Positions 1 through 64,000 of a stretch of 64,000 nucleotides of DNA are shown here, piece by piece. The DNA is from Dictyostelium discoideum. Its lineage: Eukaryota. Below the pieces are notes generated by a model. The model was not told where the DNA came from. It saw only the letters and a list, made by a program, of their open reading frames with translations, and did not search any database. The position numbers were made by a program, and so were the translations under genes. The DNA is taken from positions 224,001-288,000 of the forward strand of contig CM000152.2 of NCBI GenBank assembly GCA_000004695.1. Direction: 5' to 3'. Position 1 is the stretch's first letter, and each line of letters starts with the position of its first letter.

Positions 1-1
1 A

Positions 2-223
2 TTACCATCACCACCACAATTACAATCACCACAATCATCTTTAAATCAATCTTTACAAATTCCATTACAACAACAACAACAAGTACAACAACAAAAGTTG
101 ACTACACATTATATATTACCACCTCAAAATACAAATTTAAGTGGAAAAAATCTTCAAAGATCATCAACATCAATGTTACTTAATAAATTACCACCACCAC
201 CATTTAGTTTTAATAAAAATTAA
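2..223 (+). CDS. 3' end of an upstream gene that starts before the window. It is a Q/P/S-rich tail ending in TAA at 221-223.
   Basis: An open frame begins at window position 2 and reads LPSPPQLQSPQSSLNQSLQIPLQQQQQVQQQKLTTHYILPPQNTNLSGKNLQRSSTSMLLNKLPPPPFSFNKN*. It has the CAA-rich codon usage typical of Dictyostelium coding DNA and is followed by an AT-rich 3' flank. Confidence 0.4.
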   Translation, partial: LPSPPQLQSPQSSLNQSLQIPLQQQQQVQQQKLTTHYILPPQNTNLSGKNLQRSSTSMLLNKLPPPPFSFNKN

Positions 224-442
224 AATATACATTTATATATATATAAAATTAATTCATATAAAAAAATTACTAAAAAAAAAAAAAAAAAAAATTACAAGCG
301 AATAAAATAGTTGGTAACTTACCAATACATCTTTTTTTAAATATATTATTATTTTCATTATTATTATCATTATTTTTATTTTTATTTTTAACGTATTTGA
401 TTTCTTAAATTAGTTGTTATCATCATTCCAATCATGTTTACA

Positions 443-470
443 AATCTGTGTGTGTGTGTGTATGTGTGTG
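443..470. repeat. (TG)n dinucleotide microsatellite in intergenic DNA
   Basis: The run tgtgtgtgtgtgtatgtgtgtg is read directly from the sequence. Confidence 0.9.
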
Positions 471-729
471 AATTTTGATCAATCATGAAAATAAGAAATA
501 AATAAAAAATAAATAAATAAAAAAATAACTGACATATATATATATTCGTATATGAATATAATTTAGATATTTTTTACTTTTCAAAAATAATTAATATTAA
601 TATTACTGGATTTTATTATTTTATTATTTTCATCCAATCACTGCCCGAGATTATTAGATTTTTATTTTGATTTATAATAATGTGTTTTTTTTAATTTTTT
701 TTTTTTTAAATCAAATTCTTATAAAAATA

Positions 730-760
<31 letters not shown>

Positions 761-998
761 TTGATTTCTCCACAGAATCTCATCAATTTTGTGTAAAACA
801 ACACAGTTTTTTTGGCAATTTAATTTTTTTTTATTTTTATTTTTATTTTTTTTTTTATTTTTGTTTTTTTTTTATTTTTTATTTTTTTAAAAAAAAAACA
901 CAAAAGGTTTTGGACAAACTGATAACCAAGTGAAAAAATAATAATTTTATTTTTAAAAAATCGACACCACAATATATAATTAATGTATTACATCATTA

Positions 999-1460
999 AT
1001 GATGGAAAATAATAATAATAATAATAGTGGCTCTAAAAATAGTGATGGTTCTTCTTTTTCCACTATAAATAACAATAATAATAATAATAATAATAATAAT
1101 AGTAATACTACTAATAGTAATAATAATAATAATTCTAATAATAATCATCCCAATTATTATAATGGCCCTCCAAATTATGGCAGCACAAATAACAGTTTTG
1201 ATGATTACGATAAAATATCTCAGTCAAATCACTTAAACAACAACAATAATAATATACATTCCAATAATAATAATAATAATAACAATAGCAATAGTAATAG
1301 TAATAATAATAACAATAGTAATAATAATGGTAATAATAATAATGGTAATAATAATAATGGTAATAATAATAATGGCAATAATAATAATAATGGCAATAAT
1401 AATAATGGCAATAATAATAATAATGGAAATAATAATGGTAATAATAATAATGGCCATGTA

Positions 1461-1546
<86 letters not shown>

Positions 1547-1559
1547 TAACAATAATAAT

Positions 1560-1618
<59 letters not shown>

Positions 1619-3095
1619 TCCAAGTTTTTTTAATCCAAATGATATTGGTTTATCCAATTCAAATATATCACCACCGATACCATCAAATATGAATGATCAT
1701 TTAAATAATGGCTCAAATGTACAGCAATCTTTAACCGAGCAATTAATTCAACCACCATTAAATACACTTTCATCTGCTACCTCTTCTCCAAAACTTTATA
1801 ATCATTTCCCTCATTCTTTACCACCAAATCAACAACAACAGCAACAGCAACAAACACCACCAACACCTCAACAACAACAGTCATTACTATCACCACCACC
1901 ACTGCCACCACCACCACCATCATCATCCAATTCTCATCCAACACCAAATTCATTAACAAGTTCAAATACCACCACCACTACTACTGCAATAGCAAATGGT
2001 AACAAAATGTCAGTTGCAGAATTTACTTCAAATCAAAATTTAACAATTCAATTACATTTATATCATCAACAATTGGAACAACAACATCAAAGAATGGCAT
2101 TTCTGGAACAACTAATTCAACAACAACAAATTGCATTAAATATAATATGTCCACACCTTTTTCAAGTTAATATGTATCAATTGATTCAGAATGATTTACA
2201 AAATCATATGACTTTACAACAACATCAACAATATTCACAACATCAACAACATTTACAACAACAACATAGTCATATGAATTTACAACAACAACAACAACAT
2301 CCACAACATCCACAACATCAACAACATCAACAACATCAACAACATCATCATCAACAGCATCAACAACAGCCTCCACATCCAAACTCACACCCACAACATC
2401 CAAATCAAAATCCACACCAAAATCCACAAATCCATCATTCACCAGCATATCACCTACAACAACAGCAACAGCAACAACAACAGCAACAACAACAACAACA
2501 CCATCACCACCACCAACAACACCAAAATACTCACCCTCAAAATCCACAGCATTCTCAACTTCAACATCAAAATATTCCACATCAACAACTACAACTACAA
2601 CAACACCACCAACAACACCACCAACAACAACACCAACAACACCAACAACAACACCAACAACAACAACAACAACCAACACCACATCATATATTTTTACAAA
2701 TGCAACAAATACAACAACAACAGCAACAACAAAATCATCAACATCCAAATCAAATGGTACATCATCAGCAAATGCCAAATAATATGAATTCAATGTCAAT
2801 GAATCATCAATCACCTCAAAACATACATGATCATCAACAACAACAATTAAAATTTGATGACAAAGAAAGAAACCTTTTATCAAATTCATCATCATCAAAG
2901 GTAAATACTGAACAACTTGAATCACCACCTTCATCATCATCATCATCAACAACAACCACAACAACAACCACAACACCATCATCTCACAAAGTTAGAAAAA
3001 CTATATCCAAACCTGATTCAAAACCTAGTAGTGAATTGGATCAAGAAACTGGAAAGAAAAAAAAATCCTCAAAAACTAAAAAAGTGACAAAATAA
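999..3095 (+). CDS. Low-complexity N/Q/H-rich hypothetical protein (698 aa) with prion-like poly-Asn and poly-Gln tracts. No recognisable catalytic domain.
   Basis: A single long ORF begins MMENNNNNN. It contains AAT runs (about 45 consecutive N), NNNNG repeats, QQHQQH and HPQHPQ repeats, and a C-terminal S/T/K-rich basic tail. Flanks are AT-rich. Confidence 0.5.
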
Positions 3096-3262
3096 ATCAA
3101 TCACCACACAACTAAAAAAACAAATCAATGTCTATAAAATAAAAGAGAAAAGGGAGAGAGGGAAGAAAAAAAAAAAAAAAAAAAAAAAAAAAACATATTT
3201 AAATATATATTTATAATATCATAATAATTAAGTTATTTAAACTAAATAAACGAATTACTAAC

Positions 3263-3295
<33 letters not shown>

Positions 3296-3596
3296 AAAAC
3301 ATAATATATACCATTTAAATTTCTAGCTTTTTAACTTCTGAAGTCCATAAAAATAATGAGAGAGAACCTGGAAATAATTTTTAATTTTTTTTTTTATATT
3401 TGATTTAAAAAGAATAGTAAACTTTTAAAAGGTAAAAAGAATAAAAAAATAAATTATAAACAAAATAAAATAAAATAAAATAAAAAATAAATTAATATAT
3501 TTATAACTTTTTTTTTTTTTTTTTTTAATTTATTAATTTTTTTAAAAACTAATTATCTGATATATATTCTAATTTTTTTATTATTTATTTATTATT

Positions 3597-4549
3597 TTAA
3601 TTTTCAGAACCATTAAATGCTTTAATATATTGACATGATTGTTTTTGATTTGGGTTTAATGAAGAAATTTCATCAGATTCAATGGCATCTTGATTATTTC
3701 TTGGATTATCTCTATTTAAATTCCACATAGAGATGAATCCTAAATTTTTCTCTTTTGAGAAATTTGAAATGACTTTAACATTTTCAAAAGATAATATTGA
3801 AGTATCAGGATTTTTACCAATCATTGGAGTAATTGCAATTCTTTGATATAATTGGTCATCATTTAGAGATGTATATAAAGAATTTAATTGATCTTTTAGA
3901 TTTTTAATAACACTAATAATATCTTTATCCATATTATTCTTCCAATCATCATTATAAAATCCCATTGTAATTAAATTAATAATTAAATTATTTTTATTAT
4001 TGTTATTATTATTAAGTAATTGATTTTCTTTAACTTTTGAAATTATTGACATACCAGTTGGATTTAAACCATGAGTTGATGCTGGTAATGTTATACTAAT
4101 TATTAATTGTGGATATTTTTCAATTACTTTTTTTAATGCTTTTAATATGAAATCAACATTATTTAAACTACCCATTAAACAAATATCCAAATGATCAATT
4201 TCATACATTTCAATTGCTTCAATATAAATTTTTTCCAATTGTTCAATTGAGAATTTACTTGAAACATCTTGAGTTGATTCATTAATTCCACCAAATGAGA
4301 TACCAACTCTTTTACCAGAATCTTTAAGTACTTTTGATAATGGTAGTGCCCAATTCATTGGAATTTGATCATGACCACTCCAACATGCATTTCCATTTGA
4401 TGATAATGTTAATCCACTTAAAATAACACCTTTTAAACCATTTTCAAAAATTTGTTTTGTATAAATTGAATTTGGTCTACCATGTTCTTTAAATTTTTTA
4501 TCTATAAAATTTTAAAACATAATATTTTAATTAATAAAAATAATTTCCA

Positions 4550-4582
<33 letters not shown>

Positions 4583-4670
4583 TAAATATAAAATAACTAT
4601 TATTAATACAAATACCATCACTCCATTCTACATTTACTGCAACATTAATAAATGGATAAAATCCTGACAT
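3597..4670 (-). CDS. Glycoside-hydrolase family 18 (class III chitinase-like) protein. It is a two-exon gene, about 319 aa, and may be catalytically inactive.
   Basis: Exon 1 (4670..4616) encodes MSGFYPFINVAVNVEWSD. The donor is GATG|GTATTT and the intron is about 114 nt and AT-rich. The acceptor is ttttatag at 4502-4503, and exon 2 (4501..3597) is in phase. The spliced protein reads ...DKKFKEHGRPNSIYTKQIFENGLKGVILSGLTLSSNGNACWSGHDQIPMNWALP...KRVGISFGG...EIDHLDICLMGS, with a GH18-like (K/R)xxxSxGG strand motif. The DGxDxDxE catalytic motif is degenerate (DHLDICL), which is why it may be inactive. Confidence 0.5.
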
Positions 4671-5026
4671 TATTTATTAATTATTATTTAATATAAATAT
4701 TAAATATAATGAAAAAAAAAAAAAAAAAAAAAAAGATAACGGACATAATTTTTAAATAATAATAATAATTAAAACCAATTTGAAAAAAAAAAGTTTAGAT
4801 CCACCAAATTGGTAAAAAAAAAAAAAAAAAAAAAAAAATTGATCTTTTGTTTTGAAACAATTGTAAAAGAGGAAATATAAAATTGAGAACACACAAAATA
4901 TTTTATTGTTTTTTTTTCTTTTTTTTTTTTTTTTTTTTTAAAAATCTTTTTTTTCAAACCCACTTCCTAAATGGGATTGATAACTAATATTATAAATATA
5001 TTTTTTTTTTTTTTTTTTTTTTTTTA

Positions 5027-8659
<3,633 letters not shown>

Positions 8660-9453
8660 CTTTTATTTGTTTAAAATTAATTAATTATTTATTTTTTATA
8701 AAAAACTAAAATGAATTTATAAAAAAACAATGAACAAAATAAAAAAAATAAATAAAAAATAAAAAAATATATTTTATAATTTTTATTAAAAAAAAAAAAA
8801 TAAAAATAAAAAAAAAAAATATAATAAAAAAAAAAAAATAAAAAAAAGGCGGGAAATTTCTGGAAATAAATTATGACAAAAAAAAAAAAAAAAAAAAAAC
8901 AGAATAAAGTAAAATAAACCCTCTTCCATCTTAAAACAATATTAAAATATCCCTTGAAAAATAAATTAAATAAATACCTAAAAAAAAATAAAAATAAAAA
9001 TAAAAATAATAAAAACTAGTAATAATTTTATTTCTGTTTTAAAAAATATTATCCTAAATAATAAATCTATGGATTGTTTTTTTATTTTTTTATTTTTTTT
9101 TTTTTTTGGTAAAAGAGAAAGAGATAATTTAATTCTACAAAAATATAATTTTTTTTTTTTTTTTACTTATTGGTCACATAAACTACTTCCAAAATAATTT
9201 TTTGTTCTTTTTTTTAATAACAAATTTTTATTTTTTAATCCAAAAAAAAAGAACAAAAAACTATCAGGGAAATGGTTTTGGATTGTTAAATAAAAAAAAA
9301 AAAAATAATAATAAAAAAATTCTTGTATAAAATTTTATTAACTAATATGCATATCTATCTCTCGACCGCTAACCTTTTTGGGTTCAAAAAAATAAAAAAA
9401 AAAATAAAAATAAAAATAAAAAAATAAAAAAACCAAAACCAAAAATAAAATAA

Positions 9454-9484
<31 letters not shown>

Positions 9485-9702
9485 TAAAAAAAAAATAAAA
9501 AAAAAAAAGTTTTCTTTAAAATTGCAAGAGTGGTGATATTATTATTTTTTATTAAAAAAAAAAAAAGTAAAAAAAATAGTAAAAACAAAGAATAAAAAAG
9601 ATAGTTATAATTACAAAAATTAAAAAAAAAAAAAAAAAAAAAGAAACACGCAAATCCTATATAGATAATATAAAAATATATACAAAAAAATAAAAGTATA
9701 AA

Positions 9703-10872
9703 ATGAGTCAACAAACAACAGACTCACCATTATCTCCAAATGAATTATCACAATCTACCAATATTAATAAAAGTATAGAGCAAAACTCACCAAATTATAG
9801 ACTTTTATTCGAATAGTATGTATACTATTCTCTCATTAAATTTTAAATTATGATGAAACAGTTTGGTGTTTCATCATAACACATAATAATAATAATAAAA
9901 ATAAAAAAAGGTACTAATTTCTTTCCTCAAAAATAAACTATTAACACAATTCTAGTAAAAAACTTTCAGATTTAATGATTAGAGGACTATATGTCATACC
10001 CTCATTCAATTCAATTCATGGTAATAATTAAACAAAACAATACTAATAAAAATAATAATAATAAATAAAACTAATATAAATATATTTTTAAATAGAATGG
10101 CATTGTGTATTATTTATTAGAAATAGAATATATAGATCAGCAATTATTAGATTTAATGTAGTTATACCTGACGAGTAAAATATCCACTATATTATATTAA
10201 AAAAAAAAAAAAAAAAAAATTATTGAGAGAATAATAATTAATTAACATACCCCCTCACCCCCCTCACACCAAAAAAAAAAATTTCATTTTAGTTTTCCAG
10301 AATCATGCCCATCTATTAAATTTTTAACACCAATATTTCATCCATTAATTGGGCCAGAAGGAGAAATTGATTTATCACATCAATTCCCTGACTGGTCAGC
10401 AGAAAAGTATATGATTGCACATGTGTTGTGTTATATTAAAAGTATTTTCCATAATCCTGATAAATATGATTTCCCACCTCTAAATACCGATGCCCATAAT
10501 TTGTAAGTAATAGTATTATTTTCACTTTTATTTTACCATTCCTTAAACTTGTTGTAACTAATTAACACTTTAAAACCTCAATAAAAAAAATACAATAAAC
10601 AAATAATAATAATAATAATAATAATATATATAATTAAAAGAATGAAAAATAATCCAGACTCATTCCAAAAAAGAGTTTCTGAATATGTAGAAGATTCTAT
10701 TAAAAATGTTTATGATAATCCCCAAGATAATGCAATTTGTTTTTCAAAGGAATGGAAAGATAAAAATCAATTAGAAAATGCAAAAAAACAAATTTTCAAA
10801 AAAGATGTTGGTTTAATAGATCAATTGTCTGAACTGTATTCAAAATCAAAATTAAAAGACTTATTTAAATAA
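9703..10872 (+). CDS. UEV/AKTIP(FTS)-like ubiquitin-conjugating-enzyme variant, a UBC fold lacking the catalytic Cys. It is a five-exon gene, about 232 aa.
   Basis: Exons: 9703..9815 (donor GTATGT), 9956..10020 (donor GTAATA), 10096..10174 (donor GTAAAA), 10293..10502 (donor GTAAGT) and 10641..10872. All junctions are phase-consistent. The spliced product is MSQQTTDSPLSPNELSQSTNINKSIEQNSPNYRLLFEYKKLSDLMIRGLYVIPSFNSIHGEWHCVLFIRNRIYRSAIIRFNVVIPDEDFPESCPSIKFLTPIFHPLIGPEGEIDLSHQFPDWSAEKYMIAHVLCYIKSIFHNPDKY...MKNNPDSFQKRV... This follows the UBC-fold pattern (RLxxE...W...GP...YP..PP.v.F.t.i.HPxi...G). The HPN...C active-site Cys is absent (HPLIGPEGEIDL), which is the UEV/AKTIP signature. Confidence 0.6.
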
Positions 10873-11157
10873 AAAAAAAAAAAAAAAAAAAACAAAATAA
10901 TATAATATAATAAAAAAAAATAAAAAAAAGAAAAAAAAAAAATATAAAAAAATTAAAAATAGAAAAAAACTTTTAAAGTTTTTTTTTTTTTAGAAAAATT
11001 TATTATATTTAATTTTATTTTTAGATTTAAAGAGAGAGAATGAAAAAATTTGATAATTAGGCATGGATAAAGTTTTTTTTTTTTTTTTTTTTTTTTTTTT
11101 CTGTTTTTTTTGTTAGGAGTTTTTCTGTTTTTTTTTTTATTATTTATGGCATTCGTT

Positions 11158-11203
<46 letters not shown>

Positions 11204-11234
11204 CAAAAGGAATATTATTATTATTATTAATTAT

Positions 11235-12563
11235 TTATTCAAATCTTTGTTTTTTCGATTTATTTGGAACTGATTTTTTCCATTGCTTAACATTAACATT
11301 AATGAGTGATTGGAGTACAACTTCATTTGTGAGTGGATTTGTAAGGGTAAAGTGAAAGTAGAGTGGGATATGAGAGTTATGACCACTGCAACACATTGGC
11401 TTTAAGGAGAGAGTGAAACCACCATCTTTGACACGAGTTAATATGTTATTTTTGACCAAAAGAACTTTACCTTTTGCATGTGGATTAGCGGAAAAGTAAG
11501 ATTTGGTTTGATAATATTCGGTACAGATTTTACAGTTGTAAATTGGATTTAAATGTCCATCGTAGACATTGCCATCCAAAATCAAAGCTTTCTCATTGAC
11601 ATCTGGTTGTTGTTTGAATCTCTTTGCATTACCACTGTAACCGAGTGAAGGATGAATGTAGATACGATAGGATTCATATTTACTCATGGCTTGTGGATTA
11701 TTGAATGCGAGGAAACGTTGAGAATCAAAGATACCGGTTTTATCATCGATTTGTGTGATTGGTAATGAAGTGTCTGGGAATGATGGTAATTTGAATTGGA
11801 TTGGTTGGTAGTAGTTTCTATGCATTGGTTCGAGGAGATTCCAACATGCCTTGTGTCTGCCTGGTTCACCGGCCAAGTATGGTTCAAAGAAAACGACATT
11901 GGAACGAACGGAAATTGGTGGATTAATTTCATTTTGTTTTTGTAAACTTGATGGATCTAAACCACTCTCCCAATGTTGAGCACCCATTGGACTTTCTGGT
12001 AAACAAATTGGTGATGATGGTGACATTTGATTATGTGAATCTGGTGATGATAAATCTAAGAATGCTGAATTTACAATTTGTGTATTATTACCATTTCCAT
12101 TTTGTTGATGTTGTTGATGTTGATGATGATGTTGTTGTTGTTGTTGTTGTTGTAAATGATGATGACCTTCCATTTTTAAACTAGGATGACTAATAACTAA
12201 ACTTGCTTGATTACCAATTGGCATGTTGTTATTATTATTATTAGCACCTCTACCTTTCTTTTGATTAATGTTACATGGTTTGCCAATATTAAATTGTTGT
12301 TGTAATTGTTGTTGTTGTAATTGTTGTTGTTGTTGTTGGTGTTGTTGTAATTGTTGTTGTTGTTGTAGTTGTTGTTGTTGTTGTTGTTGATTTGAATTTT
12401 GGAGTTGGTTTTGGAATTGTAAAAAGTTGTGGAAGTTTAAGTTACCATTGTTATTATTGTTGTTGTTATTATTATTATGGTTGTTATTGTTAACAAATCC
12501 TCCATTAAACATACCACCATTGTTGCCGTTGTTGTTGTTGCTGTTGTTGTTGTTATTATTACT

Positions 12564-12629
<66 letters not shown>

Positions 12630-12893
12630 GTTCATGATTGAGTTGTAGTCAATGTTAGAGCCATTGAACATGAAATCAGAGAAACCACTGGCATTATTGT
12701 TTCCATTGTTGCTATTGCTATTACCATTGTTGTTATTATTATTTTGTGGCCAAGCTTGTGGTGGTAAAATAGAAGAACTTGAATTACCTTTCATTGGAGC
12801 AGAGAGAACAACACCATAATTTGGAACATAGTAGGATGGAACAGAGTAAATCAATGGTGATGAGTTTTGGTTCGATGATAATTGTTGTTGTTG

Positions 12894-12933
<40 letters not shown>

Positions 12934-13337
12934 GTGTTGTTGCTATTGTTATTGGACTCATCATTTGGAGTAGTTGGTTCAGAACGAACATTGTTATTGT
13001 TGTTGCTGCTACCATTGTTGTTGTTGTTGTTGTTGCTGCTGTTAGCAGAGTTTTGATTAGAGAAATTAAAACTTGGTACCATTGATGATTGATTATCAGA
13101 TTGTGGTGATTGGTAATTATTTTGTGGTGATGGTACTGAATCACTATTGTTATTATTATTATTATTACTATTATTATTATTATTATTGTTGTGATTGTTG
13201 TTGTTATTACCATTATTATTACCATTATTATTACCACCATTTGAGTTATTTGATTTTTCATTACCATCTTTTGGCATGTTAATGATATCAGAACACCTAA
13301 TATATATAATTTTTTTTTTTTTTATGTTAGTAATTTT

Positions 13338-13372
<35 letters not shown>

Positions 13373-13989
13373 TTTGTATTTTTTTTTTTTTTTTCTTTGT
13401 TTCTAAAAATATATATTTACCATTCAAAATAATCAGGAACAGAAGAGTTTAATAAGATATCGGCCATTGTTGATTTTTGATCAGGTGTATTGCTATTGCT
13501 ATTACCGTTATTATTGTTATTATTTTGACTACTAATAATTAAATTAATTAAATTTTGATGGGCGATTGACGATGAAGAACCGTTAAAAATATTACTAGAT
13601 AATAAAGCTGATTTTAAGGAATCGAGGTTTTCTGAATTACTAGTATTATTATTATTACTATTGTTGTTGTTGTTGTTGTTGTTGTGGTTATGAATACTGT
13701 TTAAGTTATTTTGGTTTTGAAAAGAATTTTGGTTGTTGCTATTTAATAAATTATTATTATTATTATTAATAATATTATTATTTGAATTATTATTAATTGA
13801 GTTGTTATTTGTATTATAAATAATATTATTTTTAAAAAATGTATTTTTCAAAAGGTTTCCGGTATTAATATTAGTGTTATTATTAATATTATTAATATTA
13901 TTATTATTATTAGTATTATTAATGTTGGTGTTGCAAGAAGATAATGAAGGGAATTGAGTTGTTGAATAAAGCTGCTCTATTGAGGACAT
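11235..13989 (-). CDS. Two-exon gene for an N/Q-rich nuclear-type protein (about 870 aa) with a conserved C-terminal globular domain, possibly DNA-binding.
   Basis: Exon 1 (13989..13421) encodes [19 protein letters not shown]...[15 protein letters not shown]. The donor GAATG|GTAAAT sits exactly where the 190-aa ORF hits its stop. The intron (13420..13297) is 124 nt and AT-rich, and the acceptor is tatattag|GTGTTC. Exon 2 (13296..11235) continues in phase as (W)[15 protein letters not shown]... The 5' extension of the 730-aa ORF ([16 protein letters not shown]...) is an intron/poly-A read-through artefact. The low-complexity C-terminal part (...[18 protein letters not shown]...[22 protein letters not shown]...[28 protein letters not shown]...[17 protein letters not shown]...) looks globular and Cys/His-containing. 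Confidence 0.55.
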
Positions 13990-14755
13990 TTTTAGTTTGT
14001 ATACGTGTGTCTAGTAATGATTGGCCAAATTTAAATAATTCTAGAATTTTATGTGAATGAGTTAATATGTATAATTTAAATTCTAATCTTGTTGGGTGTG
14101 TGGGTTTTTTTATTTTTTTTTTTATTTTTTGTTTTTTTTTTTTGTTTTTTGTTTTTTTTTTGTTTTATTGTAAAGAAATTATATGGGTGGTGGGATATTT
14201 TTGAAATTTTTTTTTTTTTTTTTTTAAAATTTTTTTTTTTTTTTTTTAGTTATATTTAACTATTTTATTAAGGAGAACGATCTGTTTAAAAATACAATCG
14301 CTATTGGATGAATTGTTGAGTAAAATGTGTGAGGGGGTTTTACAAACAAATCTAATATATTTATAAAAGTAAAAAAAATAATAATAATAATAGTAAATAA
14401 ATAATTTAACTATAATATATTATTAATTATAATATTGCTATTTTTGTTTTGTTTGAACTAATTGGGAAAAAGATTTTAGGCAGAGATAAATAGGTGGATT
14501 GGTTCTTAAAAATATTATTTATCTATATTTATAAATATAAATAGAAATTTATGTATGTGTCTAAATATAAATAGAAATATATTTATGTGTGTGTATGTGG
14601 GGGTGTGCGTGTGTTTATTTGTATTTGGACTTGAGAAAAAAAAAAAAAAAAAAAAAAAAAAATTAAAAGAATAAGGTGGACACAATAATATATAGATATA
14701 TTTATATAAATAAATATACAATGAAATTATTTGATAAAGAGTATACGCGAGTAAT

Positions 14756-14815
14756 TTATCTATTTTTATTTTTATTTTTATTTTTATTTTTATTTTTATT
14801 TTTATTTTTATTTTT
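14756..14815. repeat. (TTTTTA)n minisatellite, about 10 units, intergenic
   Basis: The run tttttatttttatttttattttt... is read directly from the sequence. Confidence 0.9.
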
Positions 14816-16335
14816 GATTTGTAATAAAGTAAAACTACAAAGGGTAATAATAATAATAATAATTATGTAATAAAAAAAAAAAAAAAAATAATAATAATAG
14901 AAAGATAGAAATGGGCGTGAAATTGAAAATACAATGAAAAAGGAATGATAGATTTAAAATAAATATAAATTTTAAATCTTTATCAAATTATTACAATTTA
15001 TATTTCAACAACAATGCACCACAATTATTTTTATTTTTATTTTTATTTTTATTATTTATTTTTATTTGTAAATATTTTATTTGTTTTTTTTTTTTTTTTT
15101 ATTTTGTTTTGTTTAATTTTATTTTATTTTATTTTATTTTTTTTAGGTTTTTTTTTTTTTTTTTGGGTTTTTTTTTTTTTTTTTTTTGGGTTTTATAGGT
15201 TTGCAAAAATTAATAAAATAAATAAAAAAATAAAAAAAATAAAAAAAAAATAAAAATAAAACTCTGATCCTGATGATGATAATTACTTTTGCTATTTTTT
15301 TTGTTTATTTTTTTTTTTTTTTTTTTTTTTGTTTAATGATATATTAATTTATTTTTATTTATTTATTTTTTTTTTTTTTATTTTTATTTTTGTGTGTTAA
15401 TTAGTTTACTAAAATTTTTTTTTTTTTTTACAGGTTTTTTGGAAAAAAATAAATCAAAAAAAAAAAAATAAAAATTAAAAAAAAAAAAAAAAATTAAAAA
15501 AAAAATTGAAAAAAAAAAATTGGAAAAAAAAAAAAAAAATTAAAAAAAAAAAAAATTATCATAATAATGTGGTTTTTTTTTTTGGTGTGTCGGTTGGTAT
15601 TAAAAAAAAAAAAATTATCAGTTGAATTATGTTATATATTTATTCTCTGTAACCATTTATAACCTTATTTTAATTTAATTAATTTTATTTTTATTTTTAT
15701 TTTTATTTATTATTACTATTATTTTTATTTTTTTTATTTATTTATTTATTTATTTATTTATTATTCATTTATTATTTACCTTTTTTATTTTTTTGGTGTA
15801 TTAATAAGTGTTTTTTTTTTTTTTTTATATTATTTTTTTTTTTTTTTAAATCTGGAAATTTTTTTTTTTTTACTTTTTTTATTTTATTTTTTTTTAATTT
15901 TTATTTTATTTTTTAATTTTTAATTTTTATTATTATGATCAAAATTCTATTTTTAAATTTTTGATGTCTTCAACATGGCACCTTTATGATGACCATCACA
16001 GAAAATTCAATTTCAAATGAGAATTCCTATAAGAAAAAAAATAAATTATAAAATTATTGATGATGTGGTCGAACTTTGAATTATTAAAATGGAGTGAAAT
16101 AAAAAAATAATAAAGTGGAACTTATAAAATTCCATCATCTCATTCCACGACACCCAATTTGGAATAGAAATGGTAGATCAAAATATCAGTTTGAGTGTAT
16201 GGATTAGATTAGTTTTTTTGTATAAAATTTTTTATGAAAAAAAGATTTTTTCATGATTCCTCGAATAAATGAAATTAAGTTTTTTTTTTATAAAAAAAAA
16301 TTAAAAATAAAAAAATAAAAATAAAAAAAATAAAA

Positions 16336-16381
<46 letters not shown>

Positions 16382-16470
16382 TGGGGTTGGACAAAAATAA
16401 AATTTTTAAAATAGTCATAAATACACACACGCACGCTCACTGGCGCTCAGATCATAATTCAAATAATAAG

Positions 16471-18531
16471 ATGAGAACAATCTCACAAAAACTAATCTTA
16501 TTTTTATCGAAAAATCAAAAACTTAAATATTTCTTTAATACAAGTATTTTATTACTAGTTTTTTATTGGATTTATAAAAATGTTTTAATTAAAAAAAATA
16601 AAAATAAAAATAATAACCATGATGATCATGTCAACCAAAAAATTCAAAATATTCAAGAAAATCAAAAAACCACCACACAAAATATTCAAAATAAAAGAAA
16701 TGAAGATACAACAACAACTAAAAATTATTTTAAATTATCAAATGATATTAAAATTCATGTTTTAAGTACACCAGAAGAATGTGATTTAATTTTAAATGAA
16801 TTTTATCAATCATTATTATTGAAAATGGTTGATGATAAAAATTCACCACCAATGATTGATGGTGCAGACGGTGTAATAATAAATCAACAACAAACAACAA
16901 CAGAATTACTGTTATTCCCAAATTGTAATGAAATAAACAATGATGGTTTAGATTTTATAATTGGTTTTGATGCTGAATGGGGTAATCCAAATAGTATTTT
17001 TGATGATAAAATTGATGATAAAACTACAAAAACACATTATAATCATAAAGTTGCATTAATTCAATTATCAAGTAAAAATGAAACATTTTTAATTCAAGTT
17101 TCACAAATGGAGAAAATTCCAATATCATTGGAACAGATTTTAACAGATCCTCGTTTAATTAAAGTCGGTGTTGCAGTTTCACAAGATGCAGCAACCATTT
17201 TTCAAACATTTTCAGTTGTTACAAAAGGGTATGTTGATTTAGTACCAATTGCAAGATTAACCAATTATGAAGGAAATGGATTAGCAAGTTTAGCATTAAA
17301 CGTTATGAATGTAACATTAAATAAATCTAATAAAATTCGTTGTGGTCATTGGGAGAATAAAAAATTATCAAATGATCAAATTCATTATGCAGCAGCTGAT
17401 GCATGGGTTGGTAGAGAAATATTCGAAATTATGTTCAACACTTATAAAAACTCAAAAACTGATCCAAATGATAAAAAAGATTTAGTTTATACTTTATGTA
17501 GACAATTTACAGGTGCAAGTTTTAAAAGTATAAATAAATTAAAAAATAGAGAAAATAATAATAATGGCAATAATAATGACAATACCAATAATAAACCAAT
17601 TAAAGAAAACATGTTAAAGAAAACTGTACCTGATAAAAGAGTATTATATGATAATTGTTTAATGTATAGTCCTGATGATGTATTATTATCAAGTATTAGT
17701 AAAAAGAAAGTTGAATGGTATGTTAGTAGACAATTGGCAGATATAATTAAAGAAGAACCATTATCAATTAAATTAAAATTCCAACCACATGGTGAAGGTC
17801 ATTCTGGTGACCAATTTTATTTAGCATCAAAAGAGAATATTTGTGTAGTTTGTGGTTCAACTCATAAAATTCTACGTCATTCAATGGTACCACATTGTTA
17901 TCGTCAATATTTACCAGAGGAAATTAAAAGTCATTCATCACATGATGTAATATTAGTTTGTTGTGATTGTCATGCTATTCTAGATAAAAAGAATCAAATT
18001 ATGAAAATGATAATTTCACAACAATACAATGTACCAATTGATAATGAAAATAAACAATTTATAACTGACCATACTTTATTAAAAATTACTCAAATCGCAT
18101 CAATTGTTAAAAATAATTTCTATTCAACAGGAAATAATAATAACATTAGTGAAGATAATTTAATTAAAGGTAATAAAAAATGTAAAAAGAATATTCCAGA
18201 TGAGAAATTAGAAGAAATGAAGAAAATTGTAATGGAATATATTGGAAAGGAAGAGATTAATGTTGAAGATTTAGATGAAATTTTAAAATTAAATCCAAAA
18301 CAAAAGAATGAAAATTATATTCCACATGAAAAAAAAGTTATTGATAAAGTATTGGCAATGGGTGAAAAAGGTATATTTGAATTTATTCGTAGTTGGAGAA
18401 AGAATTTCGTTGAATCAGTTCAACCAAAATTCCTTCCAGAACATTGGTCAATTGATAAAGTTGTTTGTTGTGATAATGGTCATCGTAAACCAAAAGATCA
18501 AAGACAAAAACAAATTCAAAATCAAGAATAA
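16471..18531 (+). CDS. EXD2-like protein, copy 1 (about 686 aa, intronless). It has an N-terminal transmembrane anchor, a DEDDy 3'-5' exonuclease domain, and a C-terminal HNH-like Cys/His zinc module.
   Basis: The real start is ATG at 16471 (MRTISQKLILFLSKNQ...). The track's start at 16381 is a TTG read-through of poly(A). There is a hydrophobic segment ILLLVFYWIY. Exonuclease motifs are LDFIIGFDAEWG (Exo I, D-x-E), HKVALIQLSS (Exo II), and HYAAADAWVGREIF (Exo III, Y-x3-D). The C-terminal module is CVVCGSTHKILRHSMVPHCYRQYLPEEIKSHSSHDVILVCCDCHAILDKK. This architecture (TM anchor, exonuclease, HNH-like) is that of metazoan EXD2. Confidence 0.7.
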   Translation: MRTISQKLILFLSKNQKLKYFFNTSILLLVFYWIYKNVLIKKNKNKNNNHDDHVNQKIQNIQENQKTTTQNIQNKRNEDTTTTKNYFKLSNDIKIHVLSTPEECDLILNEFYQSLLLKMVDDKNSPPMIDGADGVIINQQQTTTELLLFPNCNEINNDGLDFIIGFDAEWGNPNSIFDDKIDDKTTKTHYNHKVALIQLSSKNETFLIQVSQMEKIPISLEQILTDPRLIKVGVAVSQDAATIFQTFSVVTKGYVDLVPIARLTNYEGNGLASLALNVMNVTLNKSNKIRCGHWENKKLSNDQIHYAAADAWVGREIFEIMFNTYKNSKTDPNDKKDLVYTLCRQFTGASFKSINKLKNRENNNNGNNNDNTNNKPIKENMLKKTVPDKRVLYDNCLMYSPDDVLLSSISKKKVEWYVSRQLADIIKEEPLSIKLKFQPHGEGHSGDQFYLASKENICVVCGSTHKILRHSMVPHCYRQYLPEEIKSHSSHDVILVCCDCHAILDKKNQIMKMIISQQYNVPIDNENKQFITDHTLLKITQIASIVKNNFYSTGNNNNISEDNLIKGNKKCKKNIPDEKLEEMKKIVMEYIGKEEINVEDLDEILKLNPKQKNENYIPHEKKVIDKVLAMGEKGIFEFIRSWRKNFVESVQPKFLPEHWSIDKVVCCDNGHRKPKDQRQKQIQNQE

Positions 18532-18963
18532 TTAATTAATTAATTAAATTATAACAATAATAATAATAAAAATAAAAATGTAATAATAGTTTTTTTTAAA
18601 AAAGATTTTATTTATTTTTATTTTTTTTATTTTTCCAACTTTTTTTTTTTTTTTGGGGGAGGGGGTTATATATTTTTAGATTTTTTTTTTTATTTTAGGA
18701 TTTTTTAAAGAATGACGCATCACAAACACACAAACAACCAAACAAAAATAAATTTAAGCTTTCGAATTTCGTTGTTTTTTTAACGAAATTTTGTTTATTT
18801 TTTAGAGGTTGAAAATTTTTTTTCAAAGAATCTTGAAAAGTTATGAAAATTATAAAAAAAAAAAAAAAAAAAAAATTAACGTGCTTTCAGTTATTTATCA
18901 AAAAAAAAATAAATTATTATCATTAATAATATATATTTTAATAACAATAACAATAACAATAAA

Positions 18964-21120
<2,157 letters not shown>

Positions 21121-21511
21121 TAACAATAACAATAATAATAATAGTAATAATAAATTAATTACAATAATAATAATAATAAATTAAAGATCTTTTTTTTTTT
21201 TAATTAATTTAATATAAAAAAAAAAAAAAATAAAAAAAAAAAAAAAAACAAATATCAAGATAAAAATTTTAGTTGTGAACAATAACAACAATAATGATTT
21301 AATACGCTGTTTTTTAACTTATTATTATTATTATAAAAAAAAATAAAAAAAATAAAAAAAAAAGAAAAAAAATAAAAAAAAAGAAAATTTTAAAAGAAGT
21401 TATGGGGTTAACCAATTTCTTTTCCTTATTCTCAATGCCGAAATGCAAAGGAAATTTTTTTTTTTCTTTTTTAAAAAAATATCTTTACCCAAAATGACTT
21501 CAAATTGTTTT

Positions 21512-21543
<32 letters not shown>

Positions 21544-22459
21544 TCAAAAAGTTGAAAAAAAATAAATAATCAATCAAGCTCATTTTACTAGTTAAAAATC
21601 AAATAATGATTAAAAAATATCAGAATTATCGTTTTGTAAAAAAACAATATCCAATTGTTTTTTTTTATTTTTTTTTGTATGTATGTTGTGGACAAAAAAA
21701 AAAAAAAATCAATTCAAATTATTTATTATTAAAAAAAAAAAAAAAAATCCCAAAAAATAAAAAAATAAAAAATAAAAAAAAATTAATTTTCCATTTTACA
21801 TAAAGGAACTATTTTTAAGACCACAATTTTAATTATTGTTCCCCCACCAATTACTTTATTGTTAAAAATTTTTTTTTATAATAAACTCAGCCTGTTGTTC
21901 AACCATTGATTCATTTTAAAATTTATTTTGAATTTGGATAATTATGGTGGTGATTAAAAAAATAAGAAATAGAATATTAGATCATAATTTTTTAAAATCT
22001 CAATTAATCACAAAGTCTACAAAATAAAAAATACCCCAAACAAATACTTTCATTATTTTTTTAAAAAAAAAAAAAAAAATCATAAAAATAAAAAAAAAAA
22101 ACTGAAGGGGGTAAAAAAAACTATTTTCCAAAATTTCCCACTATGATTGATTGTTTTAACACGTTATTTTTTTGTGTTTATATATATAGTTCAATGGAAA
22201 CCAGTTAATTTTGATCACACAGAGGGGTTCCATTTTTTTTTTATTTTTATTTTTATTATTTTTTTTTTAATTTTTTTAATTTTTTTATTTAATTTTAATT
22301 TAAATTCTATTTCAATTTTCGAAAGATAATCATTATCTTTTATTGATTGGATGCCCTATTATCTTGATTTTATAAAAGATTGACCCAATAAATTGATTAC
22401 AATAATATTTTCATTCCTTTTATCATCAACAATCACCGAACAAACAAATTAAGTAAATC

Positions 22460-22491
<32 letters not shown>

Positions 22492-22719
22492 TATCTCAAA
22501 ATAACCTTTTAAGTTCATGTGAGCATTAAAAATAATTAAATTATTTCGTGATTATATAATATTTCAAATTTTCATAAACATTATTTTTTATAAAAATTAA
22601 AAAAGTATAAATAGAATTTTTTTTTATTTATTTTTCATTTCACAATTTAAAATATATAAAATAAAAAAAAAAAAATCAAATAAATAATTTAATAGATTGT
22701 ATTAATAAATTTTTATAAA

Positions 22720-22799
22720 ATGGCAAAAATTATAATTTCTTTAATTTTATTGCTCTCTTTATTTTCATTTTCATATGGTAAATAATTTAATTATCAAAT

Positions 22800-22849
<50 letters not shown>

Positions 22850-23623
22850 AAAAAACATTAACCACTAAAATAATTATAGGTGCTTATAATTGTAATAAAT
22901 TAAATTGTTCATCAAAAAATACAAAATGTAGAACATTCTCTTGTACTAGTGTTGTTGGATGTTATTATACTGATAAATGCACTAGCCCAGATTTATGCCA
23001 TAATTCTGCTTGTAATGCTTCAACTGGAAATTGTACATTAACTACTATCAGTTGTAATGATAATAACCCTTGTACTGATGATTTTTGCCATCCAGGTTAT
23101 GGTTGTTATAGTGTTCCAAACAGTTGTGATCCAGGTGTAATTTGCCAACAAAATTGTAATGATAATGATCCATGTACATATGATTTCTGTGATGCTTTAA
23201 ATATTTGTCGTCATTCCGAAACCTATTGCAATGATGGTGATGCTTGTACATTAAATACTTGTGGTGTAAATGGTTGTAACTTTACAAAAATATCTTGCGA
23301 TGATAATGGTAAGATATATATATATTTTTGTCTACTCAAATTGTTAACAAAAAAAGAAAATAATAATAACATTTAATTTATTTTATTAAATTTTAGATCC
23401 ATGTACTGCCGATTATTGTTCAACATTATATGGTTGTTATCATGAACCAATCGAATGTTCAATTAAAGTACCATGTAATATTGATTCCGATTGTAATAGA
23501 AATAATGGATGTGAAACTTTTACTTGTAATTTATCAACAAATACCTGTGATTACTATGCTAAAAATTGTGGTGGTTGGCCATGTATTAATAATCAATGTA
23601 CAACTGGTTCAATTTCAAATTAA
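22720..23623 (+). CDS. Secreted cysteine-rich Dicty_CTDC-repeat protein, three exons, about 238 aa.
   Basis: Exon 1 (22720..22777) encodes the signal peptide MAKIIISLILLLSLFSFSY(G); the donor is TATG|GTAAAT. Exon 2 runs 22880..23308 after an ...aattatag acceptor and ends at donor AATG|GTAAGA. Exon 3 runs 23397..23623 after ttttag and ends with stop TAA. The product contains CNDNNPCTDDFC, CNDNDPCTYDFC, CNDGDACTLNTC and CDDNDPCTADYC, which are canonical Dictyostelium C-x-D-x-N/D-x-C-T-x-D-x-C extracellular-matrix repeats (Pfam Dicty_CTDC). It is not in the ORF track because no exon alone makes a 60-aa ORF. Confidence 0.65.
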
Positions 23624-23667
23624 ATATACCTTTACATTTTCATATATTTATTTATATATTTATTTAT

Positions 23668-23705
<38 letters not shown>

Positions 23706-23809
23706 AAATGTTCGAATTCGATTGAAATTTAAGAAATAAAAGGTAGGTGGAAAATTAATATATACTCAAAACAGTTTTATTTATATTTATTATTTTTTTA
23801 AAAATGATC

Positions 23810-25150
23810 ATATTTATTAAAAATTATTATATATTTCTATAAATTATTTAAATTTTTAAATTTTGAATATTCAAATAATAATTCATCAATATCACTAACA
23901 TCTTGAAGAGTTGTTGGAATTATATAGCTTTTATCTATTTGAAATTAAAATATTAATTAGTAAATATAAAAAAAAGATACATTATTTAATAATGAAAATA
24001 AAAATGAAAACATACTATTAAAAATTGAGGTAAATATTGATTTGATTGTTTTCCAAGTTCTTGTTTTTGGTCTAATTATAAACACTTACAATCTTTTAAC
24101 TATTATTTATTTAATATTTGGGAGAGTAGAAAGATTTTTTTTAACTATATTGTTAATTTCATTTTTTAATGAGATAGTATCTATATTTATATTTTCTAGT
24201 ACTAATATTGCAGCAATTTCTTTACCATGAATTTCATCATCTATACCAATAACACAAGATTCAAAAATATTTTGAATTTTTAAAATTAAATTTTCAAGTA
24301 CACCACCATTAACAATATAACTATCATATGAAAATGAATCATCATATCTTGAACAAAAATACCATAAATTATTTTCATAATAACCAATATCTTTTGTTCT
24401 AAAATATCCTTCATATTCATTTAAATATGGTTGCTTATATATTAATCTATCATTAATATCACCCAATAAACGATTACGTACACCAGGTGGAATGGAAACT
24501 TTATAACAATTTCACCTTTTCATTTTCTTTATTTTCAATTACACTAGCTTGATTATTATTGTTGGAGTTGGTGTTGGTGAATAAATATTTAACAGATATG
24601 ATAATCCTTTTTGAGTATAACCACCAAATATTATATTATGTGTTGCACCAATTCTACAACATGATAATGTTGATATAATTAATTTAATACTATTTTGCAT
24701 ATAAATGATTACAATATCACCTTTTTAATACCTAAATTCTTTAATGATCTTAAAATTTACAAACTTTATCAAATAATTGTTTATATGTAATTTGAGTTGA
24801 AATTTGTTTTGATGGTATTTCATGTACAAATGCGATTTCTTCACCTCTACCATTAACAATATGTTTATCTAATGCATTATAACATGCATTTAATAATCCA
24901 CTTGAAAACCATTCATTATTATTACTATTATAAATATTTTCATATTCTTTATCTCTGTAATATAATAATAATAAAACTATTAATAAAATAATAATTAGAA
25001 GCCATACCAATGAACATATTTTTTAGTAACATCATTCCAAAATGATAATTGATCATTTAATCCATACTGGTAATCATTTTCATAATCAAAAGGTTTTGAT
25101 AATTTAAATTGTTGTTTTTTATTATTATTATTGTTAATCATTTTAATAAT
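23810..25150 (-). pseudogene. Truncated, internally deleted duplicate of the downstream acetyl-CoA-synthetase-like gene.
   Basis: Two minus-strand ORFs (24750..25010 and 24107..24466) are about 85-90% identical to the N-terminus (…NEWFSSGLLNACYNALDKHIVNGRGEEIAFVHEIPSKQISTQITYKQLFDKVCKF) and the C-terminus (…GYFRTKDIGYY…VIGIDDEIHGKEIAAILVLEN…) of the 26014..27708 gene. At 24480-24600 the nucleotide alignment jumps from the equivalent of about 26490 to about 27440, so about 950 bp of the AMP-binding core are absent. The same flanking 5' and 3' noncoding blocks are present (compare 23810-24100 with 25690-26060). Confidence 0.6.
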
Positions 25151-25686
25151 TAAATAATTATTTTACATTATTTTGAATTTTTATTAGCTCTATAATAAAT
25201 AAAATAATAGAAAAAAAAAAAAAAAAATTTAACATTATTTATAGGTTGCTGAATAGAGAGTAAAAGTAAAAAAAAGAAATAACCAGTGGTACCAAATAAA
25301 ATTATTTTTCACCACTTTAGTGCTGATATTTTTATATCTGACCAGCCAACCTTAATTCAACACAACAATTTTTTTTTATTTTTCTTTAATTTAATTTATT
25401 GGGGGAGAGTTGTTCAAAAAAAAATAAAGGGTGGCAAACTCAGCAGCTCCACATAAAATTACTTTCCACCACTTTGATGTTGATTTTTTCATATCTGGCT
25501 TTTTAATAAAAAATAATTTATTTCAACAACAAATTTTTTTTTTTTCTTCAAGAATAAATCGCAAACAGTTTTATTTATAATTATTATTTTTTAATAGTTA
25601 TTATATTTATTCATTTTAACGTTTATTTCTTTTGATCCCCCAGAATAGGAGAGAGATGGAGAGTTTGTGAAAATTACTATAAATTT

Positions 25687-28038
25687 CTATATATCATTGG
25701 AATTTTTAAATTTTGAATATTCAATTAATAATTCATCAATAACAATATCATCTTGAAGAGTTGGCGGAATTATATAGGATTTATCTATTTGAAGTAAAAA
25801 TATTAATATAATTTTAATAATAGATACAGTTAATAAAAATAACAATAATAAAAATAAAAATGAATTCATACTATTAAAAATTGATGTTAATAATGATTTA
25901 ATTCTTTTCCCAGTTCTTGTTTTTGGTCTAATATTAAAAATAATAATTTAGTTAATATAATTGCTTTTATTGTTATTATTATTATCGAAGATTATTATTT
26001 TAATTATAAACACTTACAATCTTTTAACTATTATTATATATTTAATATTTATGCAAGTAAAAAGATTAGTTTTAACTATATTATTAATTTCATTTTTTAA
26101 TGAGATAGTATCTATATTTTTATTTTCTAGTACTAATATTGCAGCAATTTCTTGACCATGGATTTCATCATCTATACCAATAACACAAGATTCAGAAATA
26201 TTTTGAATTTTTAGAATTAAATTTTCAAGTACACCACTATTAACAATAACACTACCATATGAAATTGAATCATCAGATCTTGAACTAAAATACCATACTT
26301 TATTTTCATCAAAATAACCAATATCTTTTGTTCTAAAATATCCTTCAAACTCATTTAAATAATGTTGCTTATATAATAATCTATCATTAGTATCACCAAA
26401 TAAACAATTACATAAACCAGGTGGTAATGGAAACTTTATAACAATTTCACCTTTTTCATTTTCTTTATTTTCAATTACACTAGTTTGATTATTATTGTTG
26501 ATTTTTGAAACTATTTTAATATTATAACCAGGTGCAACTTTACCAATAGCATCAACACTACAATTTTTTAAATTTAAATCATTTTCAGTTGAATTATAAA
26601 TCATTGGAAATCCAGATTCAGTTTGCCAATAATCAATTATTATTGATAATTTTAAAGTATTGGTTAAATAATTTATTGTCTTTTCATAAACTTTTTCAGA
26701 ACCAATTGATACATGTTTTAAATGTTTTAAATTAAATTGAAATCTAATTTCACCATTTGGGTCAACCATTTTTATTAAATTCATTTGGTGTGGTGTTGTT
26801 GGGAATACATTAACATTATACTTTTCAATTAAACTCCAAAACATTCTAACTTTTTCAGTATCATTATCATTTTCATTTAATGGACCTTCAATAAAAACTG
26901 ATTTACAGCCAGAAAATAAGCAACCATAAAGCAATGTACTATGACCACTAACCCAACCAATTGAGCTTAAACTTAAATAAGTATCACCCTTATTTAATTT
27001 AAATATATTTTTAACTGAATAACAAAGTGATGCAATATGACCAGCTGTTTCTCTAACAATTGCTTTTGGTTTACTTGTTGTACCACTGGTATTCATAACA
27101 TAAATTGGATGATTTGATTCAACTAATTCATACTCTAATAATGGTTCAATATCACCACCATTAACTAAATCATTCCAATCAAAAATATTAAAATTATGAT
27201 TATTATTTTGATTATTATTATTATTGTTCTTATTATTACCATTATTATTATAATCATTTCTATTGAATAAAATTATATTTTTTAAATTTAAATTTGAATT
27301 TATTAATGATTCTATTATTTCTTTATAAAAATAATATATATCATTATTTAATAAACCATAGTTTGAAGTAATTATTAGTTTTGGTGATTGATTGAAATTT
27401 GGTGTTGGTGTTGGTGTTGGTGTTGGTGTTGGTGTTGGTGTTGGTGTTGGTGTTGGTGAATAAATATTTAACAAATCAGTTAGTCCTTTTTGAGTATAAC
27501 CACCAAATATTATATTATGTGTTGCACCAATTCTACAACATGATAATGCTGATATAATTAATTCAATACTATTATGCATATAAATTATTACAATATCACC
27601 TTTTTTAATACCCAAATTCTTTAATGATCTTGAAAATTTACAAACTTTATCAAATAATTGTTTATATGTAATTTGAGTTGAAATTTGTTTTGATGGTATT
27701 TCATGCACAAATGCAATTTCTTCACCTCCACCATTAACAATATGTTTATCTAATGCATTATAACATGCATTTAATAATCCACCTGAAAACCATTCATTAT
27801 TATTACTATTATAAATATTTTCATATTCTTTGTCCCTATAGTATAATATTAATAATTACTATTATTTTAATTATAATATTAATATTATATATTATTAATT
27901 TAACATCATACATACCAATGAACATATTTTTTAGCAACATCATTCCAAAATGAAAATTGATCATTTAACCCATACTGGTAATCATTTTCATAATTAAAAG
28001 GTTCTGATAATTTATATTGTTGTTTATTATTATTATTA

Positions 28039-28096
<58 letters not shown>

Positions 28097-28103
28097 CTAT
28101 CAT
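25687..28103 (-). CDS. Acetyl-CoA-synthetase-like (ACSS / AMP-forming acyl-CoA synthetase) protein with poly-N and (TP)11 inserts. There are at least 2 exons, and a small 3' exon is possible.
   Basis: Exon 1 (28103..27916) encodes MIDNNN...KQQYKLSEPFNYENDYQYGLNDQFSFWNDVAKKYVHW, the ACS N-terminal-domain motif. The donor is CATTG|GTATGT, the intron (27915..27836) is 80 nt, and the acceptor is tatactatag. Exon 2 (27835..26014) continues DKEYENIYNSNNNEWFSGGLLNACYNALDKHIVNGGGEEIAFVHEIPSKQISTQITY...KGDIVIIYMHNSIELIISALSCCRIGATHNIIFGGY...MNTSGTTSKPKAIVRETAGH...YWQTESG...GYFRTKDIGYFDENKVWYFSSRSDD...VIGIDDEIHGQEIAAILVL. These are the core AMP-binding motifs. A conserved GTAAGT at 26014-26019 and an in-phase acceptor tttttaatag|TATG suggest a possible short last exon (about 25866..25687) that would supply the A10-like IIPPTL segment. 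That exon is uncertain. Confidence 0.7.
27402..27468. repeat. (GGTGTT)11 hexanucleotide repeat encoding a (TP)11 tract in the ACS-like protein on the minus strand
   Basis: The run ggtgttggtgttggtgtt... is read directly. It is in frame with TPTPTPTP in the 564-aa ORF. The pseudogene copy carries only about 2 units. Confidence 0.85.
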
Positions 28104-28380
28104 TTTATTAACTATCCAATAATAGTGATTTTATACATATATTATTTTGAATTTCTATTATTTGTGTGTTTATAATTTAAAATAATTAAAAGTAAAAAAA
28201 AAAAAAAAAAATAATAAAAATTTAACACAACAAATCTGTTTTTTTTGTTGTGTTAAATTTTTATTATTTTTTTTTTTTTTATTTCTTTTAATTTTTTAAT
28301 AAATAAAAAAGGATATATATTTTTTTTTTTTTTTTTTTTTTTATATTTATAAATGTAATAAAATTTTATTTAAATATATT

Positions 28381-31025
28381 TTAATTTCTAAAATCTCTAA
28401 TTTCATTAATAATTTCATTTGCTTTTCTTAAAATTTCGATCATAGCTTTACAAGATTTTCTCTTACTAGAGATTTGTGGTGATTCCTCTAATAATTCATC
28501 AAACAATTCCTCTTTGTAGAGGGCTGCAACCAATTCATTTTGAATGTGTTCTTTTGATTGATTGACCAAGAAATGCATAATTGATTTTGGAACTGAATCC
28601 TTAACATTCTTTTTAACGATATTAAAATAGGAAATTAAAAGTTCACGAATTAATTCAGTTTCAAATTTCTCTTTACTTGTTAAATCATCTGGTGCTTTAA
28701 TAATTGATGGTACTTGATTTAATTTATCACCTCTACCATAGAAATCATCTTGATAACGATTATAACTACTATTATTGCTGCTACTATTATTATTATTATT
28801 ATAACTAGTTTTATATTGTGATTGTGATGATTGTTGTAATTGTTGTGATGATGAAGATGATGATTGTTGACCACCAAAAGTATTATAATTATTACCGCTA
28901 TTACTACTTGAATTAATTGGTGATGTTGGATTATTTGAATTATTACTATTATTAGCACCACCATATTGACCTAAAGATGGATCAGGTGAAGCTCTGAAAA
29001 AAGATGAAAAGAAAGAACCTTGTTGATGATCTTGTCTATTATTATTATTGTTATTATTATTATTATTGTTTGGACCATTTTGTGGGATTGAACTTGGTTT
29101 AGATTGATTTGGAGGCATATTTTGTGGACCTTTATTAAGTTGATTTGGTTGTTGATTTGGTTGTTGTTGAGCTGGTGGACCACCTGGATATTTATTTTGA
29201 CCTTGTTGTTGTTGTTGTAAGAATGGATTTGTACTTTGATTTTGTTGATTCATATTTTGTTGATTCATATTTTGTTGATTTACATTCATATTACCATTAT
29301 CACCCTTTTGATTATTATTGATACCATTTTGTTGTTGTTGTTGTTGTTGTTGCTGTTGTTGTTGTTGATATTGATCTTGTAATTGTTGAAGATGATTTTG
29401 TTGTTGGAGTTGTTGTTTTTTATATAATGATTCAAAGATACCTTCACCACCTACAAAATCTGGATGAGAAGTATTGATGAAAGCTGTTTCAATTTTTATG
29501 AGATGTTCAATCATTGTTTTGGTTGGTACTTTATGTTTTTGAAGAAGATTATTGACCACTTCGATTACTCTAGCTTTGAGATTAATGAAACGTGACAATT
29601 CCTTAGCCTCCAATTGTGAGACGATTCTTTGAAGTTCATCATAGACATATTCAACACATTGAGCACTTGGTTCCTCCAAACGAACGACTTGTTTCTTTAC
29701 CAAGAGTTCAAAGGAGATTTCAGGAATGAAGAGGGCAGCTCTTGGACCTGTAGCATTACGCATGGTGGTTCTAATATCGTTGAGAGAAATGCCTTCCAAA
29801 GGATCGATATTATTGACACAATGAGAGTAGATCTCATTGAAAATATAAGAGATACGAGCACCACCATAGAGTTCATTATTGGAGAGATCGGTGAGTTTAC
29901 CATCGATGGCATCTTTGAAATTGCTACTAAAGATAGTGATAATTTGTAAGAGGAGGGCGCCTTGGCTATTCTTTGTATCGTATAAAGGGTCGCCATAGGT
30001 AGACAATTCACCTTGGACATCGGATAACATTTTACTGACCTTTACCTTTAGGTCTGGGAGGGTGTCTCTAATGTGAAACATTAATAATTTATTGAGAGTT
30101 TTCGAGAGGTAGGCTGTACCTGAACGATTGGCAATTGATTTATAGATTGGATGATTCTTAAAGTAGAGTATCTCACTCTTTAATGACTCTCTAATGGATT
30201 TCTTTGCAATGATATCCTCCTGACTACGATTGATGACACCAATGAAACCCAATGTCAATGGAATGACACGACCGGTCAACACCTCCATAGCGTCGGTACC
30301 TTTATCCATTAAATCCAATTTAGTGATGACACCAATGGTTCTCTTACCCTCTGGATCCACCTCTTTAGCCAATTGCAAGGCATCAGAATTTGCTAAATCA
30401 GTATTTGCTGGTGTCACTGCAACGATAATAGCATTTTGTTTCTTTATGTAGGCCATTACCATTCTACGAATTTGTTGTTCAATATCAGTAGGTTGATCAC
30501 CAACTGGTACCTTGGTTATACCTGGTAAATCCACCAATGTCAAGTTTACAACATGTGGTGAATAGATCTTTAAATTGATTGGTTGTGCTGAAATACCTTT
30601 ATTCTTACCTGTCATTCTATCAGTATCACGTATAATCTCTTCTCTAATCTCTGAGAAATCATAAAACATATCATTTGGTTTATGTAAAAATTCACCCCAT
30701 TCTTGAGTTTGTGATCCTTTAATTTTATAATAATAATAATAAATAAATAATAATTAGTATTTTATAAATATATATATAATATATATAAAAATTACATACC
30801 ATCATCAGCAATTGGTAAATGAGTTAATTGTAAAATCAAAGGTCTTCTTGTTACAATACCAGAACCTCTTGGTAAAAAATCACGACCTACTATATTTTCA
30901 AGTACACTACTTTTACCTGAAGATTGACTACCAACAACAACGATTTGTGGTAAATCCAATGGGTCTGATCCTAATGTATTAAATACATCTTGAAGTTTAT
31001 TAATAACTGGGATTAATTGATCCAT
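28381..31025 (-). CDS. dymA: Dynamin A, a large GTPase with a QNS-rich insert. Two exons, spliced product 853 aa.
   Basis: Exon 1 (31025..30800) encodes [75 protein letters not shown], the dynamin P-loop. The donor is GATG|GTATGT, the intron (30799..30717) is 83 nt, and the acceptor is ttaaag. Exon 2 (30716..28381) encodes [28 protein letters not shown]...[16 protein letters not shown]...[11 protein letters not shown]..., the middle domain, and a 170-aa Q/N/S-rich low-complexity region before the GED. Total length is 226+2336 nt, giving 853 codons. Confidence 0.9.
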
Positions 31026-32194
31026 TTATTATTATTATTATTACTATATATTTAGTTTATTGGTGTGTGTATGTATGTGTGTGTGTGTTTGTTTATTGTT
31101 TATTATTAGTTCGAGTGTGTGGGTTATTTTTTTATTTTTTATTTTTTATTTTTTTTTATAAGTATAGTTTTTTTTAATATTTGTGTGTTGTGAGTTTTAT
31201 TTTTCTTTATTCTTTTTATTTTTTATTTAAATTTTTATTTTATTTTATTTTATTTTATTTTATTTTATTTATTATTATATTACATGCAATAAAATGAAAT
31301 TAATTTAATATTAATGGATTATATTGGGATGAAAAAAAAAAAAAAAAAAAAAAAAAAATTTAAAAAAAATCTATTTGAACGAATTAAAATTTTTAAAAAA
31401 AAAAATTAAAAAAAAAAAAATAAAAAATTAAAAAAAATAAAAAAAAAAAAATAAAATAAAATAATTTAAAAAATTATATTCAAATACAAACGTTGAAAAC
31501 AATTACTCTCCCAGAAATTTGAGTAAAACTTAATTTTTTAAACATTTTTTTTAAATTGAATCAAATGTAACCAAAGTAATACGTAGTTTAAAAATAAAAA
31601 ACTATATAATATATATATTTTTTTTTAAGTAGGGATAAAAAAAAAATAAAAAAAAAAAAAAAAAGAGTTTTATTTTATTTAATATTATTTTAATTATTTT
31701 TTATTTTTTTTAATTATTTATTATTTTATTGATTAAAAAATTGGGATTTGAGATTTGGGAAAAAAAAAAAAAATATATATATTTTCATTTTTTTTTTTTC
31801 ATTTTTTTTTTTTTTTTAACAATTTAATTTTATTTATTTTTAATATGGATTTAGTACAGAAAAATAAAACACTCAAAAATACACAAAATGATATGAAATA
31901 TAAAAAAAATGAATGTAAAATATATATGCTTTTTGAATTTTTTAATTATTTTATTTTTTTTTTATTTTTTTTTTTTTTAATTTTAAATTCAAAGAATCAA
32001 TAACACATATTAATACTTTTAAAAAATTAAATAAAATTAATTTGAGATTTATTTTGATAGTTTTTGAAAAAAAAGATTTATTTTATTTTTTATTTTTTAT
32101 TTTTTTTTTTTTAATTATATTATTTTAAATTGTTATGTTTGCTAATAATGGTAGTCTTTTGAATGAAAATAATTTTGTAATTCCGAAATATACC

Positions 32195-33992
32195 TTAAAA
32201 TAAAGGATTAATTTCTTTAAGAATAAACATTATATCAGTGTAGTGATCACTTGCTGGAAGATCAGTATAATTTTCAAGTTTTTTCAATGCCGAGTTCAAA
32301 ACTGATATGATATGGCCCTCTAGTTGGAATCTGAAATTCTTGGTGGTACATATGTATTTAACATTAAAATTACTATTGATAGTTAATCTATCTAAATAAA
32401 TTGAATTATATGTAACATATGTTACTTTTTTATCTCTTTCAATTGAAATTGTCTTTTGTTTAAAATCTTTCCAAACATCATTACCACGAAAGCTTGAATT
32501 ATTTACAAAATATTCATTTTCAATTTTAGCAATTTCAGTACCAACTTCATCAATCGATGGTCTAACATTGACATCAAGTGAACACATTCTATTAATTAGT
32601 GATTCAAATGATAATGGAGTACTTTCAGGATAAATTAGTTTAAATCCATCTGAACGAATCATTCTAATTTGGAACTGTATTTACCAGTCATAGCAAGTAC
32701 TATTAACTTTAATAGAAGTGATAAAAAAAAATAATAACAATAAATTAATAAATATATATTAATTAAAAGGATTGATTGATTAAATGAGTAATGAAGAACG
32801 TACCTCCCATAAGACGATTCCAAGAGAAAAGATATCACAATGATGATCAAAAGTATAACCATCCCCACCTAATAATGGATCCATGTAACCAGCTGTACCA
32901 ATTGGTTTCAAAAGAGTTCTTTTTGTATTCTTTTGATAATCAGCTATACCTCTTCCGGTACCAAAATCACTAATAACGATTCTACCATCATTTTGAACTA
33001 AAAAGTTGGCAGTTTTAATATCCCTGTGAACCATTTGTTCATCACGAAGACATCTCATTGATGCCAATATATCATCAATGATTTTAAAAATGGAATGCCC
33101 TTTGCAAACATTTTATTGATTTCAGATGGTTTTGATTGTAAATTGAATTGAGCCATTGGCATTATCAAAAAAGCGGATTCATTCATTGAACACCAAAAGT
33201 TTTAACAACCGTAGTTCCTTCATATTTACTAACTTGACCAACAGCTGCAATTTCTTTTGCGAAATTGATGAAGCAATTATTACTACCAAAAGCCATGGCC
33301 TTAAATGCTGCCAATCTACCATTCAAGCAGCCTCCATACACCATTGCATTACCGCCAGAGCCAATAGTAGAATCCATATCAACATAACCTCTTAAAGGAT
33401 CAATATTAGTTATACGTGATAAATGATTACAAAATGATTGAGTACCCAAGTTTTTATCATTTAGTGAAGTAATTTGACATTTTTTTAAAAGTGTATCCCA
33501 AGTTAATTTAATTTCATCTTTTATAAATATTTTTTTCCATTTTTTTAGTTCTTTTGATCTTCCAGTATAATCAAAATATTGATTTATATAGTTTTCCAAA
33601 TTTTCAAAAATAGAACCGGAAGTAAACTCTAATAAAATAAATGACGGAATAAATGATGATAATTTGAAAATTTTATATGTTTTTTTGATTTCCATTACTC
33701 TATATACTATTTCTCTAGAAACTAACTTTTTAGATCTTTTTTTACCAAATTCACCACCACCCAATAAAACCAATTTAATTATATTGAGATTTGCACGTTC
33801 AATTGAATAATCTAAAACAGTACGTAGTTTATTATCTTGAATTGAATAATCATAATTTTTTATATAATTGATAATTGATAAGCAAAGGCAAACCATCGAT
33901 TCATTGGGATTTTTCATTAATGAGTGAAATGGTGTTTGACCTTTTGCATTCTTCTTTTTGATTTGAATCTCTAAAATATTTTGGACCAGCAT
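32195..33992 (-). pseudogene. Ankyrin-repeat protein kinase gene (3 exons). The N-lobe is disrupted by two single-nucleotide frameshifts, so this is either a pseudogene or the sequence has indel errors.
   Basis: The 5' ORF (33992..33183) has an ankyrin-like GQTPFHSLMKNPNESMVCLCL, then GSGGNAMVYGG (G-loop), AFKAM (VAIK) and helix C FAKEIAAVGQVSKYEGTTVVKTFGVQ, and then hits a stop. The next 115 nt encode, in a -1 frame, NESAFLIMPMAQFNLQSKPSEINKMFAKGIPF (beta5/hinge/helix D). A second -1 shift is needed to enter the frame encoding IIDDILASMRCLRDEQMVHRDIKTANFLVQNDGRIVISDFGTGRG...GTAGYMDPL...DIFSLGIVLWE. A clean intron (donor GGGAG|GTACGT at 32803, 129 nt, acceptor atacag, exon 32674..32195) then adds FQIRMIRSDGFKLIYPESTPLSFESLINRMCSLDVNVRPSIDEV. 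The only phase-consistent splice across the gap (GTAAAT donor, caaag acceptor) would delete subdomains IV-V and pass through the kinase-like coding text, so I favour the frameshift reading. Confidence 0.5.
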
Positions 33993-34120
33993 GTTTTAAT
34001 AAAAAATGAAGAAAACTATTTTTTTTGAATTTCATTTTCTAGTCAAATTTCTTTGTAAACATCATATAGATTTTTGTACTTTTTACATTTATTATCAGCT
34101 ATTATTACTCCAGTTAAATT

Positions 34121-35068
34121 TTATTTAGATAACGATTTGATAGCTTCAATATTTTCATAAAAACTCTTTGTTAATGAATTTTTTGGTTGACAATTTGCTA
34201 AACTGACTAATGATTTTTCAAAATAACTATCTTTAGGAGTTTCTGGTTGAGATTGCGGTGCTGTTTGAGATTCTGATACAGATGATTGAGAATCTAATAA
34301 TGTTGATGATGATTCTGATGAGTATAATAGTTGTTGGCTTTCTAATGGTGGAGATGGTTGAGATTCTAATACAGATGGTTGAAATTCTAATGGTGATGAT
34401 GATGATGGTGATGATGATGGTGATGATGGTGATGATTGGGATAATTGTTGTTGAATTTCTAATAATGGTGATGATGATGATGATGATGATGATGGTGATG
34501 ATGATGGTGATGATGGTGATGATGGTGATGATGGTGGTAATGGTGGAGATGGTTGAGATAATTGGGTTGGAGAATCTGGTGGTGATAAGTCAATTGGCGA
34601 ACTGGTGATGATTGTAAAAGAGATGATTGAAGACTTAATTGGATTGGTGATTGTGAAGGTGATTGATTTGGTGAATTAATTACAATTAATGGTACTTGGA
34701 ATGATACTTTTGTTTCAATATCATTTGAAGAATCAGAAGCAGACTTTAAGATAAAGTCAAATAATGATAGTTTTGTATGATCAACCTCTACGGACTTAAA
34801 AACGACACCAAATTTTTCAGCTTCATTATTTTCAGGGGTTGTATCACTATTGGTTTGGGAAGTATCACTTTCAGAGACAGTGAGTGAAACAATTTTTTTA
34901 AAATCTCTATCAGGATCTTTATCAAGATGTTCAAGATTTATTCCATATGTGTCAGTACCAACAAAATTTTTATATAGCTCTGTAATAAAAAATAATAATG
35001 CAACTTTATAATATCCAATGGAGTCTGGGTCTACTTTTTTTTCCCTACTTTTTTTTCCCTATTTTTTT
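34121..35068 (-). CDS. S/P/H-rich hypothetical ORF (about 300 aa) with one internal frame discontinuity. It has no start codon in its exon, so it is probably preceded by a short 5' exon.
   Basis: Minus-strand frame 0 reads GKKVDPDSIGYYKVALLFFITELYKNFVGTDTYGINLEHLDKDPDRDFKK...SPNQSPSQSPIQLSLQSSLLQSSPV. A -1 frame then continues DLSPPDSPTQLSQPSPPLPPSSPSSPSSPSSSP(S)n...ESQTAPQSQPETPKDSYFEKSLVSLANCQPKNSL...KSLSK* (stop 34121-34123). The switch is near 34640. It is absent from the ORF track because there is no ATG. A candidate 5' exon is ATGCCTACTTTTTCATCATTTATGAAGAGG|GTAAAT at about 35375-35404. Confidence 0.3.
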
Positions 35069-35685
35069 TTTTTTTTGATTATTATTATTATCATTTATTA
35101 CTATATAAAATGTAAATATTTCAATTAATATGAAAATAGTATTATTAATTTTCTTTGTTTTAAATTTTAAAAATTGTTTGGCTTCATAATTTCTCAACCA
35201 AAAGGTAATTAATTGTTTTGAAAATTATAATGATAATTTATTACCTTATAATAGACATTTTTAATTTTTAAAATTAACATGTATTTCAGAAATAGATGAA
35301 TCAATCGTCAAATCTCATGGGCTGTTCAGTAATGAATGCTTGATGCTTTCAATAGTTATTTACCCTCTTCATAAATGATGAAAAAGTAGGCATTAACCCA
35401 GAAAGAAGTGCAAGTAAATTATGACAAGGATAATGATCGTAAAATTAAAAATAAGAATTGGTTGGTGATGTAAAATAAAATAAAATAAAATAAAATAAAT
35501 AGTTTCTCCTTTCTTTATTTTTTCCACTCAAATTATCCAGTATTACCAAAAAGTTCAAAAATTATTTAATCCAGATGAAAATAATAGAGTTTAAAAATTA
35601 ATTTTATATTATTTAATTTTAAAATCCATTAGTTTATTAATTAAATTAAATAAATTACCATTTTTATTTTATTTTATTTTATTTT

Positions 35686-38139
35686 TTAATATTTTAAATT
35701 AATATTTGAATTTTTTAAAATAAAATCTTTTAATTCAATACTACCATGAGTGGAAGCGATAATGTAACAATTTAAATAATCATCTTGAGTGAATAAATTC
35801 GAATGATTTGTAAACAAATGAGAGAAAACTTCTAAAGCATTCAATTCACCAATACTTTGTAATAATTTTGATAAAAACATGGTTTTACTTTGTTGATCTT
35901 GATTACGTTTATCCATTATAAAATTTAAAAAACTATCTAATGTTTCAAAATTACAACGTTTAATAATATCACTAAAAACTGAATAAAAAAATAAATGATC
36001 AATAAAATTTATCATTTTCCCTGTAGGTTTATAAAATTCATTAAATTTATAAATAATGTTATTGTTGTTGTTACTGTCAATTTCTTTACAATCAATATTT
36101 TGATAGTATTCTATGATTTCATTAAAAATTTTAATTGTTTTACATTTTTCAATTCCAAAACTATCATAAATACCAAAACTATTTGATAATTCATCTTTTA
36201 TTAAAAAACATCTTTTAGAATCAACATCTTGTCTATTTTCTAAAACCCATTTTAATTTTTCTTTAGAATTCAAACAACTGTATTGCATATCAATTGGTGT
36301 TAATTCTGAAACAATTATTATGAATTTCCATAATGGAATATTTGCCATAGGTAAAAATGGATTTATACTATCATTTTTATTATCATCATAATTATCAGTT
36401 TCATCTAAATAATAAATATTTACTTTTTTCTCCCAATTAATTGGATTACATATTGGTTGCTGTTGTGGTTGATCTTGTTGTTGTTGTTGTGATGGTGGTG
36501 GTTTAATTAATTTTAAATTTTCAATTTCAATTAAATTAACAGAAAGTAAGAAATTAAACATTTTCTGAGATTTTATGAATTTAAAATGATTTCTTTGTAT
36601 TTTAATGTTATTTTCAAGTAAACCAACTGGATGATTAATTAAAAATTGAATTAAATCAATATTTTCATTAATTATCAATATCATTATTATGACTTCAATT
36701 TTACCTTGATATATATATAATTTTGTAAAATAATCATTTATTAAAGAATCAATGAATTTTGATTTAACCGATTCTAAATGCTTTGGATTCTTTAATAGTA
36801 ATCCAAATAATGGATATTTTGGTATATTAAATTGAGATAAATTATTTAAAGATTGGAAAGCACCAATTGATTTCAATTTTTTATAATCACCCATTCCAAG
36901 TGCAAGTCTTACAGTTTTCTTATGAGAATACTCTGGGAAATAGTTATTATCAAATTTAGCATTACAAAACATTAAATTACTTCTAAGATGTAAACTACTC
37001 GTATAAAAAATAGACATTCTAACAATTGATCTAAATGATTGATTACAACAATCTAAATCCTTAACCAAACAATTCAATTGTCGTTGTAATTGTTGTTCAT
37101 CTCTAAATTTATCAAGTTGTTCAATTGATAAAATTACATTTTCAGCTTCTTTAGATTTATTTACAAATTCAACGAATTTATAATTTTTAAATAATTCTTT
37201 TAAATAAATTATTGAATAACATGTATTTAAACAAAATTCCAATGTTTTATTCTTTACTGAAAAATCAATTAATGATGTAAAATCATCATTATCATTATCA
37301 TCATCATTATTATTAATATTAATATTATTTTGTGGTGGTATTGAAATTTTAATTGAATTTAAAAAATGAATTGATTTATTTCTATTTTCCATTGCCCCAT
37401 ATAAAATTATTTTTTTTTTATAATTTTTATTTGAATAATCAATATTAATTAATTGATAATATATTTTTGATTTTTCATCTTCACTTAAAATACAACCAAT
37501 TTCATCTTTTAAATAATTTGCAATATTAATTGAACCAACAAGAATTGATTTATAATATAATGGTGACCAATTTATATTTTTATTTTTATTTTTACTACCA
37601 CCACCACTTCTTAAAATTGGTTTAAAATTATATTTTTTAATTAATATATCAAATGCTACAACACAGTCACATAATGTTATATAAAATGCTGTTGAATTAA
37701 TAATTGAACTATTATTATTATTATTATTATCAATATCATTAATAAAATATTTTGAATAATTTTTAAAAAGATTAAAATAAAATTCTTTATTCTTTTCACT
37801 ATTTTTTTTAAAATTTTTAAAAATCTCTTGAAAAGGAATTTTATTTGAATCAAATGTAAATTTTAAAATCATTGAATTTTTAACTTTATCTCTTAATAAT
37901 CCTTTATTATTAATTGACATTAAATCTACATTTTTTAATTGATAATAATTATAATAAATTCTATTTTCCAAAATTTCATCATTATAATATTGTTGTTGTT
38001 GTTGTTTTATTTTTAAATATTTAAATATAATTGTTTTAATATATTTATTTTTCCAAATTTTAAAAAATAAAAAATCCTTATTATTATTATTAATACTATT
38101 ATTATTATTATTATTACTATTTTTGTTGTTGTTGTCCAT
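35686..38139 (-). CDS. N/I/K-rich hypothetical protein, 817 aa, probably a Dictyostelium-specific family.
   Basis: A single uninterrupted [46 protein letters not shown]... It has no recognisable catalytic motifs, an internal poly-Q/P linker (PPPSQQQQQDQPQQQP), and AT-rich flanks with poly(A) tracts. Confidence 0.45.
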   Translation of the reverse strand: MDNNNKNSNNNNNNSINNNNKDFLFFKIWKNKYIKTIIFKYLKIKQQQQQYYNDEILENRIYYNYYQLKNVDLMSINNKGLLRDKVKNSMILKFTFDSNKIPFQEIFKNFKKNSEKNKEFYFNLFKNYSKYFINDIDNNNNNNSSIINSTAFYITLCDCVVAFDILIKKYNFKPILRSGGGSKNKNKNINWSPLYYKSILVGSINIANYLKDEIGCILSEDEKSKIYYQLINIDYSNKNYKKKIILYGAMENRNKSIHFLNSIKISIPPQNNININNNDDDNDNDDFTSLIDFSVKNKTLEFCLNTCYSIIYLKELFKNYKFVEFVNKSKEAENVILSIEQLDKFRDEQQLQRQLNCLVKDLDCCNQSFRSIVRMSIFYTSSLHLRSNLMFCNAKFDNNYFPEYSHKKTVRLALGMGDYKKLKSIGAFQSLNNLSQFNIPKYPLFGLLLKNPKHLESVKSKFIDSLINDYFTKLYIYQGKIEVIIMILIINENIDLIQFLINHPVGLLENNIKIQRNHFKFIKSQKMFNFLLSVNLIEIENLKLIKPPPSQQQQQDQPQQQPICNPINWEKKVNIYYLDETDNYDDNKNDSINPFLPMANIPLWKFIIIVSELTPIDMQYSCLNSKEKLKWVLENRQDVDSKRCFLIKDELSNSFGIYDSFGIEKCKTIKIFNEIIEYYQNIDCKEIDSNNNNNIIYKFNEFYKPTGKMINFIDHLFFYSVFSDIIKRCNFETLDSFLNFIMDKRNQDQQSKTMFLSKLLQSIGELNALEVFSHLFTNHSNLFTQDDYLNCYIIASTHGSIELKDFILKNSNINLKY

Positions 38140-38159
38140 TTTTTAAATATAATACAAAT

Positions 38160-38197
<38 letters not shown>

Positions 38198-38492
38198 AAA
38201 AAAAAAAAAAAAAATTTAAAAAAATGAAAATAAGATGGAATTATAATTTTTAAATTAATTAATATTTAAATTTTTATTTTATTTTCTTTTTTTTTTCTTT
38301 TTATTTTTATTTTTATTTTTTTTATTTTTATTTTTATTTTTTTTTTTAAATTAATTACACACTCTTTCAAAATTCCTTATTTATATTTTTTACAACCTAA
38401 GTAGAAATAAAAAAAAGAGTGATAATTATATATATTATATATTATTTCTTTCTTGATTTTATATTATTATTATTATTTTTTTTTTTTTTTTA

Positions 38493-39444
38493 TTACAATT
38501 GTAAATCTAAAACAATTTTTCTACCATGACCAGATTGTTGTGATTTTAATAAAGCTTGATCAAATTCAGAGAATTTATGTTTTTCAATTAAAAGTTTAAA
38601 TTGTTTCTTACGGATAAGATCAAAGATAGCATCATAGACAGATTGTTTTTCAGAGTCAGTATGTTGTTCAAACCATTTATTTAACCAAAAACCACGAATT
38701 TGAATGTTACGGAAGATCAATTGAGAGGTTGGAATGGTGACTGGTTCACGAGACATACCACCATAAGTGACCAAGGTACCATTGTCAGCGAGGATTCTTG
38801 ATAACTCGGTGGCGGATTGACCACCGACGGCGTTTAATGCCAATTTTGGTGATGGTAAATCAGAGATTAATTTTCTGAATGCTGGTGTACGAACGTACTC
38901 TTCAGAGACGACGATGTCGCCACCCAACTGCTTGAGACGTTGGACGTTGTCTTCGAATTCTGAACCGTCACGAATGACATTGATGGTTTTGATACCACGT
39001 GCCTTTGCCAATTGAATGACTGACAAACCAACCATTGAGTTGGATGCGTTTTGAATGATGACATCGCCTTGTTGTAACTTTACGAAATCGTTCAATAACA
39101 AATAGGCAGTGGTTGGATTGATTGAAATGGTGGATAAGTATTCGGTTGGAATGTCTGATGGTACTTTAAATAATTGTTGTTCACTCCAAACACCTTTACT
39201 TCTCCATGATCCAAAGTGTTGTTTCATTGATGGTACTACTAAATCATTCTCTTTTAATCCTGTAACACCACTACCAACCTTTTTAACAACACCAACACCT
39301 TCCATACCTGCTACACCTCCAACTTGAACATTTGTACCATAAGTACCTTGAATAATATTTAAATCTGCTGGATTAATTGGTGCATGTAACATTTCAACTA
39401 AAACATCTTTATTTGAAATTTTATCTGTAATATTTTCATTTTCA

Positions 39445-39484
<40 letters not shown>

Positions 39485-39754
39485 AATATAGATATATTAA
39501 TATTTTTTTAATTTAATTTTTATTTATTCATTGCACTAAAAATATTGGGGAAACTTCCCCCTTCTGTGATCAACAATTTGGTTTAACCACACATACATGA
39601 TTTTTATTATTTTTTTTTTTTTTATTTTTTAATTTTTTTTTTTTAAAAAAACTTACTTTAAAGCAGTTGATGGTGAACCATGTGAAGCGATTTTAACACT
39701 TCTTGAAGTTGAATAACGACGAACTAATGAAATGATATTACGAGTAGAATTCAT
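38493..39754 (-). CDS. mecr: Mitochondrial trans-2-enoyl-CoA reductase (MECR/Etr1, MDR-superfamily enoyl-thioester reductase). Two exons, 350 aa.
   Basis: Exon 1 (39754..39657) encodes MNSTRNIISLVRRYSTSRSVKIASHGSPSTALK, an R/S/T-rich mitochondrial presequence. The donor is TTAAA|GTAAGT, the intron is about 209 nt with poly(A), and the acceptor is aaaaaaaaag. Exon 2 (39447..38493) continues (K)IENENITDKISNKDVLVEMLHAPINPADLNIIQGTYGT...GVAGMEGVGVV...TISINPTTAYLLLNDFVKLQQGDVIIQNASNSMVGLSVIQLAKARGIKTINVIRD..., matching the MECR family throughout. The total is 1053 nt. Confidence 0.85.
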
Positions 39755-39803
39755 TGTTTGATTAAATGTATGAATGAATTATATGCTGTATTAAATTGAA
39801 AAT

Positions 39804-39839
<36 letters not shown>

Positions 39840-40254
39840 AAAAAAAAAAAAAAAAAAAAAAATCAAAAAATTTTTTTTATTTTTCTTTTTTTCAAAAAAA
39901 TGAAAAAATTATTTTACGCACCGTAGTTCGAAAAACATATTTTTTTTATTTAATTTTGTTTTATTTTTTTTTTATTTTTTTATTCCATTCGTCTAAAAAA
40001 TTTTTCGTTTTATATTTTCAGATTTATTTATTTATATAAATATATAAATAATAAATAAATAAAAATAATTTTTTTTTTTTTTTTTTTTTTTGAACATAAT
40101 TTATTAAATGAATAAAATTATAACAAAAAAATAAGTAATAATAATATTTAATATTAATAATCTATAAATTTATAGTTGTATTCTTGCATACTCCAATTAA
40201 TGAAATTTTAAAAATAAAAAAAAATAAAAAAATAAAAATAAAAAAATAAAAAAA

Positions 40255-42297
40255 ATGAATAAAGATAATAATGGAAATAAAAAAGATAAAGATAAAAATA
40301 AAAATAATAGTACTAATAATAATAATAATAATGAAGATAAACATATGTTCACATATGGAATAAAAGATAATAATAAACATACACAACCAAAACCAAACAA
40401 TTACCAAATTCCATCTCATTTACAAAAGTATTCAAAATTTAAAAATTCATATTATAACACCAATTTTGAAAGTGATAAAAAGAAAGAATCACCCCAACTT
40501 CCATCTAAACAACAACCACCACAACAACAACAACAACAACAACTACAACAACAACCACAACAACAACCACAAGCAACTTTTTCAAAAAATCATATTGATA
40601 AAATCCAAGAAACTTTAAACAATGCAAAATCTAAATCTAAAACAAATAAAAAGCTTGATCACTTTATCCACAAGGATAAACATTTAAAAAATGAAAGTAC
40701 ATTGCAAATTACTGACCCCAAAACAACAACAACCACTACAACCACAACAACTACTACTCCTACCACCACTACCACTACAACTTCCAAAGATAAAGATAAA
40801 GATAAAGATACAGATAAACAACAGCAAAAACAAAGGGAGGAAATAAATGGAAAAGAAGAAGAAAAAGAAGAAAAGGATCAATCAATTTTTATAATAAAAA
40901 AAAATACATTTGAAATACAATTTAATGATAAAAATAATAAAAATAAAAATAATAATAATAATAATAATACAATATTAACAAATGATGAAAATGAAATTAA
41001 ATTAATAAATGAAAAAGATGATGAAATAATTAGAATTAATAAGATTAGAGAAAGACAAAATTCATTTCCATCATTATTTCCACACTATAATAAATTTACA
41101 AACGTTCATGCATCAGTATCATTACATAATCCATTCATAAGGTCAGATCATGGATATAGATTCATTTTATATAGATTCCCACATTTAAAAAATAGTAATA
41201 TTAAATCATATAATTTCTGTAGAAATATTACAATCTCTCATCTTCATTTCGATCCAAAACAATCTATTGATCGTTCATTGAAAAATATTACATTATTTTT
41301 AAAAAGAAATCAATTCTTAGATCCCAATATTGAAAGAATTTGTCATAAAGAAATTTTAAATAGTAATAGACATAGAAAAATTAGATTATCAACACCAATT
41401 AATAATAATAATAATAACACTAATAATAATTTATCAATTGATTTAACATCACCATATTCCTCTTCACTAACTTTTGATAAAAAAAACTCAAAGAAATCTA
41501 AAAAGAAAATATCATTTGAACCTACTCCAACAATTTTAACAACAAGATTAAGAACAAGATTAAATCAACAACAACCACCACCACCGCAACAACAACAAGA
41601 TAAAGGTAATGAAAAAGAAGTACAAGAAGAGGGGGAGGAGGAGGAAGAAATTGAACAATCAGATAGAGATACTGAAACTGATTTTGAAAATTTTAGTGAT
41701 TACTATGATGAAGATGATTATGACGATGGTAGTGAAGATGATTATGATCCAAATAATGATGAAAGTATATTAGATGATGATATATCATCAATGGGTGAAA
41801 TGGAATCTGAATCTGAATCTGAGTCTGAAACTTTTATTAGAATTGATGAAGATGGTAATACATTTTCTGGCAATGGTGCTGGTGCTGGTACTGGTGGTAG
41901 TGGTGGAAATAAAAAAGATAAATCTAATATTAGTAATATCGGATTCAATCATTTAGATAAATCAACTCAATTTAATGAAAGAATGTTTGGTGGTTCAAGA
42001 TTACATTATGAAACATTTGGTAATGATAAATTCATTATACTATCAACTGGTCCAATTATGAATGTTTTATCAATTTATCATTTAAATGATAACAATTCAA
42101 ATTCTTTCCCATTAGAATATAACTATGAATCACATTCATTAGCATATTATAAAGTACCACAAACAATTTTAAATATTTCAATTTCAACAATTTCAACAAG
42201 TATGTTATATAATCATCATCATTATTTTTATTATTTTAAATTTATATTAACCCCAAAGTTATTACTATTTACTATTTGCTATTATTATAGATTTTAA
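40255..42297 (+). CDS. Acidic low-complexity hypothetical protein, 680 aa, with poly-T, D/E-rich and SE-repeat regions.
   Basis: A single ORF with a (T)n tract ([19 protein letters not shown]), KDKDKDKD and ESESESE repeats, and an acidic tail DYYDEDDYDDGSEDDYDPNNDE. No conserved catalytic motifs are visible. Confidence 0.45.
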   Translation: MNKDNNGNKKDKDKNKNNSTNNNNNNEDKHMFTYGIKDNNKHTQPKPNNYQIPSHLQKYSKFKNSYYNTNFESDKKKESPQLPSKQQPPQQQQQQQLQQQPQQQPQATFSKNHIDKIQETLNNAKSKSKTNKKLDHFIHKDKHLKNESTLQITDPKTTTTTTTTTTTTPTTTTTTTSKDKDKDKDTDKQQQKQREEINGKEEEKEEKDQSIFIIKKNTFEIQFNDKNNKNKNNNNNNNTILTNDENEIKLINEKDDEIIRINKIRERQNSFPSLFPHYNKFTNVHASVSLHNPFIRSDHGYRFILYRFPHLKNSNIKSYNFCRNITISHLHFDPKQSIDRSLKNITLFLKRNQFLDPNIERICHKEILNSNRHRKIRLSTPINNNNNNTNNNLSIDLTSPYSSSLTFDKKNSKKSKKKISFEPTPTILTTRLRTRLNQQQPPPPQQQQDKGNEKEVQEEGEEEEEIEQSDRDTETDFENFSDYYDEDDYDDGSEDDYDPNNDESILDDDISSMGEMESESESESETFIRIDEDGNTFSGNGAGAGTGGSGGNKKDKSNISNIGFNHLDKSTQFNERMFGGSRLHYETFGNDKFIILSTGPIMNVLSIYHLNDNNSNSFPLEYNYESHSLAYYKVPQTILNISISTISTSMLYNHHHYFYYFKFILTPKLLLFTICYYYRF

Positions 42298-42400
42298 AAT
42301 TATTTATTTAAGAACTAGATATTCAGTTTATTATTTTTCAATAACTTATATTAAGAAAAAGAATGAAAAAAATTATAAAAATAAAAATAATAAAAAAGAA

Positions 42401-46651
<4,251 letters not shown>

Positions 46652-46729
46652 ATATATAATAAAGAAGAAAAAAAAAATCTTTTTTTTTTCCAGGTTTTTT
46701 TATTTATAAATTTAATTTTATTACAATTT

Positions 46730-46780
<51 letters not shown>

Positions 46781-46786
46781 ACTAAT

Positions 46787-47424
46787 TTAAAAAACGTCTG
46801 AAAAAAAACAGTGTTTTAAACATTGATCCCATGTTAATTTATCAGATTCTTTTTCTTTTTTACATAGTATACTCTTTATTAAAGAAATTAATGATTGATT
46901 TTCACTTTTATTAAACTTTTGAGGAATATCAATTGTTAATTGATTTTTATTCCTTATAAAATCTGCCATGGCTTCAAATGAATCAAATGGTGAAATTCCA
47001 GTTAAACATTGATATAAACAACATCCAAATGACCACATATATGTATGATCATATGAATATGGATTATTTGGTTTTAAAAAGATATCTTTTTTTTTTTATT
47101 TAATTTTTTAAAATAATTAATTAATAAATAATTAATAAACTCTTTTAATATTTAATTAAAAAAAAAAAAAGATTATTATAATAATTATTATTTACCTGGT
47201 GATAAAAATAATAGATTATAAATTACATTTTCGTCATGATCAAGTCTTGGTGTTAAACTATCATTATTTATAATAATACAAGTTAAATTAAAAAATTTAT
47301 TTGCAAATTTACAAAATAAGTTTGGATCTATAATAATTTTATTAAAAATTGATTGAATCATTTTAGGTGGTAAAGGACCATGTGATTGTATTATCTGTAA
47401 TAAATTTTTATGATCAAAATCACC
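46787..47424 (-). CDS. Protein-kinase-like gene, C-terminal two exons resolved. Upstream exons are not resolved.
   Basis: The last exon (47085..46787, acceptor aaaaag) encodes (D)IFLKPNNPYSYDHTYMWSFGCCLYQCLTGISPFDSFEAMADFIRN..., the APE-like and D-x-W-S-x-G subdomains VIII-XI. The preceding exon (47424..47196, acceptor aattttag, donor CCAG|GTAAAT) encodes GDFDHKNLLQIIQSHGPLPPKMIQSIFNKIIIDPNLFCKFANKFFNLTCIIINNDSLTPRLDHDENVIYNLLFLSPG. It carries GDFD in place of DFG. It is convergent with the 1416-aa gene. Confidence 0.4.
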
Positions 47425-48534
47425 CTAAAATTAGATTTAAAAAAAAATAAAAAAAAAATTAATAATTGGACAATACATTATTGTATAGAAAAAAAAAAAA
47501 AAAAAAAAAAAACCAGTTTAACAAATACATTTTTATATTTTAAATATATTTGATTTAATCTTTCTCTTTCATAACTATTTCTTGATTGATATCCAATTTC
47601 AATATTTGAATATCTGATTTGAACTCTTGATGATGCTATTTTTGAATTTCAAAAAAAAAAAAAAAAAAAAAAAAAAAATGTATAACTAAAATTATTAACT
47701 ATAAATAAAAACAATTATTAAAAAAAAAAGTTTAAAACAGAAAAAAAAAAAATGAGATACAAAGTAAATAAATACTATTGGTAAAAAAATATTTATAACA
47801 TAAAAAGTAAAATAATTATAATTTAAACTAAAAATAATAATATAAAAAAAATAAATAAATAAAAAATTAAATATAAAAAAAAAAAAAGATTAAAACGAGG
47901 TTTAAAAAAAATAAATAAAGAATAATAAACTATTAAAAATAGAACATTGTTATTAAAAATTTTGTTTATCTGTTTTTGCTCTATTAATAAAAATAATTAT
48001 AAAATAATTATTAATAATTTAAAATTTTAACACCAAAAATAAAGCTCACCCTCTCACAAAACTATGTGCTCCCGTATCATTTTCTTTACAACTTTTATAA
48101 ATCATCATTTAATATTAATAATTCAATTTGAACTATTAATAGTGGTAAAAGGGGGTGAAAAAAAAAAAATTTTCAAATATATATTTTTTTTTTTTTTATA
48201 TAATAATCTATGTTTAAACAGAATATAAAAAAAAAAAACCGTTGATAAATGATGGAGTTGAATTATTTGAATTTTTTCTATTTTAATATTTTTTTTTTTT
48301 TTTTGATCACAACCAACATTATTAAATTTTTTTTTTTTTTATTAATTTTTTTTTTATTTTTTTTTTTTATTTTTTTTATTGTTTATATTATATTTATTTT
48401 AATAGTTTTAGAACACAAAAAAAAAAAAAAAAATTGAGTCTTAAAATAACATTTTAAAATATTAAAAATACAAAAAATTGGACATAGTCGAATAAACTTC
48501 CAATTTCTTTTTTTTTTTTTTTATTTATTTTCAT

Positions 48535-48740
48535 TTAATTTCTTTCAATTTTAATTCTAACAGTACCTTTAACATTATTTTTATCATCTTCAAATTTGAC
48601 GACTTCATCAAAAATACCTGATCTTACACGACCCATACTTATAATTTGACGTCCAATGAAATCATTTTTAACTAAATCTTCATCATACAATTCAACTAAT
48701 AAATCATTAACATAATCTTTTACCTTTATATAAAAAATTG

Positions 48741-48782
<42 letters not shown>

Positions 48783-49185
48783 TTTAAAATTAATATATTA
48801 GGTAAAAATTAATAAAAAAATAAAATAAAATAAAATAAAAGATGGATGATCATTTACCTTAATTTTGTCATATTCATTCCATGCTGGATTTAAGGTGGCT
48901 TTCTTTACTGTACTTTTGAATAAAACTTTTGAATATGTACCATCTGTTTTAATTGCTCTAACTTGAACAAAAGGATCAGCTTTTCCTATTAATTTTAAAT
49001 ATAATTAATTTTCAATTTGTTAATAATTATGGTTGTTTGTTTGTATATAAATAATAATGATAATAATAATAATAAAAATTCAAAGATAATAATAAATAAA
49101 TACCATTTAAATCTTGAGCTTCATAAACTATGCCTTGGTAGAGTCCGAATTTGAATTCTTGTTTTGGTTGATTTTCTTTACCCAT
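48535..49185 (-). CDS. Small single-C2-domain protein, three exons, 132 aa.
   Basis: Exon 1 (49185..49104) encodes MGKENQPKQEFKFGLYQGIVYEAQDLN(G); the donor is AATG|GTATTT. Exon 2 (48985..48858) encodes KADPFVQVRAIKTDGTYSKVLFKSTVKKATLNPAWNEYDKIK; the donor is AAG|GTAAAT. Exon 3 (48723..48535) encodes VKDYVNDLLVELYDEDLVKNDFIGRQIISMGRVRSGIFDEVVKFEDDKNNVKGTVRIKIERN*. This matches the C2 pattern (hydrophobic beta1, aspartates DLN/DPF, K-T-x-V...NPxWNE, then L.v.l.D.D....D.iG). It is invisible in the ORF track. Confidence 0.65.
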
Positions 49186-49540
49186 TTTCTATTTATATAA
49201 ATTTCTGGTTTTTGGTCGATTTTTTTTTTTTTTTTTTTTTTTTTATGTGATCAAAAAATAAAAAAAAAAAAAAGAAAAAATAAAAAAAAATAAAAATTTA
49301 ATAAAAAAAAAAAAAATTAAGATATTTATTTTCTTTGAAAGTTTTTGTATTAAAAATTATTTGTTAAAGGTTAAAAAAAAGTCTAAAAAACCCCTCCCAA
49401 GTTATTTTTAAAACAATAAAAAATGATTATATGAAACTACAACAAAAAAAAAAAAAAATAAATAATAAAAAATTAAATAATAAAATAATTTTAAATTTTT
49501 TAATTTTTTTTATTTTTTTATTTTTTTATAATTTTTTTTT

Positions 49541-51022
49541 TTAAATACTATAAGTAGTAGAATGAGTTGAACCACCTCTACCAGTCCAATTTACATGAAC
49601 TGGAGCACCTTTTGGATCATCAAGTAACTGGAAGGTATGAGCACCAAAGTAATCTCTTTGAGCTTGAACGAGATTGGCAGAGAGTTTAGCACAACGATAA
49701 CTGTCATAGTAGGAGAGGGCAGAGGTGAAAGCTGGAGTTGGGATACCGTGGAGTACTGAAATTGAGGCAACTTGTCTCCAACCATCTTGAGCGGCAGCTA
49801 ATTTATCTCTGAACCAACAATCGGTTAAAAGATTGTCAAGTTGTGGATTCTTATCAAAGGCTCCCTTGATTTCACCGAGGAAAGTTGAACGAATGATACA
49901 ACCACCTCTCCATAAGAGGGCGATATTACCATAGTTGAGGTTCCATTTATATTCTTTGGCGGCAGCTTTCATCATGGTGAAACCTTGAGCGTATGAAACC
50001 AATTTTGAAGCGAATAAAGCTTGTCTAACGGCTTCGATAACTTGTTCTTTGTCACCTGTGAATTTCTTGTTGGCTTCGTTTGGATTTGGACCAGCGAGAA
50101 TGGTTGAAGCTTTAACTCTTTCCTCTTTGAAAGAAGATACACATCTGGCGAAAACACTTTCGGCAACCAAAGTTAATGGGATACCGACATCTAAAGCATT
50201 GATAGCAGTCCATTTACCAGTACCTTTTTGACCGGCAGAATCTAAAATTGTATCGACAACGTAGGTGTTTGGATCCTTTTCACATTTCTTTGCGAAAATA
50301 TCGGCAGTGATTTCGATTAAATAGCTGTCAAGATCACCAGTGTTCCATTTGGCAAAAGTTTTTTGTAATTCATCATTGCTGAGACCGAGGTAATGTTTGA
50401 GGATGAAATAGGCTTCACTGATCAATTGCATATCACCATATTCGATACCATTGTGTACCATCTTGACGTAATGACCAGCACCACCATCACCAACCCAATC
50501 ACAACATGGTTGATCACCTGGTTGAACTTTGGCAGAGATTGCTTGGAAGATTGGTTTAACATGTTCCCATGCCTTTGGGTTACCACCTGGCATGATTGAT
50601 GGACCGAGGAGAGCACCTTCTTCACCACCAGAAACACCGGTACCAATGAAAAGGATACCCTTGGCATCTAAATCCTTTGTACGACGATCTGAATCGGTAT
50701 ATAATGAATTACCACCATCAATGATGATATCACCCTTTTCTAATAATGGTAATAAGAGTTGAATGAAATGATCAACGACTTCACCAGCTTTAACCATCAA
50801 CATAACTCTACGTGGGGTTTTTAATGATTGAACTAAAGTTTCTAATGAGTGACAACCAATGAATTTCTTTCCTTTACCTCTACCTTGAACAAATTCGTCA
50901 ACTTTGGATGTAGTTCTATTATAGACTGAACATGTGAATCCACGACTTTCCATATTTAATACTAAATTTTCACCCATAACGGCTAAACCAATTAAACCAA
51001 TATCACCTTTTGCTTCTGTCAT
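49541..51022 (-). CDS. gnd: 6-phosphogluconate dehydrogenase, decarboxylating. 493 aa, intronless.
   Basis: It has an N-terminal Rossmann motif GLIGLAVMGENLVLN, the 6PGD signature IIDGGNSLYTDSDRR, GTGVSGGEEGALLGPSIMPGG, and the C-terminal domain ...WTAINALD.GIPLTLV... GC content is distinctly higher than the surroundings, typical of a highly expressed housekeeping gene. Confidence 0.9.
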   Translation of the reverse strand: MTEAKGDIGLIGLAVMGENLVLNMESRGFTCSVYNRTTSKVDEFVQGRGKGKKFIGCHSLETLVQSLKTPRRVMLMVKAGEVVDHFIQLLLPLLEKGDIIIDGGNSLYTDSDRRTKDLDAKGILFIGTGVSGGEEGALLGPSIMPGGNPKAWEHVKPIFQAISAKVQPGDQPCCDWVGDGGAGHYVKMVHNGIEYGDMQLISEAYFILKHYLGLSNDELQKTFAKWNTGDLDSYLIEITADIFAKKCEKDPNTYVVDTILDSAGQKGTGKWTAINALDVGIPLTLVAESVFARCVSSFKEERVKASTILAGPNPNEANKKFTGDKEQVIEAVRQALFASKLVSYAQGFTMMKAAAKEYKWNLNYGNIALLWRGGCIIRSTFLGEIKGAFDKNPQLDNLLTDCWFRDKLAAAQDGWRQVASISVLHGIPTPAFTSALSYYDSYRCAKLSANLVQAQRDYFGAHTFQLLDDPKGAPVHVNWTGRGGSTHSTTYSI

Positions 51023-51850
51023 TTTTATTTATTTATTTATTTTTATTTTTTTTATTTTATTTTTATTTATTTTTATTATTATAAATGTATATTTGTATAT
51101 AACCAAATAATATTAATACACACCAAGAGAATGAAAATATTAAAAAAATTAAAAAAAAAAAAAATTAAAATTTTTTATTTTTTTTATTTTTTTTTTTTTT
51201 TTGAAGAACACCCCAATTTAATTAAAAAAAAAAAAAATAAATAAAATAAAAAAAAATAAATTCCGATCAAAAATTTGTTTCGGGAATATTTCGGCCAACC
51301 TGTCATGGTTTTTTTTCATATTCATGAATATTAATAAAAAAAAAAACTAAAAAAAAATTTATTATTTTGTGTATGGGAATTGTCAATTCTGGTATTATAA
51401 TCTATTTTGAATGCGTCCTGTTCTTCATATTAATTAAAAAAAGATAATAAAAAAAAAAAAAAAAAAAAAAAAAATTCAAAAAAATTCAAAAAAAAATAGT
51501 AATAAAAAAAAAAGAAACACTATCTAAAAGTTCAAACTCCAAATTAAAATTAAACCACACAGCATATAATTTTATATGTGAAAAATAATAAATTGTTTTT
51601 GGTAAAAAAAATAAAAAAAAATAAAATTAAAGCCATCATTGAAATAAAAAAAAAAAAAAAAAAAAAATAAAGAAACTTTCAAAATGAATGGAATTGGACC
51701 AATAATTTTAATAATATAATCAAAAAAAAATAAAATAAAATAAAAATAAAAATAAAAGTGAACTTCAAAATTCTATAAATAAAAAATAGTTAATTTTGGA
51801 TTTTTTTTTTTTTTTATTTTTTTTTTAAAATTATTTCCACTTTTGAATTG

Positions 51851-51896
<46 letters not shown>

Positions 51897-52801
51897 AAAT
51901 AAAGGGTTTTAAAAAAATATCGAAATATAAAAAGAAAAAAAAAAAAAAATAAATAAATAATAATAAAAGATTTGTTAAAAAAAATTTTTTTTTTTAATTT
52001 TTTTAAATTTTTTTTTTTTTTTTAATTTTTTTTTATTTTTTTTTTTATTTTTTTTTTTTTAATTTTTATTTTTTTTTTTGAATCAACTATCTATGACATA
52101 CAATAATATACAACACCAATAATATTACTATTATAAAAAATTTATTATTTATATAGTATTTGTTTTATTATTTGTTTTTTAATATCACTTTCACTTACCA
52201 TTTTTAGACTTTTTTTTTGTGTGTTTGTTTTCAACTTAAAAAAAAAACCACCAAAGTTTCAGACCTTGCTATTTATTTTTAAATATATTATTCTAAACAC
52301 AAAAAAAATAAAATAAAAATAAAAATTAAAATTAAAATAAAAATAAAAATAAAATAATATATTAGTACTCTTTTTTTTTTTTTTTTTTAAATAAAATATA
52401 TTTTTTTAATAGTTATAAAATAATTATAATTATAATAGTTAGTTAAACAATTAAATTTTCAAATCTAGATTGTATTTTTTGTGTGGGATTCAAAAAAAAA
52501 ATAAAAAAAAATAAAATAATAATAATAAAAAAAAAAAAAAAAAAATTAATTTTTTTTTTTTTTCTCTTCCATATTTATTAATACTACACACATGTACCAT
52601 ATATAAAATAAAATTTCTTATCATTAGAAACTTTAAAATTCAATATCATACTTCTTTTCTATTAAATTTTTCTTTTTTTTTTTTTTTTTTTCAAAAATAA
52701 AATAACAACATACATAAACACACACACACACATACATACATACATACATACATAGATCAAACACATACACATAAATAATTATATTGTATATATAAATTTA
52801 A

Positions 52802-54197
<1,396 letters not shown>

Positions 54198-54390
54198 ACG
54201 AAAAAAAAAAAAAAAAAACTAACAAAAAAAAAAAAACAAAAAAAAAAAAACAAAAACCCATTTATATATATATTTTGTGTAAAATTGATAAATACTAAAC
54301 TATTTATTATATGTTTTTTTTTATAGAAAAAAAAAAAAAAAAAATTTAGTTAATTATTATAATTATAATAATAATAATATCAATTAAAGC

Positions 54391-54421
<31 letters not shown>

Positions 54422-54741
54422 TATGAAGATATTTTCAAATCTATTTTTGTTTTTTTTTTTTTCTAAAAATAAATTAAAAAAAAATAATAAACATTATGCT
54501 CAAATTAACATTTATAAACCATTTCAGATCTGTTTTTTTTTTTTTTTTTTTTTTTTGAAAATTTTTTAATTTTTTTTTTTTTTTTTTAATTGATTTTCAT
54601 TGTTTGGTTTTAAATATCTTATCATTTTTATTATTATTATTATTTTTTTTTTTTTTTAAAAACATAAAAAAGGAGATTAAATAATTTTTTTTTTTTAAAA
54701 TTAGTTGAAATCAAAGAAAAAAAAAAGAAAAAAAAATAAAG

Positions 54742-55896
54742 ATGTTCAAATTTACTGAAGATGAGGATATTTTTTTTTCAAAATATTATGTAGATGGACA
54801 ATGTATTAAAGAATTAAGTAATACACAAATTATTGGACAAATTAAGAAAAGAGACCCTTTATTTGCAGGTACAAAATTAAATAAAATACCATTATTAGAT
54901 ACATTAGTTGAATTACTTGATAAAGAGAAACAAAAAATGAAAACACCAACAAAAAATAATGGTACAAATGGTCAAACACCATCTAAAAAGAGAAGTAATC
55001 AATCTACAGTTAATGAAACAAGTTTTCAAGGTTCCAATAAAAAACGTAATACCAGAGAAAATTCATATGATAATCATCAAGTTGAAGAAGAAGCAGAGCA
55101 AGAAGATGTTGAGGAAGAAGATAGTTTTAAATTACCAAAAGAAATTGATCAATTAGGTATCAAAGAATTGGAATCAATTTTAAGAACTAAAAGATTAAAA
55201 CAAGAATTAGATTTTAAAAATAAAGAAATTAATTCATTAGAAAATAAAGTTAGAGAGCTTGAAAAAATTGCTGCAAAAAGTCCAGCAAAAGTAGGAACTC
55301 CATTAAAATCCACCCCACAAAGAGCACCAAATTCCAATGATACACCACCACCAAGATCAAATTCCTCACAAACCACCGAAACATTGATTGTAAAACCTGA
55401 AGATTTAAATAGTACTTTCGCATTGAAAATATATAATAAAGTTAGCAAAGGTTTCAATTTTCACAAGGTTGCACATAAATTAGCAAGTGATTACCATATG
55501 GATGCCGAAACCATTGCAAAGATTCAAAAGGAGTTTACTAAATTCATGGTTCTAAAGGTGTTAGATAATGACTATGATGTTAAATTGCCATCAAAGTTAG
55601 CACCACCACCATTGATTCACAAATTTTGGAAAACTCTTTGCTTGGATTCCTTTGGTTATTGTCAATTCCTTAAGGTTTTGGGTGTAAATGTTCATCATAA
55701 ATACGACGAAAATGAAGATAGATTAGATTATATTAGAACTAGAGATTTGTATAGAGATTATTTCCCAAATTCAGTCTCTGAATTAGATCATAAGAATATT
55801 ATGGAAAATGGTAGTTGTTGGCCATGGGATTACTTGGTACCAACTCCACCACAATCACCACACTCAAAACCCTCAACTCCTTCAAAAAGAAAATAA
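54742..55896 (+). CDS. Hypothetical protein, 384 aa, with a basic/acidic low-complexity N-half and a conserved-looking C-half.
   Basis: A single ORF MFKFTEDEDIFFSKYYVDGQCIKELSNTQIIGQIKKRDPLFAGTKLNKIPLLDTL... with an acidic stretch EEEAEQEDVEEED. The C-terminal part (...FWKTLCLDSFGYCQFLKVLGVNVHHKYDENEDRLDYIRTRDLYRDYF...) is not low-complexity. I cannot assign a family from memory. Confidence 0.45.
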   Translation: MFKFTEDEDIFFSKYYVDGQCIKELSNTQIIGQIKKRDPLFAGTKLNKIPLLDTLVELLDKEKQKMKTPTKNNGTNGQTPSKKRSNQSTVNETSFQGSNKKRNTRENSYDNHQVEEEAEQEDVEEEDSFKLPKEIDQLGIKELESILRTKRLKQELDFKNKEINSLENKVRELEKIAAKSPAKVGTPLKSTPQRAPNSNDTPPPRSNSSQTTETLIVKPEDLNSTFALKIYNKVSKGFNFHKVAHKLASDYHMDAETIAKIQKEFTKFMVLKVLDNDYDVKLPSKLAPPPLIHKFWKTLCLDSFGYCQFLKVLGVNVHHKYDENEDRLDYIRTRDLYRDYFPNSVSELDHKNIMENGSCWPWDYLVPTPPQSPHSKPSTPSKRK

Positions 55897-55946
55897 TCTT
55901 ATCAATTAATTTCAAACATTCTCCGTTGAACTAAAAATAGATATTT

Positions 55947-55982
<36 letters not shown>

Positions 55983-56165
55983 AATAAGTCTTACAACTTT
56001 TAAAAAAAATGAAATGGTTTTTTTTTTTTTTTTTTTGATTTTGTTTTATCTATAATTTTATACATTTAAATGTATAAAAAAAAGTTTTTGTCTATAATTA
56101 ATAAATTTAAAACAAGTTTTTTTTTTTTTTTTCTATAATTTTGATTGGTTTTTTTTTATTTTAAT

Positions 56166-58714
<2,549 letters not shown>

Positions 58715-59109
58715 TTTTTTTAATTGACAAAAAAAAAAAGCACAAGGCGCGCTGTTAAATTGAAAAAGTAATTTAAAAAATTTAAATGAAAGAAAAAAAA
58801 AAAAAAAAATAAAAAATAAATAAATGAAAAATTCAAAAAAAAAAAAAAAAAAAAAAAAATTTAAAAAAAGTAAAAAAAATTATTAAAAAATAAAAATTAT
58901 ATTAAATAAGGTAATATAATATAATTAATTTAAATTATTTAAATTATTTTTTTAAAATTATAAATTGATTTCTTTAATTATCAAATTATTTTTTTTTTTT
59001 ATAAAAAAAAAAAAAAGAAAAAAAAAAAAAAAAGAAAATTTATTTTTTTATTTTTCATTTTCAATTTTTGTAAAAACATATCATTTTATTATTTGTATAA
59101 AAATACTTT

Positions 59110-59160
<51 letters not shown>

Positions 59161-59163
<3 letters not shown>

Positions 59164-59844
59164 TCAATTAATTTAGATAATGAAGAATTAAAAAATGAAG
59201 ATTTAGTTGCAAATATGAGAAAAGATTATAGAATGGGAGAATTAAAAGAAGAAGGATTATTAGAATCACCATTTAAAATGTTTGATATGTGGTTAACTCA
59301 AGAGATTGAATTGAAAAATGAAGGAGCAGAACCAAATGCATTCACATTAGCAACATGTTCAATAGAAAGAAAACCATCAGCAAGAGTTGTATTATTAAAA
59401 CATTTTGATCATCAAGGATTTGTATTCTATACAAACTACAATAGTAGAAAGAGTAAAGAGTTATCAGAGAATCCATTTGCGTCAATGACATTCCTTTGGA
59501 CACAAAAACAAGTTAGAATTGAGGGTAGTGTTGAAAAAGTCGATCGTTTAGAGAGTGAAAAATATTTTAAATCACGTCCACGTAGTTCACAAATTGGTGC
59601 ATGGGTATCAGAATTTCAATCATCAGAAGTAACCAAACAACATTTAGAAGAGAAAACAATTGAAATGGAGAATAAATTCAAAGATCAAGAAGTACCTTTA
59701 CCACCATTTTGGGGTGGTTGGAGAATTAAACCTTATGCTTTTGAATTTTGGCAAGGTAAAAGTGGTAGAATTCATGATAGATTTAAATACGTTCCAACTG
59801 ATTCAAATAATGATAATTGGATTACAAAGAGATTATCTCCATAA
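59161..59844 (+). CDS. Pyridoxamine/pyridoxine 5'-phosphate oxidase (PNPO / PdxH family, FMN-binding). 227 aa, intronless.
   Basis: Family signatures are present: ATCSIERKPSARVVLLKHFDHQGFVFYTNYNSRKSKEL..NPFASMTFLW...RQVRIEG.VEKV...ESEKYFKSRPRSSQIGAWVS.QS....R..LE......KF....VP.PPFWGGWRIKPYAFEFWQG...RIHDRFKY. This matches PdxH, including the C-terminal WGGxR...EFWQG...RLHDR block. Confidence 0.85.
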
Positions 59845-59983
59845 AAAAAATATATTAAAATATACAATTTAACATTTAATCTTTATATTATTATTTGTTA
59901 ATTTTAATTTTTATTTTATTTGTTAATTTTTTTTTTTTATTATTATTATTTATTATTATTATTATTTATTATTATATTTCTTC

Positions 59984-62396
59984 CTAAGGTATATTATTGA
60001 ACATACCCTTTGATTCACTACATTGACTTCCATCATTTGAAACTTTAATGTTAACATTTGAAGGTTGATTTGGTGCATTTGGTGGTACCTGACAAATGAT
60101 AGTACCTTGTTCATAAAAAGTGGCAGTTACACTAGTTGAACCAAAATAAACTTTTAGATCACCTGTATTTGAAAAGTTTGAACCTAGAATTACAACTCTT
60201 GTACGAGCTTTTGCTGATGCTGGAATAATTTCGCTAACAGTTGGTGGAAATGGTACTATAATAATAATAATAATAATAAATAAATAATAAATGATAATTA
60301 GTATATATGCATATTTTTAAACTATTTTAAAATAAAAAAAAAAAAAATTTACCATCTTGTTTATCAATTAAATAAATTGTATGAGAGAATACTTCAATTG
60401 GATCAGAAAGTACAGTTGCTTCAGGAAAAGTTTGAGATTCATTTGATATATATTTTTTTAAAACAAATTTTAATCTAAAAAGTGTTCTTAATTGTTGAGT
60501 AGTTGATAAAATTTTTAATTTTTTGAAAGGAGCGAAACCACCAGTGATACGTGATGTCTTTGTACCATCGATATAATTGACCAATTCAGTTTGATTATCA
60601 TTTCTTAATAGGGTTACTTCGACATAGAAATTTGAGAAATTCTCTGTATCTACACCAGGTCCACAAATCATAACTTGTGGGAAAGGTTTTAAAATTCTTT
60701 GATAAACAGTTTTTGGTGGTGGTTGTCTTGCAATCTTTAAATAAAAACAATCTGATGGATTATTATTATTATTATTATTATTTGGTGTTATCGCTAATTG
60801 ACGTTGTGGTGTTTGAGTTGGTTGTGATGATGATTTTGATACAGGTGTTGTTAAATTTGGTGTTGATGGTACTGACATAATTGGTGATAGTGGTTCTTTA
60901 TAATTATTTATAAATGGTGAAGATGGAGCGGATGAATTTTCAAAATTATTATTATTACTTTGTACAGGTGAGGTTGGTATTTCTACAGATATATTATTTA
61001 TATTATTATTATTATTATTATTATTTATACTATTTATATTACTATTATTATTATTATTATTATTCCCATTATATATTGGCATTGGTAATGAAATATTATT
61101 ACTACTATTATTATTACTATTATTATCATTTAATTTATTTTGCGGTATTATTGTATTATTTAAAATGTTATTATTTTTATTATTATTATTTTCATTTGTA
61201 AATGTTACACTTGTTGCTAAAATTCTTTTTAAATCTAAAACTGTTGAAGAATCTAATTGAAGTAATGCTAATAGGACAGCTAATAATTTTTTAGATAAAT
61301 TTGAAAACCAATGATGAAATAAGTAAAGATCAGATAGAGGTAACGAGATGATACCAGCAACGAAATGAATGATATCGATTGGTATTGAAGAATCTAAAGA
61401 CATGATTTTTTGAATGTGTAAATAGGTGTTTGAGAGGGACTGATCACCACCCAATGACTGATTGAAAATTCGTAACCTATCAAATGAGGCCAATCTAAAA
61501 TATTCTTGAACATTTAGAAAGAAATTGAATTGAAACTGTGGTGAACCTGGTGGAATGATATTATTGGTTAAATGAAACAATTGCAAATAGCTTATCTTGC
61601 ATAGTAAGTTTGCCAATTCTTTGAAATCCATAAACAACTTGAATGCATGGTTATTCGGATCCTGTAAATAGGTGCTATGATTGGCGATACTCAACAATGG
61701 TATCATCTGTGGCATATCGCTAAACATCTTACTTAACAATGGGAATCGCAATTCCTCGGTCAAATGAGGTTGTAACACCTTACAGAGGAAGAATAAATGT
61801 TGAATGGATTCATGTGCTAATGTCTCCAAATTGCTCAACAACTCGGTCAATTCAGTATTAATATCACCTGTTATAAATGTTTGTTCCATTTGTTGGATTT
61901 GTTGTTGTAATCTTTGAATTTCATTTTGTTCTTGTTGTAACTTTTGTTGTTGTTGTTGCTGTTGTAATAGTAATTCATTTTGTTGTTGCTGTTGTTGTGC
62001 TGCTATTGCTGCTTGTTGTTGAGCTTGTTGTTGTTGTTGAGTTTGTAATAACTGTTGTAATTGTGCTGCTTGTTGTTGTTGTAAAAGTTCAGCTTGTTGT
62101 GTTGCTTGTTGTTGTTGTAATAATTGTTGAGCTTGAATTAATAATTGTTGATGATGTTGTGTTGATGGTTGTGGTTGTGGTGGTAGTTGTTGATGATGAT
62201 GGTGGTGATGATGATGATTGTTTTGTTGTTGTTCAAGTTCAAGTTGATGTGAAAATTCACTAAATGAAGTTAAATTATATCTATTATTTACATTACTAAC
62301 ACTATTATTTAATCCGTATTGATTTGCAAACCCTGTTAAATCAATAGATTGTGATAATCTAAAGCTATCAAATGAGAAATTGTCTGAATTTGACAT
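59984..62396 (-). CDS. Putative transcription regulator, two exons, about 771 aa. It has an N-terminal helical region and Q-rich and N-rich linkers. A Rel-homology-like beta-sandwich segment precedes a C-terminal IPT/TIG domain.
   Basis: Exon 1 (62396..60353) ends at donor GATG|GTAAAT; the ORF tail ...GKFFFFLF is intron read-through. The intron is 97 nt and the acceptor is attattatag. Exon 2 (60255..59984) encodes VPFPPTVSEIIPASAKARTRVVILGSNFSNTGDLKVYFGSTSVTATFYEQGTIICQVPPNAPNQPSNVNIKVSNDGSQCSESKGMFNNIP*, a textbook IPT/TIG Ig-like domain (P.I..i.P..g...GGT.v.i.G.nF......V.FG......f......l.C..P). Immediately upstream, ...CFYLKIARQPPPKTVYQRILKPFPQVMICGPGVDTENFSNFYVEVTLLRNDNQTELVNYIDGTKTSRITGGFAPFKKLKILSTTQQLRTLFRLKFVLKKY resembles the N-terminal Rel-homology/NFAT-like DNA-binding segment (L.I.eQP....YR......P). 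Confidence 0.55.
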
Positions 62397-62964
62397 TTAT
62401 TTATTTTATTATTTTATTCTATTTTATTTATTCCCTACTTATTTTTATTATTTTTATTATTATTTATTTATTTTTTTAATTATAATTTTTTTTTATTGTT
62501 TTATTAGTATAAAACAAATAAAAAAAAAAAATAAAAAAAAAAAACTTCAAATAATTTTTTTTTTTTAAAAAATTATTTTTTACTTTTTAATTAAATTTAG
62601 TTATTTAGATTTTTTTTTTTCTTTGGTTGACGGATGAGGGGATAGTGTAAAATAATATGAAAAAAAAATTTGAAAAATTTTAAAAAAAAAAAATAAAAAA
62701 AAATTGGAAAAAAAAAAAAAAAAAAAATTCAAAAAAAAAAATAAAATAAAATAAAATAAAAAAAAAAAAAATTCAACCGTTGTGATTTTGAAGTTTGTAT
62801 GAGCGATTAAGGGTTCATATAAAAAGTGTTTAAAAAATAAAATAAAATAAAATAAAAATAAATAAAAAAAATAAATAAAGATATAATCGGTGTGAAATTT
62901 TTTTTTTTTTTTTTTTTTTAAATGGTTTTATTTAAAAATGATACTAAAAAACACTTTCTCTGTG

Positions 62965-62995
<31 letters not shown>

Positions 62996-63041
62996 GTAAA
63001 TAGATTTGAAATTGATATTTTTTGTGATTGGCAGGAAATTT

Positions 63042-63076
<35 letters not shown>

Positions 63077-63422
63077 ATTTACTAATTGTTTAAATTCTTT
63101 ATAAAACAACCCATTTTTTTCATTTCGGTTGGTTAAAAAAAAAAAAAAAAAAAAAAATAAATAAATTATAAAAAAAAAAAAAAAAATATCTTTAACAAAT
63201 CGAGAAATTTTTATACTAATTTATTTCTTTTATTGTTATTATGTTTTTTTTTATTTGTATTTTGCTTAAACTTTTTATTTTTATTTTATTTTATTTTTTT
63301 TTTTTTTTCATTTTTTTTTTTTTTTTTTTTTTTTTGTTTTTGATTACAACTTTTTCGGTATAAATTTATTTTTATTTTTATTATTATTTATTTAATTTAA
63401 TTTATTTTTAATTTATTTTATT

Positions 63423-64000
63423 TTATTCAGAAAAATAACTACCTTTCCAACCAACTTGAATGCCTTGTTGTTGAGCATCAATATAGATGAAAGAATCTTT
63501 ATCTAAACCAAAAGATTCAAATGCTTTTTCAGCATTTAACATATAGGAATGAGCACTATTACTAATATCGATTTTTTCATTTTCAGTTAAATTTCTAACA
63601 AATTTAGCTGGTTTACCAACCCAAAGTTCACCAGATTTAATACGAGAACCTTTGGTTAAGATTGAATTTGAACCTAAAATTGAGTTTGCTTCAACGTATG
63701 ATTCTGGTTCCAAAATTGAACCCATTCCAATCAAACAATTCTCTTCGACAGTACATGCTTCAAGTATACAACTGTGACCAATTGTTACTTGATCACCAAT
63801 GATTGTGCTGCCATTGTGGTCCAATGATATTGGCTCATTGGCTTCTCTAATGATTGTACCATCTTGAACATTTGTAAATGCACCAATATGAATGTAATTA
63901 ACGTCTGCTCTAATAACACAGTTATCCCAAACTGATGATCCTACACCTAAATTAACATTACCAATAATTGATGCTGATGGTGCTACAAATTCCCCACCTT
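63423..64000 (-). CDS. Gamma-carbonic-anhydrase-like / hexapeptide-repeat (left-handed beta-helix) protein. Its 5' end lies beyond the window.
   Basis: The minus-strand frame is open to the window edge. It reads ...KVGEFVAPSASIIGNVNLGVGSSVWDNCVIRADVNYIHIGAFTNVQDGTIIREANEPISLDHNGSTIIGDQVTIGHSCILEACTVEENCLIGMGSILEPESYVEANSILGSNSILTKGSRIKSGELWVGKPAKFVRNLTENEKIDISNSAHSYMLNAEKAFESFGL... It has repeated [LIV]-G-x-x-x-x hexapeptides and a gamma-CA / mitochondrial complex-I CA-like layout, ending with stop at 63423. Confidence 0.7.
   Translation of the reverse strand, partial: GGEFVAPSASIIGNVNLGVGSSVWDNCVIRADVNYIHIGAFTNVQDGTIIREANEPISLDHNGSTIIGDQVTIGHSCILEACTVEENCLIGMGSILEPESYVEANSILGSNSILTKGSRIKSGELWVGKPAKFVRNLTENEKIDISNSAHSYMLNAEKAFESFGLDKDSFIYIDAQQQGIQVGWKGSYFSE

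Follow-up and report, generated by a model that had tools for sequence, protein, structure and literature searches.

The locus at 23837-25141 of the window, the whole stretch of 64,000 nucleotides of Dictyostelium discoideum DNA that was analysed, appears from its sequence affinities to be the fused remnant of two members, B and C, of a tandem array of acyl-CoA-synthetase-like genes, and not a broken copy of the intact gene beside it, which is the orthologue of array member A. An apparent internally deleted copy in a tandem array can thus be the fused stump of two paralogues, and a B::C-type fusion of this kind is revealed only by comparison with related genomes. In annotation, the locus is best entered as a pseudogene with two parent members of the array; "truncated paralogue" would be the wrong label.

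The intact gene (copy 2) has the following layout:

25687 to 28103, minus strand: copy 2, orthologue of array member A, intact, 719 amino acids
28103-27916, 27835-26018, 25927-25872 and 25784-25687, minus strand: the four exons of copy 2

The introns of this gene model are of the GT..AG type, with lengths of 80, 90 and 87 nt and a GC content of 9-12%, and the reading frame, when checked, contained no frameshift and no in-frame stop. The protein carries the Pfam domains ACAS_N (45.4 bits), AMP-binding (173.1 bits), and AMP-binding_C (52.7 bits), each scoring over its gathering cut-off, an architecture that assigns the predicted product to the short-chain acyl-CoA-synthetase-like proteins (ACS/PrpE type) of the ANL superfamily. 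The best structural match is PDB 5gxd_A, entitled "AMP-dependent synthetase and ligase" (E = 4e-91), which aligns end to end, whereas the Salmonella Acs structures 1pg3/1pg4 are more distant. Copy 2 resembles the PrpE and ACSS3-type synthetases, in that the motifs TSGTT-KPK, WQTE(S/T)G, and PKTR(S/T)GK are recognisable; the lysine motif PKTRTGK and WQTESG are present. The alignment to 5gxd also reveals G>S and G>A changes in the P-loop (TSGTTSKPKA versus TSGTTGQPKG), FRTKD in place of YETGD (TGD to TKD), and a hinge region with GSV where GHR would stand. Low-complexity N-rich and TP inserts are also found in the protein.

The second locus (copy 1) was compared with this gene by BLASTN (23500-25500 against 25500-28500), which recovered 23820-25186 as collinear with 25670-28095 at 84-92% identity, in three blocks:

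23820-24076 against 25670-25932: block 1, 84.2% identity, E = 9e-69
24073-24564 against 26001-26500: block 2, 91.8% identity, E = 0
24560-25186 against 27439-28095: block 3, 88.8% identity, E = 0
26501 to 27438, minus strand: segment missing from copy 1, holding the AMP-binding core, with CAACA on either side

The collinearity and the skip of ~950 bp described in the original prediction are thus both seen, the skip corresponding to ~940 bp of copy 2 that copy 1 lacks, as a global alignment confirms. Blocks 2 and 3 overlap at the joint by 5 nt (CAACA, 24564-24560). The P-loop TSGTTSKPK (~27090-27064) and YWQTESG (26631-26611) both lie inside the missing segment, which bears out the reported loss of the AMP-binding core, and a tBLASTN search of the whole 64-kb window with the copy 2 protein matched these two loci only, with no relocated core in copy 1 or elsewhere in the window. 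The genes are all on the minus strand, so that the truncated copy, which had been described as the upstream one, is in fact downstream of the intact copy in the orientation of the genes. Collinear noncoding blocks had been proposed at both ends: the 3' block is real (23769-23839 against 25563-25686, interrupted by a 54-bp indel), but at the 5' end there is only a short AT-rich block, and the 150 bp upstream of the two copies are 57% identical in a MAFFT alignment.

The remnant itself is organised as follows:

24565 to 25141, minus strand: B-derived 5' part, from the ATG at 25141 up to the TP repeat in exon 2
25141 to 25008, minus strand: exon 1
25007 to 24955, minus strand: intron 1 (53 nt)
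24560 to 24564, minus strand: deletion joint CAACA, where B type changes to C type, out of register and out of frame
23837 to 24559, minus strand: C-derived 3' part, comprising the end of exon 2, intron 2, exon 3, intron 3, and exon 4
24089 to 24072, minus strand: intron 2, reduced to 18 nt by a 72-bp loss
23769 to 23836, minus strand: C-type 3' UTR block, with the same layout as the C 3' UTRs of L001 and L002 (see below)

The introns of the remnant, of 53, 18, and 81 nt, occupy the same three positions as in copy 2, the second being too short to be spliced. The joint fuses ~codon 205 to ~codon 515 in the numbering of the copy 2 protein, positions ~310 codons apart. Lesions are found on both sides of this joint. 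In the 5' part, a TGA spans the exon 1/2 junction (25009, 25008, and 24954), a 1-bp deletion creates a TAA at ~24752-24750, and a further 1-bp deletion lies at ~24726. The 3' part has 1-bp deletions at ~24520 and ~24490, which bring the total in the remnant to four, and a TAA at 24109-24107, six codons ahead of the end of exon 2. The stop reported one codon early in copy 1 resulted from reading the splice donor of copy 2, GTAAGT, as a stop codon; the true stops occupy homologous positions (25689-25687 in copy 2 and 23839-23837 in the remnant).

The longest open reading frame left in the remnant is 119 amino acids, and the domains still recognisable are ACAS_N (44 bits) and part of AMP-binding_C (30 bits); only the first ~40 residues of AMP-binding remain, at 16 bits, below the cut-off, and the core itself is absent. 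The dN/dS ratio is 0.5-1.2, as against 0.15-0.5 among the A orthologues, and over the same alignment columns the remnant has 37 private changes and copy 2 has 24. By these measures the remnant has changed at about 1.5 times the rate of copy 2, with constraint relaxed. The lesions, together with the retained intron positions, support the view that copy 1 is a pseudogene without the AMP-binding core, in tandem with an intact copy, and it would be a dead, non-processed pseudogene of the acyl-CoA-synthetase-like family that has presumably lost its function.

The comparison that separates B from C was based on two related assemblies labelled D. discoideum, which are ~89-93% identical to the window at this locus (loci L001 and L002). 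These genomes are 7-11% diverged from the lineage of the window, and no closer relative was found. The window's own proteins are missing from the protein collection searched, where their best hits reach 80-84% identity; the dynamin A part matches the D. discoideum construct of PDB 1jwy at 225/225 residues, but DymA is too conserved to tell close species apart. In both assemblies, the interval from dymA to a Dicty_CTDC gene holds A, B, and C as three full-length genes in tandem, with a repeat unit of ~3.0-3.1 kb. A single HSP aligns 33964-25003 of the window with 1093-10136 of L001, a stretch that passes through A and the spacer into the first part of B, while 24082-19384 aligns with 15282-19991 of L001 at 93% identity, covering the end of C and the flank. 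By contrast, a single copy is present in each of two D. citrinum strains and no copy in D. firmibasis, and D. dimigraforme shows nothing more than a faint trace.

Copy A is intact in the window, L001, and L002, whereas B and C of L001 and L002 bear independent lesions, and no lesion is shared among the three genomes. These stops and frameshifts were called from the assemblies GCA_054859355.1 and GCA_054859385.1 and depend on their quality, chiefly in the case of the C copy of L001, which has indels only. The gene models that splice around the stops in B and C of L001 and L002 are probably pseudogenes too. Only A has been maintained, and B and C have decayed independently in each lineage examined, which is birth-and-death evolution. 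The dS values are 0.14-0.20 between paralogues and 0.05-0.16 between orthologues, placing the A, B, and C lineages before the split of the window from L001 and L002, so that copy 1 is not the young duplicate it had been taken for. An exact-sequence search for other strains with this deletion, made with five open reading frames of the window, including the one that spans the joint, matched nothing in the collection, and a literature search for the gene family, the pseudogene, or the new assemblies found nothing.

The two sides of the remnant have different affinities. The upstream spacer, exon 1, intron 1, and the 5' coding part cluster with B in neighbour-joining (NJ) trees with a bootstrap of 99.7%, which falls to 74% when only coding sequence is used; the assignment leans in part on the alignment of the AT-rich upstream region and intron, but is also borne out by the collinearity in BLAST and by the spacer with its two elements. 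The identity of the 5' part to B is 94.2/93.3%, and that of the upstream region is 79-80%, versus 56-62% to the other copies. The 3' part clusters with C (NJ bootstrap 100%), and the 3' UTR and downstream flank are also of the C type. Its identity is 92.6/93.3% to C, ~90% to A, and 87% to B, and at the diagnostic sites it has 18 of 24 C-specific bases, none of the 24 specific to B, and 1 of the 14 specific to A. The B-specific bases run as far as 24598, and there are none from 24564 on. Copy 2, for its part, joins the A copies of L001 and L002 with 98-99% bootstrap. With B on the 5' side and C on the 3' side, the missing DNA begins in the TP repeat of B, ends in the distal part of C, and amounts to ~4.0 kb (4002 bp relative to L001 and 4018 bp relative to L002), and the reading of copy 1 as a duplicate of copy 2 from which 950 bp had been removed no longer holds. 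In the 3' part, B falls outside the clade of the three A copies, and in the 5' part C falls outside the clade of the remnant and B, which implies that the 3' end of B and the 5' end of C both predate the split of the lineages. Gene conversion between copy 2 and the remnant was also considered as a reason for their similarity and rejected, as the two share only four sites exclusively, of which two carry the ancestral base as judged from D. citrinum.

An ancestor with three genes, followed by a loss of ~4.0 kb from B to C, very probably gave rise to the remnant. The array of A, B, and C, as PrpE/ACS-like genes of the common ancestor, would have been built by tandem duplication once the D. citrinum lineage had branched off. 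In the lineage of the window, we infer a single deletion of ~4.0 kb, which would have begun in the TP repeat of B and ended ~310 codons further along in C, taking with it the last two-thirds of B, the spacer between B and C, and the first two-thirds of C. What was left of the two genes would then have been joined in neither register nor frame, with a microhomology of at most 5 nt, which points to end joining or replication slippage instead of homologous unequal crossing-over. The main competitor, possible but distinctly less likely, is a sequence of two events, in which non-allelic homologous recombination (NAHR) between B and C in register dropped one unit of 3.0-3.1 kb, leaving a full-length hybrid that later lost ~0.94 kb internally, over the crossover point. 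Such recombination is frequent between tandem genes of 88-94% identity, and the global aligner does split the gap into ~3.0-3.1 kb and 0.9-1.0 kb; given that the deleted core is ~39% of the gene, its containing the crossover point is not unlikely. This route nevertheless requires two events where one suffices, and the switch from B to C (24598/24564) coincides with the deletion joint.

It is much less probable that the ancestor had two genes, with copy 1 arising as a recent duplicate of copy 2 that lost ~940 bp internally, and with the third copy of L001 and L002 formed later, for example by unequal crossing-over between A and X, the counterpart of copy 1, to give A-[X5'/A3']-X. The window by itself shows exactly such a pattern, and B does cluster weakly with A in the 3' part (48-55% bootstrap). 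Copy 2 and the A copies of L001 and L002 nonetheless exclude B with a bootstrap of 90-99% for the 3' part and of 74% for the core, which makes the 3' end of B older than the species split, and the 5' part of the remnant is nearer to B than C is (99.7%), which makes the 5' end of C older as well. The remnant is, moreover, never sister to copy 2 (0-12% bootstrap), and the sites exclusive to this pair are as few as noted above. Least probable of all is a false B/C junction produced by collapse of the array in the assembly of the window. Tandem repeats that are 88-94% identical are prone to this error, but it would join homologous positions in register, whereas here the joined codons are far apart, and real decay is what produces the numerous private lesions that flank the joint and the shortened intron 2.

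The deletion fusion of B and C has parallels among other tandem paralogues, such as the delta-beta fusion of haemoglobin Lepore, the CYP21A1P/CYP21A2 chimeras, and the red/green opsin hybrids. Lepore-type fusions arise by homologous unequal crossing-over in register, which yields full-length hybrid genes. The remnant is like them in combining the 5' end of the upstream gene with the 3' end of the downstream gene, with the intergenic DNA gone, and unlike them in its out-of-register, out-of-frame joint with minimal microhomology, a configuration that would leave its product dead. In other respects it is an ordinary pseudogene of a tandem array, produced by ordinary gene birth and death. As in other non-processed pseudogenes of such arrays, a functional paralogue lies adjacent, the introns and flanks are kept, stops and frameshifts are present, and dN/dS is relaxed; as in birth-and-death families, other members of the array decay independently in sister lineages. 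It differs from the typical array pseudogene in that two members are fused, which gives it the look of one gene that has been deleted internally. The locus is a small example of fast turnover in Dictyostelium, from none to one to three copies, and then to one intact copy and a stump.

The intergenic region next to the remnant is conserved:

25142 to 25686, no strand: A-B intergenic spacer, collinear with the A-B spacer of L001 and L002

It contains two instances of a conserved 49-nt element (25292-25340 and 25449-25497), which are relatively GC-rich; as candidate RNA genes, these repeats had no Rfam match at E <= 1 and no tRNA. It is conceivable, but highly improbable, that the triplication was a recent, possibly adaptive amplification of dosage in the D. 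discoideum complex, now being dismantled lineage by lineage, and that the stump, which has kept the promoter region of B and the 49-nt elements, is transcribed and could regulate A as a non-coding or small RNA.

The joint also bears on the TP repeat:

27400 to 27459, minus strand: SP(TP)9 hexanucleotide repeat (ACACCA)n of copy 2, whose length differs among A orthologues

The tract was originally given as (TP)11, and its difference from copy 1 was taken as a sign of expansion or contraction after duplication. Copy 1 retains SPTPTPT because the breakpoint lies in the repeat, or at its end, and the comparison between the two copies of the window is confounded for this reason. The instability of the repeat is nevertheless evident within the A lineage, where the window has SP(TP)9, L002 has 11 units, L001 has three, and D. 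citrinum has none.

The window has an A+T content of 77%, and its genes typically carry short, AT-rich introns. The order in gene orientation is dynamin A (dymA), an intact acetyl-CoA-synthetase-like gene (copy 2), its truncated neighbour (copy 1), and a Dicty_CTDC gene. The main exon of dynamin A is at 28381-30669 on the minus strand, and the first 225 residues match the D. discoideum DymA construct of PDB 1jwy without a difference, which identifies the source as Dictyostelium, most probably the reference lineage of D. discoideum. Copies 1 and 2 are both on the minus strand. In the gene model, the exons of copy 2 are separated by introns of 80, 90, and 87 nt, all GT..AG:

28103-27916, minus strand, exon 1 of copy 2
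27835-26018, minus strand, exon 2 of copy 2
25927-25872, minus strand, exon 3 of copy 2
25784-25687, minus strand, exon 4 of copy 2

The 719-aa product contains the ACAS_N, AMP-binding, and AMP-binding_C domains, and its closest solved structure is 5gxd_A (E = 4e-91). In the protein search, in which the word prefilter may bias the list, the best non-dictyostelid matches were all bacterial (29-33% identity), mainly Flavobacterium "acetate-CoA ligase / propionyl-CoA synthetase". There are at least seven paralogues in D. purpureum, and core motifs are altered in the family (TKD for TGD, GSV for GHR), pointing to a lineage-specific expansion whose chemistry has changed and whose origin may be bacterial.

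The tandem copies are collinear, as originally predicted, and both BLASTN and global alignment recover three blocks (BLASTN E-values of 9e-69 to 0), that is, 23820-24076 against 25670-25932 (84% identity), 24073-24564 against 26001-26500 (92%), and 24560-25186 against 27439-28095 (89%). The stretch 26501-27438 of copy 2, with CAACA at both edges, has no partner in copy 1, and contains the P-loop and YWQTESG motifs of the AMP-binding core that had been reported missing; no relocated core was found within the 64-kb window. Some details require correction, given that the copy 2 repeat is SP(TP)9 rather than (TP)11, and the similarity claimed for the 5' non-coding region is weak. The stop described as one codon early is a TAA six codons ahead of the exon 2 splice donor, which had itself been misread as a stop. 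The lesions of copy 1 are:

25009, 25008 and 24954, minus strand, TGG to TGA in a codon that intron 1 interrupts
~24751, minus strand, 1-bp deletion creating a TAA
~24726, ~24520 and ~24490, minus strand, 1-bp deletions
24109-24107, minus strand, TAA
24089-24072, minus strand, intron 2, shrunk to 18 nt

The gap also breaks the reading frame, no ORF exceeds 119 aa, and the only domains still detectable are ACAS_N and fragments of both AMP-binding domains. Lacking the catalytic core, copy 1 reads by its sequence as a non-processed and presumably dead pseudogene; the original prediction had likewise called it a pseudogene.

The comparison with other genomes that had been called for leads to a different history of this pseudogene, which had been described as a copy of the adjacent gene, shortened by an internal deletion of ~950 bp. 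The protein search recovered two proteins, labelled as D. discoideum, that share 80-84% identity with copy 2. Their contigs (loci L001 and L002) show synteny with the window (nucleotide identity 89-93%), and each has three full-length genes in tandem, A, B, and C, between dymA and the Dicty_CTDC gene. A single HSP (33964-25003 against L001 1093-10136) runs from upstream of dymA through A and the A-B spacer into exon 1 of B, and a second match (24082-19384 against L001 15282-19991, 93% identity) covers the terminal part of C and continues into the flank beyond it. In a nine-sequence MAFFT alignment, the upstream region, intron 1, and GLxYLL codons of copy 1 are of B type, and its distal exon 2, exon 4, and 3' UTR are of C type. 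Identity of the 5' part to B is 94.2/93.3%, and that of the upstream region 79-80%, versus 56-62% to A and C; for the 3' part, identity is highest to C (92.6/93.3%), versus ~90% to A and 87% to B, with 18 of 24 C-specific, none of 24 B-specific, and one of 14 A-specific diagnostic bases. Neighbour-joining (NJ) trees, with the single D. citrinum gene as root and 1000 bootstraps, group the 5' part with B (99.7%; 74% with the coding sequence only), the 3' part with C (100%), and copy 2 with A (98-99%). The B-specific bases end at 24598, with none from 24564 onwards, so the switch from B to C falls at the joint (24560-24564, CAACA). The window lacks 4002 bp relative to L001 and 4018 bp relative to L002, and copy 1 is thus best read as the fused stump of B and C after a loss of ~4 kb.

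The joint ties approximately codon 205 of B to approximately codon 515 of C, with a microhomology of at most 5 nt, and the simplest route to it would be one microhomology-mediated or non-homologous deletion. An in-register crossover between B and C, followed by a 0.94-kb deletion covering the crossover point, is a rather unlikely two-step route to the same structure. It is very improbable that the third copy arose only in the lineage of L001 and L002, by unequal crossing-over between A and copy 1, for example, which predicts that the 3' part of B is nested with the A copies of L001 and L002 in the A clade, and that the 5' part of C is sister to that of B. Copy 2 and these A copies instead exclude B (bootstrap 90-99% in the 3' part, 74% in the core), and the 5' part of copy 1 is nearer to B than C is, which argues that all three lineages are older than the split, and that the window lineage lost the 3' part of B and the 5' part of C. 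The "young duplicate" of the original prediction thus gives way to lineages that all predate this split, with a paralogue dS (0.14-0.20) only slightly greater than that of the orthologues (0.05-0.16).

The decay of the array extends to L001 and L002. Copy A remains intact in each of the three genomes, and the B and C lesions, none of which is common to another genome or to copy 1, are:

B of L001, one TAA
B of L002, a 1-bp deletion and one TAA
C of L001, three frameshifting deletions
C of L002, two TAA

The annotated B and C models (L001 10001-12454 and 13153-15536; L002 10001-12360 and 13063-15455) encode "hypothetical proteins" (P0001, 675 aa; P0002, 611 aa; further products of 630 and 638 aa), and seem to be pseudogenes whose models skip in-frame stops or frameshifts. 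The dN/dS is 0.5-1.2 between copy 1 and its orthologues, and 0.15-0.5 among the A orthologues; over the same columns, private substitutions number 37 in copy 1 and 24 in copy 2, and only four sites hint at exchange between the two copies. One intact copy lies at the locus in each of the two D. citrinum strains, D. dimigraforme retains only a faint trace, and no copy was found in D. firmibasis. Absent from the locus in D. firmibasis and single in D. citrinum, the gene was tripled shortly before the window lineage diverged from L001 and L002. The array is now shrinking to one gene, in classical birth-and-death evolution, and copy 1 is an ordinary product of a fast-evolving tandem array.

Over the whole 22-kb loci, assemblies GCA_054859355.1 and GCA_054859385.1, both labelled as D. 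discoideum, show a nucleotide divergence of 7-11% from the window; between the two of them it is 3-4% in this region. If the window represents the reference strain, this is far above the expectation for a single species, and L001 and L002 may belong to cryptic species within the D. discoideum complex.

A conserved element of ~49 nt (CCAMATAAAATTAYTTTYCACCACTTTRRTGYTGAT...ATATCTG), relatively GC-rich for the genome, is found at 25292-25340 and 25449-25497 in the window, at 9669-9860 and 12903-12956 in L001, and at 9638-9853 and 12837-12889 in L002, with two per A-B spacer in all three genomes and one per B-C spacer in L001 and L002. It was not found in D. citrinum or the rest of the window and matches neither Rfam nor a tRNA; it could serve B and C as a promoter element, or encode a small RNA that has escaped annotation. 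The coding microsatellites (28040-28100 and 27400-27459; L002 ~6830-7060) are very unstable between orthologues, with 0 to 11 TP units, and the N-terminal poly-Asn tract, (AAT)n, is far longer in copy 2 and the A copies of L001 and L002 than in B or C. Another tandem duplication (16850-18588 against 19436-21178; 88.6% identity over 1.29 kb, 78.8% over 0.42 kb) comprises adjacent genes of ~700 aa each, one annotated with a DNA_pol_A_exo1 (3'-5' exonuclease) domain. D. citrinum and D. firmibasis also have both genes, which places this duplication before the acetyl-CoA-synthetase-like array.

Follow-up and report, generated by a model that had tools for sequence, protein, structure and literature searches.

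A unitary pseudogene is a single-copy gene that has been lost in one lineage, as with primate GULO. In the kinome of Dictyostelium discoideum AX4, Goldberg et al. (2006; PLoS Genet 2:e38; PMC1420674) identified 15 ePK pseudogenes. One of these, listed in their Table S2 as DDB0204413p / DDB0204413ps / DDB0233273p and classed as Other / Dicty6 / pseudogene, shows the motifs AAFK, HRDIKTAN and DFG, with an 'X' after ...EGTTVV and an 'x' after ...KMFAK (PMC1420674). The Dicty6 family is specific to Dictyostelium and has two functional members in AX4, DDB0231196 and DDB0229339; DDB0204413ps is included in the family list (PMC1420674). Together with P0004, a protein of isolate ACTFIR, the functional kinases have a low-complexity N-terminus, ankyrin-like repeats and a kinase domain, a layout shared with the locus described here, as are HRD[IF]KTAN, DFG and the signature text 'GIW.SIFKI' and 'AMTG.Y..P'. 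These kinases are, however, intact and located at different loci, and their identity to the conceptual protein studied here is only about 34%.

The sequence analysed was a 64,000-nt stretch of D. discoideum DNA (hereafter the window), with a GC content of about 22% (78% AT, homopolymer-rich). The proteins that it encodes, among them the neighbouring DDB_G0278093, 6-phosphogluconate dehydrogenase (6PGD) and trans-2-enoyl-CoA reductase, match those of AX4 exactly. Its kinase text is the already published pseudogene DDB0204413_ps (DDB0233273p), and the feature was thus already known: the published conceptual sequence agrees with the window residue for residue, its two marks fall at the two frame breaks (sites 1 and 2, below), and exact peptide strings of the window text were placed in Dicty6 by the authors of the classification. 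What is added to the 2006 record is modest, namely an extended lesion map, a proposed unitary origin and apparent within-species polymorphism. The published model starts at MLVQNILE (33992), so it is without the upstream ~1.1 kb that holds a TAA, a TAG, a +1, a +2 and a -44 lesion, and it joins VLWE directly to FQ, so that a -31 deletion is hidden inside an extended intron. Orthologues, polymorphism and unitary origin were all beyond the reach of that model.

Translation of the minus strand in three frames placed the kinase N-lobe, hinge and HRD text in three successive frames, and reproduced the strings that an earlier sequence-only reading had picked out. The G-loop, AAFK, helix C and beta4 share a first frame ('...SKYEGTTVVKTFGVQ*') that is closed by TGA 33185-33183. 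The next (-1) frame opens with 'MNESAFLIMPMAQFNLQSKPSEINKMFAKGIPFL...' and carries 'MNESAFLIMPMAQFNLQSKPSEINKMFAKGI', and the following -1 frame opens with 'GHSIFKIIDDILASMRCLRDEQMVHRD...' and carries 'SIFKIIDDILASMRCLRDEQMVHRDIKTAN...DFG...'. The breaks fall at 33191/33190 (site 1) and 33095/33094 (site 2). They had been described as two 1-nt shifts; the net change is -1 at each and site 1 is a true 1-nt loss, but site 2 is a 7-nt deletion of TTGGAAA. Similarly, the K-to-HRD spacing of 92 residues obtained with the two-nucleotide repair is reproducible, but the unbroken D. discoideum allele has a spacing of 94 and the orthologues described below one of 97.

After frame repair, the conceptual protein scored 87.6 bits against the Pfam Pkinase profile (PF00069, cutoff 31.7) over profile positions 4-257 of 263, compared with 99.1 bits for the orthologue P0001. 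No single ORF of the unrepaired locus qualified as PF00069, and the 269-aa fragment that ends at site 1 gave no Pkinase match. The catalytic motifs IGSGGNAMV, AAFK, FAKEIAAV, HRDIKTAN and DFG can all be read, with YMDP in place of APE, yet they are spread across three reading frames. The split text is not a chance resemblance, since the repaired text reaches this Pkinase score and the orthologues read straight through both breaks. We conclude that the locus, on chromosome 3 of lab-strain-type D. discoideum, is very probably a young unitary pseudogene, left behind by the decay of a protein kinase gene (Other / Dicty6) that is specific to Dictyostelium. Its parts and lesions are listed in Table 1; the extent of the pseudogene is based on DNA alignments to two intact orthologue loci (L001 and L009) and on the peptide match to Table S2 of Goldberg et al.

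Table 1. Features of the pseudogene, its intact orthologues and its neighbours. Positions are those of the window unless a locus is named; "both alleles" marks lesions common to the second D. discoideum allele, and "private" those found in the window allele only.
Feature	Position	Strand	Remarks
Whole pseudogene DDB0204413_ps as traced	32125..35063	-	From first recognisable homology to the orthologues' 5' region to the ancestral stop
N-terminal Ser/Pro-rich low-complexity remnant	34124..34940	-	Frame change near 34605-34604
Nonsense TAA	34121..34123	-	TTA or TTT in all four intact orthologues; both alleles
+1 A insertion	34054	-	Frameshift; both alleles
TAG stop	34041..34043	-	AAG or AGT in orthologues and second allele; private (lab strain)
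44-nt deletion junction (41 nt vs ACTFIY)	33964..33965	-	Ankyrin-like region; frameshift; both alleles
269-aa ORF fragment	33183..33992	-	Ankyrin-like text, linker, kinase N-lobe; TGA end made by the site-1 frameshift
Features of the 269-aa fragment	33302-33300 (AAFK Lys codon)	-	G-loop IGSGGNAMV, AAFK, helix-C Glu, beta4
Site 1: 1-nt T-run contraction, TTT to TT	33190..33191	-	GGTGTTTCAATG to GGTGTTCAATG; private
In-frame 9-nt deletion junction	33132..33133	-	AAATTATCC; K-L-S lost; both alleles; by itself not disabling
Site 2: 7-nt deletion junction, TTGGAAA	33094..33095	-	GGCATTTGGAAATCC to GGCATTCC; Trp-Lys text lost; private
Catalytic core, third frame	32804..33093	-	Helix E, HRDIKTAN (HRD 33028-33020), DFG 32968-32960, activation segment, subdomain IX to VLWE
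Sole conserved intron, GTACGT...AAAG	32707..32803	-	97 nt, AT-rich; position as in all intact orthologues
31-nt deletion junction	32674..32675	-	C-lobe RPITTLFKGD text lost; frameshift; both alleles
155-aa ORF fragment	32195..32662	-	Kinase C-lobe end (subdomain XI Arg in DVNVRPS) and C-terminal extension; truncated by +1 A at 32201
+1 A insertion near C-terminus	32201	-	Frameshift; premature TAA 32197-32195; from orthologue alignments
ACTFIR orthologue	L009 14322-17412		965 aa, intact, syntenic
ACTFIW orthologue	L012 16160-19251		961 aa, intact, syntenic
ACTFIZ orthologue	L013 16941-19986		942 aa, intact, syntenic
DDB_G0278093 (XP_642117.2), ORF	35686-38139	-	Exact AX4 match
trans-2-enoyl-CoA reductase (XP_642118.1), spliced gene	38490-39747	-	Exact AX4 match
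6-phosphogluconate dehydrogenase (6PGD), ORF	49541-51022	-	Exact AX4 match

A protein search recovered P0001 (ACTFIY_005107, 'D. cf. discoideum'; 922 aa) at 79% identity and full coverage, and its locus (L001) is collinear with the window minus strand from 45101 to 23529. With the three further orthologues in Table 1, four discoideum-clade isolates (ACTFIY, ACTFIR, ACTFIW and ACTFIZ) carry an uninterrupted gene of 922-965 aa in collinear position, with 67-79% identity. Each has a single reading frame and one conserved intron after VLWE. Compared with these four, the window shows seven frameshifting indels (+2, +1, -44, -1, -7, -31 and +1) and two stop substitutions; the four orthologues were concordant each time and the window state was derived. 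The +2 (CC at 34605-34604) comes from the pairwise alignment to ACTFIR in low-complexity sequence, where its placement is alignment-dependent; consistent with this lesion, a tblastn of P0001 switches frame between 34645 and 34603. The first exon of the orthologues (ATGCTCCCAATTTTTAG...GTAAGA) had no match in the window above shuffled controls, and therefore the start codon may have been lost as well; the 5' gene model of the orthologues, including a 10-nt mini-exon, is a prediction. Within window positions 35100-35330, just 13 nt (ATTTCTGAAATAC, 35293-35281) match the beginning of intron 1.

Clustered with the 269-aa fragment at 90% identity is a 381-aa protein, P0124, from the Logan read assemblies. 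Six sequencing runs gave contigs of this kind, ~2.1 kb long (L003-L008). When aligned to window 34429-32344 they show 11 mismatches and exactly two gaps, and on the strength of this 99.1% identity they are here taken to be a second D. discoideum allele. The two gaps are an extra T at site 1 (TTT vs TT) and TTGGAAA at site 2. Moreover, the second allele has AAG in place of TAG 34043-34041, and it too carries TAA-34123, +1-34054, -44, -9 and -31. Because TAA-34123, +1-34054, -44 and -31 are common to both alleles, the gene was broken before the alleles diverged. The comparison indicates that sites 1 and 2 are later additions on an already dead lab-strain (NC4-type) allele and not inactivating events, and that the lesions of the pseudogene segregate within D. 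discoideum. Restoring two nucleotides would therefore not yield an intact kinase, since the two flagged lesions are among about nine and arose on a copy that was already broken. The second allele also has a private 195-nt deletion (window 32348-32154), flanked by a 5-nt TACCA direct repeat (microhomology), by which the C-terminal ~50 codons and the stop were lost.

Past constraint was estimated from Nei-Gojobori distances, with branch omegas obtained by three-point decomposition (window, ACTFIR, ACTFIY). Across all non-low-complexity codons omega was 0.38 for the window, 0.50 for ACTFIR and 0.52 for ACTFIY; within the kinase domain the values were 0.095, 0.375 and 0.23, respectively. Parsimony-polarised changes common to both D. 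discoideum alleles comprised 17 nonsynonymous (one a stop) and 17 synonymous, against 80% nonsynonymous under neutrality (P = 7e-5), and correspond to an omega of about 0.24 on the D. discoideum lineage. Private SNPs in the second allele are few, at about 3 nonsynonymous to 2 synonymous. The inactivation was recent, because purifying selection acted on the lineage during most of the period after its split from the tropical isolates. The earlier description of the gene as a recently inactivated kinase is thus supported both by the lesion set and by the selection seen in lineage-specific substitutions.

The low window-branch omega could, in principle, also be read as continuing constraint. We assign a small probability to the possibility that loss was favoured in the temperate/NC4-type lineage, or that a truncated product kept a kinase-independent role, for which the candidates would be, in lab strains, the 269-aa ORF with ankyrin and N-lobe text and, in the other allele, the ORF of 381 aa. 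If true, the low lineage omega and the surviving long ORFs would be more than a sign of youth. Both window-branch values are, however, dominated by time before gene death. In the four tropical isolates the kinase gene has been kept under purifying selection.

The same selection bears on the origin of the pseudogene. Goldberg et al. (PMC1420674) named putative parents for 13 of the 15 pseudogenes and preferred a history of duplication with later inactivation, and with two functional Dicty6 members in AX4 the locus might be a dead duplicate of such a parent and not a unitary loss. We consider this improbable. The closest D. discoideum-type paralogue, P0004 (from ACTFIR; orthologue of DDB0229339), is only 34% identical, whereas the four relatives hold intact genes of far higher identity (above) at exactly the collinear position, and the lineage experienced long purifying selection before the gene died. 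Intact syntenic orthologues and so distant a nearest paralogue point to a unitary pseudogene. In common with others of this class, such as GULO, there is an intact syntenic orthologue in relatives, several lesions in one lineage and no functional parent. Unlike unitary pseudogenes in general, this one is very young, its lesion sets are still segregating within the species and the lesions are mostly indels. The many indels beside few substitutions are attributable to the D. discoideum mutation spectrum.

In D. citrinum (L010) synteny stops just before the kinase gene and no homologue was found within 10 kb; therefore D. citrinum provides no outgroup state. Its synteny breaks off past 14605 (window about 35533), just downstream of the DDB_G0278093 orthologue, and the genes past that point are unrelated (EF-hand, dsDNA_bind, PTPLA, DUF829). 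This end could be due to a rearrangement breakpoint or to gene content that is lineage-specific. Between the DDB_G0278093 orthologue and the kinase gene, ACTFIR (L009 12572-14397), ACTFIW and ACTFIZ have ~1.4-2.8 kb of extra sequence that neither the window nor ACTFIY has, and which could reflect insertion or deletion.

That the kinase gene is otherwise intact, and that its frameshifts come from indel errors in sequencing or assembly, was the alternative left standing by the sequence-only reading. It is extremely unlikely, even though the genome is AT-rich and site 1 sits within a short T-run, a typical miscall spot. A chromosome-level D. discoideum assembly (GCA_054883475.1, locus tags ACTFIT), retrieved via lookup of a neighbouring protein, is base-identical to the window across 32100-35150. 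This assembly, from the Nanopore+Illumina project of Holland et al. 2025 (PMC12745789), probably represents, by inference, the lab strain AX2-214. Over 22.5 kb its only departures from the window are one SNP and seven differences in the length of intergenic homopolymers; the 3-kb locus is identical despite the latter. Moreover, site 2 and three other lesions are deletions of 7-44 nt, unlike homopolymer miscalls, and the other genes of the window have uninterrupted ORFs of up to 1416 aa. The 2006 curators checked reads and ESTs at frameshifts and stops that blocked a model, and put this locus among the pseudogenes, not the corrected genes (PMC1420674). Sequencing error is thus excluded by the independent assembly, the uninterrupted ORFs of the other window genes and the pseudogene class in the 2006 kinome paper.

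The length differences between the window and the ACTFIT assembly lie at 31760, 38195-38197, 39449-39452, 39805-39812, 39840-39844, 46732-46744 and 47511-47513. All are in or beside long intergenic or intronic A/T homopolymers, the window tract is always the longer, and they could be real slippage polymorphism or homopolymer compression in the assembly. The recent GenBank annotation of ACTFIT still makes three separate 'hypothetical proteins' (296, 269 and 155 aa) from the pseudogene, with window 32150-35258 corresponding to L002 12882-15945. Two of the three are KAM9948692.1, which is the 269-aa fragment, and KAM9948691.1. Old UniParc entries (UPI00004E366F, UPI00004E366E and UPI00004E4779) represent the same pseudogene fragments.

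A functional gene whose frame breaks are spliced out has almost no probability. All GT..AG pairs were enumerated; ten of them, of 94 nt upwards, would connect the first frame with the third in phase. The GTAAAT (33229)...CAAAG (33100) splice noted earlier is indeed phase-consistent, but it is not the only one, as had been thought, since ten pairs qualify mechanically. Automated predictors are known to have masked lesions with introns at such loci (PMC1420674). However, every candidate would delete beta5, the hinge and helix D of conserved coding text; for its own splice, the earlier reading had noted the loss of subdomains IV-V and a path through kinase-like coding text. All candidates are 31-36% GC, compared with typically <15% for Dictyostelium introns (PMC1420674). 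Furthermore, the same segment is read as coding in the four orthologues and in the second allele, and TAA-34123, +1, -44 and -31 would be left unrepaired. A Dictyostelium intron across 33229-33100 was rejected as a candidate: its ends and length fit GT-AG and 60-250 nt, while at 31% GC it is coding text in the orthologues.

Two programmed -1 ribosomal frameshifts yielding a kinase are scarcely credible as well: the net change is -1 at both breaks, a canonical-type slippery heptamer (T TTA AAA) stands in the correct register at 33088 (site 2) and kinase-domain omega is low on the window branch, but the 19-nt overlap at site 1 holds no slippery heptamer, the site-2 heptamer is expected by chance because the intact genes of the window contain 2-10 such in-frame heptamers per kb, the T5A4 run was already coding, and in frame, in the ancestral gene, the relatives and the conspecific allele read in a single frame without a shift, and the +1, +2, -44, -31 and two stops are beyond bypass by -1 slippage. 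As far as the sequence allows, then, no mechanism would restore the frame and no intact kinase is predicted from the window.

For the young unitary pseudogene that we favour, the ancestral protein would have been of roughly 920-965 aa, Ser/Pro-rich at its N-terminus and with ankyrin-like repeats, a complete kinase domain and a C-terminal extension, and its gene is still intact at the same chromosomal position in the four tropical discoideum-clade isolates. Recent inactivation in the lineage leading to the window would have been followed by indel build-up through ordinary replication slippage and microhomology deletion. The lesions common to the two alleles (TAA-34123, +1, -44 and -31) came first, in an internal order that we infer, and the -1 T, the -7 TTGGAAA and the TAG came afterwards, on the NC4/AX-type allele only. 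Decay was presumably neutral, and any residual product would presumably have lost its function.

Taken together, this is ordinary recent gene decay and, as one of the 15 kinase pseudogenes that the D. discoideum kinome already included, it has little weight for biology at large. For annotation and for the population genomics of Dictyostelium it has some modest value, the pseudogene being longer and more damaged than its published model. In addition, with intact tropical orthologues set against a unitary loss, nature would provide a 'knock-out versus wild-type' comparison for a kinase family that is specific to Dictyostelium and uncharacterised.

Lastly, the neighbourhood of the pseudogene showed features of its own. 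DDB_G0278093 is without a Pfam domain and is fast-evolving; its counterpart in isolate ACTFIR has 90% identity and 723 aa, compared with 817. A word-based protein search with it returned only three matches, and hardly any further relatives. The conserved trans-2-enoyl-CoA reductase gene was used in its place as the route to the loci of other assemblies. Downstream, the orthologue locus aligns repeatedly to window 23500-28250 (segments 28234-25929, 25172-24561, 24563-23934 and others) at 77-89% identity, a pattern that indicates tandemly repeated gene segments adjoining a gene with a predicted Dicty_CTDC domain.

What the first reader, a model, noticed from the sequence alone, without database searches (positions are those of the whole stretch)
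59984..62396. Candidate transcription factor with Rel-homology-like beta-sandwich followed by an IPT/TIG domain
The C-terminal exon is an unmistakable IPT/TIG fold (VPFPPTVSEIIPASAKARTRVVILGSNFSNTGDLKVYFGSTSVTATFYEQGTIICQVPPNAPNQPSNVNIKVSNDG). The preceding approximately 100 aa (YLKIARQPPPKTVYQRILKPFPQVMI…FYVEVTLLRND…) have the pattern of the N-terminal p53-like/Rel DNA-binding subdomain. An RHD-like plus IPT arrangement is unusual for amoebozoa. It would place the protein among the Rel/NFAT/CSL/EBF-type beta-sandwich factors. The N-terminal half is a separate helical domain flanked by Q-rich and N-rich linkers.
Basis: inference. Interest (0 to 1): 0.5.

Follow-up and report, generated by a model that had tools for sequence, protein, structure and literature searches.

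The report
Amoebozoan velvet/CudA-like DNA-binding domain plus IPT
This annotated but uncharacterised Dictyostelium gene most likely encodes a transcription factor whose DNA-binding domain is a distant relative of both the fungal "velvet" and the amoebal CudA regulators, followed by an IPT domain as in NF-kB, which would link regulator families so far treated as unrelated and lineage-specific.

Summary

Profile-profile comparison links the domain to fungal velvet (E 9e-8) and to the CudA DNA-binding core (E 4e-9 to 1e-7). Decoy profiles score far lower. It is not a Rel homology domain by sequence.

The family has at least 363 clusters, and every named member is amoebozoan. It is absent from the Dictyostelium CudA-like alignments and from the searchable parts of the transcription-factor tables I checked. 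Some members add ankyrin repeats, giving an NF-kB p100/p105-like layout. A conserved N-terminal 13-helix domain has no solved structural match.

DNA binding and dimerisation are inferred, not shown.

The parts
60353..62396 (-). Coding exon 1 (aa 1-681 plus the first base of codon 682)
   Evidence: ORF and splice reconstruction. The spliced product is identical to XP_002649168.1.
60256..60352 (-). Intron, 97 nt, GTAAAT...TTATAG, phase 1, at the boundary between the DNA-binding domain and the IPT domain
   Evidence: Splicing restores the conserved ...YLxxKxx-PPTVxE... junction seen in homologues.
59984..60255 (-). Coding exon 2 (aa 682-771 plus the stop codon at 59984-59986)
61902..62234 (-). 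Q/H-rich low-complexity region (aa 55-165, 49% Q, with an H8 run). Possibly a coiled-coil or activation region.
   Evidence: Direct reading and composition.
61182..61901 (-). Conserved N-terminal all-alpha domain (aa 166-405, 13 helices spanning aa ~179-393). Family-specific, with no similar solved structure.
60762..61181 (-). N/S/P-rich disordered linker (aa 406-545)
   Evidence: Composition: 37% N over aa 401-545.
60354..60761 (-). Velvet/CudA-like beta-sandwich, the presumptive DNA-binding domain (aa 546-681)
60678..60713 (-). Loop A motif KTVYQRILKPFP (aa 562-573), the most conserved motif of the family. It aligns with the VosA DNA-contact loop K37-K42.
   Evidence: Y565, P571 and P573 are invariant, R567 is 97% (100% basic), V564 is 92% and position 570 is 100% basic across 146 sequences. 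VosA loop-A mutagenesis is in PMC3876986.
60017..60244 (-). IPT/TIG domain (aa 686-761)

Best explanation
The gene encodes a sequence-specific transcription factor from a large family that, as far as named members show, is restricted to Amoebozoa. The conserved core of the family is an orphan 13-helix N-terminal domain, then a velvet/CudA-type beta-sandwich, then an IPT/TIG domain.

Shown here: the fold of all three domains, sequence-detectable homology of the beta-sandwich to both the fungal velvet domain and the CudA DNA-binding core, and the Rel/NFAT/EBF-like two-domain layout.

Inferred: the beta-sandwich contacts the DNA major groove through the invariant loop-A motif (V564-Y565-x-R567-x-x-K570-P-x-P), which sits where the VosA K37-K42 loop and the NF-kB L1 loop lie, helped by the conserved basic cluster F624-K-K-L-K628. 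The IPT domain provides dimerisation as in NF-kB, NFAT5 and EBF, so the protein would bind a dyad site. The Q-rich region and the helical domain would provide activation, regulation or partner binding.
For: Gene and protein identity. IPT. Model of aa 546-771: pLDDT 92.2.

Homology. Family versus velvet: Prob 94.4%, E 9e-8 over 125 columns. Family versus CudA: Prob 94-96%, E 1e-7 to 4e-9. Controls: reversed profiles and the TIG profile give E 0.1-0.74. Forty column-shuffled decoys reach at most score 21.8 (velvet) and 17.6 (CudA), against 59.1 and 54.2 for the real profiles.

Experimental DNA binding in the relatives. VosA was tested by EMSA and ChIP with loop-A mutants (PMC3876986). SpaA was tested by ChIP-seq and CudA by promoter binding (PMC5923282).

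Conservation. The loop-A motif and basic residues are near-invariant in 146 sequences. The family is conserved across Amoebozoa.
Against: There is no direct evidence for DNA binding, nuclear localisation or dimerisation of this protein or any family member. The D. discoideum protein has no classical basic nuclear localisation signal. Loop A is six residues shorter than in VosA and lacks equivalents of K37 and K39, the residues most important in VosA. IPT/TIG domains also occur in non-nuclear proteins such as plexins, Sec5 and bacterial glycan-binding proteins. The direct CudA-versus-velvet comparison is not significant (E 0.011), so the three-way link rests on this family as the intermediate. 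The homology profiles have low diversity (Neff ~2.5).
Confidence: 0.72

Rival explanations
1. It is a true, highly divergent member of the Rel/NF-kB/NFAT family: a Rel homology region made of RHD-N plus RHD-C/IPT.
Confidence: 0.07
2. It is simply an overlooked seventh member of the known CudA-like (cdl) family of Dictyostelium, working like CudA or SpaA.
For: hhalign against the CudA core gives Prob 96%, E 4.3e-9 over 102 columns. Motifs are shared: KILSTSQQxGTLFRLKF versus RIxVLSSQHExxLFRxK, and SNPIEVFSH versus SHPIRVVSK. Both families are found only in Amoebozoa.
Against: The gene is absent from the full and trimmed CudA-like alignments of Kin et al. 2022 and from the six Cud genes listed by Forbes et al. 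2019. Profile identity is only ~22%. It scores as well against velvet as against CudA. The architecture differs: CudA proteins have a basic stretch and helical region after the core, whereas this family has an IPT domain and its own N-terminal helical domain. It is better described as a sister family within one superfamily.
Confidence: 0.12
3. It is a non-DNA-binding protein that uses two tandem Ig-like domains for protein or carbohydrate interactions, for example a scaffold or trafficking factor like Sec5 or the plexin IPT arrays.
Against: Those hits cover only the IPT domain. The N-domain's hits are all transcription-factor DNA-binding domains. Homology to two experimentally DNA-binding families is significant. 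Conserved basic residues lie in the DNA-contact loop. No signal peptide or transmembrane segment is evident on reading the sequence (not run through a predictor). The RhoGEF fusion may be a gene-model artefact.
Confidence: 0.12

Closest known systems
Fungal velvet domain regulators (VosA, VelB, VeA, VelC; Pfam PF11754)
   Different: It does not reach the Pfam Velvet model. Loop A is six residues shorter. It lacks the C-terminal KFPG...QG helix motif. It is followed by an IPT domain and preceded by a helical domain, neither of which velvet proteins have. It is amoebozoan, whereas velvet is described as fungus-specific (PMC9818462), and all 120 listed velvet hits that carry organism names are fungal. 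Velvet dimerises through the sandwich itself (PMC3876986).
CudA-like transcription factors of Amoebozoa (CudA, SpaA, Cdl1A/B, Cdl2, Cdl3, Entamoeba ECudA)
   Same: Profile-profile homology to the ~120-aa DNA-binding core: Prob 96%, E 4.3e-9. Both are found only in Amoebozoa. CudA-like factors are developmental transcription factors in Dictyostelium (PMC8808424, PMC5923282).
   Different: It is not retrievable by the BLAST searches used to define the family, and it is absent from the published alignments. The N-terminal QPPxKTVYQRILKP strand-and-loop aligns with velvet but not with CudA. It has an IPT domain where CudA has a basic and helical tail.
Rel homology region proteins (NF-kB p50/p52/p65, NFAT, NFAT5)
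   Same: An s-type Ig DNA-binding domain is immediately followed by an IPT domain. Paralogues in other Amoebozoa add C-terminal ankyrin repeats, as in p100/p105.
   Different: No sequence-level match. There is no RxxRxRxxC loop. The N-domain is much smaller (~136 aa versus ~180 aa) and lacks the RHD insert.
EBF/COE, CSL and CAMTA (other DNA-binding-domain-plus-TIG factors)
   Different: No Pfam hit to COE1_DBD, LAG1-DNAbind/BTD or CG-1. There is no zinc knuckle, HLH or IQ motif.

Membership tests
IPT/TIG (Pfam PF01833) | Match to the family HMM above the gathering score | tested here: met
   51.7 bits against a cutoff of 20.9, E 8.9e-14, aa 686-761. 56 of 95 family members also match.
IPT/TIG (Pfam PF01833) | Ig-like E-set fold superimposable on transcription-factor IPT domains | tested here: met
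   [not shown]
Rel homology domain (Pfam PF00554 RHD_DNA_bind) | Sequence match to the RHD N-terminal domain model | tested here: not met
   No hit at E<=10 for the protein or its C-terminal 225 aa. 0 of 95 members hit at E<=1. hhalign against p65 RHD-N gives E 0.58, but p65 was a single sequence, so this comparison had low power.
Rel homology domain (Pfam PF00554 RHD_DNA_bind) | Recognition loop L1 with the RxxRxRxxC(E) motif | tested here: not met
   The equivalent loop reads PPKTVYQRILKP (direct reading).
Rel homology domain (Pfam PF00554 RHD_DNA_bind) | s-type Ig DNA-binding domain directly followed by an IPT dimerisation domain | tested here: met
   [not shown]
Velvet (Pfam PF11754) | Match to the Pfam Velvet HMM | tested here: not met
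   No hit. 0 of 95 members hit at E<=1.
Velvet (Pfam PF11754) | Homology detectable by profile-profile comparison over the whole domain | tested here: met
   hhalign Prob 94.4%, E 9e-8, 125 columns, score 59.1. Decoys reach at most 21.8. The family HMM hits velvet proteins at up to 25.8 bits.
Velvet (Pfam PF11754) | Velvet beta-sandwich fold | tested here: met
   [not shown]
Velvet (Pfam PF11754) | Basic loop A (VosA K37, K39, R41, K42) required for DNA binding | tested here: inconclusive
   R567 and K570 are 100% basic and align with the K42 region. The loop is six residues shorter, however, and has no K37 or K39 equivalents.
Velvet (Pfam PF11754) | Homo- or heterodimerisation through the beta-sandwich | not testable with these tools
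   No multimer prediction was available.
CudA-like (cdl) family | BLAST-level similarity to CudA and placement in one of the five ortholog groups | tested here: not met
   No diagnostic peptide of this protein occurs in the full or trimmed alignments of Kin et al. 2022. It is not among the six Cud genes of Forbes et al. 2019.
CudA-like (cdl) family | Homology to the ~120-aa DNA-binding core | tested here: met
   hhalign Prob 96%, E 4.3e-9. With the 146-sequence profile, E 1.1e-7, and decoys reach at most score 17.6 against 54.2.
CudA-like (cdl) family | Conservation of the two short motifs whose mutation abolishes ECudA DNA binding (Yamada et al. 2008) | not testable with these tools
   The 2008 paper is not held, and the supplementary alignment figure is an image, so the residue identities are unavailable.
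CG-1 / CAMTA | CG-1 DNA-binding domain N-terminal of TIG | tested here: not met
   No Pfam CG-1 hit at E<=10.
STAT | STAT DNA-binding domain followed by linker and SH2 domains | tested here: not met
   [not shown]

The most novel reading that the evidence does not exclude
This family preserves an ancestral amorphean Rel-homology-region layout: a small velvet-type DNA-binding sandwich, then IPT, optionally then ankyrin repeats. On this reading, fungal velvet (IPT lost), amoebozoan CudA (IPT replaced by a helical tail) and holozoan Rel/NF-kB/NFAT (enlarged N-domain) are all descendants of it. The NF-kB-type architecture, including an IkB-like ankyrin tail, would then predate the split between Opisthokonta and Amoebozoa. 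D. discoideum would also carry an uncatalogued developmental transcription factor of this type.
Probability: 0.25. Interest if true: 0.8.

Novelty: new variant of a known kind. Interest (0 to 1): 0.6.

Why it matters
Velvet regulators are described as fungus-specific, and CudA-like regulators as amoebozoan-specific and STAT-like. The only proposed outside link for velvet is a purely structural resemblance to NF-kB. This family is detectable by sequence from both sides and carries the IPT domain that velvet lacks. Some members also carry the ankyrin repeats of p100/p105. It therefore offers a concrete intermediate for testing whether velvet, CudA and Rel share an ancestor. Practically, it flags a conserved, probably DNA-binding protein. 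That protein is absent from the CudA-like gene sets and from the searchable parts of the published Dictyostelium transcription-factor tables, in an organism where gene knock-outs and ChIP-seq are routine. It also defines an orphan 13-helix domain that always accompanies the DNA-binding module.

Tried and rejected
- The profile of the DNA-binding domain (A2) against PDB sequences gave only a spurious Vps27 hit, E 0.32.
- The first velvet test used only three PDB sequences. It produced a full-length, correctly registered alignment that was not significant (Prob 5.9%, E 0.0064). I repeated it with 120 velvet and 146 family sequences.
- The direct CudA-versus-velvet comparison is not significant: E 0.088 and E 0.011.
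- p65 RHD-N against the family, velvet and CudA profiles gave nothing significant. Only a single RHD sequence could be verified, so this test had low power.
- The afdb50 fold library was not available.
- Yamada et al. 2008, which defines the CudA DNA-binding residues, is not held. The SpaA supplementary alignment is an image.
- Literature searches for velvet domain plus Dictyostelium or Amoebozoa, CudA plus velvet, and Rel homology plus Amoebozoa found no description of this family.
- tblastn found no paralogue elsewhere in the window.
- I considered and rejected an artefactual ORF or a pseudogene. The product is identical to an annotated protein, and it is conserved across Amoebozoa.

Full report
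**Observation**

The window is AT-rich with poly-N and poly-Q coding runs. A 689-aa ORF runs on the minus strand from 62396. It ends by reading into a canonical intron. Joining exon 1 (62396..60353) to exon 2 (60255..59984) across a 97-nt GTAAAT...TTATAG phase-1 intron gives a 771-aa protein. That sequence is identical, residue for residue, to D. discoideum AX4 XP_002649168.1 / UniProt C7G006, 'IPT/TIG domain-containing protein', on a 6.36-Mb contig.

The splice restores the junction ...YLIDKQD|VPFPPTVSE..., which matches the homologues' ...YLxEKxxxxPPTVxE....

**IPT domain**

**Pre-IPT domain: structure**

AlphaFold2 on aa 546-771 with 26 homologues gave mean pLDDT 92.2. Residues 546-681 form a beta-sandwich ending in a short helix.

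- VelB (12.7) and VeA (12.6) follow.
- Next come the N-terminal DNA-binding domains of NF-kB p52 (12.5, 149 aa covering both domains), Runx1 (11.2), p65 (10.6-11.0), STAT6 (10.8), p105 (10.2, 27% identity over 110 aa), Dictyostelium STAT (10.1), NFAT5 (9.6), the NDT80-type MRF (9.1) and CSL (8.8).
- Foldseek, which rewards the two-domain arrangement, ranks EBF1 bound to DNA (E 7.6e-10), NF-kB p50 (1.7e-8) and NFAT (2.9e-8) first. VosA has the highest target-normalised TM-score among the matches to the N-terminal domain (0.64).

**Pre-IPT domain: sequence relatives**

A word-indexed search with aa 547-771 found 26 unnamed proteins at ~50% identity. An exhaustive HMM search with the domain-only profile found 363 clusters (50% identity) at E<=1e-3 and 265 at E<=1e-10.

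The motifs prompted comparisons with CudA-like factors and with velvet.

*CudA.* I took CudA-like core sequences from the supplementary alignment of Kin et al. 2022 (PMC8808424). hhalign between the two alignments gave Prob 96%, E 4.3e-9 over 102 columns. KILSTSQQxGTLFRLKF aligned with RIxVLSSQHExxLFRxK, and SNPIEVFSH aligned with SHPIRVVSK.

*Velvet.* I obtained real VosA, VelB and VeA sequences from the PDB and 120 diverse fungal velvet proteins. With 146 family and 120 velvet domains, hhalign gave Prob 94.4%, E 9e-8 over 125 columns spanning the whole domain. Family versus CudA gave E 1.1e-7.

*Controls.*
- Reversed profiles and the family's own TIG profile gave E 0.1-0.74.
- Forty column-shuffled decoys of each target gave maximum scores of 21.8 (velvet) and 17.6 (CudA), against 59.1 and 54.2 for the real profiles.
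- Plain HMMER cross-searches also connect the sets: the family HMM reaches velvet at up to 25.8 bits, and the CudA HMM reaches the family at up to 23.9 bits.

CudA versus velvet directly is not significant (E 0.011). This family is thus the intermediate that links them.

*Rel.* Against p65 RHD-N (single sequence, verified identical to PDB 2o61_A) nothing is significant (E 0.58). None of 95 members hits Pfam RHD or Velvet at E<=1.

**Is it already catalogued?**

Kin et al. 2022 and Forbes et al. 2019 define five ortholog groups (six D. discoideum genes) of CudA-like factors, found by BLAST. Diagnostic peptides of this protein are absent from their full and trimmed alignments. The six listed Cud genes are others. 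A term search of the transcription-factor tables returned no IPT/TIG-type factor, although three of those files were truncated when stored. The main text lists RHD, CSL, COE/EBF and CG-1 as not found in Dictyostelia. The velvet literature calls the domain fungus-specific, with only a structural resemblance to NF-kB (PMC9818462, PMC12614781, PMC3876986). Searches combining velvet or Rel homology with Amoebozoa, Dictyostelium or CudA found nothing relevant. Pfam has no model for the CudA core either.

**Family distribution and architectures**

Every member with an organism name is amoebozoan:
- Dictyostelium and Tieghemostelium lacteum (also named 'IPT/TIG domain-containing protein');
- Cavostelium, Clastostelium, Endostelium and Gocevia;
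- Balamuthia, with several paralogues;
- Pelomyxa schiedti, with three copies mis-named 'calcium-activated BK potassium channel'.

Of 95 longer members, 56 have a Pfam TIG domain directly after the domain. A subfamily adds C-terminal ankyrin repeats: P0127, P0150, P0156, P0158, P0123, P0133 and P0153. That reproduces the order of domains in NF-kB p100/p105, and the TIG-ankyrin part of CAMTA. Single members carry RhoGEF or WWE, and two carry a chromo-shadow domain. Some of these may be gene-model fusions.

**N-terminal half**

**Mechanism**

Shown: the folds, the homologies and the architecture.

Inferred: DNA binding through loop A. In the hhalign alignment the family's invariant QPPxKTVYQRILKPxP segment lies on VosA's [23 protein letters not shown]. 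In VosA, K37, K39, R41 and K42 of that loop are required for DNA binding, and the loop superimposes on the NF-kB-DNA contact (PMC3876986). Across 146 family sequences, Y565, P571 and P573 are invariant, R567 is 97% (100% basic), position 570 is 100% basic and V564 is 92%. A second conserved basic cluster is F624-K-K-L-K628, together with K643, K647 and K648. By analogy with NF-kB, NFAT5 and EBF, the IPT domain would provide the dimer interface. Velvet-type sandwich dimerisation cannot be excluded.

Caveats: loop A is six residues shorter than in VosA and lacks K37 and K39 equivalents. No classical nuclear localisation signal is present. No experiment exists for any member.

**Comparison and novelty**

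The protein works like a Rel, NFAT or EBF-type DNA-binding-domain-plus-IPT factor. It fails the sequence tests for RHD, CG-1, COE, CSL-DBD and STAT membership. It is homologous to velvet and to CudA but falls outside both families as currently defined: no Pfam Velvet hit, and not BLAST-retrievable with CudA. Its architecture also differs from both. I therefore rate it a new variant of a known kind: a sister family within a velvet/CudA superfamily that carries the Rel-type IPT.

The gene and its IPT annotation are already public. The new points are the identity of the pre-IPT domain, the bridge between velvet and CudA, the NF-kB-like ankyrin variants and the orphan helical domain. I could not check InterPro or AlphaFold-DB clusterings, so prior recognition outside the open-access literature I searched cannot be excluded.

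Noticed in passing
[not shown]
   Followed up: partly
proteins P0123, P0127, P0133, P0150, P0153, P0156, P0158 (family members from other Amoebozoa, e.g. Gocevia and Clastostelium): A subfamily has the velvet-like domain, then TIG, then 4-7 ankyrin repeats. This is the same domain order as NF-kB p100/p105, and the TIG-ankyrin part resembles CAMTA.
   Followed up: partly
window 60256-60352 (-); homologue fragments P0014, P0016, P0017: Prokaryote-style gene calls of several homologues run into junk right after ...EKQ(D/E)G(T). This suggests that the phase-1 intron at the boundary between the DNA-binding domain and IPT is conserved in other species (reading, not tested on genomic DNA).
   Followed up: no
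proteins P0032, P0035, P0051 (Pelomyxa schiedti KAH3756840.1, KAH3767778.1, KAH3761787.1): Three family members are named 'calcium-activated BK potassium channel' in GenBank. Pfam finds only TIG (in one of the three) or nothing, so this is probably an annotation error.
   Followed up: partly
proteins P0037, P0048 and two unidentified members of alignment A5: Single family members carry RhoGEF or WWE domains, and two carry a chromo-shadow domain. These could be real fusions or merged gene models.
   Followed up: no
window 59161-59844 (+): A convergent neighbour gene encodes pyridoxamine 5'-phosphate oxidase (Pfam PNPOx_N E 8e-25 plus PNP_phzG_C). Its stop codon lies ~140 nt from the stop of the IPT gene.
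   Followed up: yes
window 63423-63824 (-): An ORF with hexapeptide (left-handed beta-helix) repeats, probably an exon of an acyltransferase or gamma-carbonic-anhydrase-like gene upstream of the IPT gene's ~1-kb AT-rich 5' region.
   Followed up: partly
alignment A6 (N-terminal domain): the search for homologous proteins with this alignment returned no hit at E<=1e-3 among 5679 candidates, not even the proteins the alignment was built from. The null looks technical and should not be read as absence.
   Followed up: no
CudA core versus p65 RHD-N: The last strand of the sandwich carries a similar short motif in all four groups: p65 VLSHPIFD, CudA VITHPIRV, this family VLSDPIEV and velvet VISNPFIV. 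hhalign CudA versus p65 gives E 0.014 over 20 columns. This is suggestive only.
   Followed up: no
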